A program made the position numbers and the translations under genes. The notes below the pieces were generated by a model that had not been told where the DNA came from, did no database searches, and was given only the letters and a program-made list of their open reading frames with translations. Source: a virus (Duplodnaviria; Heunggongvirae; Uroviricota; Caudoviricetes). Taken from it: a DNA stretch of 4,976 bases. Positions within the stretch are counted from its first letter, which is position 1. Each line of letters opens with the position of its first letter. Location of the stretch: the IMG/VR virus record IMGVR_UViG_2648501400_000010. One strand, given 5' to 3'. Positions 1-4,976 of this stretch are shown here, piece after piece.

Positions 1-27
1 CTCTTCTTGTGTAAAAACTTTTGCCAC
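1..27 (-). CDS. 5-prime fragment of the next gene in the leftward operon (9 codons, VAKVFTQEE, runs off the window edge); by position possibly a helicase-loader (P/DnaC-like) gene
   Basis: Strong Shine-Dalgarno AGGAGG (complement of 32-37) with a 4-nt spacer to GTG (complement of 25-27), about 40 nt downstream of the stop of the replication-initiator-like gene. Reading frame stays open to position 1. Too short to assign a product. Confidence 0.3.
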
Positions 28-67
28 AAGCCCTCCTGAAAATTACCTCATGACCAGAAATTAACAC

Positions 68-1030
68 TTACCCCCTGAAGCCCGGCGGAATTTCAGTGTC
101 CGGTTCAGAAATGTGATTCACGCAACGCTGCGCAGGCGAACGCCCCAGGCGGATAACCAGTTCATCCCATTTTTCCCGGAGTTTTGCCGGACTCATGATG
201 TTTTTTACCCAGAACGAATCCCGCTGGAGACGCCCAAACATTTCACAAATTTGTCTGTGAGTTCTGCCATCCAGCATCCGCATTGTGCGAACGTCATTGG
301 CCCATGCTGTCCAGTTGGGTTCTTTCGGTCTAGTGATCTCGCCATCATCGCTGGCCGCCTGCTCGTAAAGACTCACGATTCGTCCCCAGATCCACTGTGC
401 GCACACCAAATCTTCCTGACTTCCCCACTGGCGTTTTTTCGCACTGAACACAACCGCGTCAGGGTGTCGGGTTAAAAAATCCTGTTCAGCCGTCTGCGGG
501 TCCGGTTGCGAAGCGTCCGGACAAGAAGATCTTTTATCTGACGGATCAGGTTTTAATACTGACGGATCGGGGTCAATCATCGCCCCCCTAATCGGCAGTT
601 TTTTATCAACAGTTGATCCATCAAAATTTGACGGGTCAACCGTTGAGGGGTCAATATTTGACGGGTCAACTGTTAACGGGTCATTTTTTGCCGGGCTAAT
701 TTTTCTTTTTGGTTTATATGACTCACGCGCCGCCGCCGCAGCTGCTTCGAGTTTTTCCACATTAAGCCGATAGATATTGCTTACATTACGCCCACCGACC
801 TTACGCTCTTCCTTCGTCAGCCAGCCCTCTTTCGCCAGTTCTGCAATAGCCGATTTCACTGTGGATTCACTTCTTGCACCGATCTGACGCCGGATAGTTT
901 CAATGGCAGGCCATGACACGCCCTCGTCATTGCTGTAGTCTGCAAGACGGGCCATAACCGCCACCCTGGATAAGATCATGCCGGTGAAGGCGCACCCTTC
1001 CCAGACAAGACCATGAAGCTTGCTGCTCAT
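68..1030 (-). CDS. Phage replication initiation protein, lambda O-like role (N-terminal winged-helix/HTH domain, repetitive linker, C-terminal domain)
   Basis: Long ORF in the track (68..1045, which starts at GTG). I prefer ATG at 1028-1030 (MSSKLHGLVW...) preceded by a G-rich SD. The N-terminal region (ILSRVAVMARLADYSNDEGVSWPAIETIRRQIGARSESTVKSAIAELAKEGWL) looks like the HTH domain typical of phage replication initiators. The gene sits where O (ydaU in Rac) sits, after the cro-like and cII-position genes. The linker encodes DPS(N/T)(V/I/F) pentapeptide repeats that coincide with the DNA iterons. Confidence 0.8.
   Translation of the reverse strand: MSSKLHGLVWEGCAFTGMILSRVAVMARLADYSNDEGVSWPAIETIRRQIGARSESTVKSAIAELAKEGWLTKEERKVGGRNVSNIYRLNVEKLEAAAAAARESYKPKRKISPAKNDPLTVDPSNIDPSTVDPSNFDGSTVDKKLPIRGAMIDPDPSVLKPDPSDKRSSCPDASQPDPQTAEQDFLTRHPDAVVFSAKKRQWGSQEDLVCAQWIWGRIVSLYEQAASDDGEITRPKEPNWTAWANDVRTMRMLDGRTHRQICEMFGRLQRDSFWVKNIMSPAKLREKWDELVIRLGRSPAQRCVNHISEPDTEIPPGFRG
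615..704. repeat. Phased 15-bp iteron array (consensus GACGGGTCAAnnTTT), candidate phage origin of replication embedded in the initiator gene
   Basis: Five tandem in-phase units at 630, 645, 660, 675 and 690 (gacgggtcaaccgtt / gaggggtcaatattt / gacgggtcaactgtt / aacgggtcatttttt / gccgggctaattttt). A degenerate in-phase unit lies at 615-629, and further copies at 540-554 (gacggatcaggtttt, in phase) and 567-581. Each unit ends in a T-tract, and an AT-rich stretch follows at 705-722. Confidence 0.7.
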
Positions 1031-1052
1031 AAAACCCCCGAACACCGTGCTT

Positions 1053-1478
1053 TTAGTGCATCACCACAGCATTCCCTGCCGGGCCGCCGCGATTCATCTG
1101 GTCATACAAAACAACCGCTGACGCAACAAAATCATCGACATCCTTCACCAGCCGATCCCTCCGTTCGACGATCTCACGGTAATATTCAGAACTGTGGCTG
1201 CGCATACGGGCCACCAGCAAAGGCGGCATCGCCTTTTCGATCGCCGGTAACAGAGCCTGCATTTTTTCAACAGCATCAGGGGTGTCCTTCTCCACCCAGC
1301 GGAAAATTTTCTGGGTATTACGGGCCAGGGCTTCCGGATGGCTGTCGTCGTACAGTTCCGGGAACGTCATTCCCAGCTCGAAATACGCTTTGGTAATTTT
1401 CGCAGCCGGTACTTTTTCGCCGTCCGGGTGCGCCCAGACATTCATCGCCATGCGGATGTGTTCATGCTTGATTTTCAT
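1053..1478 (-). CDS. ydaT: YdaT-family protein (CII-position regulator / toxic protein of Rac-type prophages)
   Basis: 141-aa ORF starting MKIKHEHIRMAMNVWAHPDGEKV, which I recognise as the YdaT family of Rac/CP-933P prophages (from memory, not a search). SD GGGGGTG lies upstream of the ATG (complement of 1476-1478). It is immediately downstream of, and overlaps by 17 nt, the Cro-like gene. Confidence 0.85.
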   Translation of the reverse strand: MKIKHEHIRMAMNVWAHPDGEKVPAAKITKAYFELGMTFPELYDDSHPEALARNTQKIFRWVEKDTPDAVEKMQALLPAIEKAMPPLLVARMRSHSSEYYREIVERRDRLVKDVDDFVASAVVLYDQMNRGGPAGNAVVMH

Positions 1479-1737
1479 GAATCACCCCCGCCTCTGGTTG
1501 TGTGTTAGCCTGATACTCGACAGGTAAGCCGTCGGTTGGGTTGGGATAAGTACTGCCATCAATCTCGTGCGGAGTTACTATCCAGCCTGTTGCTTCGCAC
1601 CAGCGTAAAATTTTTTTCCCCGTAAGTTTCGCCCGTCCGGTAATGACATGGCTTACCATCCCTTGGGTTACCCCAACAATTTCAGCAAAATGCTTCTGAG
1701 TTATACCGGAATGATGCAAATATTCTCCAAGATTCAT
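1462..1737 (-). CDS. ydaS: Cro-like HTH DNA-binding protein (YdaS family)
   Basis: 91-aa ORF with a Cro/CI-type helix-turn-helix (QKHFAEIVGVTQGMVSHVITGRAKLTGKKILRW). SD AGGTGA (complement of 1741-1746) is 3 nt from the ATG. It is divergently transcribed from the repressor gene, the classic cro position. Confidence 0.8.
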   Translation of the reverse strand: MNLGEYLHHSGITQKHFAEIVGVTQGMVSHVITGRAKLTGKKILRWCEATGWIVTPHEIDGSTYPNPTDGLPVEYQANTQPEAGVIHENQA

Positions 1738-1844
1738 TGTTCACCTCATGTGATGTCATCACGATCATTAATAGCATTGTTATTTTTAAAAGTAAATAGC
1801 ATCACTATTTCAAAGAGATTAATAATCTTATTAGAATTGAAGGT
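1738..1844. promoter_or_regulatory. Divergent promoter/operator region (OR-like) between the cro-like gene and the repressor gene
   Basis: Perfect 17-bp inverted repeat AAATAG-CATCA-CTATTT at 1794-1810 and weaker copy TAATAG-CATTG-TTATTT at 1769-1785, centres 25 bp apart. Leftward promoter candidates on the minus strand: -35 TTTACT (complement of 1791-1796), 17-bp spacer, -10 TATTAA (complement of 1768-1773). Additional 11-bp palindrome TGATGTCATCA at 1751-1761 near the predicted start. Rightward -10-like AATAAT at 1821-1826 with no good -35. Confidence 0.55.
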
Positions 1845-2345
1845 ATGAAAAGAAAATCCCTGTCAGAGATCGACCTGCAAGCCGCCCAGAGACTGAAAGA
1901 AATCTGGACGGCGAAAAAAAATCAACTAGGGTTAACCCAAGAGCGTGCGGCAGAAATTCTGGGATTTTCGACACAGGGAGCTGTAAGCCATTATCTAAAT
2001 GGTCAGACACCTTTAAATCTTGAGGCTGTTATCAAGTTCGCAGGGTTGCTGCAAGTTCCTCCCGAGTCAATCAGACCAGATATGGCCGAGTTGTTACAAA
2101 TTGTAAGGATGTATCCCCAAGAATCTGGGGAGGACAATGTTGTCACTATATCTGCAGATATGGAACAATCGGAAAACGAACTTCCGTTTAATATAGACCC
2201 CATGGAGCGGGATTTGCTCCAGACGTTCAGGGCTTTCCCCAAAGAAGATAAAGAGAAAATGCTTAAGGAAATGAAGGAGAAAAAAGAATCAATTGAAGAA
2301 ATCGTTGCGCGATGGCTAGCTGCGCAAAAGGGTCGTCGCGCCTAA
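1845..2345 (+). CDS. paaR: Prophage repressor, XRE-family HTH, no peptidase S24 domain (RacR / PaaR-like)
   Basis: 166-aa ORF with an N-terminal XRE-type HTH (LTQERAAEILGFSTQGAVSHYLNGQTP) and an acidic/lysine-rich C-terminus without the Ser-Lys autoprotease motifs of LexA/CI. It sits divergent from the cro-like gene and directly upstream of a small-antitoxin/ParE pair, the paaR-paaA-parE arrangement. The symbol is by architecture only; paralogue 1 versus 2 cannot be told. Confidence 0.8.
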   Translation: MKRKSLSEIDLQAAQRLKEIWTAKKNQLGLTQERAAEILGFSTQGAVSHYLNGQTPLNLEAVIKFAGLLQVPPESIRPDMAELLQIVRMYPQESGEDNVVTISADMEQSENELPFNIDPMERDLLQTFRAFPKEDKEKMLKEMKEKKESIEEIVARWLAAQKGRRA

Positions 2346-2362
2346 TCTGAGGAGGTAAAAAC

Positions 2363-2554
2363 ATGAGTACAGCCCTTTCCCCGATAATTTCTGAATTTGA
2401 AACAGTCGAACAAGAAAACAGCTATAACGAATGGTTGCGAACCAAAGTGGCAGCAAGCCTCTCAGATCCCCGTCCTGCAATTCCACATGACGAAGTAATG
2501 GCTGAAATGGAAAACCTTATTGCTCAATTAGCTGCAACGAACAGGAGTGAGTAA
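2363..2554 (+). CDS. paaA: Small antitoxin of a ParE-type toxin-antitoxin module (PaaA-like, 63 aa)
   Basis: 63-aa ORF with SD AGGAGG at 2350-2355 and a 7-nt spacer. Its stop TAA overlaps the start of the downstream ParE-like gene (TAATG at 2552-2556). Size and position between a regulator and ParE match the PaaA antitoxins. Acidic, low-complexity and probably disordered. Confidence 0.7.
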   Translation: MSTALSPIISEFETVEQENSYNEWLRTKVAASLSDPRPAIPHDEVMAEMENLIAQLAATNRSE

Positions 2555-2844
2555 TGCTGCCCATTTTATGGCTACCTTCTGCACGTGATGATTTACGTCA
2601 GATCGTAGCCTATATTGCTAAGGAAAACCCTCCCGCTGCACGTAGACTAAAAATACGCATTGAAACATCAGTTTTGTCACTTACTGAACACCCTTATCTG
2701 TACCCACCGAGCGAAAGAGTTCCAAGTCTTCGTGAGATAGTGACTCATCCTAACTACATAATACTTTACCGAGTAACAGCATCTAACATCGAGATCGTAA
2801 ATGTAGTTCACTCACGAAGACAGTATCCAAACAAAACCTGTTAA
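2554..2844 (+). CDS. parE: ParE/RelE-superfamily toxin (ParE-like, gyrase-poisoning class)
   Basis: 96-aa ORF (MLPILWLPSARDDLRQIVAYIAKENPPAARRLKIRIETSVLSL...REIVTHPNYIILYRV...IEIVNVVHSRR) with the sequence pattern characteristic of ParE toxins (W near the N-terminus, DL..I..YIA, R.L...I, PY.G/P, REL/REI, Y.I.YRV, IEI..V.H.RR). Translationally coupled to the upstream small ORF. Confidence 0.85.
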   Translation: MLPILWLPSARDDLRQIVAYIAKENPPAARRLKIRIETSVLSLTEHPYLYPPSERVPSLREIVTHPNYIILYRVTASNIEIVNVVHSRRQYPNKTC

Positions 2845-2858
2845 TCCTTCCTGTCAAC

Positions 2859-2882
2859 AACCACCTTCGGGTGGTTTTTTTC
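2859..2882 (+). terminator. Rho-independent terminator after the toxin gene
   Basis: Stem AACCACC (2859-2865), loop TTCG, stem GGTGGTT (2870-2876), followed by a T-run to 2881, 15 nt after the parE-like stop. A T-tract is present only on the plus strand, so it is unidirectional. Confidence 0.75.
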
Positions 2883-2891
2883 TTGCCACGA

Positions 2892-2934
2892 TAATAGCAC
2901 TGCTATTTACATAATTAAATAGTAGTGGTATTGT
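2892..2934 (+). promoter_or_regulatory. PL-like promoter with paired operators for the rightward small-gene operon
   Basis: Operator-like inverted repeat TAATAG-CACTG-CTATTT at 2892-2908 and weaker AAATAG-TAGTG-GTATTG at 2917-2933, centres 25 bp apart. -35 TTTACA at 2906-2911, 17-bp spacer, -10 TATTGT at 2929-2934. Same motif and geometry as the sites at 1769-1810. Confidence 0.55.
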
Positions 2935-3026
2935 TCATTCATCAACTCACCCCGCCCCACAGAACGCCAGGCAATACTTCGAGTTACCCGGCAGTGGTCA
3001 GGGGTTAAGTAGCCAGCCCGAGGCGT

Positions 3027-3269
3027 ATGAACATGACGGCGGGAACACTTTATATAACAGCGCAGCAGTTTTTTAGTTCCGCTACCCCGGCGTTAAGGGG
3101 AAATGAGGTCAACATGGATATGCTCAATCTTGGCAACAACGAATCTCTGGTATGTGGCGTGTTCCCCAACCAGGACGGTACGTTCACCGCGATGACGTAT
3201 ACCAAAAGCAAAACGTTTAAAACCGAAAATGGTGCCCGTCGCTGGCTGGAAAGAAACTCAGGTGAGTGA
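3027..3269 (+). CDS. Small prophage early protein (80 aa from ATG 3027, or 51 aa from ATG 3114); resembles the small YdaF/YdaG-class proteins of Rac
   Basis: ORF in track. ATG 3114 has the better SD (GAGG 3105-3108, 5-nt spacer); ATG 3027 has GAGG with a 3-nt spacer. The 51-aa form (MDMLNLGNNESLVCGVFPNQDGTFTAMTYTKSKTFKTENGARRWLERNSGE) matches the size I recall for Rac YdaF, but I cannot verify identity. First gene after the PL-like promoter. Confidence 0.6.
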   Translation: MNMTAGTLYITAQQFFSSATPALRGNEVNMDMLNLGNNESLVCGVFPNQDGTFTAMTYTKSKTFKTENGARRWLERNSGE

Positions 3270-3270
3270 T

Positions 3271-3399
3271 ATGGATTTCGACACAATCATGGAAAAGGCT
3301 TACGAAGAATACTTCGATGGTCTTGCCGAAGGCGAAGAAGCTCTCAGCTTCAGTGAATTTAAACAGGCGCTTTCCAGTTCGGGAAAATCTAACGGCTGA
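3271..3399 (+). CDS. Small protein, 42 aa (MDFDTIMEKAYEEYFDGLAEGEEALSFSEFKQALSSSGKSNG), not in the supplied ORF track
   Basis: Own translation. ATG at 3271 is preceded by a strong SD AGGTGA (3260-3265, 5-nt spacer). The start sits 1 nt after the stop of the upstream ORF (TGAtATG), consistent with translational coupling. Acidic and helical in character. Confidence 0.55.
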   Translation: MDFDTIMEKAYEEYFDGLAEGEEALSFSEFKQALSSSGKSNG

Positions 3400-3428
3400 T
3401 AAGCGAAACAGCACCGCGAGGAATCAGT

Positions 3429-3647
3429 ATGCAGAAACGAGAACCCGTCATCATCGCGCCAGACTATACCGATGATGAACTTTATGAGTGGATGCGCCAG
3501 AAAATTAATGCAGCGCAGGATCTGAAATGGGCCAATGAAGCCAGGACTAAGCAGGCTGAAAATCTGTCCGCTCTGGAGCAGGATATCACCAGGCTGGAAA
3601 AAGCAGCGGCATTAAGCATTGCCAGAATGGTTACATACCCACGTTAA
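3429..3647 (+). CDS. Hypothetical small early protein, 72 aa, predicted coiled-coil
   Basis: ORF in track. SD GAGGA at 3418-3422 with a 6-nt spacer; 29 nt after the previous stop. Sequence (…AAQDLKWANEARTKQAENLSALEQDITRLEKAAALSIARM) is heptad-like. The position is analogous to the kil/host-takeover genes of the lambda PL operon, but there is no sequence-level identification. Confidence 0.6.
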   Translation: MQKREPVIIAPDYTDDELYEWMRQKINAAQDLKWANEARTKQAENLSALEQDITRLEKAAALSIARMVTYPR

Positions 3648-3669
3648 TAGCTAACCAACGAGGCTAATA

Positions 3670-4044
3670 ATGGAATTTAAAGATTTACCAATGCCATTCC
3701 AGGAAATGGCAGCGAATATAGTTCGTTCCCAACTGGCGACTCTTGACCTGAGTACCGTAGAAAAAGAAACCATCGATACTATATCCGGTAACGTGCGTCG
3801 TGCCTTTATCGGTCTGTACGAAGAGAAGCAGCTCTCTGATAACCAGGATTTACATGAAAAATACTTCCTGGAATTAATGGACATCATTAATAAAGGATTT
3901 GGCTTGTTAATGAAAAAGAAAGGGATTCGAATAGCTCCCCTTGAAAATCATTTTACAGCGAGCAGTATTAATTCCTGTGATTTAAAGCATCACACATCCG
4001 ATGGGAAAGTTGAATCAAACAACAAAATATCAATTAATCATTAA
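3670..4044 (+). CDS. Hypothetical protein, 124 aa, AT-rich 3-prime half (possible accessory/moron gene)
   Basis: ORF in track. SD GAGG at 3660-3663 with a 6-nt spacer; 22 nt after the previous stop. No recognisable domain by eye and no transmembrane segment. The C-terminal third is low-complexity and AT-rich (…SSINSCDLKHHTSDGKVESNNKISINH). Confidence 0.55.
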   Translation: MEFKDLPMPFQEMAANIVRSQLATLDLSTVEKETIDTISGNVRRAFIGLYEEKQLSDNQDLHEKYFLELMDIINKGFGLLMKKKGIRIAPLENHFTASSINSCDLKHHTSDGKVESNNKISINH

Positions 4045-4275
4045 TTTATTCACAGGTGAGGTAGAGTGCGTGCGCCGGACACGGATAAGAATCCGGCACT
4101 GACAGTTTACTGAAAAGGATACATCCCTGAAAAGTCAGGGCATAACACGAAAGCGCCCGGCGAGGTAGCTGGTTCATAGATAGCCTGTCGTTAAATTTTT
4201 GTCGACCGTGCGCTTCCGGTTGTGGCAATCCGCGAAATGGCGCGGCGGTAAGTATGGCGGGGTTATTCCTTCCCC

Positions 4276-4335
4276 CGTTGCGGACACCGGGTTGTCAGGT
4301 TGACCATACGCTTAAGTGACAACCCCGCTGCAACG
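4276..4335. other. Long imperfect hairpin / cruciform-capable element (about 17 bp paired over 60 nt)
   Basis: Outer stem 4276-4283 (cgttgcgg) pairs with 4328-4335 (8 pairs including one G-U). Inner perfect 9-bp stem GGGTTGTCA (4289-4297) pairs with TGACAACCC (4317-4325). 19-nt loop. No T-tract immediately after it on either strand, so it is not a canonical terminator. Confidence 0.5.
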
Positions 4336-4577
4336 CCCTCTGTTATCAATTTTCTGGTGACGTTTGGCGGTATCAGTTTTACTCCGTGACTGCTCTGCCG
4401 CCCTTTTTAAAGTGAATTTTGTGATGTGGTGAATGCGGCTGAGCGCACGCGGAACAGTTAAAACCAAAAACAGTGTTATGGGTGGATTCTCTGTATCCGG
4501 CGTTAATTGTTAACTGGTTAACGTCACCTGGAGGCACCAGGCACCGCATCACAAAATTCATTGTTGAGGACGCGATA

Positions 4578-4766
4578 ATGGAAACGTTATTACCAAACGT
4601 TAATACGTCTGAAGGTTGTTTTGAAATTGGTGTCACTATCAGTAACCCTGTATTTACTGAAGATGCCATTAACAAGAGAAAACACGAACGGGAGTTATTA
4701 AATAAAATATGCATTCTTTCAATGCTGGCCCGTTTACGTCCGATACAAAAAGGATGCTGGCAATGA
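4578..4766 (+). CDS. Hypothetical small protein, 62 aa (METLLPNVNTSEGCFEIGVTISNPVFTEDAINKRKHERELLNKICILSMLARLRPIQKGCWQ)
   Basis: Internal ATG of track ORF 4473..4766. SD GAGGA at 4566-4570 with a 7-nt spacer; the upstream ATG at 4473 has no SD. Stop overlaps the start of the next ORF (ATGA at 4763-4766). Confidence 0.45.
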   Translation: METLLPNVNTSEGCFEIGVTISNPVFTEDAINKRKHERELLNKICILSMLARLRPIQKGCWQ

Positions 4767-4954
4767 ATACAGCATTTGCACTTGTTCTGACAGTTTTTCT
4801 TGTTTCCGGAGAGCCAGTTGATATTGCAGTCAGTGTTCACAGGACAATGCAGGAGTGTGTGACTGCAGCAACCGAACAGAAAATTCCCGGTAACTGTTAC
4901 CCGGTCGATAAAGTTATTCACCAGGATAATAACGAAATCCCGGCAGGTCTTTAA
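4763..4954 (+). CDS. Hypothetical small protein, 63 aa, with N-terminal hydrophobic segment (signal peptide or membrane anchor) and two Cys
   Basis: In frame with track ORF 4709..4954. ATG at 4763 overlaps the stop of the upstream ORF (ATGA); AAGGA at 4749-4753. Sequence MNTAFALVLTVFLVSGEPVDIAVSVHRTMQECVTAATEQKIPGNCYPVDKVIHQDNNEIPAGL has about 15 hydrophobic residues at the N-terminus. Confidence 0.45.
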   Translation: MNTAFALVLTVFLVSGEPVDIAVSVHRTMQECVTAATEQKIPGNCYPVDKVIHQDNNEIPAGL

Positions 4955-4976
4955 AACAGTTCCGTAATAAACATCC

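Follow-up and report, generated by a model that had tools for sequence, protein, structure and literature searches.

Does the repeat array inside the replication-initiator gene of this prophage mark the origin of phage replication, or does it only spell out a repetitive peptide? The window analysed here is a stretch of 4,976 nt from IMG/VR virus record IMGVR_UViG_2648501400_000010. An earlier reading of its letters (hereafter the sequence-only reading) had noted that the array encodes D-P-S-(N/T)-(V/I/F) repeats, which we found to be the case on the minus strand, and had taken the underlying 15-bp units for the iterons of an origin organized as in phage lambda. It is established that lambdoid origins are made up of iterons and an AT-rich tract, located centrally in gene O (PMC7466680). 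From the sequence comparisons described below, we consider it likely that the array forms the iterons, to which the initiator would bind, of a candidate prophage origin that is embedded, like that of lambda, in the gene for its initiator. The features of the locus are collected in the table.

Table. Features of the initiator gene and of the candidate origin, in window coordinates.
Feature	Position	Strand	Residues	Description or source
Replication-initiator gene, lambda-O-like	68..1030	-	320 aa	PHROG 391, Pfam, BLASTP, AlphaFold2
N-terminal winged helix (HTH_36)	719-1030		aa 1-104	Pfam HTH_36, AlphaFold2
Disordered linker	491-718		aa 105-180	AlphaFold2 pLDDT
Lambda-O-like C-domain	140-490		aa 181-297	BLASTP, AlphaFold2
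DnaT-like tail	71-130		aa 301-320	
Iteron array	606..691	.	codes aa 114-143	TCAAnnnTTGA palindromes every 15 bp
Extra degenerate unit beyond array	696-706			
AT-rich stretch	697..721	.		84% AT, AT-richest 25-mer of the gene; N-terminal side of array
GATC cluster	528..568	.		GATC starts at 528, 544, 565
Isolated degenerate unit	569..583	-		GCGATGATTGACCCC

The initiator, whose start codon was taken as in RefSeq WP_000095671.1, matched PHROG 391, 'replication initiation O-like', with an E value of 2e-115. In BLASTP comparisons its C-domain aligned with residues 171-277 of lambda O (39% identity, E 5e-26). The homology is confined to this domain, the N-domain having no detectable similarity to the N-domain of lambda O. 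AlphaFold2 predicted two confident domains separated by the disordered linker in whose coding sequence the array lies (pLDDT about 30 for residues 107-176). Foldseek searches with the predicted N-domain produced generic winged-helix matches only (E about 2e-3), and the modelled fold resembles dimeric MarR/ArsR-type winged-helix DNA binders. A sequence search of the PDB found no solved relative for either domain and matched the DnaT tail alone. The C-terminus of the initiator is almost identical to that of the host DnaT protein (QRCVNHISEPDTEIPPGFRG versus RDVNTVSEPDSQIPPGFRG). The next gene encodes a DUF977 protein, and no P or DnaC-like gene was found downstream of the initiator in the present prophage. 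In some relatives the initiator is followed by a lambda P gene (PF06992), and their initiators bear another C-terminal tail. Proteins of this HTH_36/O-like type are usually annotated merely as 'helix-turn-helix domain-containing protein' or 'primosomal protein'.

The five units previously described are present: 630-644 (GACGGGTCAACCGTT), 645-659 (GAGGGGTCAATATTT), 660-674 (GACGGGTCAACTGTT), 675-689 (AACGGGTCATTTTTT) and 690-704 (GCCGGGCTAATTTTT). The degenerate in-phase copies reported at 615-629 and 540-554 are also present, and so is a partial copy, out of phase, near 567-581. A repeat search recovered five in-register copies spaced by 15 bp. To the left of the five described units there is a further good one, at 606-616. 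The core of the repeat is the palindrome TCAAnnnTTGA. Exact copies start at 606, 621, 636 and 651; the copy at 666 deviates by one mismatch, and those at 681 and 696 are degenerate. The expected number of exact copies is 0.20, and none of 200 dinucleotide shuffles reached the four seen here. Each unit has dyad symmetry, as seen both in the four exact copies and in the family logo (TCA..TGA), with short half-sites of 3-5 bp. Tandem Repeats Finder (TRF) applied to 606-704 gave a period of 15 (71% matches) and a period of 30 (82-84%). The phasing of the T-tracts, from which intrinsic bending had been predicted, has to be revised: 15 bp correspond to about 1.4 helical turns, which puts adjacent units out of phase on the helix, and the A/T tracts approach a common phase only with the 30-bp sub-period (about 2.9 turns).

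The same stretch could alternatively act through its nucleic-acid structure, with a 67-nt imperfect palindrome forming a cruciform or hairpin used as a primosome-assembly, single-strand initiation or mRNA signal. The two arms of this inverted repeat (608-640 and 642-674) are 79% complementary, folding of the single strand yields -16.9 kcal/mol (z = -5.45; none of 200 shuffles was as stable), and the DnaT-like tail hints at the PriA primosome, which recognises hairpins. However, a long hairpin arises automatically from tandem short palindromes. Furthermore, the 11-bp cores are conserved whereas the large palindrome is not, because arrays elsewhere differ in the number and parity of their units, and conservation falls on the half-sites rather than on their pairing partners in distant units. 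We therefore hold a structural signal of this kind to be very improbable. Rfam detected nothing near the array, its sole match being DicF, far away, and a promoter and terminator scan of positions 1-2000 found none within the initiator gene.

A search of viral contigs returned 80 near-identical copies of the module (99-100%), useless for divergence tests, and a related-locus search of genome contigs returned 11 loci. Diverse relatives were obtained by searching for homologous proteins and then collecting the contigs that encode them. Units of the same array descend from one another by duplication, so that statistics computed inside an array lack independence, and our argument therefore rests on the comparison between lineages. 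This comparison bears on a reading in which the repeat is purely a low-complexity pentapeptide linker, produced by slippage and devoid of any function as DNA. Such a linker would fit a period divisible by three, the location of the repeat in a disordered region and a copy number that shifts in 5-residue steps.

Across 13 lineages, the unit logo reads TCA(A/G)A-n-n-(T/C)TGA followed by four free bases. Codon 1 ends in A in 97% of cases, against 14% expected from the codon usage of the same genes, and codon 3 ends in T in 93%, against 30% expected; conservation at these two wobble positions exceeds expectation in all 13 lineages. The wobble bases of the spacer behave neutrally (codon 4, 42% versus 33% expected; codon 5, 28% versus 30%). 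Serine codons within the arrays are TCA (55), TCT (20) or other (3), whereas usage elsewhere is dominated by AGC. In the N-domain, codon identity at conserved 4/6-fold residues is only 33%, which shows that synonymous sites are saturated. The encoded residues drift (P/A/G/T/Q/R; D/E; N/K/T/D; V/I/F/S) around unchanged TCA...TGA half-sites. The half-site itself varies by sublineage (TCAAA.TTTGA versus TCAGA.TCTGA). Changes at positions 4 and 8 partly compensate each other, a covariation that is only weakly significant among units that are not independent (Fisher p = 0.04). Finally, when the peptides were synonymously recoded in simulations, palindromes were fewer and period-15 identity was lower than in the natural arrays of nearly all lineages.

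The sequence-only reading had named synonymous scrambling of the repeat in homologues as the sign of selection on the protein. We found the opposite pattern, fixed DNA half-sites and a varying peptide. The comparison of codons between lineages thus contradicts a linker shaped at the protein level alone, and the sister modules described below, which carry non-triplet repeats at the same place, also speak against it; we give this explanation hardly any credence. Judged by these comparisons, the array is conserved as DNA and not as protein, which would make it very probably a phage replication origin.

The likeness to the lambda origin proposed by the earlier reading was supported, both by the homology of the C-domain to lambda O and by the placement of the array within the protein. 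The lambda iterons (J02459 annotation) correspond to residues 117-145 of O and the present array to residues 114-143, in each protein immediately ahead of the C-domain that the two have in common. In the two systems, the repeats consist of dyad-symmetric units and occupy the central, linker-encoding part of the initiator gene, the number of units varies among relatives (4 in lambda and 6 in Stx phages, about 2-6 here), and the N-domain and the repeats form one specificity module. There are also differences. Units of 15 bp, consisting of an 11-bp core and a 4-bp spacer, follow each other head to tail here, whereas the lambda iterons are 18-19 bp long and spaced by 20-24 bp, or about two helical turns. 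Their period is a multiple of three, giving a pentapeptide repeat, and the N-domain is of the HTH_36 and not of the lambda O type. A conserved GATC pair is found past the iterons instead of a conserved 40-bp AT-rich tract. Lastly, the present prophage has no P gene next to its initiator, which ends in a DnaT-like tail.

The distribution of the module among relatives shows how its parts are inherited. The N-domain, the array and the GATC pair are inherited together while C-domains are swapped (P0003, P0046, P0071 and P0106). Sister modules of E. albertii (L008), Citrobacter (L014) and Rahnella (L015) have the lambda-O-like C-domain in common (48-60% identity for the first two, 41% for the third) and differ by their N-domains. 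Their repeats, for example CATCGGGTCAAAATGACCCGATG in five copies, are palindromic and occupy the same linker, but they are unrelated in sequence and have an out-of-frame period of 23-24 bp, which is not a multiple of three, so that they cannot be peptide repeats. Among close E. coli variants of the present module, the number of units ranges from about 2 to 6 in steps of 5 residues; unit number is therefore weakly constrained, or some of these copies belong to decaying prophages.

The AT-rich stretch next to the array, previously read as the counterpart of that of lambda, was only partly upheld. Positions 705-722 are indeed AT-rich (72%), but they lie on the side opposite to that of lambda and are not conserved in other lineages. 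The larger stretch at 697-721 is specific to the present lineage, the 40 nt upstream of the array being 40-68% AT elsewhere, and across lineages no conserved strongly AT-rich unwinding element adjoins the array. The segment downstream of the array is 44-62% AT and contains the conserved GATC pair. In the window, two direct repeats GATCCGTCAG (minus strand) surround a short A/T-rich spacer, and 527-568 is 62% AT. In 18 of 19 lineages, a GATCC(G/A) pair follows the array at a distance of 33-105 nt (33-72 nt in most), and the Asp codon at this pair is GAT in 38 of 38 cases, versus 53% in folded domains. Just before the pair, most other lineages have an intact TCAAnnnTTGA at the site of the isolated unit (TCAACCATTGAC in L098, TCAATGGTTGAC in L006, TCAACCGTTGAG in L100 and TCAATGGTTGAA in L101). 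GATC sites are also found in Dam-regulated origins such as oriC and P1 oriR. The cluster at 528-568 is a candidate for the Dam-sensitive or unwinding part of the origin. In many relatives, a phage dam gene sits two genes downstream.

Sites selected as DNA might also be bound by the initiator or by another protein for purposes other than initiation, such as autoregulation, copy control or a transcriptional roadblock, the true origin being located in another part of the prophage. Our tests reveal constraint on DNA and palindromic symmetry rather than replication, and both the variable copy number of the units and the lack of a conserved AT-rich unwinding element agree with such a role. It accounts poorly, however, for an array whose position in a lambda-O homologue equals that of the lambda iterons, which stays with its N-domain across C-domain swaps and is followed by a conserved GATC pair, and for the lambda-like 23-24-bp iterons that sister N-domain types have in the same position. 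In addition, the promoter region of the window contains no second copy of the motif. Regulatory sites distinct from an origin are in our opinion quite unlikely. We favour the interpretation of the array as part of an origin and, as far as sequence can tell, the locus is a lambdoid-type candidate origin with a new type of iteron. The literature that we searched on oriJ and Rac, lambdoid iterons, the replication regions of non-lambdoid Stx phages and the origins of SfII and SfIV does not describe iterons of this 15-bp type and yielded no paper on this initiator family.

In the mechanism that we propose, rightward early transcription (leftward in window coordinates) would produce the initiator, whose winged helix would bind the palindromes at 606-691, probably as one dimer per palindrome, to form an O-some-like nucleoprotein complex. 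The duplex would then open beside the array. The opening could lie at 528-568, in the segment with the conserved GATC sites, or else at 697-721, in the AT-rich stretch. The lambda-O-like C-domain, together with the C-terminal tail, would next recruit the helicase of the host. On this view, the DPS(N/T)(V/I/F) repeat of the disordered linker would be a by-product of the DNA repeat, whose period happens to be a multiple of three.

A more specific version, which we think unlikely, is a lambdoid origin independent of P that combines continuous coating by the initiator with a DnaT-like tail hijacking the host restart machinery. The units being contiguous, with inverted TCA/TGA half-sites every 7-8 bp, the winged-helix initiator could coat the DNA continuously on alternating faces and not as separated dimers. 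The tail, for its part, may recruit PriA/PriB/DnaT-DnaB/DnaC instead of a phage P protein. If this version were true, the GATC pair and the downstream phage dam gene would add control by methylation.

Other origins share some of these features. P1 oriR and oriC, with its 13-mers, are origins with Dam sites, and in the iteron type of plasmids and phage-plasmids a winged-helix initiator acts on tandem repeats with clustered GATC alongside. Origins of this kind lie outside the initiator coding sequence and have direct repeats of 19-22 bp and DnaA boxes. In contrast, no significant DnaA box is present here: allowing at most one mismatch, we counted 5 matches versus 4.4 expected, and the DnaA-box-like TTATCAACA at 603-611, which overlaps the first iteron unit, is probably due to chance. 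The Rac prophage of E. coli K-12 resembles the present one in having racR-ydaS-ydaT-like immunity genes followed by a replication gene. The relationship to ydaU suggested by the sequence-only reading was abandoned, and with it the comparison with Rac ydaU/oriJ, since K-12 YdaU is a DUF1376 protein and belongs to another family than the HTH_36 N-domain found here. In K-12, ydaU is followed by the gene for the DnaC-like YdaV, whereas here an initiator combining HTH_36 with a lambda-O C-domain is followed by the DUF977 gene.

The organization of lambdoid origins as a concept is left unchanged by these results. They locate the candidate origin of a replication module that is very common in prophages and temperate phages of E. 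coli, Shigella and Klebsiella, and provide a precise predicted binding motif, TCA(A/G)A-N-(T/C)TGA with 15-bp spacing. They also indicate which short fragment matters when such an origin is to be cloned or recoded. The array is a clean example of dual coding: predicted binding sites determine the repetitive peptide of a disordered linker, and wobble positions reveal the selection. It also explains the 5-residue length polymorphism of HTH_36/O-like initiators. The same module is carried by viable temperate phages, namely SfII, SfIV, phiNP, LLS, SKA5 and Klebsiella phages.

The window holds a lambdoid prophage's early region and is 95-98% identical to the nearest complete E. coli genomes; in E. 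coli strain TUM13773 the prophage adjoins ompW. Its initiator matches PHROGs family 391 ('replication initiation O-like') over the full length (E 2e-115). Residues 182-300 align with residues 171-277 of lambda O (39% identity, E 5e-26, BLASTP). No BLASTP match to lambda O was obtained for the N-terminal half, where HTH_36 is the only domain that Pfam detects in the protein. An AlphaFold2 model built on a 23-sequence alignment predicts a winged-helix N-domain, a linker and a confident helical C-domain, and Foldseek returned weak matches of the N-domain to dimeric MarR/ArsR/PadR-type winged-helix DNA binders. The gene is unrelated to ydaU, whose regions in Rac-like prophages the sequence-only reading named for comparison: ydaU of K-12 encodes a DUF1376 protein and is followed by the DnaC-like ydaV.

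Part of the linker is encoded by a tandem array. All the 15-bp units listed in the sequence-only reading were found in the window, and a repeat search placed five copies in register at 15-bp spacing. TRF reported a period of 15 (71% matches) together with a period of 30 (82-84%). The conserved core of the unit is the palindrome TCAAnnnTTGA, of which the window holds four exact copies for 0.20 expected; none of 200 dinucleotide shuffles reached four. With at most one mismatch, the window as a whole has six matches, five of them inside the array. The 30-bp sub-period arises from TCAACnGTTGA alternating with TCAA(A/T)(A/T)TTTGA. Since 15 bp is about 1.4 turns, adjacent units point to nearly opposite sides; at 30 bp, about 2.9 turns, like units and A/T tracts are roughly in phase. 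The bending predicted earlier from phased T-tracts is therefore only partly justified. Translated from the coding strand, the array gives ...NDPLT VDPSN IDPST VDPSN FDGST VDK.

Coordinates of features in the window, the initiator and related loci
Feature	Position	Strand	Remarks
Initiator gene	68-1030	-	320 aa from RefSeq start; longer GTG ORF reaches 1045
DUF977 gene	1-27 and leftwards		next after initiator; 5605-6027 in L001, the locus paired with the window
YdaT-like protein	1053-1478	-	
YdaS/Cro-like protein	1462-1737	-	
RacR-like repressor	1845-2345	+	
relB/relE (ParE-family) toxin-antitoxin pair	2363-2844	+	directly after repressor gene, within immunity region
DicF antisense sRNA	4352-4403	+	Rfam RF00039, 76.7 bits, E 2.8e-16; upstream of the prophage's dicB/ydfD side
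Tandem repeat (TRF)	606-704		periods 15 and 30
TCAAnnnTTGA units	606, 621, 636, 651		exact
TCAAnnnTTGA unit	666		one mismatch
TCAAnnnTTGA units	681, 696		degenerate
Isolated unit	569-583		degenerate
GATC (Dam) sites	528, 544, 565 (starts)		segment 527-568, 62% AT
AT-rich stretch	697-721		84% AT
DnaA-box match TTATCAACA	603-611	+	one mismatch; overlaps first unit
Winged-helix N-domain	aa 1-104		AlphaFold2, pLDDT 70-87
Linker	aa 107-176		AlphaFold2, pLDDT about 30
Helical C-domain	aa 181-297		AlphaFold2, pLDDT about 90
C-terminal tail	aa 301-320 (71-130)	-	QRCVNHISEPDTEIPPGFRG
E. albertii linker repeats (L008)	1713-1828		palindromic; five copies of CATCGGGTCAAAATGACCCGATG, 23-24-bp spacing
Citrobacter linker repeats (L014)	1487-1644		palindromic; 23-bp series
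Rahnella linker repeats (L015)	1342-1427		palindromic; GTGTCACTACCGTAGTGACA three times, 23-24 bp

We compared the initiator gene from 13 lineages (E. coli, Salmonella, Erwinia, Klebsiella, Shigella, Stx phages and metagenomic contigs) whose N-domains share roughly 33-79% identity with that of the window. All 13 carry a 15-bp/pentapeptide array at the equivalent place, with peptides as varied as DPSNI, DPSKI, SKFEG, SKSDA, SDSDP, SKSEP and others. With equal weights, the unit logo reads T C A (A/G) A n n (T/C) T G A n n C n, with 1.6-1.8 bits at TCA, 1.2-1.3 bits at TGA and values near zero at the final four bases. TCA and TGA are mutually reverse-complementary, and the conserved part of the unit is therefore an inverted repeat. 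The half-sites differ by sublineage (TCAAA.TTTGA versus TCAGA.TCTGA), and positions 4/8 of the unit show partly compensatory changes (AT 25, GC 8, AC 13, GT 3).

The clearest evidence for DNA-level selection on the array lies in the wobble positions, for which expectations were taken from the genes' own codon usage. Codon 1 ends in A in 97% of cases (14% expected) and codon 3 in T in 93% (30% expected), both above expectation in 13/13 lineages; the T of codon 3 is kept although the residue may be F, I, V, S, N or T. At the spacer codons 4 and 5 the figures are 42% for 33% expected (8/13 lineages above expectation) and 28% for 30% (6/13). Serine is encoded within arrays by TCA 55, TCT 20, TCG 2 and AGC 1, and outside by AGC 101, AGT 39, TCA 38, TCG 35, TCC 31 and TCT 28. 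Shared ancestry does not account for this codon conservation, because the N-domains of the same genes have only 33% codon identity at conserved four-/six-fold residues. When each array peptide was recoded with the genes' codon usage, 4+3+4 palindromes were rarer in the recoded arrays than in the real ones (P between 0.001 and 0.16, depending on the lineage) and the period-15 identity fell below that observed (P < 0.001 in most lineages). Half-sites, with the wobble bases inside them, are thus fixed while the peptide drifts: homologues conserve the DNA and not the peptide, the reverse of the synonymous scrambling of a conserved peptide repeat that would have pointed to protein-level selection. 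That the array is purely a peptide linker, as its place in the protein might suggest, is contradicted by the codon analysis and is the least probable reading that we considered.

Being head-to-tail palindromes, the units also make the entire array a 67-nt imperfect inverted repeat, and the single strand has a folding z of -5.45. A hairpin or cruciform as the functional element nevertheless seems very unlikely to us. DNA-level sites serving something other than an origin, autoregulation for example, would fit the same codon pattern and are somewhat less improbable, if still unlikely. We favour a candidate origin element working like ori-lambda, by analogy with the lambdoid phages, where iterons and an AT-rich tract in the middle of gene O form the origin (PMC7466680). 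This parallel, drawn in the sequence-only reading, gained support: the array occupies residues 114-143, the lambda record places its annotated iterons at O residues 117-145, immediately ahead of the shared C-domain, and the C-domains are homologous. Most likely, the winged-helix N-domain would bind the TCAAnnnTTGA units, the complex would open adjacent DNA, and the C-domain would recruit the helicase, in the window lineage together with the C-terminal tail.

Position in the gene, C-domain and modular logic are common to both systems. Close E. coli variants of the initiator measure 320, 315, 310 and 305 aa, whole units having been gained or lost. Proteins with 96-100% identity to the window protein over the N-domain, the array and the next 30 residues (P0003, as well as P0046, P0071 and P0106) run on into unrelated C-domains. 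N-domain and repeats are therefore inherited as a single module. Conversely, where the lambda-O-like C-domain is joined to another N-domain, the equivalent linker contains different repeats (L008, L014 and L015). Because these have 23-24-bp periods that are not divisible by three, they can only be DNA repeats; they resemble classical lambdoid iterons and are presumably their initiators' own.

In contrast to ori-lambda, the array family combines an HTH_36 N-domain with an in-frame unit of 11-bp core and 15-bp period, lacks a conserved AT-rich tract and is accompanied by a GATC pair, and the window prophage is without a P gene. The AT-rich stretch claimed earlier is real but lies on the N-terminal side of the array and lacks conservation, other lineages having 40-68% AT in the 40 nt that lie upstream of the array, and no lambda-like AT-rich tract beside the array is conserved among the lineages compared. 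In most of them the AT-richest segment is the array itself (57-67% versus 45-50% for the gene), and an isolated unit lies downstream, degenerate in the window. In 18/19 lineages a GATCC(G/A) pair follows at a distance of 33-105 nt from the array, in most of them 33-72 nt; its Asp codon is GAT in 38/38 cases versus 53% in the folded domains. A GATC pair or trio occurs at the equivalent place in the related loci L002-L007 and L098-L110. Origins of enterobacteria, oriC and P1 oriR among them, typically have clustered Dam sites next to the sites of the initiator. We take the GATC-bearing segment 528-568 as the likelier candidate for the partner of the iterons. A phage Dam methylase gene lies two genes downstream of the initiator in many relatives. 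The DnaA-box match is probably due to chance, as the window shows no excess (5 matches with at most one mismatch, 4.4 expected).

No P-, DnaC- or DnaB-type loader directly follows the initiator in the window or L001; in other relatives PerC-like/YfdN proteins or methyltransferases occupy the place of the DUF977 gene. The last 20 residues of the initiator are a close match to RDVNTVSEPDSQIPPGFRG, the tail at the C-terminus of E. coli DnaT (phmmer E 8.5e-5; PDB chains 2ru8_A, 6aep_A, 9zbt_D). In the loci examined, a lambda-P gene was never found downstream of initiators with ...GFRG, ...GFRS or ...GWQG tails (window/L001, L105, L100, L101, SKA5, SfII, phiNP and LLS); P does come next after initiators with a ...W(E/R)(N/D/T)(T/V)L terminus (L098, L099, L103, L104). 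A DnaT-like tail without P downstream suggests the idea that tail mimicry may replace P in helicase recruitment. In a recently determined structure, the DnaT C-terminal domain docks on PriA (PMC13377028).

We found no paper on a 15-bp TCAAnnnTTGA iteron type, nor any phage record with an origin annotated at the initiator-gene array; the organisation is already known from lambdoid phages, and this iteron type is apparently undescribed. The HTH_36/array initiator module is carried by viable phages, among them SfII, SfIV, phiNP, LLS and SKA5.

Follow-up and report, generated by a model that had tools for sequence, protein, structure and literature searches.

The junction between a Cro-like gene and a YdaT-like gene in an IMG/VR tailed-virus record (Caudoviricetes; IMGVR_UViG_2648501400_000010) carries an inverted repeat, TTGATT-N6-AATCAC, which raises the question of whether it is the binding site of a CII-type activator and, if so, where the promoter under its control begins. 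A preliminary description of the 4,976-nucleotide stretch of DNA analysed here (the window) had put the repeat forward as a candidate for such a site, accompanied by a PRE-like promoter pointing back through the Cro-like gene toward the repressor gene, with a −10-like GATACT on the plus strand. The explanation that we consider probable, as a single whole, is that an E. coli lambdoid prophage of the CP-933P/Rac type has its immunity region at this locus, that the dyad is the high-affinity operator (the "YdaT box", or OM) of the neighbouring YdaT, a prediction in the case of the AATCAC variant present here, and that this box and a proximal class II promoter of the PRE type would direct transcription antisense through the Cro-like gene into the repressor operon. 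Binding by YdaT and YdaT-dependent promoter activity have been shown by others on near-identical DNA and protein; the present analysis supplies the identity of the system, the variability of the last box position and the conserved −10-like element at a fixed offset.

The immunity region and its mosaic joint

The genes of the window lie in the same order as those of CP-933P in O157:H7. The minus strand encodes an O-like replication gene (68-1030), ydaT, the gene of the CII-analogue activator (1053-1478; Pfam PF06254, E = 2.6e-9), and a Cro-like HTH gene in the ydaS position (1462-1737; Pfam HTH_3), the allele of which differs from CP-933P ydaS. Divergently, the plus strand encodes a PaaR-like repressor (1845-2345; Pfam HTH_3), a PaaA2-type antitoxin (2363-2554; Pfam PF21217) and a ParE toxin (2554-2844; Pfam PF05016), and this repressor and toxin-antitoxin operon (1845-2844) is the proposed target of the PRE-type transcript. 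The best match to the window in the collection compared, which holds no exact copy of it, is prophage DNA of E. coli with 98% identity across 90% of the window. The prophage may be cryptic, and the same ydaT module is carried by sequenced temperate phages, in which it is annotated as "activator protein cII".

Several other elements are recognisable around these genes. Within the O-like replication gene, where the replication origin of lambdoid phages usually sits, there are five iteron-like repeats with an exact 15-bp spacing (606-695). A 15-bp palindromic operator-like motif (AATAGCAnnGnTATT) occurs in four copies, two between the Cro-like gene and the repressor gene (1770-1784 and 1795-1809) and two just past parE (2893-2907 and 2918-2932), and these are probably the OR-type and OL-type operators of the window's own immunity specificity; the motifs are unlike the operators of CP-933P. 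A PRM-like promoter (TTCAAA-17-TAGAAT; 1809-1837, plus strand) stands ahead of the repressor ATG at 1845; its start would fall approximately at that ATG, which implies a leaderless mRNA of the kind demonstrated experimentally for paaR2 and lambda cI, and CP-933P likewise has a leaderless-type repressor promoter. Directly after parE there is an intrinsic terminator (AACCACCTTCGGGTGGTT followed by a T-run; 2859-2876, plus strand), beyond which a PL-like promoter with a TG (TTTACA-17-TATTGT; 2906-2934, plus strand) lies within the operator repeats. Further downstream, a full-length DicF small RNA (4352-4403, plus strand; Rfam RF00039, 76.7 bits, gathering score 48) indicates that the window reaches into a dicB/dicF-type division-inhibition operon beyond the immunity region.

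Alignment of the window with the CP-933P-type locus of O157:H7 (L001) revealed an abrupt change in relatedness. Positions 1053 to 1484 are identical at 426 of 432 bases (98.6%), whereas position 1485 differs and positions 1486 to 1545 agree at 13 of 60, the random level, which places a mosaic joint on the last base of the dyad (window 1485; L001 2986). The proteins encoded beyond the joint are correspondingly distant from their CP-933P counterparts, with 23% identity for YdaS, 35% for PaaR, 62% for PaaA and 65% for ParE. The same break, between window positions 1484 and 1489, was recovered by megablast in more than 1000 complete E. coli genomes, and the box core may double as a recombination joint between the ydaT and cro modules. 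Rac-type ydaT genes (left flank ACCCATGCCTGCCC..., for example in L002 and L003, and in Rac itself, L149) encode a protein only about 30% identical to the CP-933P type and to the YdaT of the window; the two types have in common the first eight codons (MKIKHEHI) and the box core, an island of about 30 bp between divergent flanks. The window is in this respect a natural test case, with the same YdaT and box core joined at the last dyad base to a foreign Cro/repressor module, and the joint separates the box positions that accompany ydaT from those at liberty to vary.

The YdaT box and its natural variation

Both motifs of the dyad exist as previously described, although one base further to the right than had been reported, since 1467-1472 reads CTTGAT and 1479-1484 reads GAATCA. 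The box occupies 1468-1485 and has no strand; it consists of TTGATT (1468-1473), the spacer TTCATG (1474-1479) and AATCAC (1480-1485). Its arms are perfectly complementary over TGATT (1469-1473) and AATCA (1480-1484), and the one mismatch is the outermost pair, T1468/C1485. The placement of the dyad at the overlap of the Cro-like and YdaT-like genes was also correct: the two minus-strand ORFs overlap by 17 nt, the Cro-like ORF ending at 1462, and the ydaT start codon (1478-1476, minus strand) lies inside the box spacer. When we searched the window for TTGATT-N6-AATCAA with at most one mismatch, we obtained one match compared with 0.04 expected, and only 7 of 200 shuffles gave any, so the dyad is beyond chance. 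A search of the whole window for further YdaT boxes, as possible PI or PaQ analogues, with up to three mismatches gave 3 matches against 4.0 expected, none of them above chance.

The preliminary description had tentatively mentioned a YdaT dyad resembling TTGATT-N6-AATCAA, and this form is correct. The footprint of CP-933P YdaT is a 25-bp region with 5'-TTGATTN6AATCAA-3' at the end of ydaS, designated OM, which is flanked by the weaker sites OL and OR; OM is bound at sub-micromolar affinity, and YdaT is a tetramer able to hold two DNA duplexes (Prolic-Kalinsek et al. 2023; PMC9986795). In the window, TTGATTTTCATGAATCAC at 1468-1485 matches this consensus at 17 of 18 positions, the one outermost deviation being accepted as in Rac, and the element has the gene-junction position and the adjacent cognate YdaT (PF06254) of a YdaT box. 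Bases 1468-1484 are identical at 17 of 17 positions to the OM oligonucleotide (PMC9986795, Table S5), and position 18 is C instead of A, which leaves the dyad of the window imperfect in comparison with that of CP-933P. The oligonucleotide (TCATGCTTGATTTTCATGAATCAACTCCAT) and the window (TCATGCTTGATTTTCATGAATCACCCCCGC) agree over 23 consecutive bases, TCATGCTTGATTTTCATGAATCA, and in both systems the 17-base core is positioned over the ydaT ATG. An equivalent of the weak flanking site OL is present inside the ydaT coding sequence (1425-1450, no strand), with 25 of 26 bases identical to the published OL oligonucleotide CCGGATGCGCCCAGACATTCATCGCC. OR, in contrast, appears to be absent from the window, in which everything to the right of 1485 is unrelated to CP-933P; its region falls in the replaced ydaS segment and has no counterpart save a half-site-like TGATA at 1511-1515.

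The protein that would read this site is nearly the same as the one studied. Over its full length, YdaT of the window is identical to PDB 8bt1 at 138 of 140 residues (98.6%), with Arg60 of the recognition helix present and the C-terminal tetramerisation helix included, and the only differences are V62/E63 in place of L/D, a variant also found in PDB 3c4r. The kind of element is already known: it is a YdaT box with a PRE-type promoter, here with the naturally occurring right arm AATCAC and fused to another immunity module. By analogy with the published boxes, we infer that the AATCAC variant functions in the same way.

To place this variant among its relatives, we surveyed about 120 viral contigs anchored on the ydaT coding sequence, a set that overlaps the dyad-anchored one and is therefore slightly biased toward the exact core. 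The 18-mers of these contigs end in AATCAA (62), AATCAT (33), AATCCC (18) or AATCAC (7), which amounts to 62 A, 33 T and 25 C at position 18, and the 16-mer TTGATTTTCATGAATC is invariant save for four variants at position 1 of the left arm. Positions 17 and 18 of the box track the neighbouring ydaS allele, and we looked for covariation of the YdaT recognition-helix residues 62-63 with these two positions and found none. The functional Rac box, in the orientation of the window, ends in AATCAT, which indicates that position 18 tolerates change (PMC11879457). A search with the same 16-mer in a one-genome-per-species collection returned 120 loci, compared with about 278 expected, all of them chance matches in unrelated taxa and none in a ydaT context.

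It is conceivable, and in our judgement extremely improbable, that the dyad has no function at the DNA level in this locus, and that it is kept as coding sequence (Met-Lys-Ile-Lys) with ribosome-binding-site spacing or as part of an mRNA hairpin, PRE having been inactivated in a decaying prophage by the A-to-C substitution together with the foreign ydaS. The left arm does correspond to ydaT codons 2-4, the mosaic breakpoint falls exactly at 1485, and the 18 AATCCC loci attest to a further variant of the right arm. The mRNA around the ydaT start (1448-1497, minus strand) also folds stably (−19.1 kcal/mol, z = −3.0, with 2 of 200 shuffles as stable) and sequesters the Shine-Dalgarno sequence and the AUG. 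This stem, however, uses bases other than the dyad arms, the left arm lying in a loop, and we rejected the hairpin reading of the dyad on this ground. The right-arm AATC, moreover, is invariant beside at least eight unrelated upstream sequences, synonymous sites at the proposed −10 are invariant (see below), and sequenced temperate phages carry the same module, all of which count against this reading. The hairpin itself pairs the ydaT Shine-Dalgarno sequence (1490-1486) and AUG (1478-1476) with ydaT codons 5-10, its upstream stem half being specific to the ydaS allele of the window, and it may couple the translation of ydaT to that of the Cro-like ORF that overlaps it.

Proposed position of the YdaT-dependent promoter

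A promoter that is YdaT-activated and otherwise silent, as the CII/PRE comparison of the preliminary description had anticipated, is on record for CP-933P and Rac. In CP-933P, expression from a PRE933P-gfp fusion requires YdaT, and PRM is unaffected by YdaT (Jurenas et al. 2021; PMC8630535). In Rac of K-12, the same "YdaT-box" lies over the ydaT ATG, activation toward the repressor gene depends on it, scrambling it abolishes a 29-fold activation by YdaT, and CP-933P YdaT cross-activates it (NAR 2025; PMC11879457). The location of the promoter has been described in conflicting ways. The study of Rac assigns the activation to PracR4, about 190 bp from the box, as "activation from a distance" (PMC11879457), and the Acta Cryst D text on CP-933P places OM downstream of PRE933P, states that it contains an alternative start, and calls YdaT a repressor (PMC9986795); neither placement agrees with the geometry proposed below. 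The CP-933P PRE reporter fragment itself (primers F-PRE and R-PRE) is about 120 bp long (L001 2951-3070) and extends from 18 bp upstream to approximately 85 bp downstream of the box; as this fragment suffices for the YdaT response, the promoter must lie within about 85 bp downstream of the box, toward the repressor gene.

We therefore compared the DNA that follows the box across its different contexts. Grouping 143 box-containing loci by the 100 nt past the box gave nine ydaS-allele clusters at 66% identity with a stricter gap penalty, whereas 62% gapped identity merged all flanks into a single cluster. A TAnnnT hexamer begins 22-24 nt after the 17-base box core in eight of the nine clusters: TATGAT in the Rac-type family and in a second family (L122, phage 640R1), TACAAT in the CP-933P family, TGcTATCCT in the L012 type, TGtTAACGT in the L006 type, TGtTAAGTT in L068, TAGTTT in the Tritos type and TGtTAGCCT in the family of the window, with the TG extension present on most of the weaker hexamers. 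Counted over all offsets, TAnnnT reaches a peak of 8 at offset 22 compared with a mean of 0.58 per offset, and among 3000 randomisations by rotation or shuffling, the highest count at any offset was usually 2-4, in rare cases 5, in one case 6 and in none 8. The pattern was first noticed by eye and then tested on these same loci, and the ydaS clusters have a distant HTH ancestry in common, two points that count against it. The C-terminal tails of the YdaS proteins show no relationship to one another and use three different stop positions, so the offset pattern is not explained by a coding motif common to them. Two families count against a −10 at a fixed offset, as one of the nine clusters has nothing there, and the Tritos family combines a TAGTTT that lacks the TG with a stronger TAAAAT at offset 45.

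In the window, this comparison points to TG-T-TAGCCT at 1503-1511 (plus strand; TG at 1503-1504, T, TAGCCT at 1506-1511, offset 22 after the box core) as the extended −10 of the putative PRE-type promoter. Given that +1 lies about 7 nt past a −10 hexamer, the predicted start of the YdaT-dependent transcript would be at 1516-1520 (about 1518, plus strand). Among 13 distinct sequences of the window's ydaS family, 1502-1511 is the most conserved stretch and is nearly invariant, and none of the 13 departs from the others at third-codon positions 1504, 1507 and 1510, compared with nearby third positions that differ in up to nine. These conserved synonymous sites argue for continuing selection on a promoter in this family, should the hexamer be correctly placed. 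At the −35 position (1483-1488, plus strand), which overlaps the right arm of the box, the sequence is CACCCC and lacks any −35 consensus; the earlier remark that no convincing −35 is present thus holds, as would be expected for an activator-dependent promoter. In the window, CP-933P and Rac alike, a consensus scan detected no sigma-70 promoter close to the box on the PRE strand, and since the scan also misses PracR4, it cannot discriminate between promoter models. We found no terminator-like site in 1300-1900, and none between the proposed start and the repressor gene.

The hexamer proposed initially, GATACT, is indeed present at 1512-1517 on the plus strand, and a promoter that used it as −10 would start at about 1524 and place the box centre at about −47.5. 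On a −10 matrix it scores above TAGCCT (3.4 compared with 2.3 bits, TAGCCT matching at 3 of 6 positions), and the key A and T are in place at its positions 2 and 6; TAGCCT is weak, so the window alone cannot discriminate between the two. Comparison with relatives speaks against GATACT, as its six positions differ in 6, 2, 5, 2, 6 and 5 of the 13 family members, with T1517 replaced by C in 5 of 13, and no other ydaS family among the nine clusters has a hexamer at its offset of 28. A centre at −47.5 would also be approximately half a helical turn away from the standard class II position of −41.5 and would fit no class I position. We accordingly regard activation through GATACT as unlikely, and the hexamer is probably not functional. 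The concern voiced earlier that the geometry was not ideal applies to GATACT and would be removed with TAGCCT, for which the box centre (1476.5) falls at −41.5; these comparisons suggest that transcription would begin about 6 bases upstream of the point first proposed.

The Rac locus bears directly on the possibility that activation is distal, with box-bound YdaT stimulating a promoter situated some 190 bp further along in ydaS, or else the PRM-like one at 1809-1837. The 29-fold effect in Rac was attributed to a promoter at such a distance (PMC11879457), and a tetramer that can hold two DNA duplexes (PMC9986795) could in principle act in this manner. PracR4, however, is a BProm/EcoCyc prediction, and, as far as the available text indicates, the assay of activation by YdaT included no mutation of it and its start had not been mapped (PMC11879457). 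Its hexamers, TTGACG and TACGCT (L149 990-956, minus strand), are 21 nt apart, a wider spacing than the usual 16-18 nt. Included in the Rac reporter, moreover, is a proximal TATGAT located 21 nt past the YdaT-box (L149 1157-1152), which corresponds to offset 22 from the 17-base core, the same offset as in the window; Rac further resembles the window in that core, in the ATG within the spacer and in a position 18 other than A (T). Together with the sufficiency of the CP-933P fragment of about 120 bp, the unresponsiveness of CP-933P PRM to YdaT (PMC8630535) and the absence of a plus-strand consensus promoter from 1486-1808 of the window in our scan, these observations make distal activation improbable. 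Rac YdaT is also reported to bind three operators in the racR-ydaS intergenic region and the host gene rcsA (PMC11879457).

A further alternative is that the box is a repressing or roadblock operator, serving ydaT autoregulation or the repression of a start inside OM. At the DNA level the box does overlie both the ATG of ydaT and its ribosome-binding site, the alternative start and the term repressor appear in the structural study (PMC9986795), and the weak CP-933P site OR overlaps the TACAAT hexamer, so that an excess of YdaT could shut PRE off. Nevertheless, both functional studies measured activation and not repression (PMC8630535; PMC11879457), and in Rac the expression of ydaT was unchanged with or without the box (PMC11879457). 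With just 18 bp of reporter insert upstream of the box, there is also too little DNA for a promoter that starts inside OM, which makes an OM containing the PRE933P start hard to reconcile with the reporter result. We consider a repressing role very unlikely.

Activation of a proximal promoter, our preferred reading, would also have a similar geometry in the three systems. By the same arithmetic from hexamer positions, the box centre lies at −41.5 in Rac of K-12, as in the window, and at −42.5 in CP-933P, where the hexamer is TACAAT at offset 23 and the TG-T-TAGCCT of the window is one base closer to the box. From these positions we infer class II activator geometry with the box at about −41.5, and the contact mechanism likewise. 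More broadly, we lean slightly toward the view that all YdaT-type regions, including Rac and CP-933P, share one architecture, in which a box at −41.5 or −42.5 serves a proximal promoter that lacks a −35 and often has an extended −10, at a fixed offset inside the 3' ends of unrelated cro/ydaS alleles, so that the unit from box to hexamer spans the mosaic joint. Such an architecture is not stated in the parts of the CP-933P and Rac literature that were available, and what is potentially new here is confined to the −10 at a fixed offset and the class II geometry.

A proposed CII/PRE analogue

The sequence of events that we propose begins with PR-driven expression of ydaS-ydaT, which would supply YdaT. 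The tetramer would use one pair of its POU-like HTH domains to bind the box and would activate a plus-strand promoter that is otherwise silent, an analogue of lambda PRE, with the extended −10 described above and the box, at about −41.5, taking the place of a non-existent −35. The resulting transcript would cross the Cro-like gene in the antisense direction before reaching the paaR-like repressor, paaA and parE, and in doing so would push the switch toward the repressed (lysogenic) state and raise expression of the toxin-antitoxin pair.

The parallel with lambda is one of position and logic. In both cases the element lies at the junction of cro with cII or its counterpart and is directed back through cro into the repressor gene, and lambda PRE shares with the proposed system its silence in the absence of activator, an activator site over the −35 region and a tetrameric activator. 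Lambda CII, in contrast, recognises a direct repeat, TTGC-N6-TTGC. A site of this type was absent from the junction, and elsewhere in the window there were four one-mismatch matches compared with 6.1 expected; the element thus corresponds to CII/PRE in function but falls outside that class. The YdaT fold differs from that of CII in combining a POU-like HTH with a four-helix bundle, and its 222 symmetry suits an inverted repeat. The proposed promoter also resembles class II promoters such as those activated by CRP or FNR from −41.5, in which a dyad at that position replaces the −35 and a recognisable −10, often with a TG, is retained, although the activator families are unrelated and the geometry of the window is itself deduced by comparison.

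A start at about 1518 with class II activation would bring the discordant accounts of PRE in CP-933P and Rac into agreement, and if the shared architecture is true, both the PracR4 "activation from a distance" in Rac and the coverage of the PRE933P start by OM would need re-interpretation. The YdaT box/PRE system is the CII/PRE analogue of a very common E. coli prophage family, present by DNA similarity in more than half of complete E. coli genomes, and under its control are the repressor of lysogeny as well as an addictive toxin-antitoxin pair of the ParE type.

Follow-up and report, generated by a model that had tools for sequence, protein, structure and literature searches.

The window, i.e. 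the complete stretch of 4,976 nucleotides that was analysed, represents the immunity region of a lambdoid cryptic prophage from E. coli that resembles Qin and CP-933P. Its segment 1462-2345 is 100% identical in strain FDAARGOS_401, and this strain as well as O104:H4 strains gave a 98.3% match to the whole window, over 78% of the window length. The following genes and elements were annotated:

68-1045, leftward: O-like replication protein
1053-1478, minus strand: YdaT, a CII-like regulator (Pfam YdaT_toxin; 87% identity to an O157:H7 YdaT)
1462-1737, minus strand: cro-like YdaS-family HTH protein of 91 amino acids (Pfam HTH_3; 42% identity to O157:H7 YdaS)
1845-2345, plus strand: repressor of 166 amino acids (Pfam HTH_3/HTH_31; match to the lambda CI N-terminal domain in PDB)
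2363-2554, plus strand: PaaA2-family antitoxin (Pfam PaaA2, E 1e-21)
2554-2844, plus strand: ParE toxin (Pfam ParE_toxin, E 7e-18)
2859-2886, plus strand: strong intrinsic terminator closing the repressor operon (terminator scan; 7-bp stem with four G-C pairs, T-run)
3114-3269, rightward: ydfA-like gene (Pfam DUF1391/YdfA), after a gap of 170 nt
4352-4403: DicF RNA (Rfam, 76.7 bits)
4578-4766: DicB (NCBIfam, 132.7 bits)

The genes of the repressor and of the cro-like protein are divergent and are separated by 107 bp (1738-1844); in relatives this gap comprises about 103-111 bp, if over-extended ORF calls are set aside. The cro-like gene possesses a Shine-Dalgarno (SD) sequence, GAGGTG, 4 nt 5' of its ATG. 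An identical repressor start is given by PGAP in strain FDAARGOS_401, the DNA of which is identical in this part. The genes for the PaaA2-family antitoxin and then ParE lie behind the regulator gene in the same orientation, first with a gap of 17 nt and then with an overlap, and represent the cargo of the repressor operon. The terminator of this operon is kept in the 91.5%-identical E. coli strain 2013C-3492. Small ORFs occur downstream of the ydfA-like gene. Furthermore, a YdaT-type site (TTGATT-N6-AATCAA, one mismatch; 0.04 expected) is located at 1468-1485 at the ydaS/ydaT junction.

Between the two divergent genes, two promoters and three candidate operators were assigned:

1768-1796, minus strand: PR-like promoter for the cro-like, ydaT and O-like genes (sequence match only)
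1769-1785: O1, OR1-like candidate operator, TAATAGCATTGTTATTT; TAATAG-CATTG-TTATTT with one half-site changed; overlaps the leftward -10
1794-1810: O2, OR2-like candidate operator, AAATAGCATCACTATTT; AAATAG-CATCA-CTATTT, a perfect 6-5-6 dyad; overlaps the leftward -35
1809-1837, plus strand: PRM-like promoter of the repressor operon
1817-1833: O3, OR3-like candidate operator, GATTAATAATCTTATTA; degenerate in the window; fills the spacer of the repressor promoter

The PR-like promoter is composed of the -35 hexamer TTTACT (1796 to 1791), a spacer of 17 nt and the -10 hexamer TATTAA (1773 to 1768), and a TG one base upstream of TATTAA (TGCTATTAA) makes the latter an extended -10. The promoter scan did not list this promoter because TATTAA lacks the final T; relatives carry TTGACA or TTGATT at the homologous leftward -35. 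In the rightward direction, TTCAAA (1809-1814), 17 nt and TAGAAT (1832-1837) form the only consensus match that the scan found in this region, and TAGAAT ends 7 nt before the repressor ATG at 1845. A sequence-only reading of this DNA had placed a rightward -10-like element about 18 bp upstream of the ATG. At this distance only the AT-rich TAATAAT (1821-1827) is present, which has no -35 partner and did not come up in the promoter scan; the conserved element is TAGAAT. Moreover, a -10 at about 18 bp upstream would produce an 11-nt leader, which contradicts the leaderless start that was suggested in the same reading.

For comparison, relatives of the repressor were collected, comprising 31 proteins (down to 42% identity) and 15 loci from species-representative genomes as well as further contigs and annotated records. 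Fourteen loci align across the intergenic region; they belong to E. coli, Shigella sonnei, Citrobacter braakii, Salmonella diarizonae, Yersinia frederiksenii, Rouxiella, Providencia, Proteus and metagenomes. A -10-like hexamer (TAnnnT) is kept in 14 of 14, in most of them as TAGAAT or TAAAAT, and in each case it is followed by a gap of 6-7 nt of variable sequence. The A of the ATG is the seventh or eighth base after the hexamer and therefore falls into the normal start window, which speaks for the suggested leaderless-type start of the repressor. It was also correctly stated that the ATG has no properly spaced SD: GAAGG (1839-1843) lies inside the discriminator stretch with one base between it and the ATG, and an SD is not conserved in the 14 aligned loci, which show TGGATGT, TGAACAC, GTTGGAT, AATGCTT etc. 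at this position. Judged from this arrangement, transcription of repressor-paaA2-parE most likely sets in at the first base of the start codon (1845), 8 nt past TAGAAT, and yields a leaderless mRNA. If 1845 is taken as +1, the centres of O1, O2 and O3 fall at -68, -43 and -20. The wider family does not share the leaderless design throughout, as phage Lyz12581Vzw carries GGAGG 5 nt before the ATG of its cI gene.

It might be argued that the repressor mRNA is not leaderless and starts further upstream, either from TAATAAT or from a YdaT-activated PRE-like promoter, and that GAAGG aids its translation. GAAGG is indeed present, a good SD precedes cI in the related phage, and in CP-933P a YdaT-dependent PRE yields an alternative, leadered transcript (PMC8630535), with a YdaT-type site also occurring in the window. 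However, GAAGG is only 1 nt away from the ATG, compared to the usual 5-9 nt, and is not conserved in relatives; TAATAAT shows the deficiencies mentioned above, whereas the distance from TAGAAT to the ATG is conserved. In addition, a PRE transcript could coexist with a leaderless PRM transcript. A start upstream of the ATG is thus regarded as unlikely, and a leaderless transcript from the PRM-like promoter is preferred.

The two dyads O1 and O2 had already been recognized in the sequence as a weaker copy over the leftward -10 and a perfect repeat over the leftward -35, and both are present with their centres at 1777 and 1802, i.e. 25 bp apart. O2 also adjoins the -35 of the rightward promoter, its centre being at -43 from the ATG or putative +1; if the leftward start is taken near 1761, O1 is at -16 and O2 at -41. 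While the pair as such was correctly described, the number of two sites was too low, since O3 occupies a third position inside the repressor promoter, 23 bp from O2. Relative to the repressor ATG, the 14 aligned loci show dyads at three positions, about -75, -50 and -27; O1 and O2 of the window are located at -75 and -50, and O3 is homologous in position at -27. The half-sites are conserved in these loci and the central bases and flanks vary. This conservation at fixed distances from the ATG supports the proposal that the dyads are operators through which the repressor would control the cro-like promoter. Scanning of 16 loci revealed 37 motif matches in the 81-bp OR windows, compared to 44 in the other 107 kb, which corresponds to a 69-fold enrichment. 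The 44 matches outside OR consist mostly of OL pairs with a distance of 24-27 bp directly behind the repressor operon.

Comparison with strain 2013C-3492 led to a similar picture: substitutions in OR and OL affect the centres of the operators, the DNA between them and the cro leader, and in O2 the spacer bases alone differ. The sole change in a half-site improves the match, as the OL-proximal site becomes perfect.

The consensus operator is the 17-mer (T/A)AATAGCA-N-TGCTATT(T/A). De novo counting of 5-mer palindromes in the OR regions without the window returned the same 17-mer, TAATAGCA-A-TGCTATTA, in several registers. As strong counterparts of O3, Citrobacter has ATTAGCAATACTATT and three further loci have ATTAGTAAAACTATT; in locus L020 the O3 site is ATTAGTAATCTTATT. 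On the basis of these alignments, O3 of the window is a decayed copy of a site that is strong elsewhere. Beside the dyads, no other repeated element is conserved in the intergenic region of the loci compared. A perfect 6-1-6 palindrome in the leader of the cro-like gene (GTGATGTCATCAC, 1750-1762) was considered as an additional operator and rejected; it is destroyed in strain 2013C-3492 and absent in other relatives. Six operator strings gave no match in the literature searched.

The protein that would bind these sites is related to lambda CI. Residues 2-90 of the repressor, including a basic N-terminal arm, match the lambda CI N-terminal domain with E values of about 1e-9 (phmmer; PDB 7jvt, 1lmb, 3bdn). 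All 21 homologs compared, the most distant with 46% identity, carry an unchanged recognition-helix segment F41-xTQGAVSHY-50, which fits the conserved half-sites. In the lambda CI alignment, E33 and E37 of the repressor correspond to E34 and D38 of the positive-control acidic patch of lambda. An S24/LexA-type self-cleaving domain was not found in the repressor, for which Pfam gives only HTH_3/HTH_31. The C-terminal 56 residues (107-162) match NCBIfam DicA (PRK09706) with an E value of 1.5e-7, the score of 31.2 bits being below the DicA family cutoff of 101. The C-terminal 76 residues, to which the alignment is confined, show 47% identity to an O157:H7 PaaR-like protein; this is the product of the paralogous locus L016, which starts with MMSALE… and not with MQKKE…, and not PaaR2 itself. 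Relatives of 244 amino acids contain a complete PaaR-like unit (57% identity over 129 amino acids), the HTH of which is missing from the repressor of the window.

The motif TQGMVSH of the cro-like protein corresponds to TQGAVSH of the repressor. In 18 loci, the cro-like protein has [TS]QGx[VI]S[HQ] at the same place of its HTH. It is therefore probable that the repressor and the cro-like protein read the same half-site. This raises the question whether the dyads are operators of the cro-like YdaS only and the CI-like repressor reads something else. The cro-like protein has the HTH and TQGMVSH, and a site cannot be assigned to one protein from the sequence alone. Nevertheless, the recognition-helix motif common to both proteins suggests that they use common sites, as is the case in lambda, 434 and CP-933P, and apart from the dyads no conserved repeat is available for the repressor in this region. 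In addition, the motif goes with the N-terminal domain of the repressor and not with its C-terminal part or the cargo: it occurs with a DicA/PaaR-type tail, with the complete PaaR-like unit of the 244-amino-acid forms, and in the phages Lyz12581Vzw and Rac-SA53. In the functional phage Lyz12581Vzw, the C-terminal region of CI is long and of the CI type, and RefSeq lists this CI as 'LexA family transcriptional regulator'. Conversely, the motif is absent from an O157:H7 locus that served as negative control, which has the same gene order, a YdaT with 87% identity and a related C-terminal repressor domain, combined with a different N-terminal HTH. This control does not separate the repressor from the cro-like protein, as its YdaS is also different (42% identity). 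Taken together, it is very unlikely that the dyads serve the cro-like protein only, and binding of both proteins to them is predicted.

As genes of a toxin-antitoxin system belong to the operon that starts here, the dyads could also be autoregulatory operators of a PaaA2-ParE complex, as in canonical type II systems. This is highly improbable, because the operators and the OL pair are present whatever cargo follows (PaaA2-ParE, a HipA-like pair, HigBA or none), PaaA2 was reported to be without a DNA-binding motif (PMC8630535), and the Pfam match spans the 33-residue PaaA2 domain only.

If up to one mismatch is allowed, the window contains four matches to the motif AATAG-N5-CTATT (1770, 1795, 2893 and 2918), compared to 0.13 expected. 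A symmetrised scoring matrix, which was derived from the OR sites of 12 other loci only and left out the window, puts exactly five sites of the window on top (22.3, 21.0, 18.8, 15.2 and 12.9 bits), and the sixth reaches 7.8 bits. Among these, O1 has the highest score (22.3 bits), O2 reaches 18.8 bits and O3 is the fifth (12.9 bits). O2 falls below O1 once the inner GCA/TGC positions count, and since it has the perfect outer dyad yet the lower matrix score, neither of the two can be named the stronger site. Taken alone, O3 is marginal, as 13.3 bits is the 95th percentile of the shuffle maxima; it may be non-functional, because it does not outscore the best site found in a shuffled window. Chance palindromes, for which the AT-rich intergenic region and the non-significant count at up to two mismatches in the window (5 vs. 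2.35 expected) could be quoted, are a practically negligible explanation, as none of 200 dinucleotide-preserving shuffles reached four matches at up to one mismatch, the positions are conserved across genera and the independent matrix agrees; the dyads are real.

A second operator pair (2892-2933), which was missed in the sequence-only reading, lies just past the operon terminator at a further promoter:

2892-2908: OL-distal candidate operator, TAATAGCACTGCTATTT; perfect motif match, 21.0 bits; overlaps the -35 of the PL-like promoter
2906-2934, plus strand: PL/dicBp-like promoter, TTTACA, 17 nt, TGn and TATTGT (promoter scan)
2917-2933: OL-proximal candidate operator, AAATAGTAGTGGTATTG; one mismatch, 15.2 bits; overlaps the -10 of the PL-like promoter

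The two motif matches of this pair (2893 and 2918) are 25 bp apart, and with respect to TTTACA-17-TATTGT they show the same geometry as O1 and O2 with respect to the leftward promoter. The promoter heads the ydfA-like gene, dicF and dicB. In strain 2013C-3492, the OL-distal site differs in spacer bases only, and the OL-proximal site has the perfect CTATT half-site. Of the 16 loci scanned, 12 possess operator pairs with a distance of 24-27 bp behind the repressor operon. A 12-bp 'terminator-like' stem at 2898-2927 was rejected as a terminator; it consists of the two adjoining OL dyads facing each other.

The statistical excess of the motif, its positional conservation, the domain homologies and the promoter geometry were observed directly. 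On this basis and by analogy with known switches, it is very likely that 1738-1844 represents the right operator region of a lambda-type switch in a Qin/CP-933P-like cryptic prophage, with an OL pair and a leaderless repressor operon. Repressor dimers at O1 and O2 would block the leftward promoter, which drives ydaS, ydaT and the genes for replication. At O2, with its centre at about -43, the dimer would be placed like CI at OR2 and may stimulate the repressor's own promoter; such an autoactivation is plausible because of the O2 geometry and of E33 and E37 at the positions of the lambda acidic patch. O3 would serve negative autoregulation of the repressor and would act as the entry point for the cro-like protein, which, with its nearly identical recognition-helix motif, probably competes for the sites of the repressor. 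Because the OL pair covers the -35 and the -10 of the PL/dicBp-like promoter, the same repressor would also silence ydfA-dicF-dicB. OL and OR are 1.1 kb apart, and looping between them may occur. As the repressor has no S24 domain, switching is expected by an antirepressor or by stochastic bistability and not by RecA-stimulated cleavage.

The closest layout is that of lambda. Beside the homologous N-terminal domain of the repressor, both systems have three 17-bp dyads between divergent promoters, which are 25 and 23 bp apart in the window and 24 and 23 bp apart in lambda. In lambda, the centre of OR2 is at about -42 relative to PRM, and relative to PR those of OR1 and OR2 are at about -17 and -41; compared to -43 and to -16 and -41 in the window, the two layouts are nearly superimposable. 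Further similarities are an additional operator cluster, which belongs to a PL-type promoter on the far side of the repressor operon, and a -10 located 6-7 nt before the ATG; lambda cI transcribed from PRM is leaderless. In contrast to lambda, the half-site is AATAGCA instead of TATCACC, the C-terminal domain of the repressor is of the DicA/PaaR type instead of the self-cleaving S24 type, and OL has two recognisable sites instead of three. Furthermore, the cro-like protein is of the HTH_3/YdaS type and carries the recognition-helix motif of the repressor. A motif common to both proteins is nearer to phage 434 than to lambda.

With prophage CP-933P of O157:H7, the window shares the gene order (O-like, ydaT, ydaS, then regulator, paaA2 and parE, then PL), a PaaA2-family antitoxin, a ParE toxin and YdaT with its junction site. 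In CP-933P, the leaderless nature of paaR2 was demonstrated by 5' RACE, N-terminal sequencing and mass spectrometry, and PaaR2 and YdaS both footprint the 97-bp intergenic region and each repress PR, PRM and the PL beyond the toxin-antitoxin genes (PMC8630535). YdaT activates PRE in this prophage, the locus is bistable (PMC8630535), and YdaT binds TTGATT-N6-AATCAA at the end of ydaS (PMC9986795). A leaderless regulator design and operators at the intergenic region and at PL are predicted for the window as well. The C-terminal domain of the repressor is related to the PaaR-like protein of the paralogous O157:H7 locus L016 described above. The operator sequence differs from the published CP-933P repeat GTTTAGTAA, which has no match in 1738-1844 or 2880-2940; elsewhere in the window it gave only two matches with one mismatch, which is at chance level.

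In prophage Qin, lambda-like operators mediate the repression by DicA of dicC and of dicBp, from which ydfABC-dicF-dicB is transcribed (PMC10448788). DicA is relieved by the antirepressor Rem or by bistable/stochastic switching, and not by RecA (PMC10448788). Like DicA, the repressor of the window is short and non-cleavable, has a related C-terminal domain and lies next to a divergent cro-like gene. The promoter in front of the ydfA-like gene, DicF and DicB resembles the one of ydfA-ydfB-ydfC-dicF-dicB-ydfD in Qin, and its repression is predicted here. In contrast to Qin, the N-terminal domain is CI-like and not DicA-like, with a DicA score far under the family cutoff, a toxin-antitoxin pair is inserted between the repressor and the dicBp-like promoter, and the partners are YdaS and YdaT instead of DicC. 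According to these sequence relationships, the window mixes a CI-like DNA-binding domain, a DicA/PaaR-type C-terminal domain, CP-933P-type cargo together with YdaS/YdaT, and a Qin-type dicBF arm.

The locus is a predicted heteroimmune relative of a thoroughly understood switch; it offers no new mechanism, extends the lambda/CP-933P/Qin paradigm to another specificity class and illustrates how prophage repressors exchange DNA-binding and oligomerisation domains. Published binding data for this class of prophage repressors were not found in the literature searched, and the analysis provides a testable map of five operator sites and three promoters, together with a 17-mer consensus. Pathogenic E. 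coli carry this prophage, and the same repressor is predicted to hold down the cro/ydaT/replication arm and the ydfA-dicF-dicB arm, the latter of which encodes cell-division inhibitors, while the repressor operon itself carries a ParE toxin system. With the operators known, it can be predicted which strains are homo- or heteroimmune and what a flip of the switch derepresses. This is useful for annotation and for the prediction of immunity groups, and will not surprise a specialist.

A wider reading is put forward tentatively and is regarded as less probable than not. One uncharacterised, widespread immunity specificity group may be made up of the CI-like N-terminal domain with TQGAVSH, the AATAGCA-N-TGCTATT operators and a cro-like protein to match; it might extend beyond Escherichia, Providencia and Proteus to Rodentibacter and Methylobacter. 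It may have been recombined with at least three C-terminal modules, namely the DicA/PaaR-type tail, the complete PaaR-like unit, which brings a second HTH, and a self-cleaving LexA-type domain in a functional Stx-type phage. The leaderless PRM operon might offer a slot in which toxin-antitoxin, HipA-like, HigBA or restriction-modification genes travel as cargo. If this is true, the decay of O3 in the window would have removed negative autoregulation and locked the repressor-PaaA2-ParE operon on.

Control of the cro-like/ydaT transcript had also been compared to RacR of the Rac prophage, which is divergently transcribed from ydaS-ydaT and represses them (PMC5700373). This likeness holds as a functional analogy only; the nearest precedents are lambda CI with OR, PaaR2-YdaS-YdaT of CP-933P and DicA-DicC of Qin. 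The 'dicA' product of phage Rac-SA53, which is not K-12 RacR, is 54.5% identical to the N-terminal domain of the repressor of the window, and its locus shows the same operator type.

Domains are shuffled in the repressor family, as seen on comparing the window repressor (1845-2345), P0013-P0022 and the PaaR-like regulator of the paralogous O157:H7 locus L016 (3882-4283). The 244-aa relatives are fusions of a CI-like N-terminal domain with a complete PaaR-like protein and thus possess two HTH domains; the second of these is missing from the 166-aa form of the window. Their PaaR-like unit showed 57% identity to the O157:H7 PaaR-like protein over 129 aa. A related N-terminal domain (51.7% identity) was also found in the functional phage Lyz12581Vzw, on a CI protein that is annotated as a member of the LexA family.

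The operator type of L016 differs from that of the window. Because L016 (3860-3885) nevertheless keeps a -10-like TAAAAT 6 nt upstream of the regulator ATG, as in loci with window-type operators, the leaderless layout seems to be common to repressors with different DNA-binding domains.

Two further elements were detected on the ydaS/ydaT side of the repressor gene:

1468-1485, YdaT-type site at the overlap of the ydaS stop and the ydaT start, TTGATTTTCATGAATCAC
1750-1762, perfect 6-1-6 palindrome, GTGATGTCATCAC

The first deviates by one mismatch (chance expectation 0.04 in the window) from TTGATT-N6-AATCAA, the YdaT operator identified by footprinting in CP-933P (PMC9986795). Perfect copies of this operator occupy the same junction in the loci L016, L017 and L019. 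The site at 1468-1485 probably marks a PRE-like, YdaT-activated promoter directed toward the repressor. Relative to the predicted cro-like transcript, the palindrome spans about +1 to +13; in strain 2013C-3492 (91.5% identical) it is broken, and no conservation was found in other relatives.

Downstream of the predicted PL-like promoter of the window, the genes of two division inhibitors were identified:

4352-4403, plus strand, DicF small RNA (Rfam, 76.7 bits)
4578-4766, plus strand, DicB cell-division inhibitor (NCBIfam, 132.7 bits)

By analogy to dicBp of Qin, both are probably silenced by the window repressor.

Among relatives, the cargo between the repressor gene and OL/PL varies (L022 3287-4860; L024 3112-3839; L026 3310-5267; L025), and this slot contains a HipA_2 and DUF3037 pair or HigB-HigA, or is empty. 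In Lyz12581Vzw, cI is followed by a SAM-dependent methyltransferase and a BsuBI-type restriction endonuclease; an OL pair was not found at this locus. The slot resembles a moron or defence slot whose genes are expressed under the repressor promoter, as with rexAB in lambda.

A series of near-repeats was observed in the O-like replication gene:

540-700, within the minus-strand gene, GACGGGTCAAC, GAGGGGTCAAT and GACGGATCAGG among others

These are reminiscent of the iterons of a lambda-type origin within the O gene.

Follow-up and report, generated by a model that had tools for sequence, protein, structure and literature searches.

What is the pair of small open reading frames (ORFs) that directly follows the repressor gene in the immunity region of a lambdoid prophage, and what role could it have there? 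We addressed this question for a 4,976-nt stretch of viral DNA (IMGVR_UViG_2648501400_000010), hereafter called the window. It is the early-control region of a lambdoid Escherichia coli prophage (Table 1). [quoted passage not shown] It represents another allele of the published paaR-paaA-parE system, placed after the repressor of a lambda-like E. coli prophage. The paaR-paaA-parE architecture was reportedly described by Hallez in 2010, and paaR2-paaA2-parE2 of CP-933P / Sp12 from E. coli O157:H7 is said to have been treated by Sterckx in 2016. In essence, the original prediction for this locus reached the same reading as Hallez et al. (2010) and Jurenas et al. (2021). For CP-933P, published features include the three-gene operon, PaaR2 as a CI analog, an immunity-region location of the TA pair, OL/PL, a leaderless mRNA and addiction (PMC8630535).

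Table 1 Features of the window, in order of position.
Feature	Coordinates	Strand	Basis and remarks
O-like replication gene	68-1045	-	
YdaT, CII-like activator, 141 aa	1053..1478	-	PF06254 YdaT_toxin; phrog_163 'CII-like transcriptional activator', E = 7e-46
Cro/YdaS-like regulator, 91 aa, divergent from repressor	1462..1737	-	Pfam HTH_3; phrog_35, E = 1e-19
OR-like divergent control region	1738..1844		Two 15-bp operators and PRM-like promoter; GC 0.27
OR-like operators	1770-1784, 1795-1809		AATAGCAnnGnTATT palindrome
PRM-like promoter	TTCAAA 1809-1814, TAGAAT 1832-1837		Predicted, motif reading
Repressor, 166 aa, first gene of operon	1845..2345	+	Pfam HTH_3
Shine-Dalgarno sequence of paaA, GAGGAGG	2349..2355	+	Read from sequence; ATG 7 nt downstream
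paaA (antitoxin) ORF, 63 aa	2363..2554	+	Pfam PaaA2, PDB PaaA2 match
AGGAG upstream of parE	2543-2547	+	6 nt before parE ATG
parE (toxin) ORF, 96 aa	2554..2844	+	Pfam ParE_toxin, PDB ParE2 match
Intrinsic terminator closing repressor-paaA-parE	2859..2881	+	7-bp stem, TTCG loop, T-run
OL-like operators	2893-2907, 2918-2932 (within 2893..2934)		AATAGCAnnGnTATT palindrome
PL-like promoter	-35 2906-2911, extended -10 2927-2934	+	Faces ydfA-ydfB-ydfC-dicF-dicB
ydfA, ydfB and ydfC homologs	3' of OL/PL	+	Homology
124-aa ORF (orf124)	3670-4044	+	phrog_6937 of unassigned function
DicF sRNA	4352-4403	+	Rfam RF00039, 76.7 bits versus gathering score 48, full length
dicB	4578-4766	+	
ydfD	4763-4954	+	

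Both predicted proteins were assigned by profile and structure database searches. The acidic PaaA (pI 4.41, with 11 acidic and 4 basic residues) matched Pfam PF21217 (PaaA2) with E = 1e-21 and 77.1 bits (cutoff 27) over profile positions 1-33 of 33, and the PaaA2 chains of PDB entries 3zbe and 5cw7 with E = 2e-22. The basic ParE (pI 9.72) matched Pfam PF05016 (ParE_toxin) with E = 6.6e-18 and 65.5 bits (cutoff 23) over positions 1-89 of 89, and aligned through residues 1-92 with 5cw7_B, ParE2 of E. coli O157:H7 (E = 5e-36, 60 of 92 residues identical). The original prediction, made from the DNA alone, had named an acidic 63-aa ORF and a ParE-family toxin, which these Pfam and PDB matches confirm; the profile searches for the ParE and PaaA families that it had suggested were run, and both families matched above cutoff. 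Its description of the gene arrangement also proved correct. At the TAATG junction (GAG TAA TG), the paaA stop codon (2552-2554) and the parE start codon (2554-2556) have one base in common, and paaA directly follows the same-strand repressor gene, separated from the repressor stop codon by a 17-nt gap that holds the GAGGAGG element.

The surroundings of the pair contain operator, promoter and terminator elements arranged as in a lambdoid immunity region. Four copies of the 15-bp palindrome AATAGCAnnGnTATT start at 1770, 1795, 2893 and 2918, with a spacing of 25 bp in both OR and OL. The motif gave 10 strand-hits versus 0.41 expected, a number reached by none of 200 shuffles. Downstream of parE, the OL-like operators overlap the PL-like promoter, which reads TTTACA-17-TATTGT with TG (2906-2934). 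No terminator lies between repressor, paaA and parE; the sole one starts 14 nt past parE, with the stem AACCACC-TTCG-GGTGGTT at 2859-2876 and a T-run extending to 2881. A strong intrinsic terminator ahead of the PL-like operators had been proposed originally; the element is present and canonical, but its folding energy is only moderately exceptional (-10.4 kcal/mol, z = -2.19, with 7 of 200 shuffles folding as well). Its sequence is specific to the immunity type, being common to the window and locus L006 and absent from loci L002, L004, L009 and L010. In the best-matching complete genomes, the block belongs to prophages with integrase, excisionase and exonuclease genes plus genes for RusA or an antiterminator. 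Because an intact DicF, dicB and ydfD follow 3' of the PL-like promoter, this promoter would drive a Qin-type cell-division-inhibition operon.

Several observations concern the flanks of the immunity region. Between the PL-like promoter and the start of ydfA, the leader (2941-3116) is near-invariant over five heteroimmune loci, while flanking coding DNA is ~77-80% identical. It matched no Rfam family at the gathering threshold, and in its predicted RNA fold a compensatory change was found in one of 41 pairs, with a covariation term of -0.16 from this near-invariant alignment. It may serve the dicBF-type operon as a regulatory or antitermination element, or be a 5' UTR under constraint. Farther downstream, the 124-aa ORF (GC 0.376) is an insertion between ydfC and dicF relative to Qin of K-12; it lacks a Pfam family and is present in only some related prophages, with 89-90% identity in L001 and L004. 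On the opposite side, the O-like gene contains, at ~560-690 on the minus strand, repeated TTTGACGGGTCAAC-type sequences matching a repeated DPS-rich peptide motif. These look like origin iterons inside a replication initiator gene, as in lambda ori.

The location of the pair was compared in the original prediction to the slot that rexAB occupies in lambda, and the operon indeed lies between OR and OL operators. This position raises the alternative that the pair mainly serves to exclude phages or to abort infections, as a functional counterpart of rexAB from which a second phage, on infecting the cell, would release ParE and thereby be stopped. In line with such a role, the pair lies, like rexAB, within the immunity region and 3' of the repressor, with which it is predicted to share a transcript in the lysogen, and prophage-borne TA systems can serve in defense. 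We nevertheless consider it unlikely. No homology of PaaA or ParE to RexA or RexB was detected with Pfam, PHROG or PADLOC, and the equivalence is positional only. At E ≤ 0.01, PADLOC-DB 2.0 yielded 0 families for PaaA, ParE and the repressor, that is, no match to any of its defense models, which leaves the proposed abortive-infection-like role unsupported. Published work on the related system shows addiction and plasmid stabilization and reports no phage exclusion (PMC8630535).

Database names point to another alternative, namely a toxin acting as a ribosome-dependent mRNA interferase of the RelE type, accompanied by a RelB-type antitoxin, as the RefSeq annotation implies. PaaA matched NCBIfam NF050103 ('RelB family antitoxin') with E = 1e-26, and the toxin reached 27.6 bits with TIGR02385 (RelE_StbE), just below the cutoff of 27.9. 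This assignment is very improbable in view of the sequence of both partners: ParE2, with which the toxin shares 65% identity, colocalizes with the nucleoid and induces the SOS response (PMC8630535), and the 63-aa antitoxin matches the PaaA2 model over its full length and has no DNA-binding domain, as no HTH, RHH or AbrB family was matched among Pfam and NCBIfam profiles. Independently of this question, the name 'RelB family antitoxin' used for PaaA in RefSeq and NCBIfam is misleading for a protein that lacks a RelB-type DNA-binding domain. A comparable case is YdaT, which databases name a 'toxin' and which published work describes as a CII-like activator that is not toxic.

The repressor is the third component of the system. 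Residues 2-90 align with the N-terminal domain of lambda CI (PDB 1lmb, E = 1.5e-9), while residues 123-166 correspond to the PaaR2 C terminus (24 of 44 residues identical, 55%; E = 3e-16). The region spanning residues 91-166 is 54% identical to the repressor of L002, and the C terminus is also distantly similar to that of DicA (E = 1.5e-7 and 2e-5). Pfam matches were to HTH families only, with no S24/LexA-type autocleavage domain. PDB searches with the window and L002 repressors returned only lambda CI, the 434 repressor and HipB-type HTH proteins and no solved PaaR-type C-terminal domain. Literature on PaaR2, DicA and octamer provided nothing useful apart from the mBio paper. By sequence, the repressor is modular, with a lambda-CI-like HTH joined to a PaaR/DicA-type C-terminal domain.

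At least four repressor types were present over the loci examined: the 166-aa lambda-CI-like protein of the window, a 133-aa 434-like type, a type of 132-135 aa and the 123-aa PaaR2. They differ in their N-terminal domains and have the C-terminal signature LLQxFxAFPxED...KKxSM...ARWLAAQKxRRA in common. The Cro-like proteins of the window (1462-1737), L002, L004 and L010 show differing HTH N termini and a common C-terminal tail (VTPHEI..YPNPTDGLP....N......IHENQA), a pattern that mirrors the modular one of the repressors. The lambda-CI-like DNA-binding domain of the window repressor represents the sort of heteroimmune replacement or divergence that lambdoid phages typically show, and regulatory details may differ from those of PaaR2 because the DNA-binding domains are not homologous in sequence. 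At the DNA level, no homology between the window and L002 was found from 1553 to 2214, a segment that covers the Cro N terminus, OR and the repressor N terminus; the OL/PL stretch is, like the terminator, specific to each immunity type. As both flanks are immunity specific, the conserved block comprising the repressor C terminus, paaA and parE sits between them, inside the immunity region. The match to the paaR-paaA-parE type put forward in the original prediction therefore stands for gene order, profile matches, immunity-region context and the PaaR2-like C terminus, but the relationship of the regulator to PaaR2 is confined to the final ~45 residues: nothing outside residues 123-166 could be aligned, and homology of the DNA-binding domain was the only hallmark of the family (profile, architecture and context being the others) that was not found.

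We surveyed complete E. coli genomes and viral contigs for the pair and its repressor. PaaA/ParE-like DNA was detectable in 842 of 5,426 complete genomes, with the window's variant (90% identity or more) in 70. We found the window's repressor type in 72 of the complete E. coli genomes, and 72 records covered at least 80% of a joint repressor-plus-TA query; the pair adjoins the repressor in each of the 72 genomes. Presence/absence polymorphism, that is, this repressor without the TA pair, was looked for and not encountered among these 72 genomes. The repressor C-terminal domain, PaaA and ParE were likewise found together in all 80 IMG/VR loci examined. A deposited phage genome, Escherichia phage Evi (LR597642.1), carries paaR2-paaA2 plus an intact parE2. 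In this record (L011), the ORF at 3786-4064, directly after the annotated paaR2 and paaA2 homologs, is identical to ParE2 and unannotated.

Between alleles, dN was 0.05-0.10 with synonymous sites near saturation (saturated for the TA alleles of the window versus L002), corresponding to dN/dS ratios of 0.07-0.11 for paaA and 0.03-0.04 for parE where dS was estimable. Ratios of at most 0.11 indicate that both genes are maintained by strong purifying selection, and the near-saturated synonymous sites indicate old allelic lineages. That the pair is a decaying, non-functional remnant riding passively in a cryptic prophage, for which one might cite that many such prophages are defective and that ParE2 activity went undetected in single cells (PMC8630535), is extremely improbable given that neither ORF is disrupted and the two Shine-Dalgarno sequences are kept, that dN/dS is 0.03-0.11 despite synonymous sites near saturation and that the pair persists in 72/72 genomes and 80/80 viral contigs of this architecture as well as in phage Evi. 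In E. coli prophages, at least four immunity types carry the TA pair as a fixed component under selection.

The pair had initially been suggested to be a moron acquired separately from the flanking replication genes, on the basis of a local drop in GC content. The GC values of the pair (0.42-0.44) are below those of the O-like and ydaT genes (0.52-0.54), but the repressor (0.45), cro (0.47), dicB (0.37) and orf124 (0.38) are similarly low. The dip is thus not specific to the pair, and we rejected GC content as specific evidence for a moron. The part of the claim that concerns capture fared better, as an old event is supported by free-standing pairs and by the TA-less Qin prophage. Among one-genome-per-species representatives, we found free-standing PaaA-ParE pairs (L012-L047) that are 43-78% identical to that of the window in the alpha- and betaproteobacterial groups Bartonella, Acetobacteraceae, Sphingomonadales, Rhodobacterales and Burkholderiales. 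Their antitoxins measure 57-66 aa, their upstream neighbors are unrelated to one another, and no PaaR-type C-terminal domain was found upstream of these pairs. Both PaaA C-terminal tail types (the PaaA1/window type and the PaaA2 type) are present among them. With both types occurring outside E. coli, there is a hint that the two E. coli TA lineages may derive from separate captures.

Insertion of a PaaA-ParE cassette into a lambdoid immunity region has already been suggested in the literature (PMC8630535), and this idea is supported by the free-standing pairs together with Qin, where dicA directly precedes ydfA. Such comparisons are somewhat better grounds than GC content for capture of a free-standing PaaA-ParE cassette. 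They support a capture that would be old and fixed within each immunity type, with no recent variable acquisition.

From these data and the published systems, a working model can be outlined by analogy. In the lysogenic state, repressor, paaA and parE would be co-transcribed from the PRM-like promoter as a leaderless mRNA, with transcription predicted to end at the terminator before PL. The leaderless reading, drawn from paaR2 and cI, is based on the -10 element, which ends 7 nt before the repressor ATG. The repressor would contend with the Cro-like protein for the OR and OL operators, while YdaT would act as the CII analog. PaaA is expected to wrap and neutralize ParE. For system 2, degradation of PaaA2 by ClpAP/ClpXP, SOS induction and plasmid stabilization have been demonstrated (PMC8630535). 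If PaaA of the window were similarly labile to the ClpAP and ClpXP proteases, a cell losing the locus would be poisoned by leftover ParE, with DNA damage or SOS induction as the result, and the host would be addicted to the immunity region and hence to the prophage. In single cells, no ParE2 activity was seen in either transcriptional state (PMC8630535). Gyrase inhibition has been shown for several ParE toxins and was reported as negative for ParE2; since ParE2 is reported not to bind GyrA59, the label 'gyrase poison' should not be assumed for the window toxin, and the gyrase-dependent readout named in the original prediction is uncertain.

An extension of this model, which we put forward as tentative and rather doubtful, is that the TA pair enforces the whole immunity cassette by killing recombinants that swap in a TA-less immunity region. 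Each heteroimmune lineage would then keep its own co-diverged paaA-parE allele. The same idea was proposed for CP-933P in 2021 (PMC8630535). The pair lies between two immunity-specific segments and was not lost from any immunity type examined, a comparative pattern that is consistent with the enforcer idea without proving it. In addition, the pair could conceivably exclude superinfecting phages in the manner of RexAB.

The locus is a further, heteroimmune member of the published paaR-paaA-parE family. Its repressor keeps the PaaR C-terminal domain and has a DNA-binding domain of the lambda CI type, and its 15-bp operators are new. Outside annotation, the locus matters little; the comparisons also flag the misleading database names given above for PaaA and for YdaT.

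The locus can be compared with several known systems. Classical parDE modules from RK2, Vibrio cholerae and Caulobacter have the ParE fold in common with the window, as well as an antitoxin whose short helical or disordered region wraps the toxin. They differ in that ParD binds DNA through a ribbon-helix-helix domain and controls its own operon, whereas PaaA lacks such a domain and the prophage repressor is the regulator. Lambda cI-rexA-rexB is organized like the window: in the lysogen, the cargo genes share the PRM transcript of the repressor, as is predicted for the window, and they lie between OR and OL and are followed by a terminator before PL; the N-terminal domains of lambda CI and the window repressor are homologous. 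In contrast to lambda, the window repressor has no RecA-cleavable C-terminal domain, and the cargo is a TA pair rather than a two-component exclusion system. Qin of E. coli K-12 also has a divergent cro-like gene and a repressor gene (dicC and dicA), followed by ydfA, ydfB, ydfC, DicF and dicB, and is ~95% identical to the window at the DNA level from position 3075 onward. In Qin, ydfA follows dicA after 166 bp with no TA pair, which makes it an architectural empty site. Its use as a DNA-level empty site for insertion boundaries was ruled out, as homology starts only at 3075; with the repressor genes (dicA in Qin) unalignable as DNA, no insertion boundary can be drawn.

Among the closest known systems are those of E. 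coli O157:H7. As a reference for paaR2-paaA2-parE2, we used locus L009 from an O111:NM genome, which is authentic in that its repressor starts with MQKKE as published and its antitoxin and toxin are identical to the PDB chains. Like the window, the CP-933P / Sp12 system consists of three co-oriented genes in identical order between OR-like and OL/PL-like regions; the cro-like and ydaT genes are divergent from them, and dicB lies downstream. PaaA2 and the window PaaA both lack a DNA-binding domain, PaaR2 and the window repressor both lack an S24 peptidase domain, and in both systems the PRM geometry fits a leaderless mRNA. YdaT of the window and of L009 are 99% identical. Divergence is seen in the TA proteins (65% identity for ParE versus ParE2, 70-72% for PaaA versus PaaA2), in the C-terminal third of PaaA (VMAEMENLIAQL in the window, VERRMAERFAKM in PaaA2) and in the operators (AATAGCAnnGnTATT in the window, GTTTAGTAA-type repeats as published for CP-933P). 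In addition, paaA and parE overlap by 1 nt in the window and are 1 nt apart in L009.

The TA lineage closest to the window is L002 (WP_000986592 / WP_000536233 / WP_001303876), the other O157:H7 locus, which was equated by elimination with paaR1-paaA1-parE1 of CP-933M. ParE is 88% and PaaA 84% identical between the two; over the L002 and L004 alleles, PaaA identity is 84-87%. L002 differs from the window in its repressor, which has 133 aa and a 434-repressor-like HTH versus 166 aa, and in the Cro N terminus, OR, terminator and OL/PL, all of which are unrelated in sequence. Both loci have the PaaA C-terminal tail type (VMAEMENLIAQ...), the TAATG-type overlap, the repressor C-terminal domain and the downstream ydfA-dicB operon in common. 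PaaA1 and PaaA2 were reported not to cross-neutralize (PMC4803016). Given this lack of cross-neutralization and its L002-type PaaA tail, the window pair probably belongs to the system-1 specificity class.

What the first reader, a model, noticed from the sequence alone, without database searches (positions are those of the whole stretch)
2892..2934. Second operator pair with identical geometry at a PL-like promoter: lambda-style OL/OR architecture
The same motif recurs 1.1 kb away: TAATAG-CACTG-CTATTT (2892-2908, 5 of 6 symmetric) and a weaker copy at 2917-2933, again 25 bp centre to centre. The strong site overlaps the upstream edge of a -35 (TTTACA 2906-2911) and the weak site overlaps the -10 (TATTGT 2929-2934). 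The sequence GCTATTTAC is shared verbatim with the cro-like promoter on the opposite strand. This implies one repressor controls both divergent early transcription units and defines the terminated repressor-antitoxin-toxin operon as lying between the two operator sets, as cI-rexAB does in lambda.
Basis: seen in the sequence. Interest (0 to 1): 0.65.

Follow-up and report, generated by a model that had tools for sequence, protein, structure and literature searches.

The report
Second repressor operator pair at PL
This is a real second pair of repressor-binding sites sitting on the promoter of a prophage's cell-division-inhibitor operon, so one repressor probably silences both early operons as in phage lambda; it is a new specificity variant of a design already shown by experiment in sister prophages.

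Summary
AATAG-N5-CTATT occurs exactly four times in the window at one mismatch or fewer (0.13 expected; 0 of 200 shuffles). The sites form two pairs, each 25 bp centre to centre. One pair lies on the cro-side promoter and one on TTTACA-17-TATTGT at 2906-2934.

- The 166-aa repressor has a lambda CI-type N-terminal domain.
- All 48 close relatives, and most distant ones from Citrobacter to Rodentibacter, carry the motif both upstream of the repressor gene and just past the repressor operon, on the -35 and -10.
- In O157 Sakai prophages Sp4 and Sp12, the toxin-antitoxin genes and the PL leader are homologous to the window. The repressor DNA-binding domain, OR and the roughly 110-bp terminator/OL/PL cassette are all replaced together.
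- The Sp12 promoter at the same position is PL933P, which experiments showed is repressed about 100-fold by PaaR2 and YdaS.

So this is a heteroimmune allele of the PaaR-PaaA-ParE / Qin-type immunity region, controlling the dicBF operon. I found no report of the operator specificity AATAGC-N3-GCTATT in the papers I searched, but the architecture is known. Binding has not been tested.

The parts
2892..2908 (.). OL site over the -35 (TAATAGCACTGCTATTT). The core AATAGC-N3-GCTATT is perfect, and its right half CTATTTACA contains the -35.
   Evidence: Conserved at this position in 48/48 close relatives and in distant relatives as ...GCTATTGACA.
2917..2933 (.). OL site over the spacer and -10 (AAATAGTAGTGGTATTG), with 1 core mismatch. 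Its right half GGTATTGT contains the extended -10.
   Evidence: It lies 25 bp from the first site. Relatives have GCTATTGT or GCTAATATT at the same place.
2906..2934 (+). PL-like promoter (dicBp/PL933P equivalent): TTTACA, 17-bp spacer, TATTGT, with TG at -15/-14.
   Evidence: Promoter scan. It lies immediately upstream of the leader that is 92% identical to the leader downstream of the inferred PL933P site in Sp12.
2859..2883 (+). Intrinsic terminator ending the repressor-paaA-parE operon (AACCACC-TTCG-GGTGGTT followed by T7).
   Evidence: Fold energy -10.4 kcal/mol, z = -2.15.
1769..1785 (.). OR site over the -10 of the cro-side promoter (TAATAGCATTGTTATTT), with 1 core mismatch.
1794..1810 (.). 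OR site over the -35 of the cro-side promoter (AAATAGCATCACTATTT, perfect). It abuts the -35 of the candidate PRM. Its centre, 1802, is about -42/-43 from the predicted PRM start.
   Evidence: The PRM geometry is an inference.
1818..1832 (.). Degenerate third OR site (ATTAATAATCTTATT, 2 mismatches), lying in the PRM spacer with its last base on the first base of the -10.
   Evidence: A site at about -27 from the repressor start is a match at 1 mismatch or fewer in many relatives. In the window it reaches only 2 mismatches.
1768..1796 (-). Candidate PR (cro-side) promoter: TTTACT, 17-bp spacer, TATTAA.
   Evidence: Read. The scanner did not report it because the -10 lacks the final T. Sp12 has TATTAA at the place where I infer its PR -10; the paper reports 5' RACE starts in line with its predicted PR933P and PRM933P promoters, but I did not see the paper's boxed hexamers.
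1809..1837 (+). Candidate PRM: TTCAAA, 17-bp spacer, TAGAAT. The predicted start at 1843-1845 makes the repressor mRNA leaderless or nearly so.
   Evidence: paaR2 was shown to be leaderless in CP-933P. For the window this is an inference.
1845..2345 (+). Repressor, 166 aa. It has a lambda CI-like HTH N-terminal domain and a PaaR-type C-terminal domain of about 48 aa.
   Evidence: Pfam HTH_3. PDB CI N-terminal domain, E about 1e-9. C-terminal alignment with the Sp4 repressor and Sp12 PaaR2. phrog_5736.
1462..1737 (-). Cro-like (YdaS-type) HTH protein, 91 aa. Its helix TQGMVSH resembles the repressor's TQGAVSH.
2363..2844 (+). paaA (2363-2554) and parE (2554-2844) toxin-antitoxin cargo, lying between the repressor gene and OL.
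   Evidence: Pfam PaaA2 E = 1e-21 and ParE_toxin E = 7e-18.
2941..4954 (+). Transcription unit controlled by PL: leader, ydfA (3114-3269), ydfB, ydfC (3429-3647), orf124 (3670-4044), DicF RNA (4352-4403), dicB (4578-4766) and ydfD. It continues beyond the window.
   Evidence: Rfam DicF 76.7 bits. Pfam DicB and DUF1391. 95% identity to K-12 Qin from 3075 onward. RefSeq annotation of relatives.

Best explanation
The window is the immunity region of a lambdoid (Qin / CP-933M / CP-933P-type) E. coli prophage. The 166-aa repressor (1845-2345) has a lambda CI-like HTH domain and most likely binds as a dimer to 15-17-bp palindromes with consensus AATAGC-N3-GCTATT.

Two such sites, 25 bp apart, lie on the rightward promoter at 2906-2934. 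One covers the -35 and one covers the spacer and -10. Occupancy would exclude RNA polymerase and silence the dicBF operon (ydfABC, DicF, DicB, ydfD and recombination genes beyond the window).

A matching pair, plus a degenerate third site, lies in the 107-bp repressor/cro intergenic region. There the same protein would shut off the cro-ydaT-replication operon. From the site abutting the PRM -35 it probably also stimulates its own leaderless transcript.

The repressor-paaA-parE operon ends at a terminator just before OL, so the toxin-antitoxin pair is cargo inside the immunity region, in the position of rexAB in lambda. The Cro-like protein, whose recognition helix is similar, probably uses the same sites.

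Shown here: the sequence features, their conservation and their co-replacement. Inferred: binding, repression, autoactivation, and cooperative or looped binding through the PaaR-type C-terminal domain.
For: 1. Motif enrichment: 4 hits against 0.13 expected, all in the two regulatory regions, and 0 of 200 shuffles reached 4.

2. The same geometry holds at both promoters, 25 bp centre to centre over the -35 and the -10.

3. Repressor residues 2-90 are homologous to the lambda CI N-terminal domain (1lmb, 3bdn and others; E about 1e-9).

4. The recognition helix TQGAVSHYLN is near-invariant across the family down to 46% identity.
   - All 48 close relatives with enough flank have OR sites and an OL pair.
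   - In 21 distant loci, 38 hits fall in the 101-bp zone upstream of the repressor against 0.51 expected (Poisson P about 1e-56).
   - 7 of those 21 have a strict downstream pair against about 0.0014 expected per locus. Several others have one good and one degenerate site directly after the repressor gene.

5. In those relatives the flanks are unrelated but the design is the same...GCTATTGACA as the -35 and GCTATTGT or GCTAATATT as the -10.

6. Positions 6 and 10 were not in the search pattern, yet they are conserved as C and G. This extends the half-site symmetrically to AATAGC.

7. Reciprocal test: a motif-only scan of 2.9 million viral contigs listed 84 stretches, of which 80 were analysed. 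46 of those encode a relative of the repressor N-terminal domain at OL-type or OR-type distance and orientation.

8. Co-replacement in Sakai Sp4 and Sp12:
   - The repressors share only the C-terminal roughly 48 aa with the window's.
   - paaA-parE and the leader from 2945 onward are about 65-100% identical per 30-bp window (leader about 93-100%).
   - Window 2832-2944 and roughly 1485/1552-2211 drop to about 15-55% identity per 30-bp window.
   - Each allele has its own repeat at both OR and OL: AAAACTGT/ACAGTTTT in Sp4 and GTTTAGT in Sp12.

9. Experiments on the promoter at the same position: PL933P is repressed about 100-fold by PaaR2 and YdaS (PMC8630535), and dicBp is derepressed 22-fold in a dicA deletion (PMC10448788).
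Against: - No binding or expression data exist for this repressor or these sites. Everything specific to this allele is comparative inference.
- The -10-proximal sites at both promoters are imperfect, and ranking them strong or weak from symmetry alone is unsafe.
- The cro-side -10 (TATTAA) is non-canonical, and the promoter scanner did not report it.
- OL has only two recognisable sites, against three in lambda and in CP-933P. OR has two plus one degenerate site.
- The Cro-like protein is co-conserved with the repressor across the family. Comparative data therefore cannot say which of the two proteims, or whether both, reads the motif.
- In the 78%-identity group the OL site spacing varies from 24 to 28 bp because of a poly-A tract. 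The 25-bp spacing is therefore not strictly maintained.
Confidence: 0.85

Rival explanations
1. The palindromes are read only by the Cro-like (YdaS-type) protein and not by the 166-aa repressor. The repressor would act elsewhere, or only at OR.
For: The Cro-like gene is co-conserved with the motif in nearly all relatives. It too has an HTH_3 domain.
Against: The repressor's recognition helix is near-invariant across the family and similar to the Cro-like helix (TQGAVSH against TQGxVSH), which predicts shared sites as in lambda and 434. In CP-933P both PaaR2 and YdaS bind OR and both repress PL933P. A prophage whose repressor did not silence PL would express DicB and DicF.
Confidence: 0.06
2. 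The resemblance between the two regions is only shared promoter ancestry or AT-rich promoter composition (a duplicated promoter), with no operator function at 2892-2933.
For: Both regions are AT-rich promoters. The shared GCTATTTAC includes the -35, and the motif is itself AT-rich.
Against: Dinucleotide-preserving shuffles never reached 4 hits. Across relatives the half-sites are conserved while the central 3 bp and the inter-site spacer vary. The cassette is replaced in step with the repressor's DNA-binding domain in Sp4 and Sp12, even though the -10 (TATTGT in Sp4) and the leader are retained.
Confidence: 0.04
3. The 12-bp inverted repeat at 2898-2927 (CACTGCTATTTA / TAAATAGTAGTG) acts as an RNA or DNA hairpin, for example a back-up terminator after 2859-2876, rather than as protein-binding sites.
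For: The terminator scan lists it: 12 pairs, a loop of 6 and a T-rich tail.
Against: Only 3 of the 12 pairs are G-C. The complementarity follows automatically when two copies of one palindromic motif lie side by side. It overlaps a good promoter whose predicted start lies downstream of it, so it would not be in the PL transcript. A strong terminator already lies 20 bp upstream.
Confidence: 0.02

Closest known systems
CP-933P / Sp12 immunity region of E. coli O157:H7: paaR2-paaA2-parE2, YdaS, YdaT, OR1-3 and PL933P/OL1-3 (Jurenas et al. 2021, PMC8630535)
   Same: - Gene order is the same: O-like gene, ydaT, cro-like gene, OR, repressor, paaA, parE, OL/PL, leader, dicB region.
- ydaT and the replication gene are 98.7% identical (window 70-1484).
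- The PL leader is 92% identical (2943-3103).
- The repressor C-terminal domain is homologous.
- In Sp12 the stretch between parE2 and the conserved leader carries GTTTAGT repeats and the same -35/-10 hexamers as the Sp12 PR region. This fits the paper's description of PL933P, which it reports as repressed about 100-fold by PaaR2 and YdaS. That the two are the same element is my inference, since the paper gives no coordinates.
   Different: The repressor N-terminal DNA-binding domain is unrelated: CI-like HTH here against PaaR2's MQKKE... domain. The Cro-like protein differs. The operators differ: AATAGC-N3-GCTATT against GTTTAGTAA-type repeats. The window has two recognisable OL sites instead of three. 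It is therefore a different immunity specificity.
Phage lambda OL/OR with cI-rexA-rexB between them
   Same: Repressor and cro are divergent around a multi-site OR. A second set of the same 17-bp palindromic operator lies on the leftward early promoter. Adjacent sites are 23-25 bp apart (24 and 23 bp in lambda, from my own knowledge). The repressor operon carries accessory cargo and ends at a terminator before OL. The CI-type N-terminal domain is shared. An operator abuts the PRM -35, and the repressor mRNA is likely leaderless.
   Different: There is no S24 peptidase / RecA-cleavable C-terminal domain (166 aa, PaaR-type C-terminal domain). No boxA/nut was found downstream of PL. OL has two sites rather than three. 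The operator sets are 1.1 kb apart rather than about 2.4 kb. The cargo is a ParE toxin-antitoxin pair. The best-matching site covers the -35 rather than the -10.
Qin cryptic prophage dicA-dicC switch and dicBp (Bejar et al. 1988, as cited in PMC10448788; Yun et al. 2012, PMC3441716)
   Same: The controlled operon is the same one: ydfA-ydfB-ydfC-DicF-dicB-ydfD, 95% identical from window 3075 onward. The repressor operators are repeated at the dicC/dicA intergenic region and at dicBp. The repressor is short and not SOS-cleavable.
   Different: There is no homology left of 3075. DicA and its TGTTAG-N6-CTAACA-type operators are unrelated to the window's repressor and motif. Qin has no toxin-antitoxin cargo between dicA and dicBp.

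Membership tests
Lambdoid immunity region with OR and OL operator sets | Divergent repressor and cro-like genes flanking a multi-site operator that overlaps both promoters | tested here: met
   Genes at 1845-2345 (+) and 1462-1737 (-) are both HTH_3. Sites lie at 1769-1785 and 1794-1810, with a degenerate one at 1818-1832. Candidate PR and PRM are present.
Lambdoid immunity region with OR and OL operator sets | A second set of the same operator motif on a promoter beyond the 3' end of the repressor operon, firing away from it | tested here: met
   Sites at 2892-2908 and 2917-2933 lie on the promoter at 2906-2934. This is conserved in relatives.
Lambdoid immunity region with OR and OL operator sets | Repressor DNA-binding domain of the CI/434 HTH type | tested here: met
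   phmmer against the PDB: lambda CI N-terminal domain chains, E = 9e-10 to 5e-9 over residues 2-90.
Lambdoid immunity region with OR and OL operator sets | The same repressor physically binds both operator sets and represses both promoters | not testable with these tools
   Only comparative support (co-conservation and co-replacement) and experiments on sister alleles.
Lambdoid immunity region with OR and OL operator sets | Lambda-type C-terminal S24 peptidase domain allowing RecA-stimulated autocleavage | tested here: not met
   Pfam finds only HTH_3/HTH_31. The C-terminal 48 aa align with the Sp4 repressor and PaaR2 and with phrog_5736. A 52%-identical N-terminal domain in Stx phage Lys12581Vzw does carry the LexA-type C-terminal domain.
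Lambdoid immunity region with OR and OL operator sets | Three operator sites in each set | tested here: not met
   OL has two sites only, with nothing recognisable 25 bp to either side. OR has two sites plus one with 2 mismatches. Some relatives have three good OR sites.
Lambdoid immunity region with OR and OL operator sets | N-type antitermination signal (boxA/nutL) downstream of PL | tested here: not met
   No boxA match better than 3 mismatches, at chance level. The leader fold is unremarkable, z = -0.01. There is no Rfam hit. Arsenophonus relatives do have CGCTCTTTAACAA after PL.
PaaR-PaaA-ParE three-component module in a CP-933M/P-type immunity region | PaaA2-family antitoxin followed by a ParE toxin, directly downstream of the regulator gene | tested here: met
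   PF21217 PaaA2 E = 1e-21 and PF05016 ParE_toxin E = 6.6e-18. About 80% DNA identity to the Sakai Sp4 module.
PaaR-PaaA-ParE three-component module in a CP-933M/P-type immunity region | Regulator with the PaaR C-terminal domain (..LLQ.F.AFP.ED....L.E.K.KKES.E..IARW.AAQK.RRA) | tested here: met
   Three-way alignment with the Sp4 repressor and Sp12 PaaR2.
PaaR-PaaA-ParE three-component module in a CP-933M/P-type immunity region | PaaR2-type N-terminal domain and GTTTAGTAA-type operators | tested here: not met
   The N-terminal domains do not align. The window operators are AATAGC-N3-GCTATT.
PaaR-PaaA-ParE three-component module in a CP-933M/P-type immunity region | YdaS/YdaT-type cro and cII analogues on the opposite strand | tested here: met
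   PF06254 YdaT_toxin. Window 70-1484 is 98.7% identical to Sp12. A YdaT box, TTGATTTTCATGAATCAC, lies at 1468-1485.
Qin dicA/dicC - dicBp system | dicBF operon (ydfABC, DicF, dicB, ydfD) directly downstream of the regulated promoter | tested here: met
   Rfam DicF 76.7 bits. Pfam DicB E = 2e-37. 95% identity to K-12 from 3075 onward.
Qin dicA/dicC - dicBp system | DicA repressor and its Oc-type operator (TTGTTAGTCATAACTAACAA) | tested here: not met
   No nucleotide homology to K-12 left of window 3075. The operator sequences are different.

The most novel reading that the evidence does not exclude
The immunity determinant here is bipartite. One part is cro-OR-repressor N-terminal domain (about 1485-2211). 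The other is the roughly 110-bp terminator/OL/PL cassette (2832-2944). They are separated by a core conserved among heteroimmune prophages: the repressor C-terminal domain, paaA and parE.

The most novel reading is that this conserved core is a recombination scaffold that lets DNA-binding domains and operators be exchanged as modules. Any crossover inside it would create a repressor/OL mismatch. That mismatch would derepress DicB and DicF (and could separate the repressor from the toxin-antitoxin pair), so hybrids would be purged and the two halves kept matched.

The wide retention of one N-terminal domain/operator pair (AATAGC-N3-GCTATT) combined with three different C-terminal solutions fits such domain shuffling. 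The three are the PaaR-type domain, the S24 peptidase domain, and a second HTH in the 244-aa Providencia-type proteins.
Probability: 0.2. Interest if true: 0.5.

Novelty: new member of a known kind. Interest (0 to 1): 0.3.

Why it matters
The promoter under these sites drives DicF, DicB and YdfD. These are cell-division inhibitors and a lysis protein, all toxic when derepressed. The OL sites are therefore what keeps this prophage harmless in its hosts, which include O104:H4 outbreak-lineage and STEC strains.

Defining the operator (AATAGC-N3-GCTATT) and showing that it travels with a recognisable repressor helix gives a sequence-only way to assign prophages to this immunity group. It also predicts cross-repression between co-resident prophages.

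The three-allele comparison (window, Sp4, Sp12) extends the experimentally studied CP-933P switch to a family in which DNA-binding domain and operators are swapped around a constant toxin-antitoxin core. It does not reveal a new mechanism.

Tried and rejected
- RNA element in the PL leader (put- or nut-like). The fold of 2941-3116 is no better than shuffles (z = -0.01). Rfam at a permissive E-value gives only noise. There is no boxA. Rejected for this window.
- The 2898-2927 hairpin as a terminator. It is a by-product of two adjacent palindromes, is AT-rich, and lies upstream of the predicted PL start. Rejected.
- A solved structure for the repressor C-terminal domain. There is no meaningful PDB hit; the best is E = 1.1, a protoglobin.
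- Is the repressor the published PaaR1 or PaaR2? It is neither. The Sp4 (CP-933M-type) repressor has 133 aa and Sp12 PaaR2 has 123 aa, and both have different N-terminal domains. That Sp4 corresponds to CP-933M and carries PaaR1 is from my own knowledge, not a tool result.
- The EDL933 record NC_002655.2 is not in the collection, so I used Sakai instead.
- Literature search for the RefSeq protein accessions found nothing. No cultured phage in the phage collection carries this repressor at 60% identity or above.
- Discriminating the repressor from the Cro-like protein as the motif reader by looking for relatives with a different cro failed, because cro is co-conserved.
- The YdaT-box search at 3 mismatches is at chance level. 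Only the 1-mismatch hit at 1468-1485 stands out.

Full report
**Observation**

The window was read in full.
- 2892-2908 is TAATAGCACTGCTATTT.
- 2917-2933 is AAATAGTAGTGGTATTG.
- Their centres, 2900 and 2925, are 25 bp apart.
- The first site's right half runs into TTTACA (2906-2911). The second site's right half contains TATTGT (2929-2934).
- The independent promoter scan reports exactly this promoter, with a 17-bp spacer and a TG extended -10.
- The OR sites are TAATAGCATTGTTATTT (1769-1785) and AAATAGCATCACTATTT (1794-1810), also 25 bp apart.
- GCTATTTAC (2902-2910) recurs as its reverse complement at 1792-1800.

The pattern AATAG-N5-CTATT at one mismatch or fewer hits these four places and nowhere else in 4976 bp. 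The expectation is 0.13, and 0 of 200 dinucleotide-preserving shuffles reached four.

**Context**

The genes, from left to right:
- an O-like replication gene (68-1045, minus strand)
- a YdaT/cII analogue (1053-1478, minus strand)
- a Cro-like HTH protein (1462-1737, minus strand)
- a 166-aa HTH repressor (1845-2345)
- a PaaA2-family antitoxin (2363-2554)
- a ParE toxin (2554-2844)
- an intrinsic terminator (2859-2876 plus T7)
- the promoter in question
- ydfA, ydfB, ydfC, a 124-aa ORF, DicF RNA (Rfam 76.7 bits), dicB and ydfD

RefSeq relatives continue with an exonuclease, excisionase and integrase. The promoter is therefore the PL equivalent of a lambdoid prophage and drives the dicBF operon. 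ydfA most likely begins at 3114, the annotated start in relatives, and not at 3027. This places the prophage with the Qin / CP-933M / CP-933P group rather than with Rac.

**The repressor**

Residues 2-90 match the lambda CI N-terminal domain in the PDB (1lmb, 3bdn, 7jvt; E about 1e-9). The C-terminal roughly 48 residues align with the repressors of O157 Sakai prophages Sp4 and Sp12 (the Sp12 one is PaaR2). There is no S24 peptidase domain.

In an alignment of 21 family members down to 46% identity, the recognition helix TQGAVSHYLN is near-invariant (9 of its 10 positions are invariant).

**Comparative test 1: the same helix goes with the same motif at both places**

I collected 78 related loci.
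- All 48 close relatives (75% identity or more) with enough downstream sequence have OR sites and an OL pair.
- In 21 distant loci (Citrobacter, Rouxiella, Yersinia, Providencia, Proteus, Arsenophonus, Rodentibacter, Methylobacter, an Stx phage and Rac-SA53), 38 motif hits fall in the 101 bp upstream of the repressor start. The local background predicts 0.51 (P about 1e-56).
- Seven of the 21 have a strict pair 22-27 bp apart just beyond the repressor operon, against about 0.0014 expected per locus. Several more have one good and one degenerate site there.

The surrounding sequence is unrelated in these loci, but the design is the same. The right half of the first site supplies the -35 (GCTATTGACA). 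The right half of the second supplies the -10 (GCTATTGT or GCTAATATT).

Positions 6 and 10 were not part of the search pattern, yet they are conserved as C and G. The real half-site is therefore AATAGC, and the central 3 bp carry little information.

**Comparative test 2: reciprocal search**

I scanned 2.9 million viral contigs with only the DNA pattern AATAG-N5-CTATTKAC-N6-7-AWTAG. The scan listed 84 stretches, of which 80 were analysed. 46 of those encode a relative of the repressor N-terminal domain, some only 25-47% identical. In each of these the motif sits either at OL distance on the same strand or at OR distance on the opposite strand. Most of the rest are AT-rich chance matches or truncated loci.

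**Comparative test 3: co-replacement in heteroimmune sister prophages**

Sakai Sp4 and Sp12 have the same gene order.

Against Sp4:
- identity is 65-90% across 2212-2830 (repressor C-terminal domain, paaA, parE)
- it falls to about 33-53% per 30-bp window across 2832-2944 (terminator, OL, PL)
- it returns to 93-100% from 2945 onward
- the repressor N-terminal domain, OR and cro are also unrelated

Sp4 uses AAAACTGT/ACAGTTTT repeats at both OR and OL. Sp12 uses GTTTAGT repeats at both.

Against Sp12, window 70-1484 is 98.7% identical and the leader at 2943-3103 is 92% identical. The operator regions and the DNA-binding domain differ.

Three alleles, each with its own repeat at both positions, embedded in shared flanks, is the classical signature of an immunity specificity that includes OL.

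**Experimental anchors**

In CP-933P (identical to Sp12 according to the paper), PaaR2 and YdaS footprint OR. A promoter named PL933P, with OL1-3, is repressed about 100-fold by either protein (PMC8630535). In Sp12, the sequence between parE2 and the conserved leader carries GTTTAGT repeats and the same -35/-10 hexamers as the Sp12 PR region. This fits the paper's description, so I take PL933P to be the promoter at the same position as window 2906-2934. The paper gives no coordinates, so that is an inference.

In K-12 Qin the same operon is driven by dicBp, which is derepressed 22-fold in a dicA deletion. Operator sequences are described at both the dicA/dicC and the dicA/dicBp intergenic regions (PMC10448788; PMC3441716). 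K-12 homology to the window starts only at 3075, so the window's PL/OL lies within the allele-specific segment.

**Mechanism proposed**

Repressor dimers occupy the two OL sites, cover the -35 and -10, and exclude RNA polymerase from the dicBF promoter. The same happens at PR.

The perfect OR site (centre 1802) abuts the -35 of a candidate PRM: TTCAAA, 17-bp spacer, TAGAAT, at 1809-1837. The predicted start at 1843-1845 would make the repressor mRNA leaderless, as was shown for paaR2. The site centre would then sit at about -42/-43, the position from which lambda CI at OR2 activates PRM (my own knowledge). A degenerate third site (1818-1832) lies in the PRM spacer and just touches the -10.

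The Cro-like protein has a similar helix (TQGMVSH) and is co-conserved with the motif, so it probably shares the sites. The paper states that PaaR2 octamerises in solution. Because the C-terminal domain is shared, cooperative or looped binding across the 1.1 kb between OL and OR is plausible but untested.

Every step involving binding is an inference.

**Limits**

- There are no data on this allele itself.
- The PR -10 (TATTAA) is non-canonical and the scanner did not report it.
- OL has two sites rather than three.
- The strong/weak labels rest on symmetry alone.
- In the 78%-identity group a poly-A tract changes the OL spacing to 24-28 bp.
- No nut or put element follows PL.

**Novelty**

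The architecture is already known from lambda, Qin and CP-933P. What is added here:
- a third immunity allele in the PaaR-PaaA-ParE prophage group, present in 70 of 5426 complete E. coli genomes (OL near-identical in 42)
- its operator consensus
- the wide phylogenetic reach of this N-terminal-domain/operator pair
- the bipartite nature of the swapped segment

No cultured phage in the phage collection has this repressor at 60% identity or above. No paper in the library mentions the protein accessions.

It is a new member of a known kind, of modest interest.

Noticed in passing
window 1468-1485: TTGATTTTCATGAATCAC matches the published YdaT recognition sequence TTGATT-N6-AATCAA with one mismatch (0.04 expected; 7 of 200 shuffles had a hit). 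It lies at the cro-like/ydaT junction, exactly where 98.7% identity to Sakai Sp12 ends (1484). It may be the PRE-like YdaT-activated promoter site described for CP-933P.
   Followed up: partly
window 606-695: An array of about five to six copies of a 15-bp unit (TCAAC.GTTGA.GGG-like) inside the O-like replication gene (68-1045, minus strand). It resembles origin iterons embedded in the initiator gene, as in lambda ori.
   Followed up: partly
window 1809-1845: The candidate PRM (TTCAAA-17-TAGAAT) ends 7 nt before the repressor ATG, so the repressor mRNA is probably leaderless. A -10-like element at a similarly short distance from the ATG is seen in several distant relatives.
   Followed up: partly
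window 2215-2345, compared with L084 (Sakai Sp4) and L086 (Sakai Sp12): Three repressors with unrelated DNA-binding domains share a conserved C-terminal domain of about 48 aa (..LLQ.F.AFP.ED..K.L.E.K.KKES.E..IARWLAAQK.RRA). The 244-aa Providencia/Proteus-type relatives carry two HTH domains: the window type followed by one resembling the Sp4 type. This points to domain shuffling.
   Followed up: partly
L044-L051 and L061 (IMG/VR loci with a 78%-identical repressor), OL region at about +1060 to +1089 from the repressor start: A poly-A tract between the two OL sites varies in length, giving site spacings of 24-28 bp and therefore -35/-10 spacers longer than 17 bp. This could be promoter decay or phase-like variation in cryptic prophages.
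   Followed up: no
L082 (Stx phage Lys12581Vzw), locus 4310-6729 and about 6832: A CI with a 52%-identical N-terminal domain and a LexA-type C-terminal domain is followed by a DNA methyltransferase and a BsuBI-type restriction endonuclease. The next motif hit lies beyond them. The interval between the repressor gene and OL therefore holds different cargo in different phages: a toxin-antitoxin pair here, a restriction-modification system there, and nothing in Rouxiella or Yersinia.
   Followed up: no
L012/L013 (Arsenophonus), just downstream of the OL pair: CGCTCTTTAACAA, a perfect boxA-like sequence, follows the PL-like promoter. This suggests N/nut-type antitermination in those relatives. Nothing comparable is present in the window.
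   Followed up: no
window 3670-4044: A 124-aa ORF (phrog_6937, function unknown) lies between ydfC and DicF. It is absent from K-12 Qin, where homology is interrupted at about 3667-4051. Relatives carry other inserts at this spot, for example a Rha-family regulator in strain fS10a.
   Followed up: no
window 2935-2950 and the equivalent positions in relatives: The first transcribed bases after the -10 contain CATCAAC or CATCGAC in E. coli, Yersinia, Rouxiella and Providencia relatives, although the flanks are unrelated. This may be a conserved initial transcribed sequence at PL-type promoters.
   Followed up: no

Follow-up and report, generated by a model that had tools for sequence, protein, structure and literature searches.

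What occupies the gap between positions 4045 and 4577 of the window, the whole 4,976-nucleotide stretch of Caudoviricetes DNA analysed here (IMG/VR record IMGVR_UViG_2648501400_000010)? A preliminary description, made from the letters alone, had proposed a candidate structured RNA with several stable hairpins. We read 4045–4577, with a probability of about 0.93, as the untranslated segment between the ydfC side and dicB in the dicB (dicBF) operon of a Qin/Rac-type lambdoid prophage, the product being the Hfq-dependent small RNA (sRNA) DicF. The DicF locus is an already known prophage locus whose sRNA blocks bacterial cell division, so that its recognition is a correct annotation and not new biology. 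What is new is solely that many phages without DicF also carry the folded segment that lies just upstream of it here.

Identity of the gap

The assignment is based on two features:

4351–4408, plus strand: DicF sRNA (53 nt, 4351–4403) with its terminator (hairpin 4366–4402, U tract 4404–4408), from Rfam RF00039 and identity to K-12
4578–4766, plus strand: dicB, the cell-division inhibitor gene 3′ of the terminator (Pfam PF05358 DicB, E = 1.7e-37, 62/62 positions)

The RNA structure-family search suggested in the preliminary description gives DicF (RF00039) above the gathering score (76.7 bits against 48, E = 2.8e-16), the match at 4352–4403 (+) covering the full length of the model (positions 1–52 of 52). 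Positions 4351–4403 (+) are identical to K-12 dicF (b1574) at 53 of 53 bases (L002 4383–4435 in the alignment to the K-12 locus), and identity to K-12 is about 98% over 4050–4600, the leader and the dicF–dicB spacer included. As in K-12, dicF is located between ydfC-like genes and dicB, and the flanking Pfam domains (DUF1391/YdfA-like upstream; DicB and then DUF1482/YdfD-like downstream) follow the K-12 gene order. A close relative is annotated with the same arrangement, and dicB is annotated at the equivalent place in relatives. The region was found in 4719 of 5426 complete Escherichia coli genomes, often in multiple copies. The one PGAP record examined has no dicF gene annotated at the locus, and no features under the match were reported among the E. 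coli matches listed. An intact prophage copy is worth knowing, as DicF acts on cell division, sugar metabolism and EHEC virulence.

Rfam, the identity with the annotated dicF of K-12 and the synteny with dicB therefore all bear out the expectation of a plus-strand prophage RNA; the structured RNA is real, but it is a known RNA and not a stand-alone gene. GGCGG (4366–4370), CCGCC (4398–4402) and TTTTT (4404–4408), from which a weak terminator-like element had been proposed, are present in the sequence. The element does close the transcript, but it is not weak: it is the genuine intrinsic terminator of DicF, with a stem 4366–4372 × 4396–4402 and an inner helix (−15.9 kcal/mol, z = −2.0) followed by UUUUU. 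A simple terminator scan did not call it because its hairpin loop exceeds 8 nt. The operon stop codon at 4044 is confirmed, and the gap is non-coding as proposed, with no plus-strand ORF reaching 40 aa within 4045–4472. Its GC-richness holds for about 4100–4400 only (0.54–0.57 against 0.37–0.45 in the flanks), 4001–4200 being at 0.425. The multiple stable hairpins claimed for the whole region do not go beyond chance (z = −1.42 on the plus strand and −1.26 on the minus strand).

Leader, duplexes and predicted processing

About 300 nt (4045–4350) serve as untranslated leader to the polycistronic RNA of the dicB operon. The following features lie in or around it:

1770–1817 and 2893–2932: repressor-operator-like repeats AATAGCAYTGYTATT, the second set overlapping the promoter-like site
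2906–2934, plus strand: promoter-like site (TTTACA-17-TATTGT, extended TG), from its sequence the putative functional counterpart of K-12 dicBp
4074–4097, plus strand: hairpin A, GCCGGA / 12-nt loop / TCCGGC, a leader element 5′ of the predicted RNase III cut
4125–4140, plus strand: hairpin B, CCCUGA-AAAG-UCAGGG, in the leader
4141–4224, plus strand: long-range duplex 4141–4163 × 4202–4224, from folding, with a hypervariable centre
4335–4350, plus strand: A/U-rich, single-stranded linker CGCCCUCUGUUAUCAA, which runs up to the 5′ end that RNase E gives to 53-nt DicF
4404–4572, plus strand: dicF–dicB spacer with a closing helix of about 28 bp (4404–4431 × ~4545–4572)

The promoter-like site comes after an intrinsic terminator at 2859–2876. 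Hairpins A and B had been put forward as the main evidence for a structured RNA, and their letters are as described (GCCGGA 4074–4079 and TCCGGC 4092–4097 around a 12-nt loop; CCCTGA 4125–4130, AAAG, TCAGGG 4135–4140). They do not carry the case, as both are in the part of the leader that RNase III would remove and neither has covariation support. Hairpin A (−11.4 kcal/mol, z = −1.46) is equalled by 14 of 200 shuffles; across 51 homologues it is 97.7% paired, with an almost invariant stem, a variable loop and no double-sided changes, hence no covariation evidence. Hairpin B folds well in this window (−8.4 kcal/mol, z = −3.57, 0 of 200 shuffles as good). Over the 51 homologues it is 77.5% paired and conservation is limited to its 4-bp core; 29–30 of the 51, K-12 among them, lack the two outer pairs, and a compensatory CUCUGA/UCAGAG occurs in three sequences. 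The proposed check for covariation, made on these 51 homologues, is negative for hairpin A and finds hairpin B mostly not kept; support was found instead in the block at 4219–4334. What counts structurally is the terminator, a pair of long duplexes of the RNase III type and this conserved block.

In K-12, the locus has no internal promoter and gives terminated (1,146-nt) and read-through (1,608-nt) transcripts (PMC10448788). RNase III produces the 5′ end of a 190-nt DicF species, which builds up stably in stationary phase, and RNase E produces that of a 53-nt species (PMC10448788); a 72-nt DicF, with its 3′ end made by RNase III, and the terminator have also been described (PMC5069750, PMC9438474). 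Placed on the window, the published ends fall at ~4214 (190-nt), 4351 (53-nt) and ~4422 (72-nt), the first and last of these being arithmetic from published lengths (4403 − 190 + 1 = 4214 and 4351 + 71 = 4422) and not mapped bases. The K-12 dicF annotation begins at the base equivalent to 4351; 'positions 813/814' of PMC10448788 could not be reconciled with window coordinates.

Both predicted ends, ~4214 and ~4422, are inside foldable long duplexes. The duplex 4141–4163 × 4202–4224 has 20 pairs, with 99.5% of cells paired in the 51 homologues; its changes are nearly all one-sided and keep a wobble pair. It is probably the RNase III site that makes the 190-nt 5′ end, ~4214 being the predicted cut in its 3′ strand. 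The spacer 4404–4572 folds at −65.8 kcal/mol (z = −5.62, 0 of 200 shuffles), and its closing helix covers the dicB Shine–Dalgarno sequence (GAGGA, 4566–4570). This helix is probably a second RNase III site, which would set the 72-nt 3′ end near 4422. No compensatory changes were found in the RNase III-type duplexes, which are invariant.

Transcription would start at a repressor-controlled early-left promoter (putatively ~2906–2934) and would cross the ydfA/B/C-like genes and then a 124-aa ORF before reaching the leader. Some transcripts would end at the intrinsic terminator (4366–4408), and the remainder would read through to dicB. RNase III would cleave the duplex 4141–4163 × 4202–4224 to give the 190-nt RNA from ~4214, and RNase E cleavage in the A/U-rich linker would release the 53-nt DicF (4351–4403); in the read-through RNA, RNase III would cleave the helix 4404–4431 × 4545–4572 to give the 72-nt form. 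DicF would then pair with ftsZ mRNA, manX, xylR, pykA and, in EHEC, pchA, resulting in a division block and altered metabolism. The steps from termination onwards are experimental in K-12; for the window, these steps and the promoter are predicted by identity.

The folded block upstream of DicF

The block, termed block U, has the following elements:

4219–4334, plus strand: block U, 116 nt, folding as a cloverleaf of four helices plus a pseudoknot and forming the body of the 190-nt species from the literature
4219–4226 × 4327–4334, plus strand: helix P1
4230–4234 × 4241–4245, plus strand: helix P2
4258–4262 × 4273–4277, plus strand: helix P3
4289–4297 × 4317–4325, plus strand: helix P4
4252–4257 × 4304–4309, plus strand: pseudoknot

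Fig. S1B of PMC10448788 prints the block-containing sequence as 'DicF RNA'; in the K-12 genome (NC_000913.3) the equivalent of the block is at about 1649250–1649365. The minimum free energy (MFE) fold of 4214–4345 alone recovers helices P1–P4. Pairing in the block is 95.1% on an unfitted MAFFT alignment, compared with 34–57% when the partners are slid, and double changes occur at 8 pairs (3 of 500 shuffles) and in 29 cells (0 of 500 shuffles). Of 39 distinct variants, most fold helix P3 by itself, and no fewer than six different stem sequences are represented. Pair counts were taken from the unfitted alignment and from per-sequence folding; a model-fitted alignment mis-registers some P3 variants. 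At the pseudoknot position, U-A occurs 51 times, C-G 9 times, U·G 4 times and C·A never, and helix P1 is rich in wobble pairs (U·G 39, G·U 46). Since G·U pairs would be A·C mismatches on the opposite strand, the pairing points to a plus-strand RNA. The folding energy of the block is no better than that of shuffles (z = −0.18). Within it, conservation is highest at the junctions and in the P4 loop rather than in the P3 loop; the alignments were seeded with CAGGTTGACCAT, so that the P4 loop is fixed by construction.

No Rfam family matches the block at E ≤ 1 in the window, phage P1, cdtI or pPE4. A tRNA-like element, considered in view of the cloverleaf, was rejected (no ARAGORN gene in the window and no tRNA-clan match at E ≤ 1), as was riboswitch-like competition between block and terminator (inspection by eye gave no alternative pairing across classes with different terminators). 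Literature searches with sequence strings of the block gave no match; the phage P1 genome paper (PMC523184) and Faubladier et al. (1990) were outside the search, and either may discuss the region.

Block U is found without DicF in lambdoid phages and in phage P1, and a terminator follows it each time. In every class examined it has the same orientation, 3′ of a repressor-controlled early promoter and directly 5′ of an intrinsic terminator, and is followed by a short linker, a U-rich stretch, a hairpin and a poly-U tail. All contexts seen are leftward-type operons. The block is ~1.3 kb from the promoter in Qin-type prophages, ~280 nt from the likely promoter in phage cdtI, and begins ~20–35 nt after the mapped Pban promoter in phage P1. 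In MFE folds of the whole phage P1 and cdtI leaders, neither a closing helix nor an upstream RNase III duplex is clear. A scan of contigs with the GC-rich motif GCGCGGCGGYAAGYATGGC gave 3 real cases among the at least 120 matches listed, nearly all others being chance matches in high-GC genomes.

We tentatively suggest, at somewhat less than even odds, that the block is a folded 5′ domain which would cap the new 5′ end, stabilise the long form and present the linker for a precise RNase E cut. RNase III would free the GUUGUGGC strand, allowing helix P1 to form at the new 5′ end; the RNase III duplex and helix P1 share the same GUUGUG strand. Given the position near the Pban start in phage P1 and the RNase III-made end in the window, the block would be near an RNA 5′ end in both settings. 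Against this role, a plain hairpin would be enough for 5′ protection, and a pseudoknotted fold of 116 nt, retained between lambdoid phages and phage P1, would seem to exceed that need; the distance from the promoter in cdtI and the folding energy, which is that of shuffles, also count against it.

With similar reserve, we consider that block U may be an autonomous RNA family, absent from Rfam release 15, that forms the constant 5′ module of phage cassettes in which it is followed by a short variable linker or seed and an Hfq-type terminator. DicF would be the best-known version, and the block might govern terminator read-through or sRNA biogenesis and stability with a conserved host partner. 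Such a partner is implied by the range of carriers, which are lambdoid prophages and P1-type phage-plasmids of Escherichia, Salmonella, Klebsiella and Shigella. If block U is functional, phages would have a modular RNA system, carried by ~80% of E. coli genomes and by P1-type plasmids, with the DicF locus as one of its members. It would provide a handle on how N-less lambdoid prophages and the phage P1 ban operon pass a strong promoter-proximal terminator, and would bear on the silencing or release of the toxic genes dicB and kil.

It is unlikely that the block is a cis-acting processive antiterminator resembling HK022 put, which would fold on the nascent RNA and modify RNA polymerase, so that the DicF terminator and later ones are read through and dicB/kil, the recombination genes and xis/int (in phage P1, tRNAs and ban) are expressed past a strong nearby terminator. 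The constant orientation between a repressor-controlled early promoter and an intrinsic terminator would fit such a role, as would the lack of a lambda N-like ORF between promoter and block in these prophages. In K-12, the genes past the terminator have no other known promoter and the 1,146-nt and 1,608-nt transcripts both exist (PMC10448788), and retention across unrelated phage types (lambdoid and P1) would agree with a conserved host partner such as RNA polymerase. However, no similarity to putL or putR, located in NC_002166 by the residue numbering of PMC9378689, was found by blastn or with the block covariance model, which gave nothing at the put sites either with default filters or with filters off (best 8.2 bits, elsewhere). 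The architecture of four helices and a pseudoknot is unlike the two stem-loops of put, the block occurs once per locus and, unlike in HK022, has no partner in the rightward operon, and a constitutive antiterminator right before a terminator would make the terminator pointless. Membership of the put family was rejected, only short strings being shared by eye (GCGCGGCGG; GGGUU..CAGG.UGA); the functional analogy is kept.

A trans-acting domain is still less likely. The C/U-rich, anti-Shine–Dalgarno-like P3 loop (UUCCUU, CUCC) would pair with ribosome-binding sites of target mRNAs, which would make the 190-nt RNA a two-seed regulator. The P3 stem does vary while the loop holds a UCCU/CUCC-type motif in most variants (UUAUUCCUU, UUUCCUCCAUUG, CGACUCCUU, CCUAGUCCU), the 190-nt form is stable in stationary phase (PMC10448788), and a classic Hfq-type 3′ module follows the block in every class. 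The sites of highest conservation, junctions and P4 loop, are nevertheless not those expected of a seed in the P3 loop, and C/U-rich loops often arise by chance when hairpins are GC-rich.

For the region as a whole, it is very improbable that the transcript of interest is a minus-strand RNA antisense to dicF. The minus strand folds nearly as stably (−115 against −127 kcal/mol for the plus strand) and has one weak promoter-like site (4513–4486), but its fold is at z = −1.26, its count of promoter-like sites is not in excess (4 against 2.9 ± 1.7 in shuffles), the Rfam match, terminator U tract and operon direction are all plus, and the conserved helices depend on G·U pairs that exist on the plus strand only. 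Least credible is a small protein, either the minus-strand 60-aa ORF (4046–4228) or a plus-strand Arg-rich peptide ending at TGA 4099–4101: although that ORF is present, some phage records annotate a 'hypothetical protein' over the stretch and one homologue class has an ATG-started frame of 20 codons ending ...VRRTRIRIRH*, a 1-nt indel at ~4114 shifts the minus-strand frame in K-12 and the nearest relative (the preliminary description had discounted it), no gene is annotated there in K-12 or the PGAP record examined, the plus-strand mini-frame lacks a start codon in the window and changes register between homologue classes through a 1-nt upstream length difference, and substitutions in the block track base pairing and not codon position. 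An N/nut arrangement of the Arg-rich mini-ORF with a boxB-like hairpin was rejected as well, the frame differing between homologue classes and the hairpin not being conserved. The preferred reading of the region remains the plus-strand DicF locus.

Comparison with known systems

The window shares with the Qin prophage of K-12 the 53-nt DicF sequence, the terminator and the place between ydfC-side genes and dicB. It differs in the prophage backbone: its repressor is of the HTH_3 type and not DicA, a PaaA2/ParE toxin–antitoxin pair is located between the repressor gene and the operon promoter, and the extra 124-aa ORF (3670–4044) replaces the end of the K-12 ydfC–dicF spacer. The leaders have a few point differences, among them two that complete hairpin B in the window.

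In phage P1, a misc_feature named 'dicF-like region' (AF234172.1 68791–68892), just downstream of the C1-controlled Pban promoters, overlaps the phage P1 block from helix P4 onward together with the linker and terminator. The annotation spans only part of the block and gives neither structure nor function. The phage P1 copy has helices P2, P3 and P4 and the pseudoknot of the window, and shows compensatory changes in them; no closing helix P1 can be made out. Rfam finds no DicF in phage P1, and DicF bears no relation to the linker and terminator (GCCCAUCUUCGGGUGGGC + U7) there.

The spacer at 4401–4610 aligns with the full length of the STnc100 model (RF02076), outer closing helix included, at 38.7 bits (E = 5.4e-6), a score below the gathering score of 47. 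Unlike STnc100, the window element is the 5′ leader of dicB and not a free-standing sRNA. Similar sub-threshold STnc100 matches are located 3′ of the block in another phage and in phage P1. The prophage Pas sRNAs were also considered; they are late-region sRNAs and not relevant to the dicF locus.

HK022 put has a two-stem-loop 'V' architecture of ~70–74 nt (PMC9378689). It suppresses termination in cis through the zinc-binding domain of the RNA polymerase β′ subunit, and rpoC mutations in this domain abolish its function. Like putL and putR, block U would be a cis-encoded folded RNA on an early repressor-controlled transcript, upstream of terminators and with no obvious N protein; it is 116 nt in length as compared to ~74 nt and is present in one copy per phage instead of two. 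In mRNA-derived sRNAs processed by RNase E, such as MicL, CpxQ and SroC, neighbouring stem-loops determine where the cut falls (review, PMC9438474). DicF has in common with them its release beside a structured element and its Hfq-type terminator module. The upstream element of DicF differs from theirs in being a large conserved pseudoknotted domain and not a simple stem-loop, and for DicF an RNase III step comes first.

DicF in the gap upstream of dicB

The 533-nt gap after the stop at 4044 contains the small RNA DicF. The RNA structure-family search that the preliminary description had proposed was run on the window against all 4227 Rfam families. DicF (RF00039) is the sole match above its gathering score: the full-length model aligns to plus-strand positions 4352-4403 with 76.7 bits (gathering score 48; E = 2.8e-16). 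In the alignment to K-12, positions 4351-4403 are identical to annotated dicF (b1574); the homology begins just past the stop at 4044, and ~4050-4600 is ~98% identical. As DicF was discovered in about 1989-1990 and is in Rfam, the finding is already known. GGCGG (4366-4370), CCGCC (4398-4402) and TTTTT (4404-4408), described earlier as a weak terminator-like element that could close a transcript, are therefore the Rho-independent terminator of DicF itself (-15.9 kcal/mol).

The coordinates given earlier for the stop, the hairpins and the terminator-like element are all correct, and the gap is non-coding as proposed: the plus strand has no ORF of at least 40 aa in 4045-4472, and a 1-nt indel breaks the frame of the 60-aa minus-strand ORF, already discounted as a gene, both in K-12 and in the closest relative. 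The reported GC richness holds for ~4100-4400 (0.54-0.57) and nowhere else in the gap. The multiple stable hairpins do not exceed chance for the region taken whole, which folds no better than dinucleotide shuffles (z = -1.42 plus strand, -1.26 minus strand). Both short hairpins exist; neither makes the region an RNA locus. In 51 distinct homologues of 4044-4237, hairpin 4074-4097 (energy unremarkable, z = -1.46) varies in its loop but hardly at all in its stem and is 97.7% paired, with no double changes. Hairpin 4125-4140 beats all 200 shuffles (z = -3.57) and is 77.5% paired, with a 4-bp core alone kept and the two outer pairs unpaired in 29-30 of the 51, K-12 included. Overall the earlier observation is partly confirmed, and its interpretation as a structured prophage RNA is supported.

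The region is present in 4719 of 5426 complete E. coli genomes (median two copies, up to ten). No annotated feature lies under the DicF match in any listed RefSeq E. coli record, and it seems that many RefSeq E. coli genomes carry DicF without annotating it. K-12 does annotate dicF; the PGAP record of a close relative, examined in full, has no dicF gene at the locus.

At the K-12 locus, DicF is not transcribed separately and is excised from a polycistronic RNA starting at dicBp (PMC10448788; PMC5069750; PMC9438474). No internal promoter was found there, and terminated 1,146-nt and read-through 1,608-nt transcripts both exist (PMC10448788). In K-12 the 5' end of a 190-nt species depends on RNase III (PMC10448788) and that of the 53-nt DicF on RNase E (PMC10448788; PMC5069750; PMC9438474). 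The 3' end is made by the terminator, or by RNase III on read-through RNA, giving 72 nt (PMC5069750; PMC9438474). DicF acts by Hfq-dependent pairing with ftsZ, manX, xylR and pykA, and with pchA in EHEC (PMC10448788; PMC5069750; PMC9438474). The 'DicF RNA sequence' in Fig. S1B of PMC10448788 (gguagcugg... to ...cugccgccc) corresponds to ~4165-4403 of the window.

Mapped onto the window, the published lengths place the 5' end of the 190-nt form at ~4214, the 5' end of the 53-nt form at 4351 and the 3' end of the 72-nt form at ~4422. The nucleases and RNA species are published; the RNase III cut positions in the window are those we infer. On folding, the ~4214 and ~4422 ends fall within long duplexes. 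Positions 4141-4163 pair with 4202-4224 on either side of a hypervariable centre; across 51 homologues this duplex is 99.5% paired, and the changes are nearly all one-sided and wobble-preserving. Positions 4404-4431 pair with ~4545-4572 in a ~28-bp helix that closes the dicF-dicB spacer (z = -5.62, 0 of 200 shuffles) and joins the terminator U tract and the bases following it to the dicB Shine-Dalgarno region. As modelled, this helix would hide the dicB ribosome-binding site and is likely the RNase III site giving the 72-nt DicF. The spacer (4401-4610) matches STnc100 over its full length but below threshold (38.7 bits against 47). Sub-threshold STnc100-like matches also occur in pPE4, upstream of a Kil protein gene, and in phage P1, further downstream.

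Fold and covariation of the block at 4219-4334

The interest of the locus rests mostly on a side observation, a block of 116 nt directly upstream of the A/U-rich linker (4335-4350) and DicF, conserved to ~4342. We aligned 67 further distinct copies (IMG/VR and annotated records) with the window without reference to structure. A four-helix cloverleaf was obtained from the alignment and, independently, from the MFE fold of 4214-4345 alone.

Pairings of the block
4219-4226 with 4327-4334, plus strand: closing helix, helix P1 (not to be confused with phage P1)
4230-4234 with 4241-4245, plus strand: P2
4258-4262 with 4273-4277, plus strand: P3
4289-4297 with 4317-4325, plus strand: P4
4252-4257 (GUAUGG) with 4304-4309 (CCAUAC), plus strand: pseudoknot of the P2-P3 linker with the P4 loop

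RNAalifold, restricted to nested pairs, picked the linker-loop helix itself. In the unfitted alignment 95.1% of cells pair, against 34-57% with the partners slid by 1-3 columns. Among these copies, which are closely related to one another, eight pairs changed on both sides (3.9 +/- 1.5 in shuffles; 3 of 500 reach 8) and 29 cells carry two-sided changes (0 of 500 shuffles). Helix P1 is GUUGUGGC/GCUGCAAC in the window and, by compensatory change, GUUGUGGU/ACCACAAC in the cdtI class; in phage P1-type copies, P4 shows U-A to C-G and the closing helix is not clear. Of 64 distinct copies, 51 have U-A at one pseudoknot position, 9 have C-G, 4 have U.G and none has C.A; the search patterns fixed the P4 loop, so its conservation is built in. 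P3 is swapped as a whole stem (CGGGG/CCCCG, CUGGGG/CUCCAG, CAGGUG/CACCUG, CAGGGG/CUCCUG, CUGGG/CCCAG, GGGU/ACCC), and most of 39 variants, folded separately, still give its hairpin as the MFE fold. The structure is assigned to plus-strand RNA because of its many G.U pairs. The folding energy of the block is no better than that of shuffles (z = -0.18), and no Rfam family covers it in scans of the window and of DicF-less block loci. A tRNA-like element was tested for and not found, and an informal look gave no evidence of a riboswitch-type switch. The long hairpin at 4276-4335 of the preliminary description corresponds to P4 with an outer extension (CGUUGC/GCAACG), which reaches only 4 bp in most homologues; pairing in helix P1 accounts better for its 3' strand.

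Block copies and the terminators that follow them

A distant search of phage genomes with 4045-4410 gave full-length matches and matches to the sub-block alone. Stx2c phages, phage cdtI and others have the sub-block (~4219-4342) alone; a Salmonella phage and an Actinobacillus phage share approximately that stretch, and 4230-4327 has a counterpart in P1, P7 and related phage-plasmids. Annotators of phage P1 had already tagged an overlapping stretch 'dicF-like region'. Rfam did not find DicF at the sub-block-only loci.

Block copies
2484-2615: phage P1 (L003)
2495-2628: phage cdtI (L004)
2488-2625: pPE4 (L005)

At the sub-block-only loci the orientation is constant, with a repressor-controlled early promoter upstream each time. 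In phage P1 the block starts ~20-35 nt past the mapped -10 of Pban; other copies lie on the cI side (cdtI), or on the side of a dicA-like repressor gene, upstream of kil. All classes have a U-rich stretch, a GC-rich hairpin and a poly-U tail within ~15-45 nt 3' of the block (L003 ~2615-2645, L004 ~2630-2690, and IMG/VR loci L123, L103, L130, L034, L040, L056 and L064), with hairpin stems and linkers that differ between classes.

Post-block hairpins
DicF class: GGCGGUAUCAG...CUGCCGCC
cdtI class: GGCGGUACCAG...CUGGUACCGC
Phage P1: GCCCAUCUUCGGGUGGGC then U7
Further: a GGUGGCA...UGCCACC variant of DicF, and several others

Such an arrangement is the typical Hfq-binding 3' module of sRNAs. Since it follows the block in all classes, DicF would be one form of a cassette made up of the block, a variable linker or seed, and a terminator, and the sequences suggest a family of DicF-like cassettes with diversified seeds. 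The strong terminator of phage P1 lies ~175 nt after Pban, upstream of tRNA genes and ban. In phage cdtI (L004 ~2690-2790) and the Stx2c-phage class, a long inverted repeat, ACAAAACAGAGAAGAGCA ... GUUCUUCUCUGUUUUGU, lies between the post-block terminator and the first ORF, in place of the window's STnc100-like leader.

In E. coli the block occurs in 4313 genomes (8964 places) and DicF in 3969 (6402 places), leaving ~2,500 block copies without canonical DicF. A further 510 plasmids, mostly non-mobilizable (Escherichia, Salmonella, Klebsiella, Shigella), carry the block; among the plasmid matches listed, sizes are largely ~92-103 kb, matching phage P1.

The 190-nt form containing the block is published (PMC10448788). 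Our literature search, which had Faubladier 1990 and Lobocka 2004 outside its range, found no description of the cloverleaf-pseudoknot fold, of the block without DicF, or of its constant pairing with diversified terminator cassettes. Because of those two papers, we put the chance that the block is both functional and undescribed at somewhat below even.

Possible function and comparison with known systems

In the putative RNase III duplex, the 3' strand (…CCGGUUGUG; 4202-4224) overlaps the 5' strand of helix P1, so the two pairings are mutually exclusive.

Our first choice, held tentatively (probability about 0.4), is that the block is a folded 5' domain of the long RNA. The duplex and helix P1 would compete for one GUUGUG strand; RNase III cleavage would free this strand to close the block and could thus trigger its final fold. 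The closed block would then occupy the newly created 5' end, a position it comes close to in phage P1; at that end it might shield the RNA and expose the A/U-rich linker to the precise RNase E cut. A processive antiterminator working like HK022 put is an unlikely reading that would explain why a strong terminator closely follows an early promoter that is the only one serving the genes downstream, but blastn finds no similarity between block and put, a covariance model of the block finds none with filters on or off, and the two architectures differ. A trans-acting seed in the C/U-rich P3 loop is less probable still.

The window represents a lambdoid prophage's immunity and early-left region.

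Features of the window
68-1045, minus strand: replication-initiator-like gene
Left part, minus strand: YdaT-like gene
Left part, minus strand: cro-like gene
1845-2345, plus strand: HTH repressor gene
2363-2844, plus strand: PaaA2/ParE toxin-antitoxin pair (PaaA2-like antitoxin PF21217, E = 1e-21; ParE PF05016, E = 7e-18)
2859-2876: intrinsic terminator
2906-2934: promoter-like site, overlapped by repeats 2893-2932
Between promoter-like site and 124-aa ORF, plus strand: small genes resembling K-12 ydfA, ydfB and ydfC
3670-4044, plus strand: 124-aa ORF, no Pfam family, sub-threshold VLPT match only
4578-4766, plus strand: dicB (Pfam DicB, E = 1.7e-37)
Downstream of dicB: ydfD-like DUF1482 gene

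Operator-like repeats (AATAGCAYTGYTATT) that resemble OR- and OL-type sites of the window's own repressor are present at 1770-1817, between the divergent repressor genes, and at 2893-2932, where they overlap the promoter-like site of the dicB-type operon. At ~600-690, inside the replication-initiator-like gene, there are several GGGTCAA/TTGACGGGTCAAC-type repeats, which resemble the origin iterons of lambdoid O genes and also produced a spurious mir-250 match (E = 0.22).

The PaaA2/ParE pair is directly 3' of the repressor gene, apparently in one transcription unit with it; K-12 Qin has no such pair at this position. The 124-aa ORF separates the ydfC-like gene from the dicF leader. The closest relative has it too, as an annotated hypothetical protein, and K-12 Qin lacks it; K-12 homology restarts a few bases past its stop, in what looks like a mosaic module boundary. 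The genes of the window are laid out as in the dicB (dicBF) operon of the K-12 Qin prophage.

Follow-up and report, generated by a model that had tools for sequence, protein, structure and literature searches.

The pair of small overlapping open reading frames at positions 4578-4954 of the window (the whole 4,976-nucleotide stretch of the Caudoviricetes record IMGVR_UViG_2648501400_000010 that we analyzed) is almost certainly dicB and ydfD, which together make up the distal part of a Qin-type dicBF operon carried by an Escherichia coli lambdoid prophage in its early-left arm. The pair is real but ordinary, in that both genes are already known: work on dicB, ydfD and dicF under these names in E. 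coli K-12 goes back to the late 1980s, with accounts of how they act appearing from 2002 to 2023. A preliminary description, made from the letters alone, had taken the frames for small prophage accessory proteins (toxins, exclusion or lysis-modulating peptides). It had the kind of protein right, as DicB and YdfD show, and missed that these are the named and characterized genes of the dicBF operon. The ATGA overlap and the Shine-Dalgarno (SD) sequence that it had assigned to each frame are present as described, with coordinates exact to the base. The features of the pair and of the small RNA upstream of it are as follows.

4352..4403, plus strand: DicF small RNA (Rfam RF00039, 76.7 bits against a gathering score of 48, E = 2.8e-16, full length 1-52).
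4566..4570, plus strand: dicB SD sequence GAGGA, 7 nt 5' of the ATG, read directly from the sequence.
4578..4766, plus strand: dicB coding sequence (ORF1), 62 aa, ATG at 4578 and TGA at 4764..4766, for a cell-division inhibitor and phage-exclusion protein.
4750..4754, plus strand: ydfD SD sequence AAGGA, within the 3' end of dicB and 8 nt 5' of the ydfD ATG.
4763..4766, plus strand: ATGA overlap of the ydfD ATG with the dicB TGA, also a direct reading.
4763..4954, plus strand: ydfD coding sequence (ORF2), 63 aa, ATG at 4763 and TAA at 4952..4954, for a DUF1482 lysis protein.

Homology searching, a check suggested in the preliminary description, gives both frames a name and establishes the parts directly. 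ORF1 matches the Pfam family PF05358 (DicB) from end to end (E = 1.7e-37; 127.4 bits, cutoff 27; residues 1-62 of 62) and, with 132.7 bits where the curated cutoff is 100, the NCBIfam model NF049927, "cell division inhibition protein DicB". It aligns without gaps and at equal length with K-12 DicB, sharing 55 of 62 residues (89%), and four of the seven substitutions lie within the last nine residues. ORF2 matches Pfam PF07358 (DUF1482; E = 3.7e-25, 88.0 bits against a cutoff of 25, profile positions 1-57 of 57) and phrog_1092 (E = 2e-37), and is identical to K-12 YdfD at 59 of 63 residues (94%), the differences being T3S, A6V, V33M and N57I. A PDB sequence search with DicB and YdfD returned no solved relative, the best hit being a chance match to a ribosomal protein (E = 0.21). 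DicF, an antisense regulator of ftsZ and manX, lies 175 nt upstream of dicB, aligns with K-12 dicF without a difference and has its stem followed by a terminator run of TTTTT.

At the DNA level, positions 4300-4976 are 98% identical to K-12 and find a match in 4,649 of 5,426 complete E. coli genomes; among the matches listed, ten are 100% identical and carry annotated dicB and DUF1482/ydfD genes. The K-12 MG1655 record annotates the order ydfA, ydfB, ydfC, dicF, dicB, ydfD in the Qin cryptic prophage, with a dicB/ydfD overlap of 4 bases and the product name "lysis protein" for ydfD. K-12 Qin dicB-ydfD (b1575, b1576) thus shares with the window the position after dicF, the ATGA overlap, the SD sequences and the upstream ydfABC genes. 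The cassette also occurs in functional lambdoid phages (among them Escherichia phage mEp460, Tritos and HannyBb), whose records are phage genomes and not parts of a chromosome. In mEp460 it occupies the same place as in the window, between the repressor and the exonuclease-xis-int genes; its YdfD is 100% identical to that of the window and its DicB differs by one residue, although the start annotated for dicB in the mEp460 record lies further upstream and gives a 94-aa protein.

The surroundings of the pair are those of a dicBF-type operon, with DicF and ydfABC upstream and a helix-turn-helix (HTH) repressor/cro-like pair further upstream. From the far end of the window towards dicF, we recognized the following features.

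68..1045: replication-initiator-like gene, divergent from the repressor.
1053..1478: YdaT-family gene, divergent from the repressor.
1462..1737: HTH Cro-like gene, divergent from the repressor.
1845..2345: HTH repressor.
2363..2554: PaaA2 (PF21217, E = 1e-21).
2554..2844: ParE (PF05016, E = 6.6e-18).
2859..2876: terminator-like hairpin.
2906..2934, plus strand: candidate PL/dicBp-like promoter, from a consensus scan (TTTACA-17-TATTGT, extended TG).
3114..3269, plus strand: ydfA (DUF1391), first gene of the dicBF-type operon (tblastn with K-12 YdfA, 92% over 1-51; PF07151, E = 2.1e-28).
3271..3399, plus strand: ydfB (tblastn with K-12 YdfB, 95% over 1-42; phrog_2061).
3429..3647, plus strand: ydfC (tblastn with K-12 YdfC, 96% over 1-72; phrog_1744).
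3670..4044: extra 124-aa ORF between ydfC and dicF (phrog_6937), absent from K-12.

In gene content, two differences set the window apart from K-12 Qin. The 124-aa ORF between ydfC and dicF is found in the window and not in Qin, and the immunity genes are of another type: Qin has DicA/DicC, whereas the window has a PaaR2/YdaS/YdaT arrangement with paaA2-parE2, as described for prophage CP-933P of O157:H7 (PMC8630535). The candidate promoter is flanked by two operator-like 15-mers (2893-2907 and 2917-2931), and the motif that they have in common, AATAGCAnnGnTATT, recurs in the repressor/cro intergenic region (1770-1784 and 1795-1809). We regard 2906..2934 as a putative promoter with its operators, and because the 15-mers both flank it and recur beside the repressor, the operon is probably controlled here by the PaaR2-type repressor.

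Homologues of YdfD extend beyond dicB-bearing elements. DUF1482 proteins with 36-50% identity to that of the window occur in phage PPompW, Citrobacter phage Omnitron, Salmonella phage SW-37 and several Klebsiella phages, where their genes lie downstream of a repressor and upstream of an exonuclease, as in the window. Wherever the genes are intact, the start codon of the DUF1482 gene shares bases with the stop codon of a small ORF upstream: the overlap is ATGA in K-12, Escherichia ruysiae, Escherichia albertii, mEp460 and the Klebsiella phages, GTGA in PPompW and TGATG in the homologues from Citrobacter and Salmonella phages, and K-12, E. ruysiae and the Klebsiella phages keep an AAGGA or AAAGGA SD sequence. 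This conserved geometry is a direct observation, and so is the variety of the upstream partners. In PPompW the partner is a DicB whose C-terminal third has diverged (PF05358, E = 3.7e-38); the Klebsiella and Raoultella partners are 37-40 aa proteins of phrog_22279, and the Citrobacter and Salmonella partners are 66-aa proteins of phrog_3722. Neither phrog_22279 nor phrog_3722 partners match DicB, and a Pfam check of the Klebsiella 37-40 aa upstream peptides likewise gave no DicB match. The DUF1482 proteins of these Klebsiella, Raoultella, Citrobacter and Salmonella elements match PF07358 (E = 3e-15 to 5e-18), are 36-45% identical to the YdfD of the window and share with it the hydrophobic N-terminus, the cysteine pair and G16. 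Since the overlap persists where the partner is not DicB, the comparison of gene neighbourhoods indicates that it is a property of the DUF1482 position and is not tied to DicB. The non-DicB partners may be analogous to DicB in function, and could be division inhibitors or brakes on YdfD. A scan of genome contigs gave only six loci, one of them in a metagenome-assembled genome labelled Veillonella that is probably mis-binned E. coli DNA; this locus was left out of the taxonomic evidence.

The N-terminus of YdfD, which reads MNTAFALVLTVFLVSGEP, is a point on which we depart from the preliminary description. Its hydrophobic stretch is there, as residues 4-16 (AFALVLTVFLVSG), with an 11-residue Kyte-Doolittle mean that peaks at 2.95 at residue 4, and so are its two cysteines, C32 and C45. 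In our family alignment of 26 sequences from Escherichia, Shigella, Klebsiella and Raoultella, both cysteines are invariant, as are L7, L9, G16, A35, A36, Q39, E58 and P60, all ten residues being present in the protein of the window. From these features it had been proposed that ORF2 is targeted to the membrane and could form a periplasmic disulfide, and one can build on them a reading in which a Sec signal peptide or anchor exports the protein, its cysteines pair in the periplasm and it acts on the envelope from outside the cytoplasm. An h-region is indeed present, the V-S-G at its end, with the invariant G16 and a conserved small-residue position after the run, could fit the -3/-1 cleavage rule, the invariant cysteine pair is what a structural disulfide would leave, and the phenotype is one of envelope failure and lysis (PMC8835842). 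We nevertheless consider export improbable. The n-region has no lysine or arginine, as is the case before the hydrophobic run in 24 of the 26 aligned members including that of the window, which is atypical for Sec signals, and at about 13 residues the unbroken run is shorter than one would expect of a transmembrane helix. IspG, reported as the target, resides in the cytoplasm and is still bound by YdfD mutants without cysteines (PMC8835842), so that neither the membrane targeting nor the periplasmic disulfide finds support. A C-terminal fragment without the N-terminal domain kills less effectively but still kills, according to the summary of Masuda 2016 given in PMC8835842, and this points to intracellular action.

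Structure prediction, likewise suggested in the preliminary description, renders the hydrophobic segment as a beta-strand and not as a helix. AlphaFold2 pairs residues 5-12 and 18-26 in a beta-hairpin and, when given the family alignment, packs it on a helix (29-39), followed by a short strand (44-47), membranes and signal cleavage being outside the scope of AlphaFold. The mean pLDDT rises from 67 with the single sequence to 76 once the family alignment is supplied, with about 80-89 over residues 1-50, and the five models agree (72.5-76). A Foldseek search of the model against the PDB returned nothing significant (best E = 2.1), and the fold therefore gives no functional lead. On these models, which we treat as a lead, the hydrophobic N-terminus may be the core beta-strand of a soluble beta-beta-alpha-beta mini-domain and not a membrane anchor. 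The combined proposal, that DUF1482 lysis genes form a modular two-gene early-left cassette of enterobacterial lambdoid phages, always overlapping an exchangeable upstream partner, and that the YdfD N-terminus would be a beta-strand of a soluble domain, is one that we put forward tentatively and hold to be somewhat doubtful.

What we say of the biochemical activities of DicB and YdfD comes from published work on their K-12 orthologues, and it is by analogy that we would expect this allele to behave like that of K-12. [quoted passage not shown] DicA, a CI-like protein, represses the operon, which can be derepressed through an antirepressor, spontaneously or under stress (PMC10448788). DicF base-pairs with ftsZ mRNA, and DicB binds MinC and brings it to the septum via ZipA, where the Z ring is depolymerized; the DicB-MinC interaction is also required for inhibition of ManYZ and hence for the block to lambda DNA entry (PMC6832061). 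YdfD overexpression leads to lysis, which co-expression of DicB or of the unrelated FtsZ inhibitor SulA prevents (Masuda 2016, as related in PMC8835842); because both division inhibitors prevent it, the lysis is division-dependent. Binding of YdfD to IspG was reported by Lu et al. from pull-down, size-exclusion chromatography, isothermal titration calorimetry and FRET, in a single study with a Kd of 18 uM and without enzyme kinetics; it maps to the hydrophobic N-terminal 28 residues of YdfD, and overexpression of ispG or supply of HMBPP rescues cells (PMC8835842). On removal of the K-12 CRISPR array, raised ydfD mRNA and lysis have been reported (PMC9782134).

Carried over to the window, these observations suggest the following course of events. 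The prophage repressor would keep the dicBF-type operon silent, and derepression would yield a single polycistronic mRNA from which RNase III and RNase E would liberate DicF, blocking ftsZ translation. Ribosomes reading on would make DicB, which together with MinC would go to the septum via ZipA and break FtsZ rings, giving filaments, while the same complex would inhibit ManYZ and keep out the DNA of lambda-like phages. Ribosomes ending at the dicB TGA could begin again at the ATG that overlaps it, which has an SD sequence 8 nt 5', and YdfD would then be made in step with DicB. [quoted passage not shown]

Translational coupling of dicB and ydfD is what the overlap geometry, taken by itself, would suggest, and ydfD, having its own SD sequence, could also initiate independently; coupling would set the ratio of DicB to YdfD. 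A hairpin that enforces coupling by occluding the ydfD SD sequence was considered and dropped: the minimum free energy of the RNA at the dicB/ydfD junction is no better than that of shuffled sequences (z = 0.19), and there is thus no sign that the SD sequence is occluded.

The restraint of YdfD by DicB invites comparison with type II toxin-antitoxin pairs, in which case DicB would neutralize YdfD through direct binding. As in many such operons, the antidote gene precedes the toxin gene and overlaps it by 4 nt; DUF1482 genes elsewhere likewise overlap a small upstream ORF; and the abolition of YdfD lysis by DicB (PMC8835842) is what an antitoxin would achieve. However, SulA, which is unrelated, protects equally well (PMC8835842), and protection therefore acts via the division block and not via binding. 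Moreover, overexpressed DicB is itself toxic, and the operon is under a phage repressor and not autoregulated (PMC10448788). We reject the toxin-antitoxin reading on this literature, chiefly on the SulA result, and regard it as highly improbable.

The reading of the pair as dicB and ydfD also requires that the two plus-strand frames be genes. They are both intact in E. ruysiae, E. albertii and phages PPompW and mEp460, and wherever divergence suffices to measure it, dN/dS is about 0.1-0.5 in both frames. Nei-Gojobori estimates are about 0.1-0.2 against E. albertii, for dicB and ydfD alike, and about 0.4-0.5 against the far more divergent copy in PPompW; third codon positions hold 31 of the 65 variable sites in dicB and 46 of 100 in ydfD. 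This pattern of substitution indicates directly that both frames are under purifying selection and are more than chance ORFs. The longest ORF of the interval is on the other strand.

4379..4921, minus strand: antisense 180-aa ORF with a GTG start, judged non-coding.

That this ORF could be the real gene and the two plus-strand frames the chance ones has next to no probability, even though it is the longest of the interval and its frame is also open in mEp460 and contig L006, because the equivalent frame has stops in relatives in which the plus-strand genes are intact (one in K-12, two in E. ruysiae, two in E. albertii and four in PPompW), the GTG start is gone in contig L006, E. albertii and PPompW, the ORF has no match in Pfam, PHROGs or NCBIfam, it crosses the DicF gene and would run opposite an experimentally detected RNA, neither of the two RefSeq records inspected annotates it, and the purifying-selection signal and the family matches belong to the plus-strand frames. 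As a gene it is effectively refuted, in agreement with the preliminary description, which had suspected an artefact.

The closest functional parallels to DicB are Kil of lambda and KilR of the Rac prophage, which are also small proteins of the early left operon that block FtsZ ring formation on derepression. Kil acts on FtsZ/ZipA directly, whereas DicB acts through MinC, and neither Kil nor KilR has a known sequence relationship to DicB. To our knowledge, no DUF1482 gene follows them. For YdfD the parallels are the single-gene lysis proteins, namely E of phiX174, which targets MraY, A2 of Qbeta, which targets MurA, and LysM of phage M, which targets MurJ; like YdfD, they are small and lyse growing or dividing cells by blocking cell-wall precursors and not by murein breakdown (PMC8835842). 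In contrast to these, YdfD belongs to a tailed temperate phage type with its own holin-endolysin cassette elsewhere, and its gene lies in an early operon and not a late one. Its reported target IspG acts upstream of the lipid carrier, whereas those of the single-gene lysis proteins are in the murein pathway, and it has no sequence similarity to them.

As a discovery, the pair matters little, because its genes and mechanisms have long been known. In the window the cassette is joined to immunity genes of another type (PaaR2/YdaS/YdaT with paaA2-parE2), an instance of mosaic exchange among lambdoid early regions. The overlap of DUF1482 genes with non-DicB partners, together with the predicted beta-strand N-terminus, could be of small follow-up value to those working on prophage toxicity and single-gene lysis, and the beta-strand, if true, would alter the view of how YdfD reaches its target.

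The immunity region of the window is of the CP-933P type. It contains an operon in which a PaaR2-like HTH repressor of 166 aa is encoded together with the antitoxin PaaA2 (PF21217) and the toxin ParE (PF05016), and it faces a second gene group on the opposite strand. The repressor module to which the dicBF-type operon is attached here is therefore not the DicA/DicC module of K-12. The features of this part of the window, together with an additional ORF within the dicBF-type operon, are as follows:

1053..1737, minus strand, HTH Cro-like gene and YdaT-family gene
1770..1809, pair of operator-like 15-mers in the repressor/cro intergenic region
1845..2844, plus strand, immunity operon (HTH repressor, PaaA2 antitoxin and ParE toxin)
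2893..2934, pair of operator-like 15-mers flanking the -35 of a promoter-like site
3670..4044, plus strand, 124-aa ORF (phrog_6937, E=3e-78, unknown function)

All four operator-like 15-mers in the window have the form AATAGCAnnGnTATT, and the promoter-like site (TTTACA-17-TATTGT) is immediately 5' of ydfA. The presence of these 15-mers at both the promoter-like site and the repressor/cro region suggests that an OL/PL analogue controls the genes from ydfA through ydfD. The 124-aa ORF, which separates ydfC from dicF, is missing from the Qin prophage of K-12, where homology resumes directly 3' of the ORF.

The dicB reading frame remains open for 35 codons 5' of the accepted ATG, up to a GTG at 4473 (4473..4577, plus strand). 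Of the two forms, it is the short one that has a Shine-Dalgarno sequence and that is used in K-12 and RefSeq; the mEp460 record annotates dicB in a long version of 94 aa. The DicB allele of the window differs most from that of K-12 at its C-terminus, which is also the variable part in phage PPompW_EH2246 (L010, 1310..1683). This DicB variant retains the N-terminal 40 residues, followed by an unrelated-looking C-terminal third (…LLNDNSILSRIALLELGIIGEQQ), and its partner is a YdfD homologue of 50% identity with a GTG start.

For YdfD (4763..4954), AlphaFold2 with a 26-sequence alignment predicted a mini-domain of the form beta(5-12)-beta(18-26)-alpha(29-39)-beta(44-47) with a disordered C-terminal tail (56-63; pLDDT 76, pTM 0.59). 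In this model, the hydrophobic N-terminus forms a strand instead of a helix. A Foldseek search of the PDB with this model found no similar structure.

In Klebsiella, Citrobacter and Salmonella phages, too, a small ORF lies 5' of the YdfD-like DUF1482 gene and is overlapped by it at the stop codon, as can be seen at the following comparison loci:

L011 and L012, 1301..1698 in both, DUF1482 gene and upstream ORF
L013 and L014, 1391..1692 in both, DUF1482 gene and upstream ORF
L015, 1382..1695, DUF1482 gene and upstream ORF

Instead of DicB, the partner ORF 5' of DUF1482 in these phages encodes a product of 37-40 aa (phrog_22279) or 66 aa (phrog_3722), in either case of unknown function. A 22.9-kb contig labelled as a Veillonella parvula MAG (L006, JAGZPX010000007.1) carries a dicB-ydfD pair of the E. 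coli type (YdfD, 87% identity); the most likely explanation is mis-binning of enterobacterial DNA and not a true extension of host range. In the Shigella flexneri copy, ydfD is frameshifted and only fragments are left (L008, 1416..1581), and in Escherichia phage 204576 it is shortened to 52 aa (L016, 1501..1659), so that some lineages show decay of the lysis gene.
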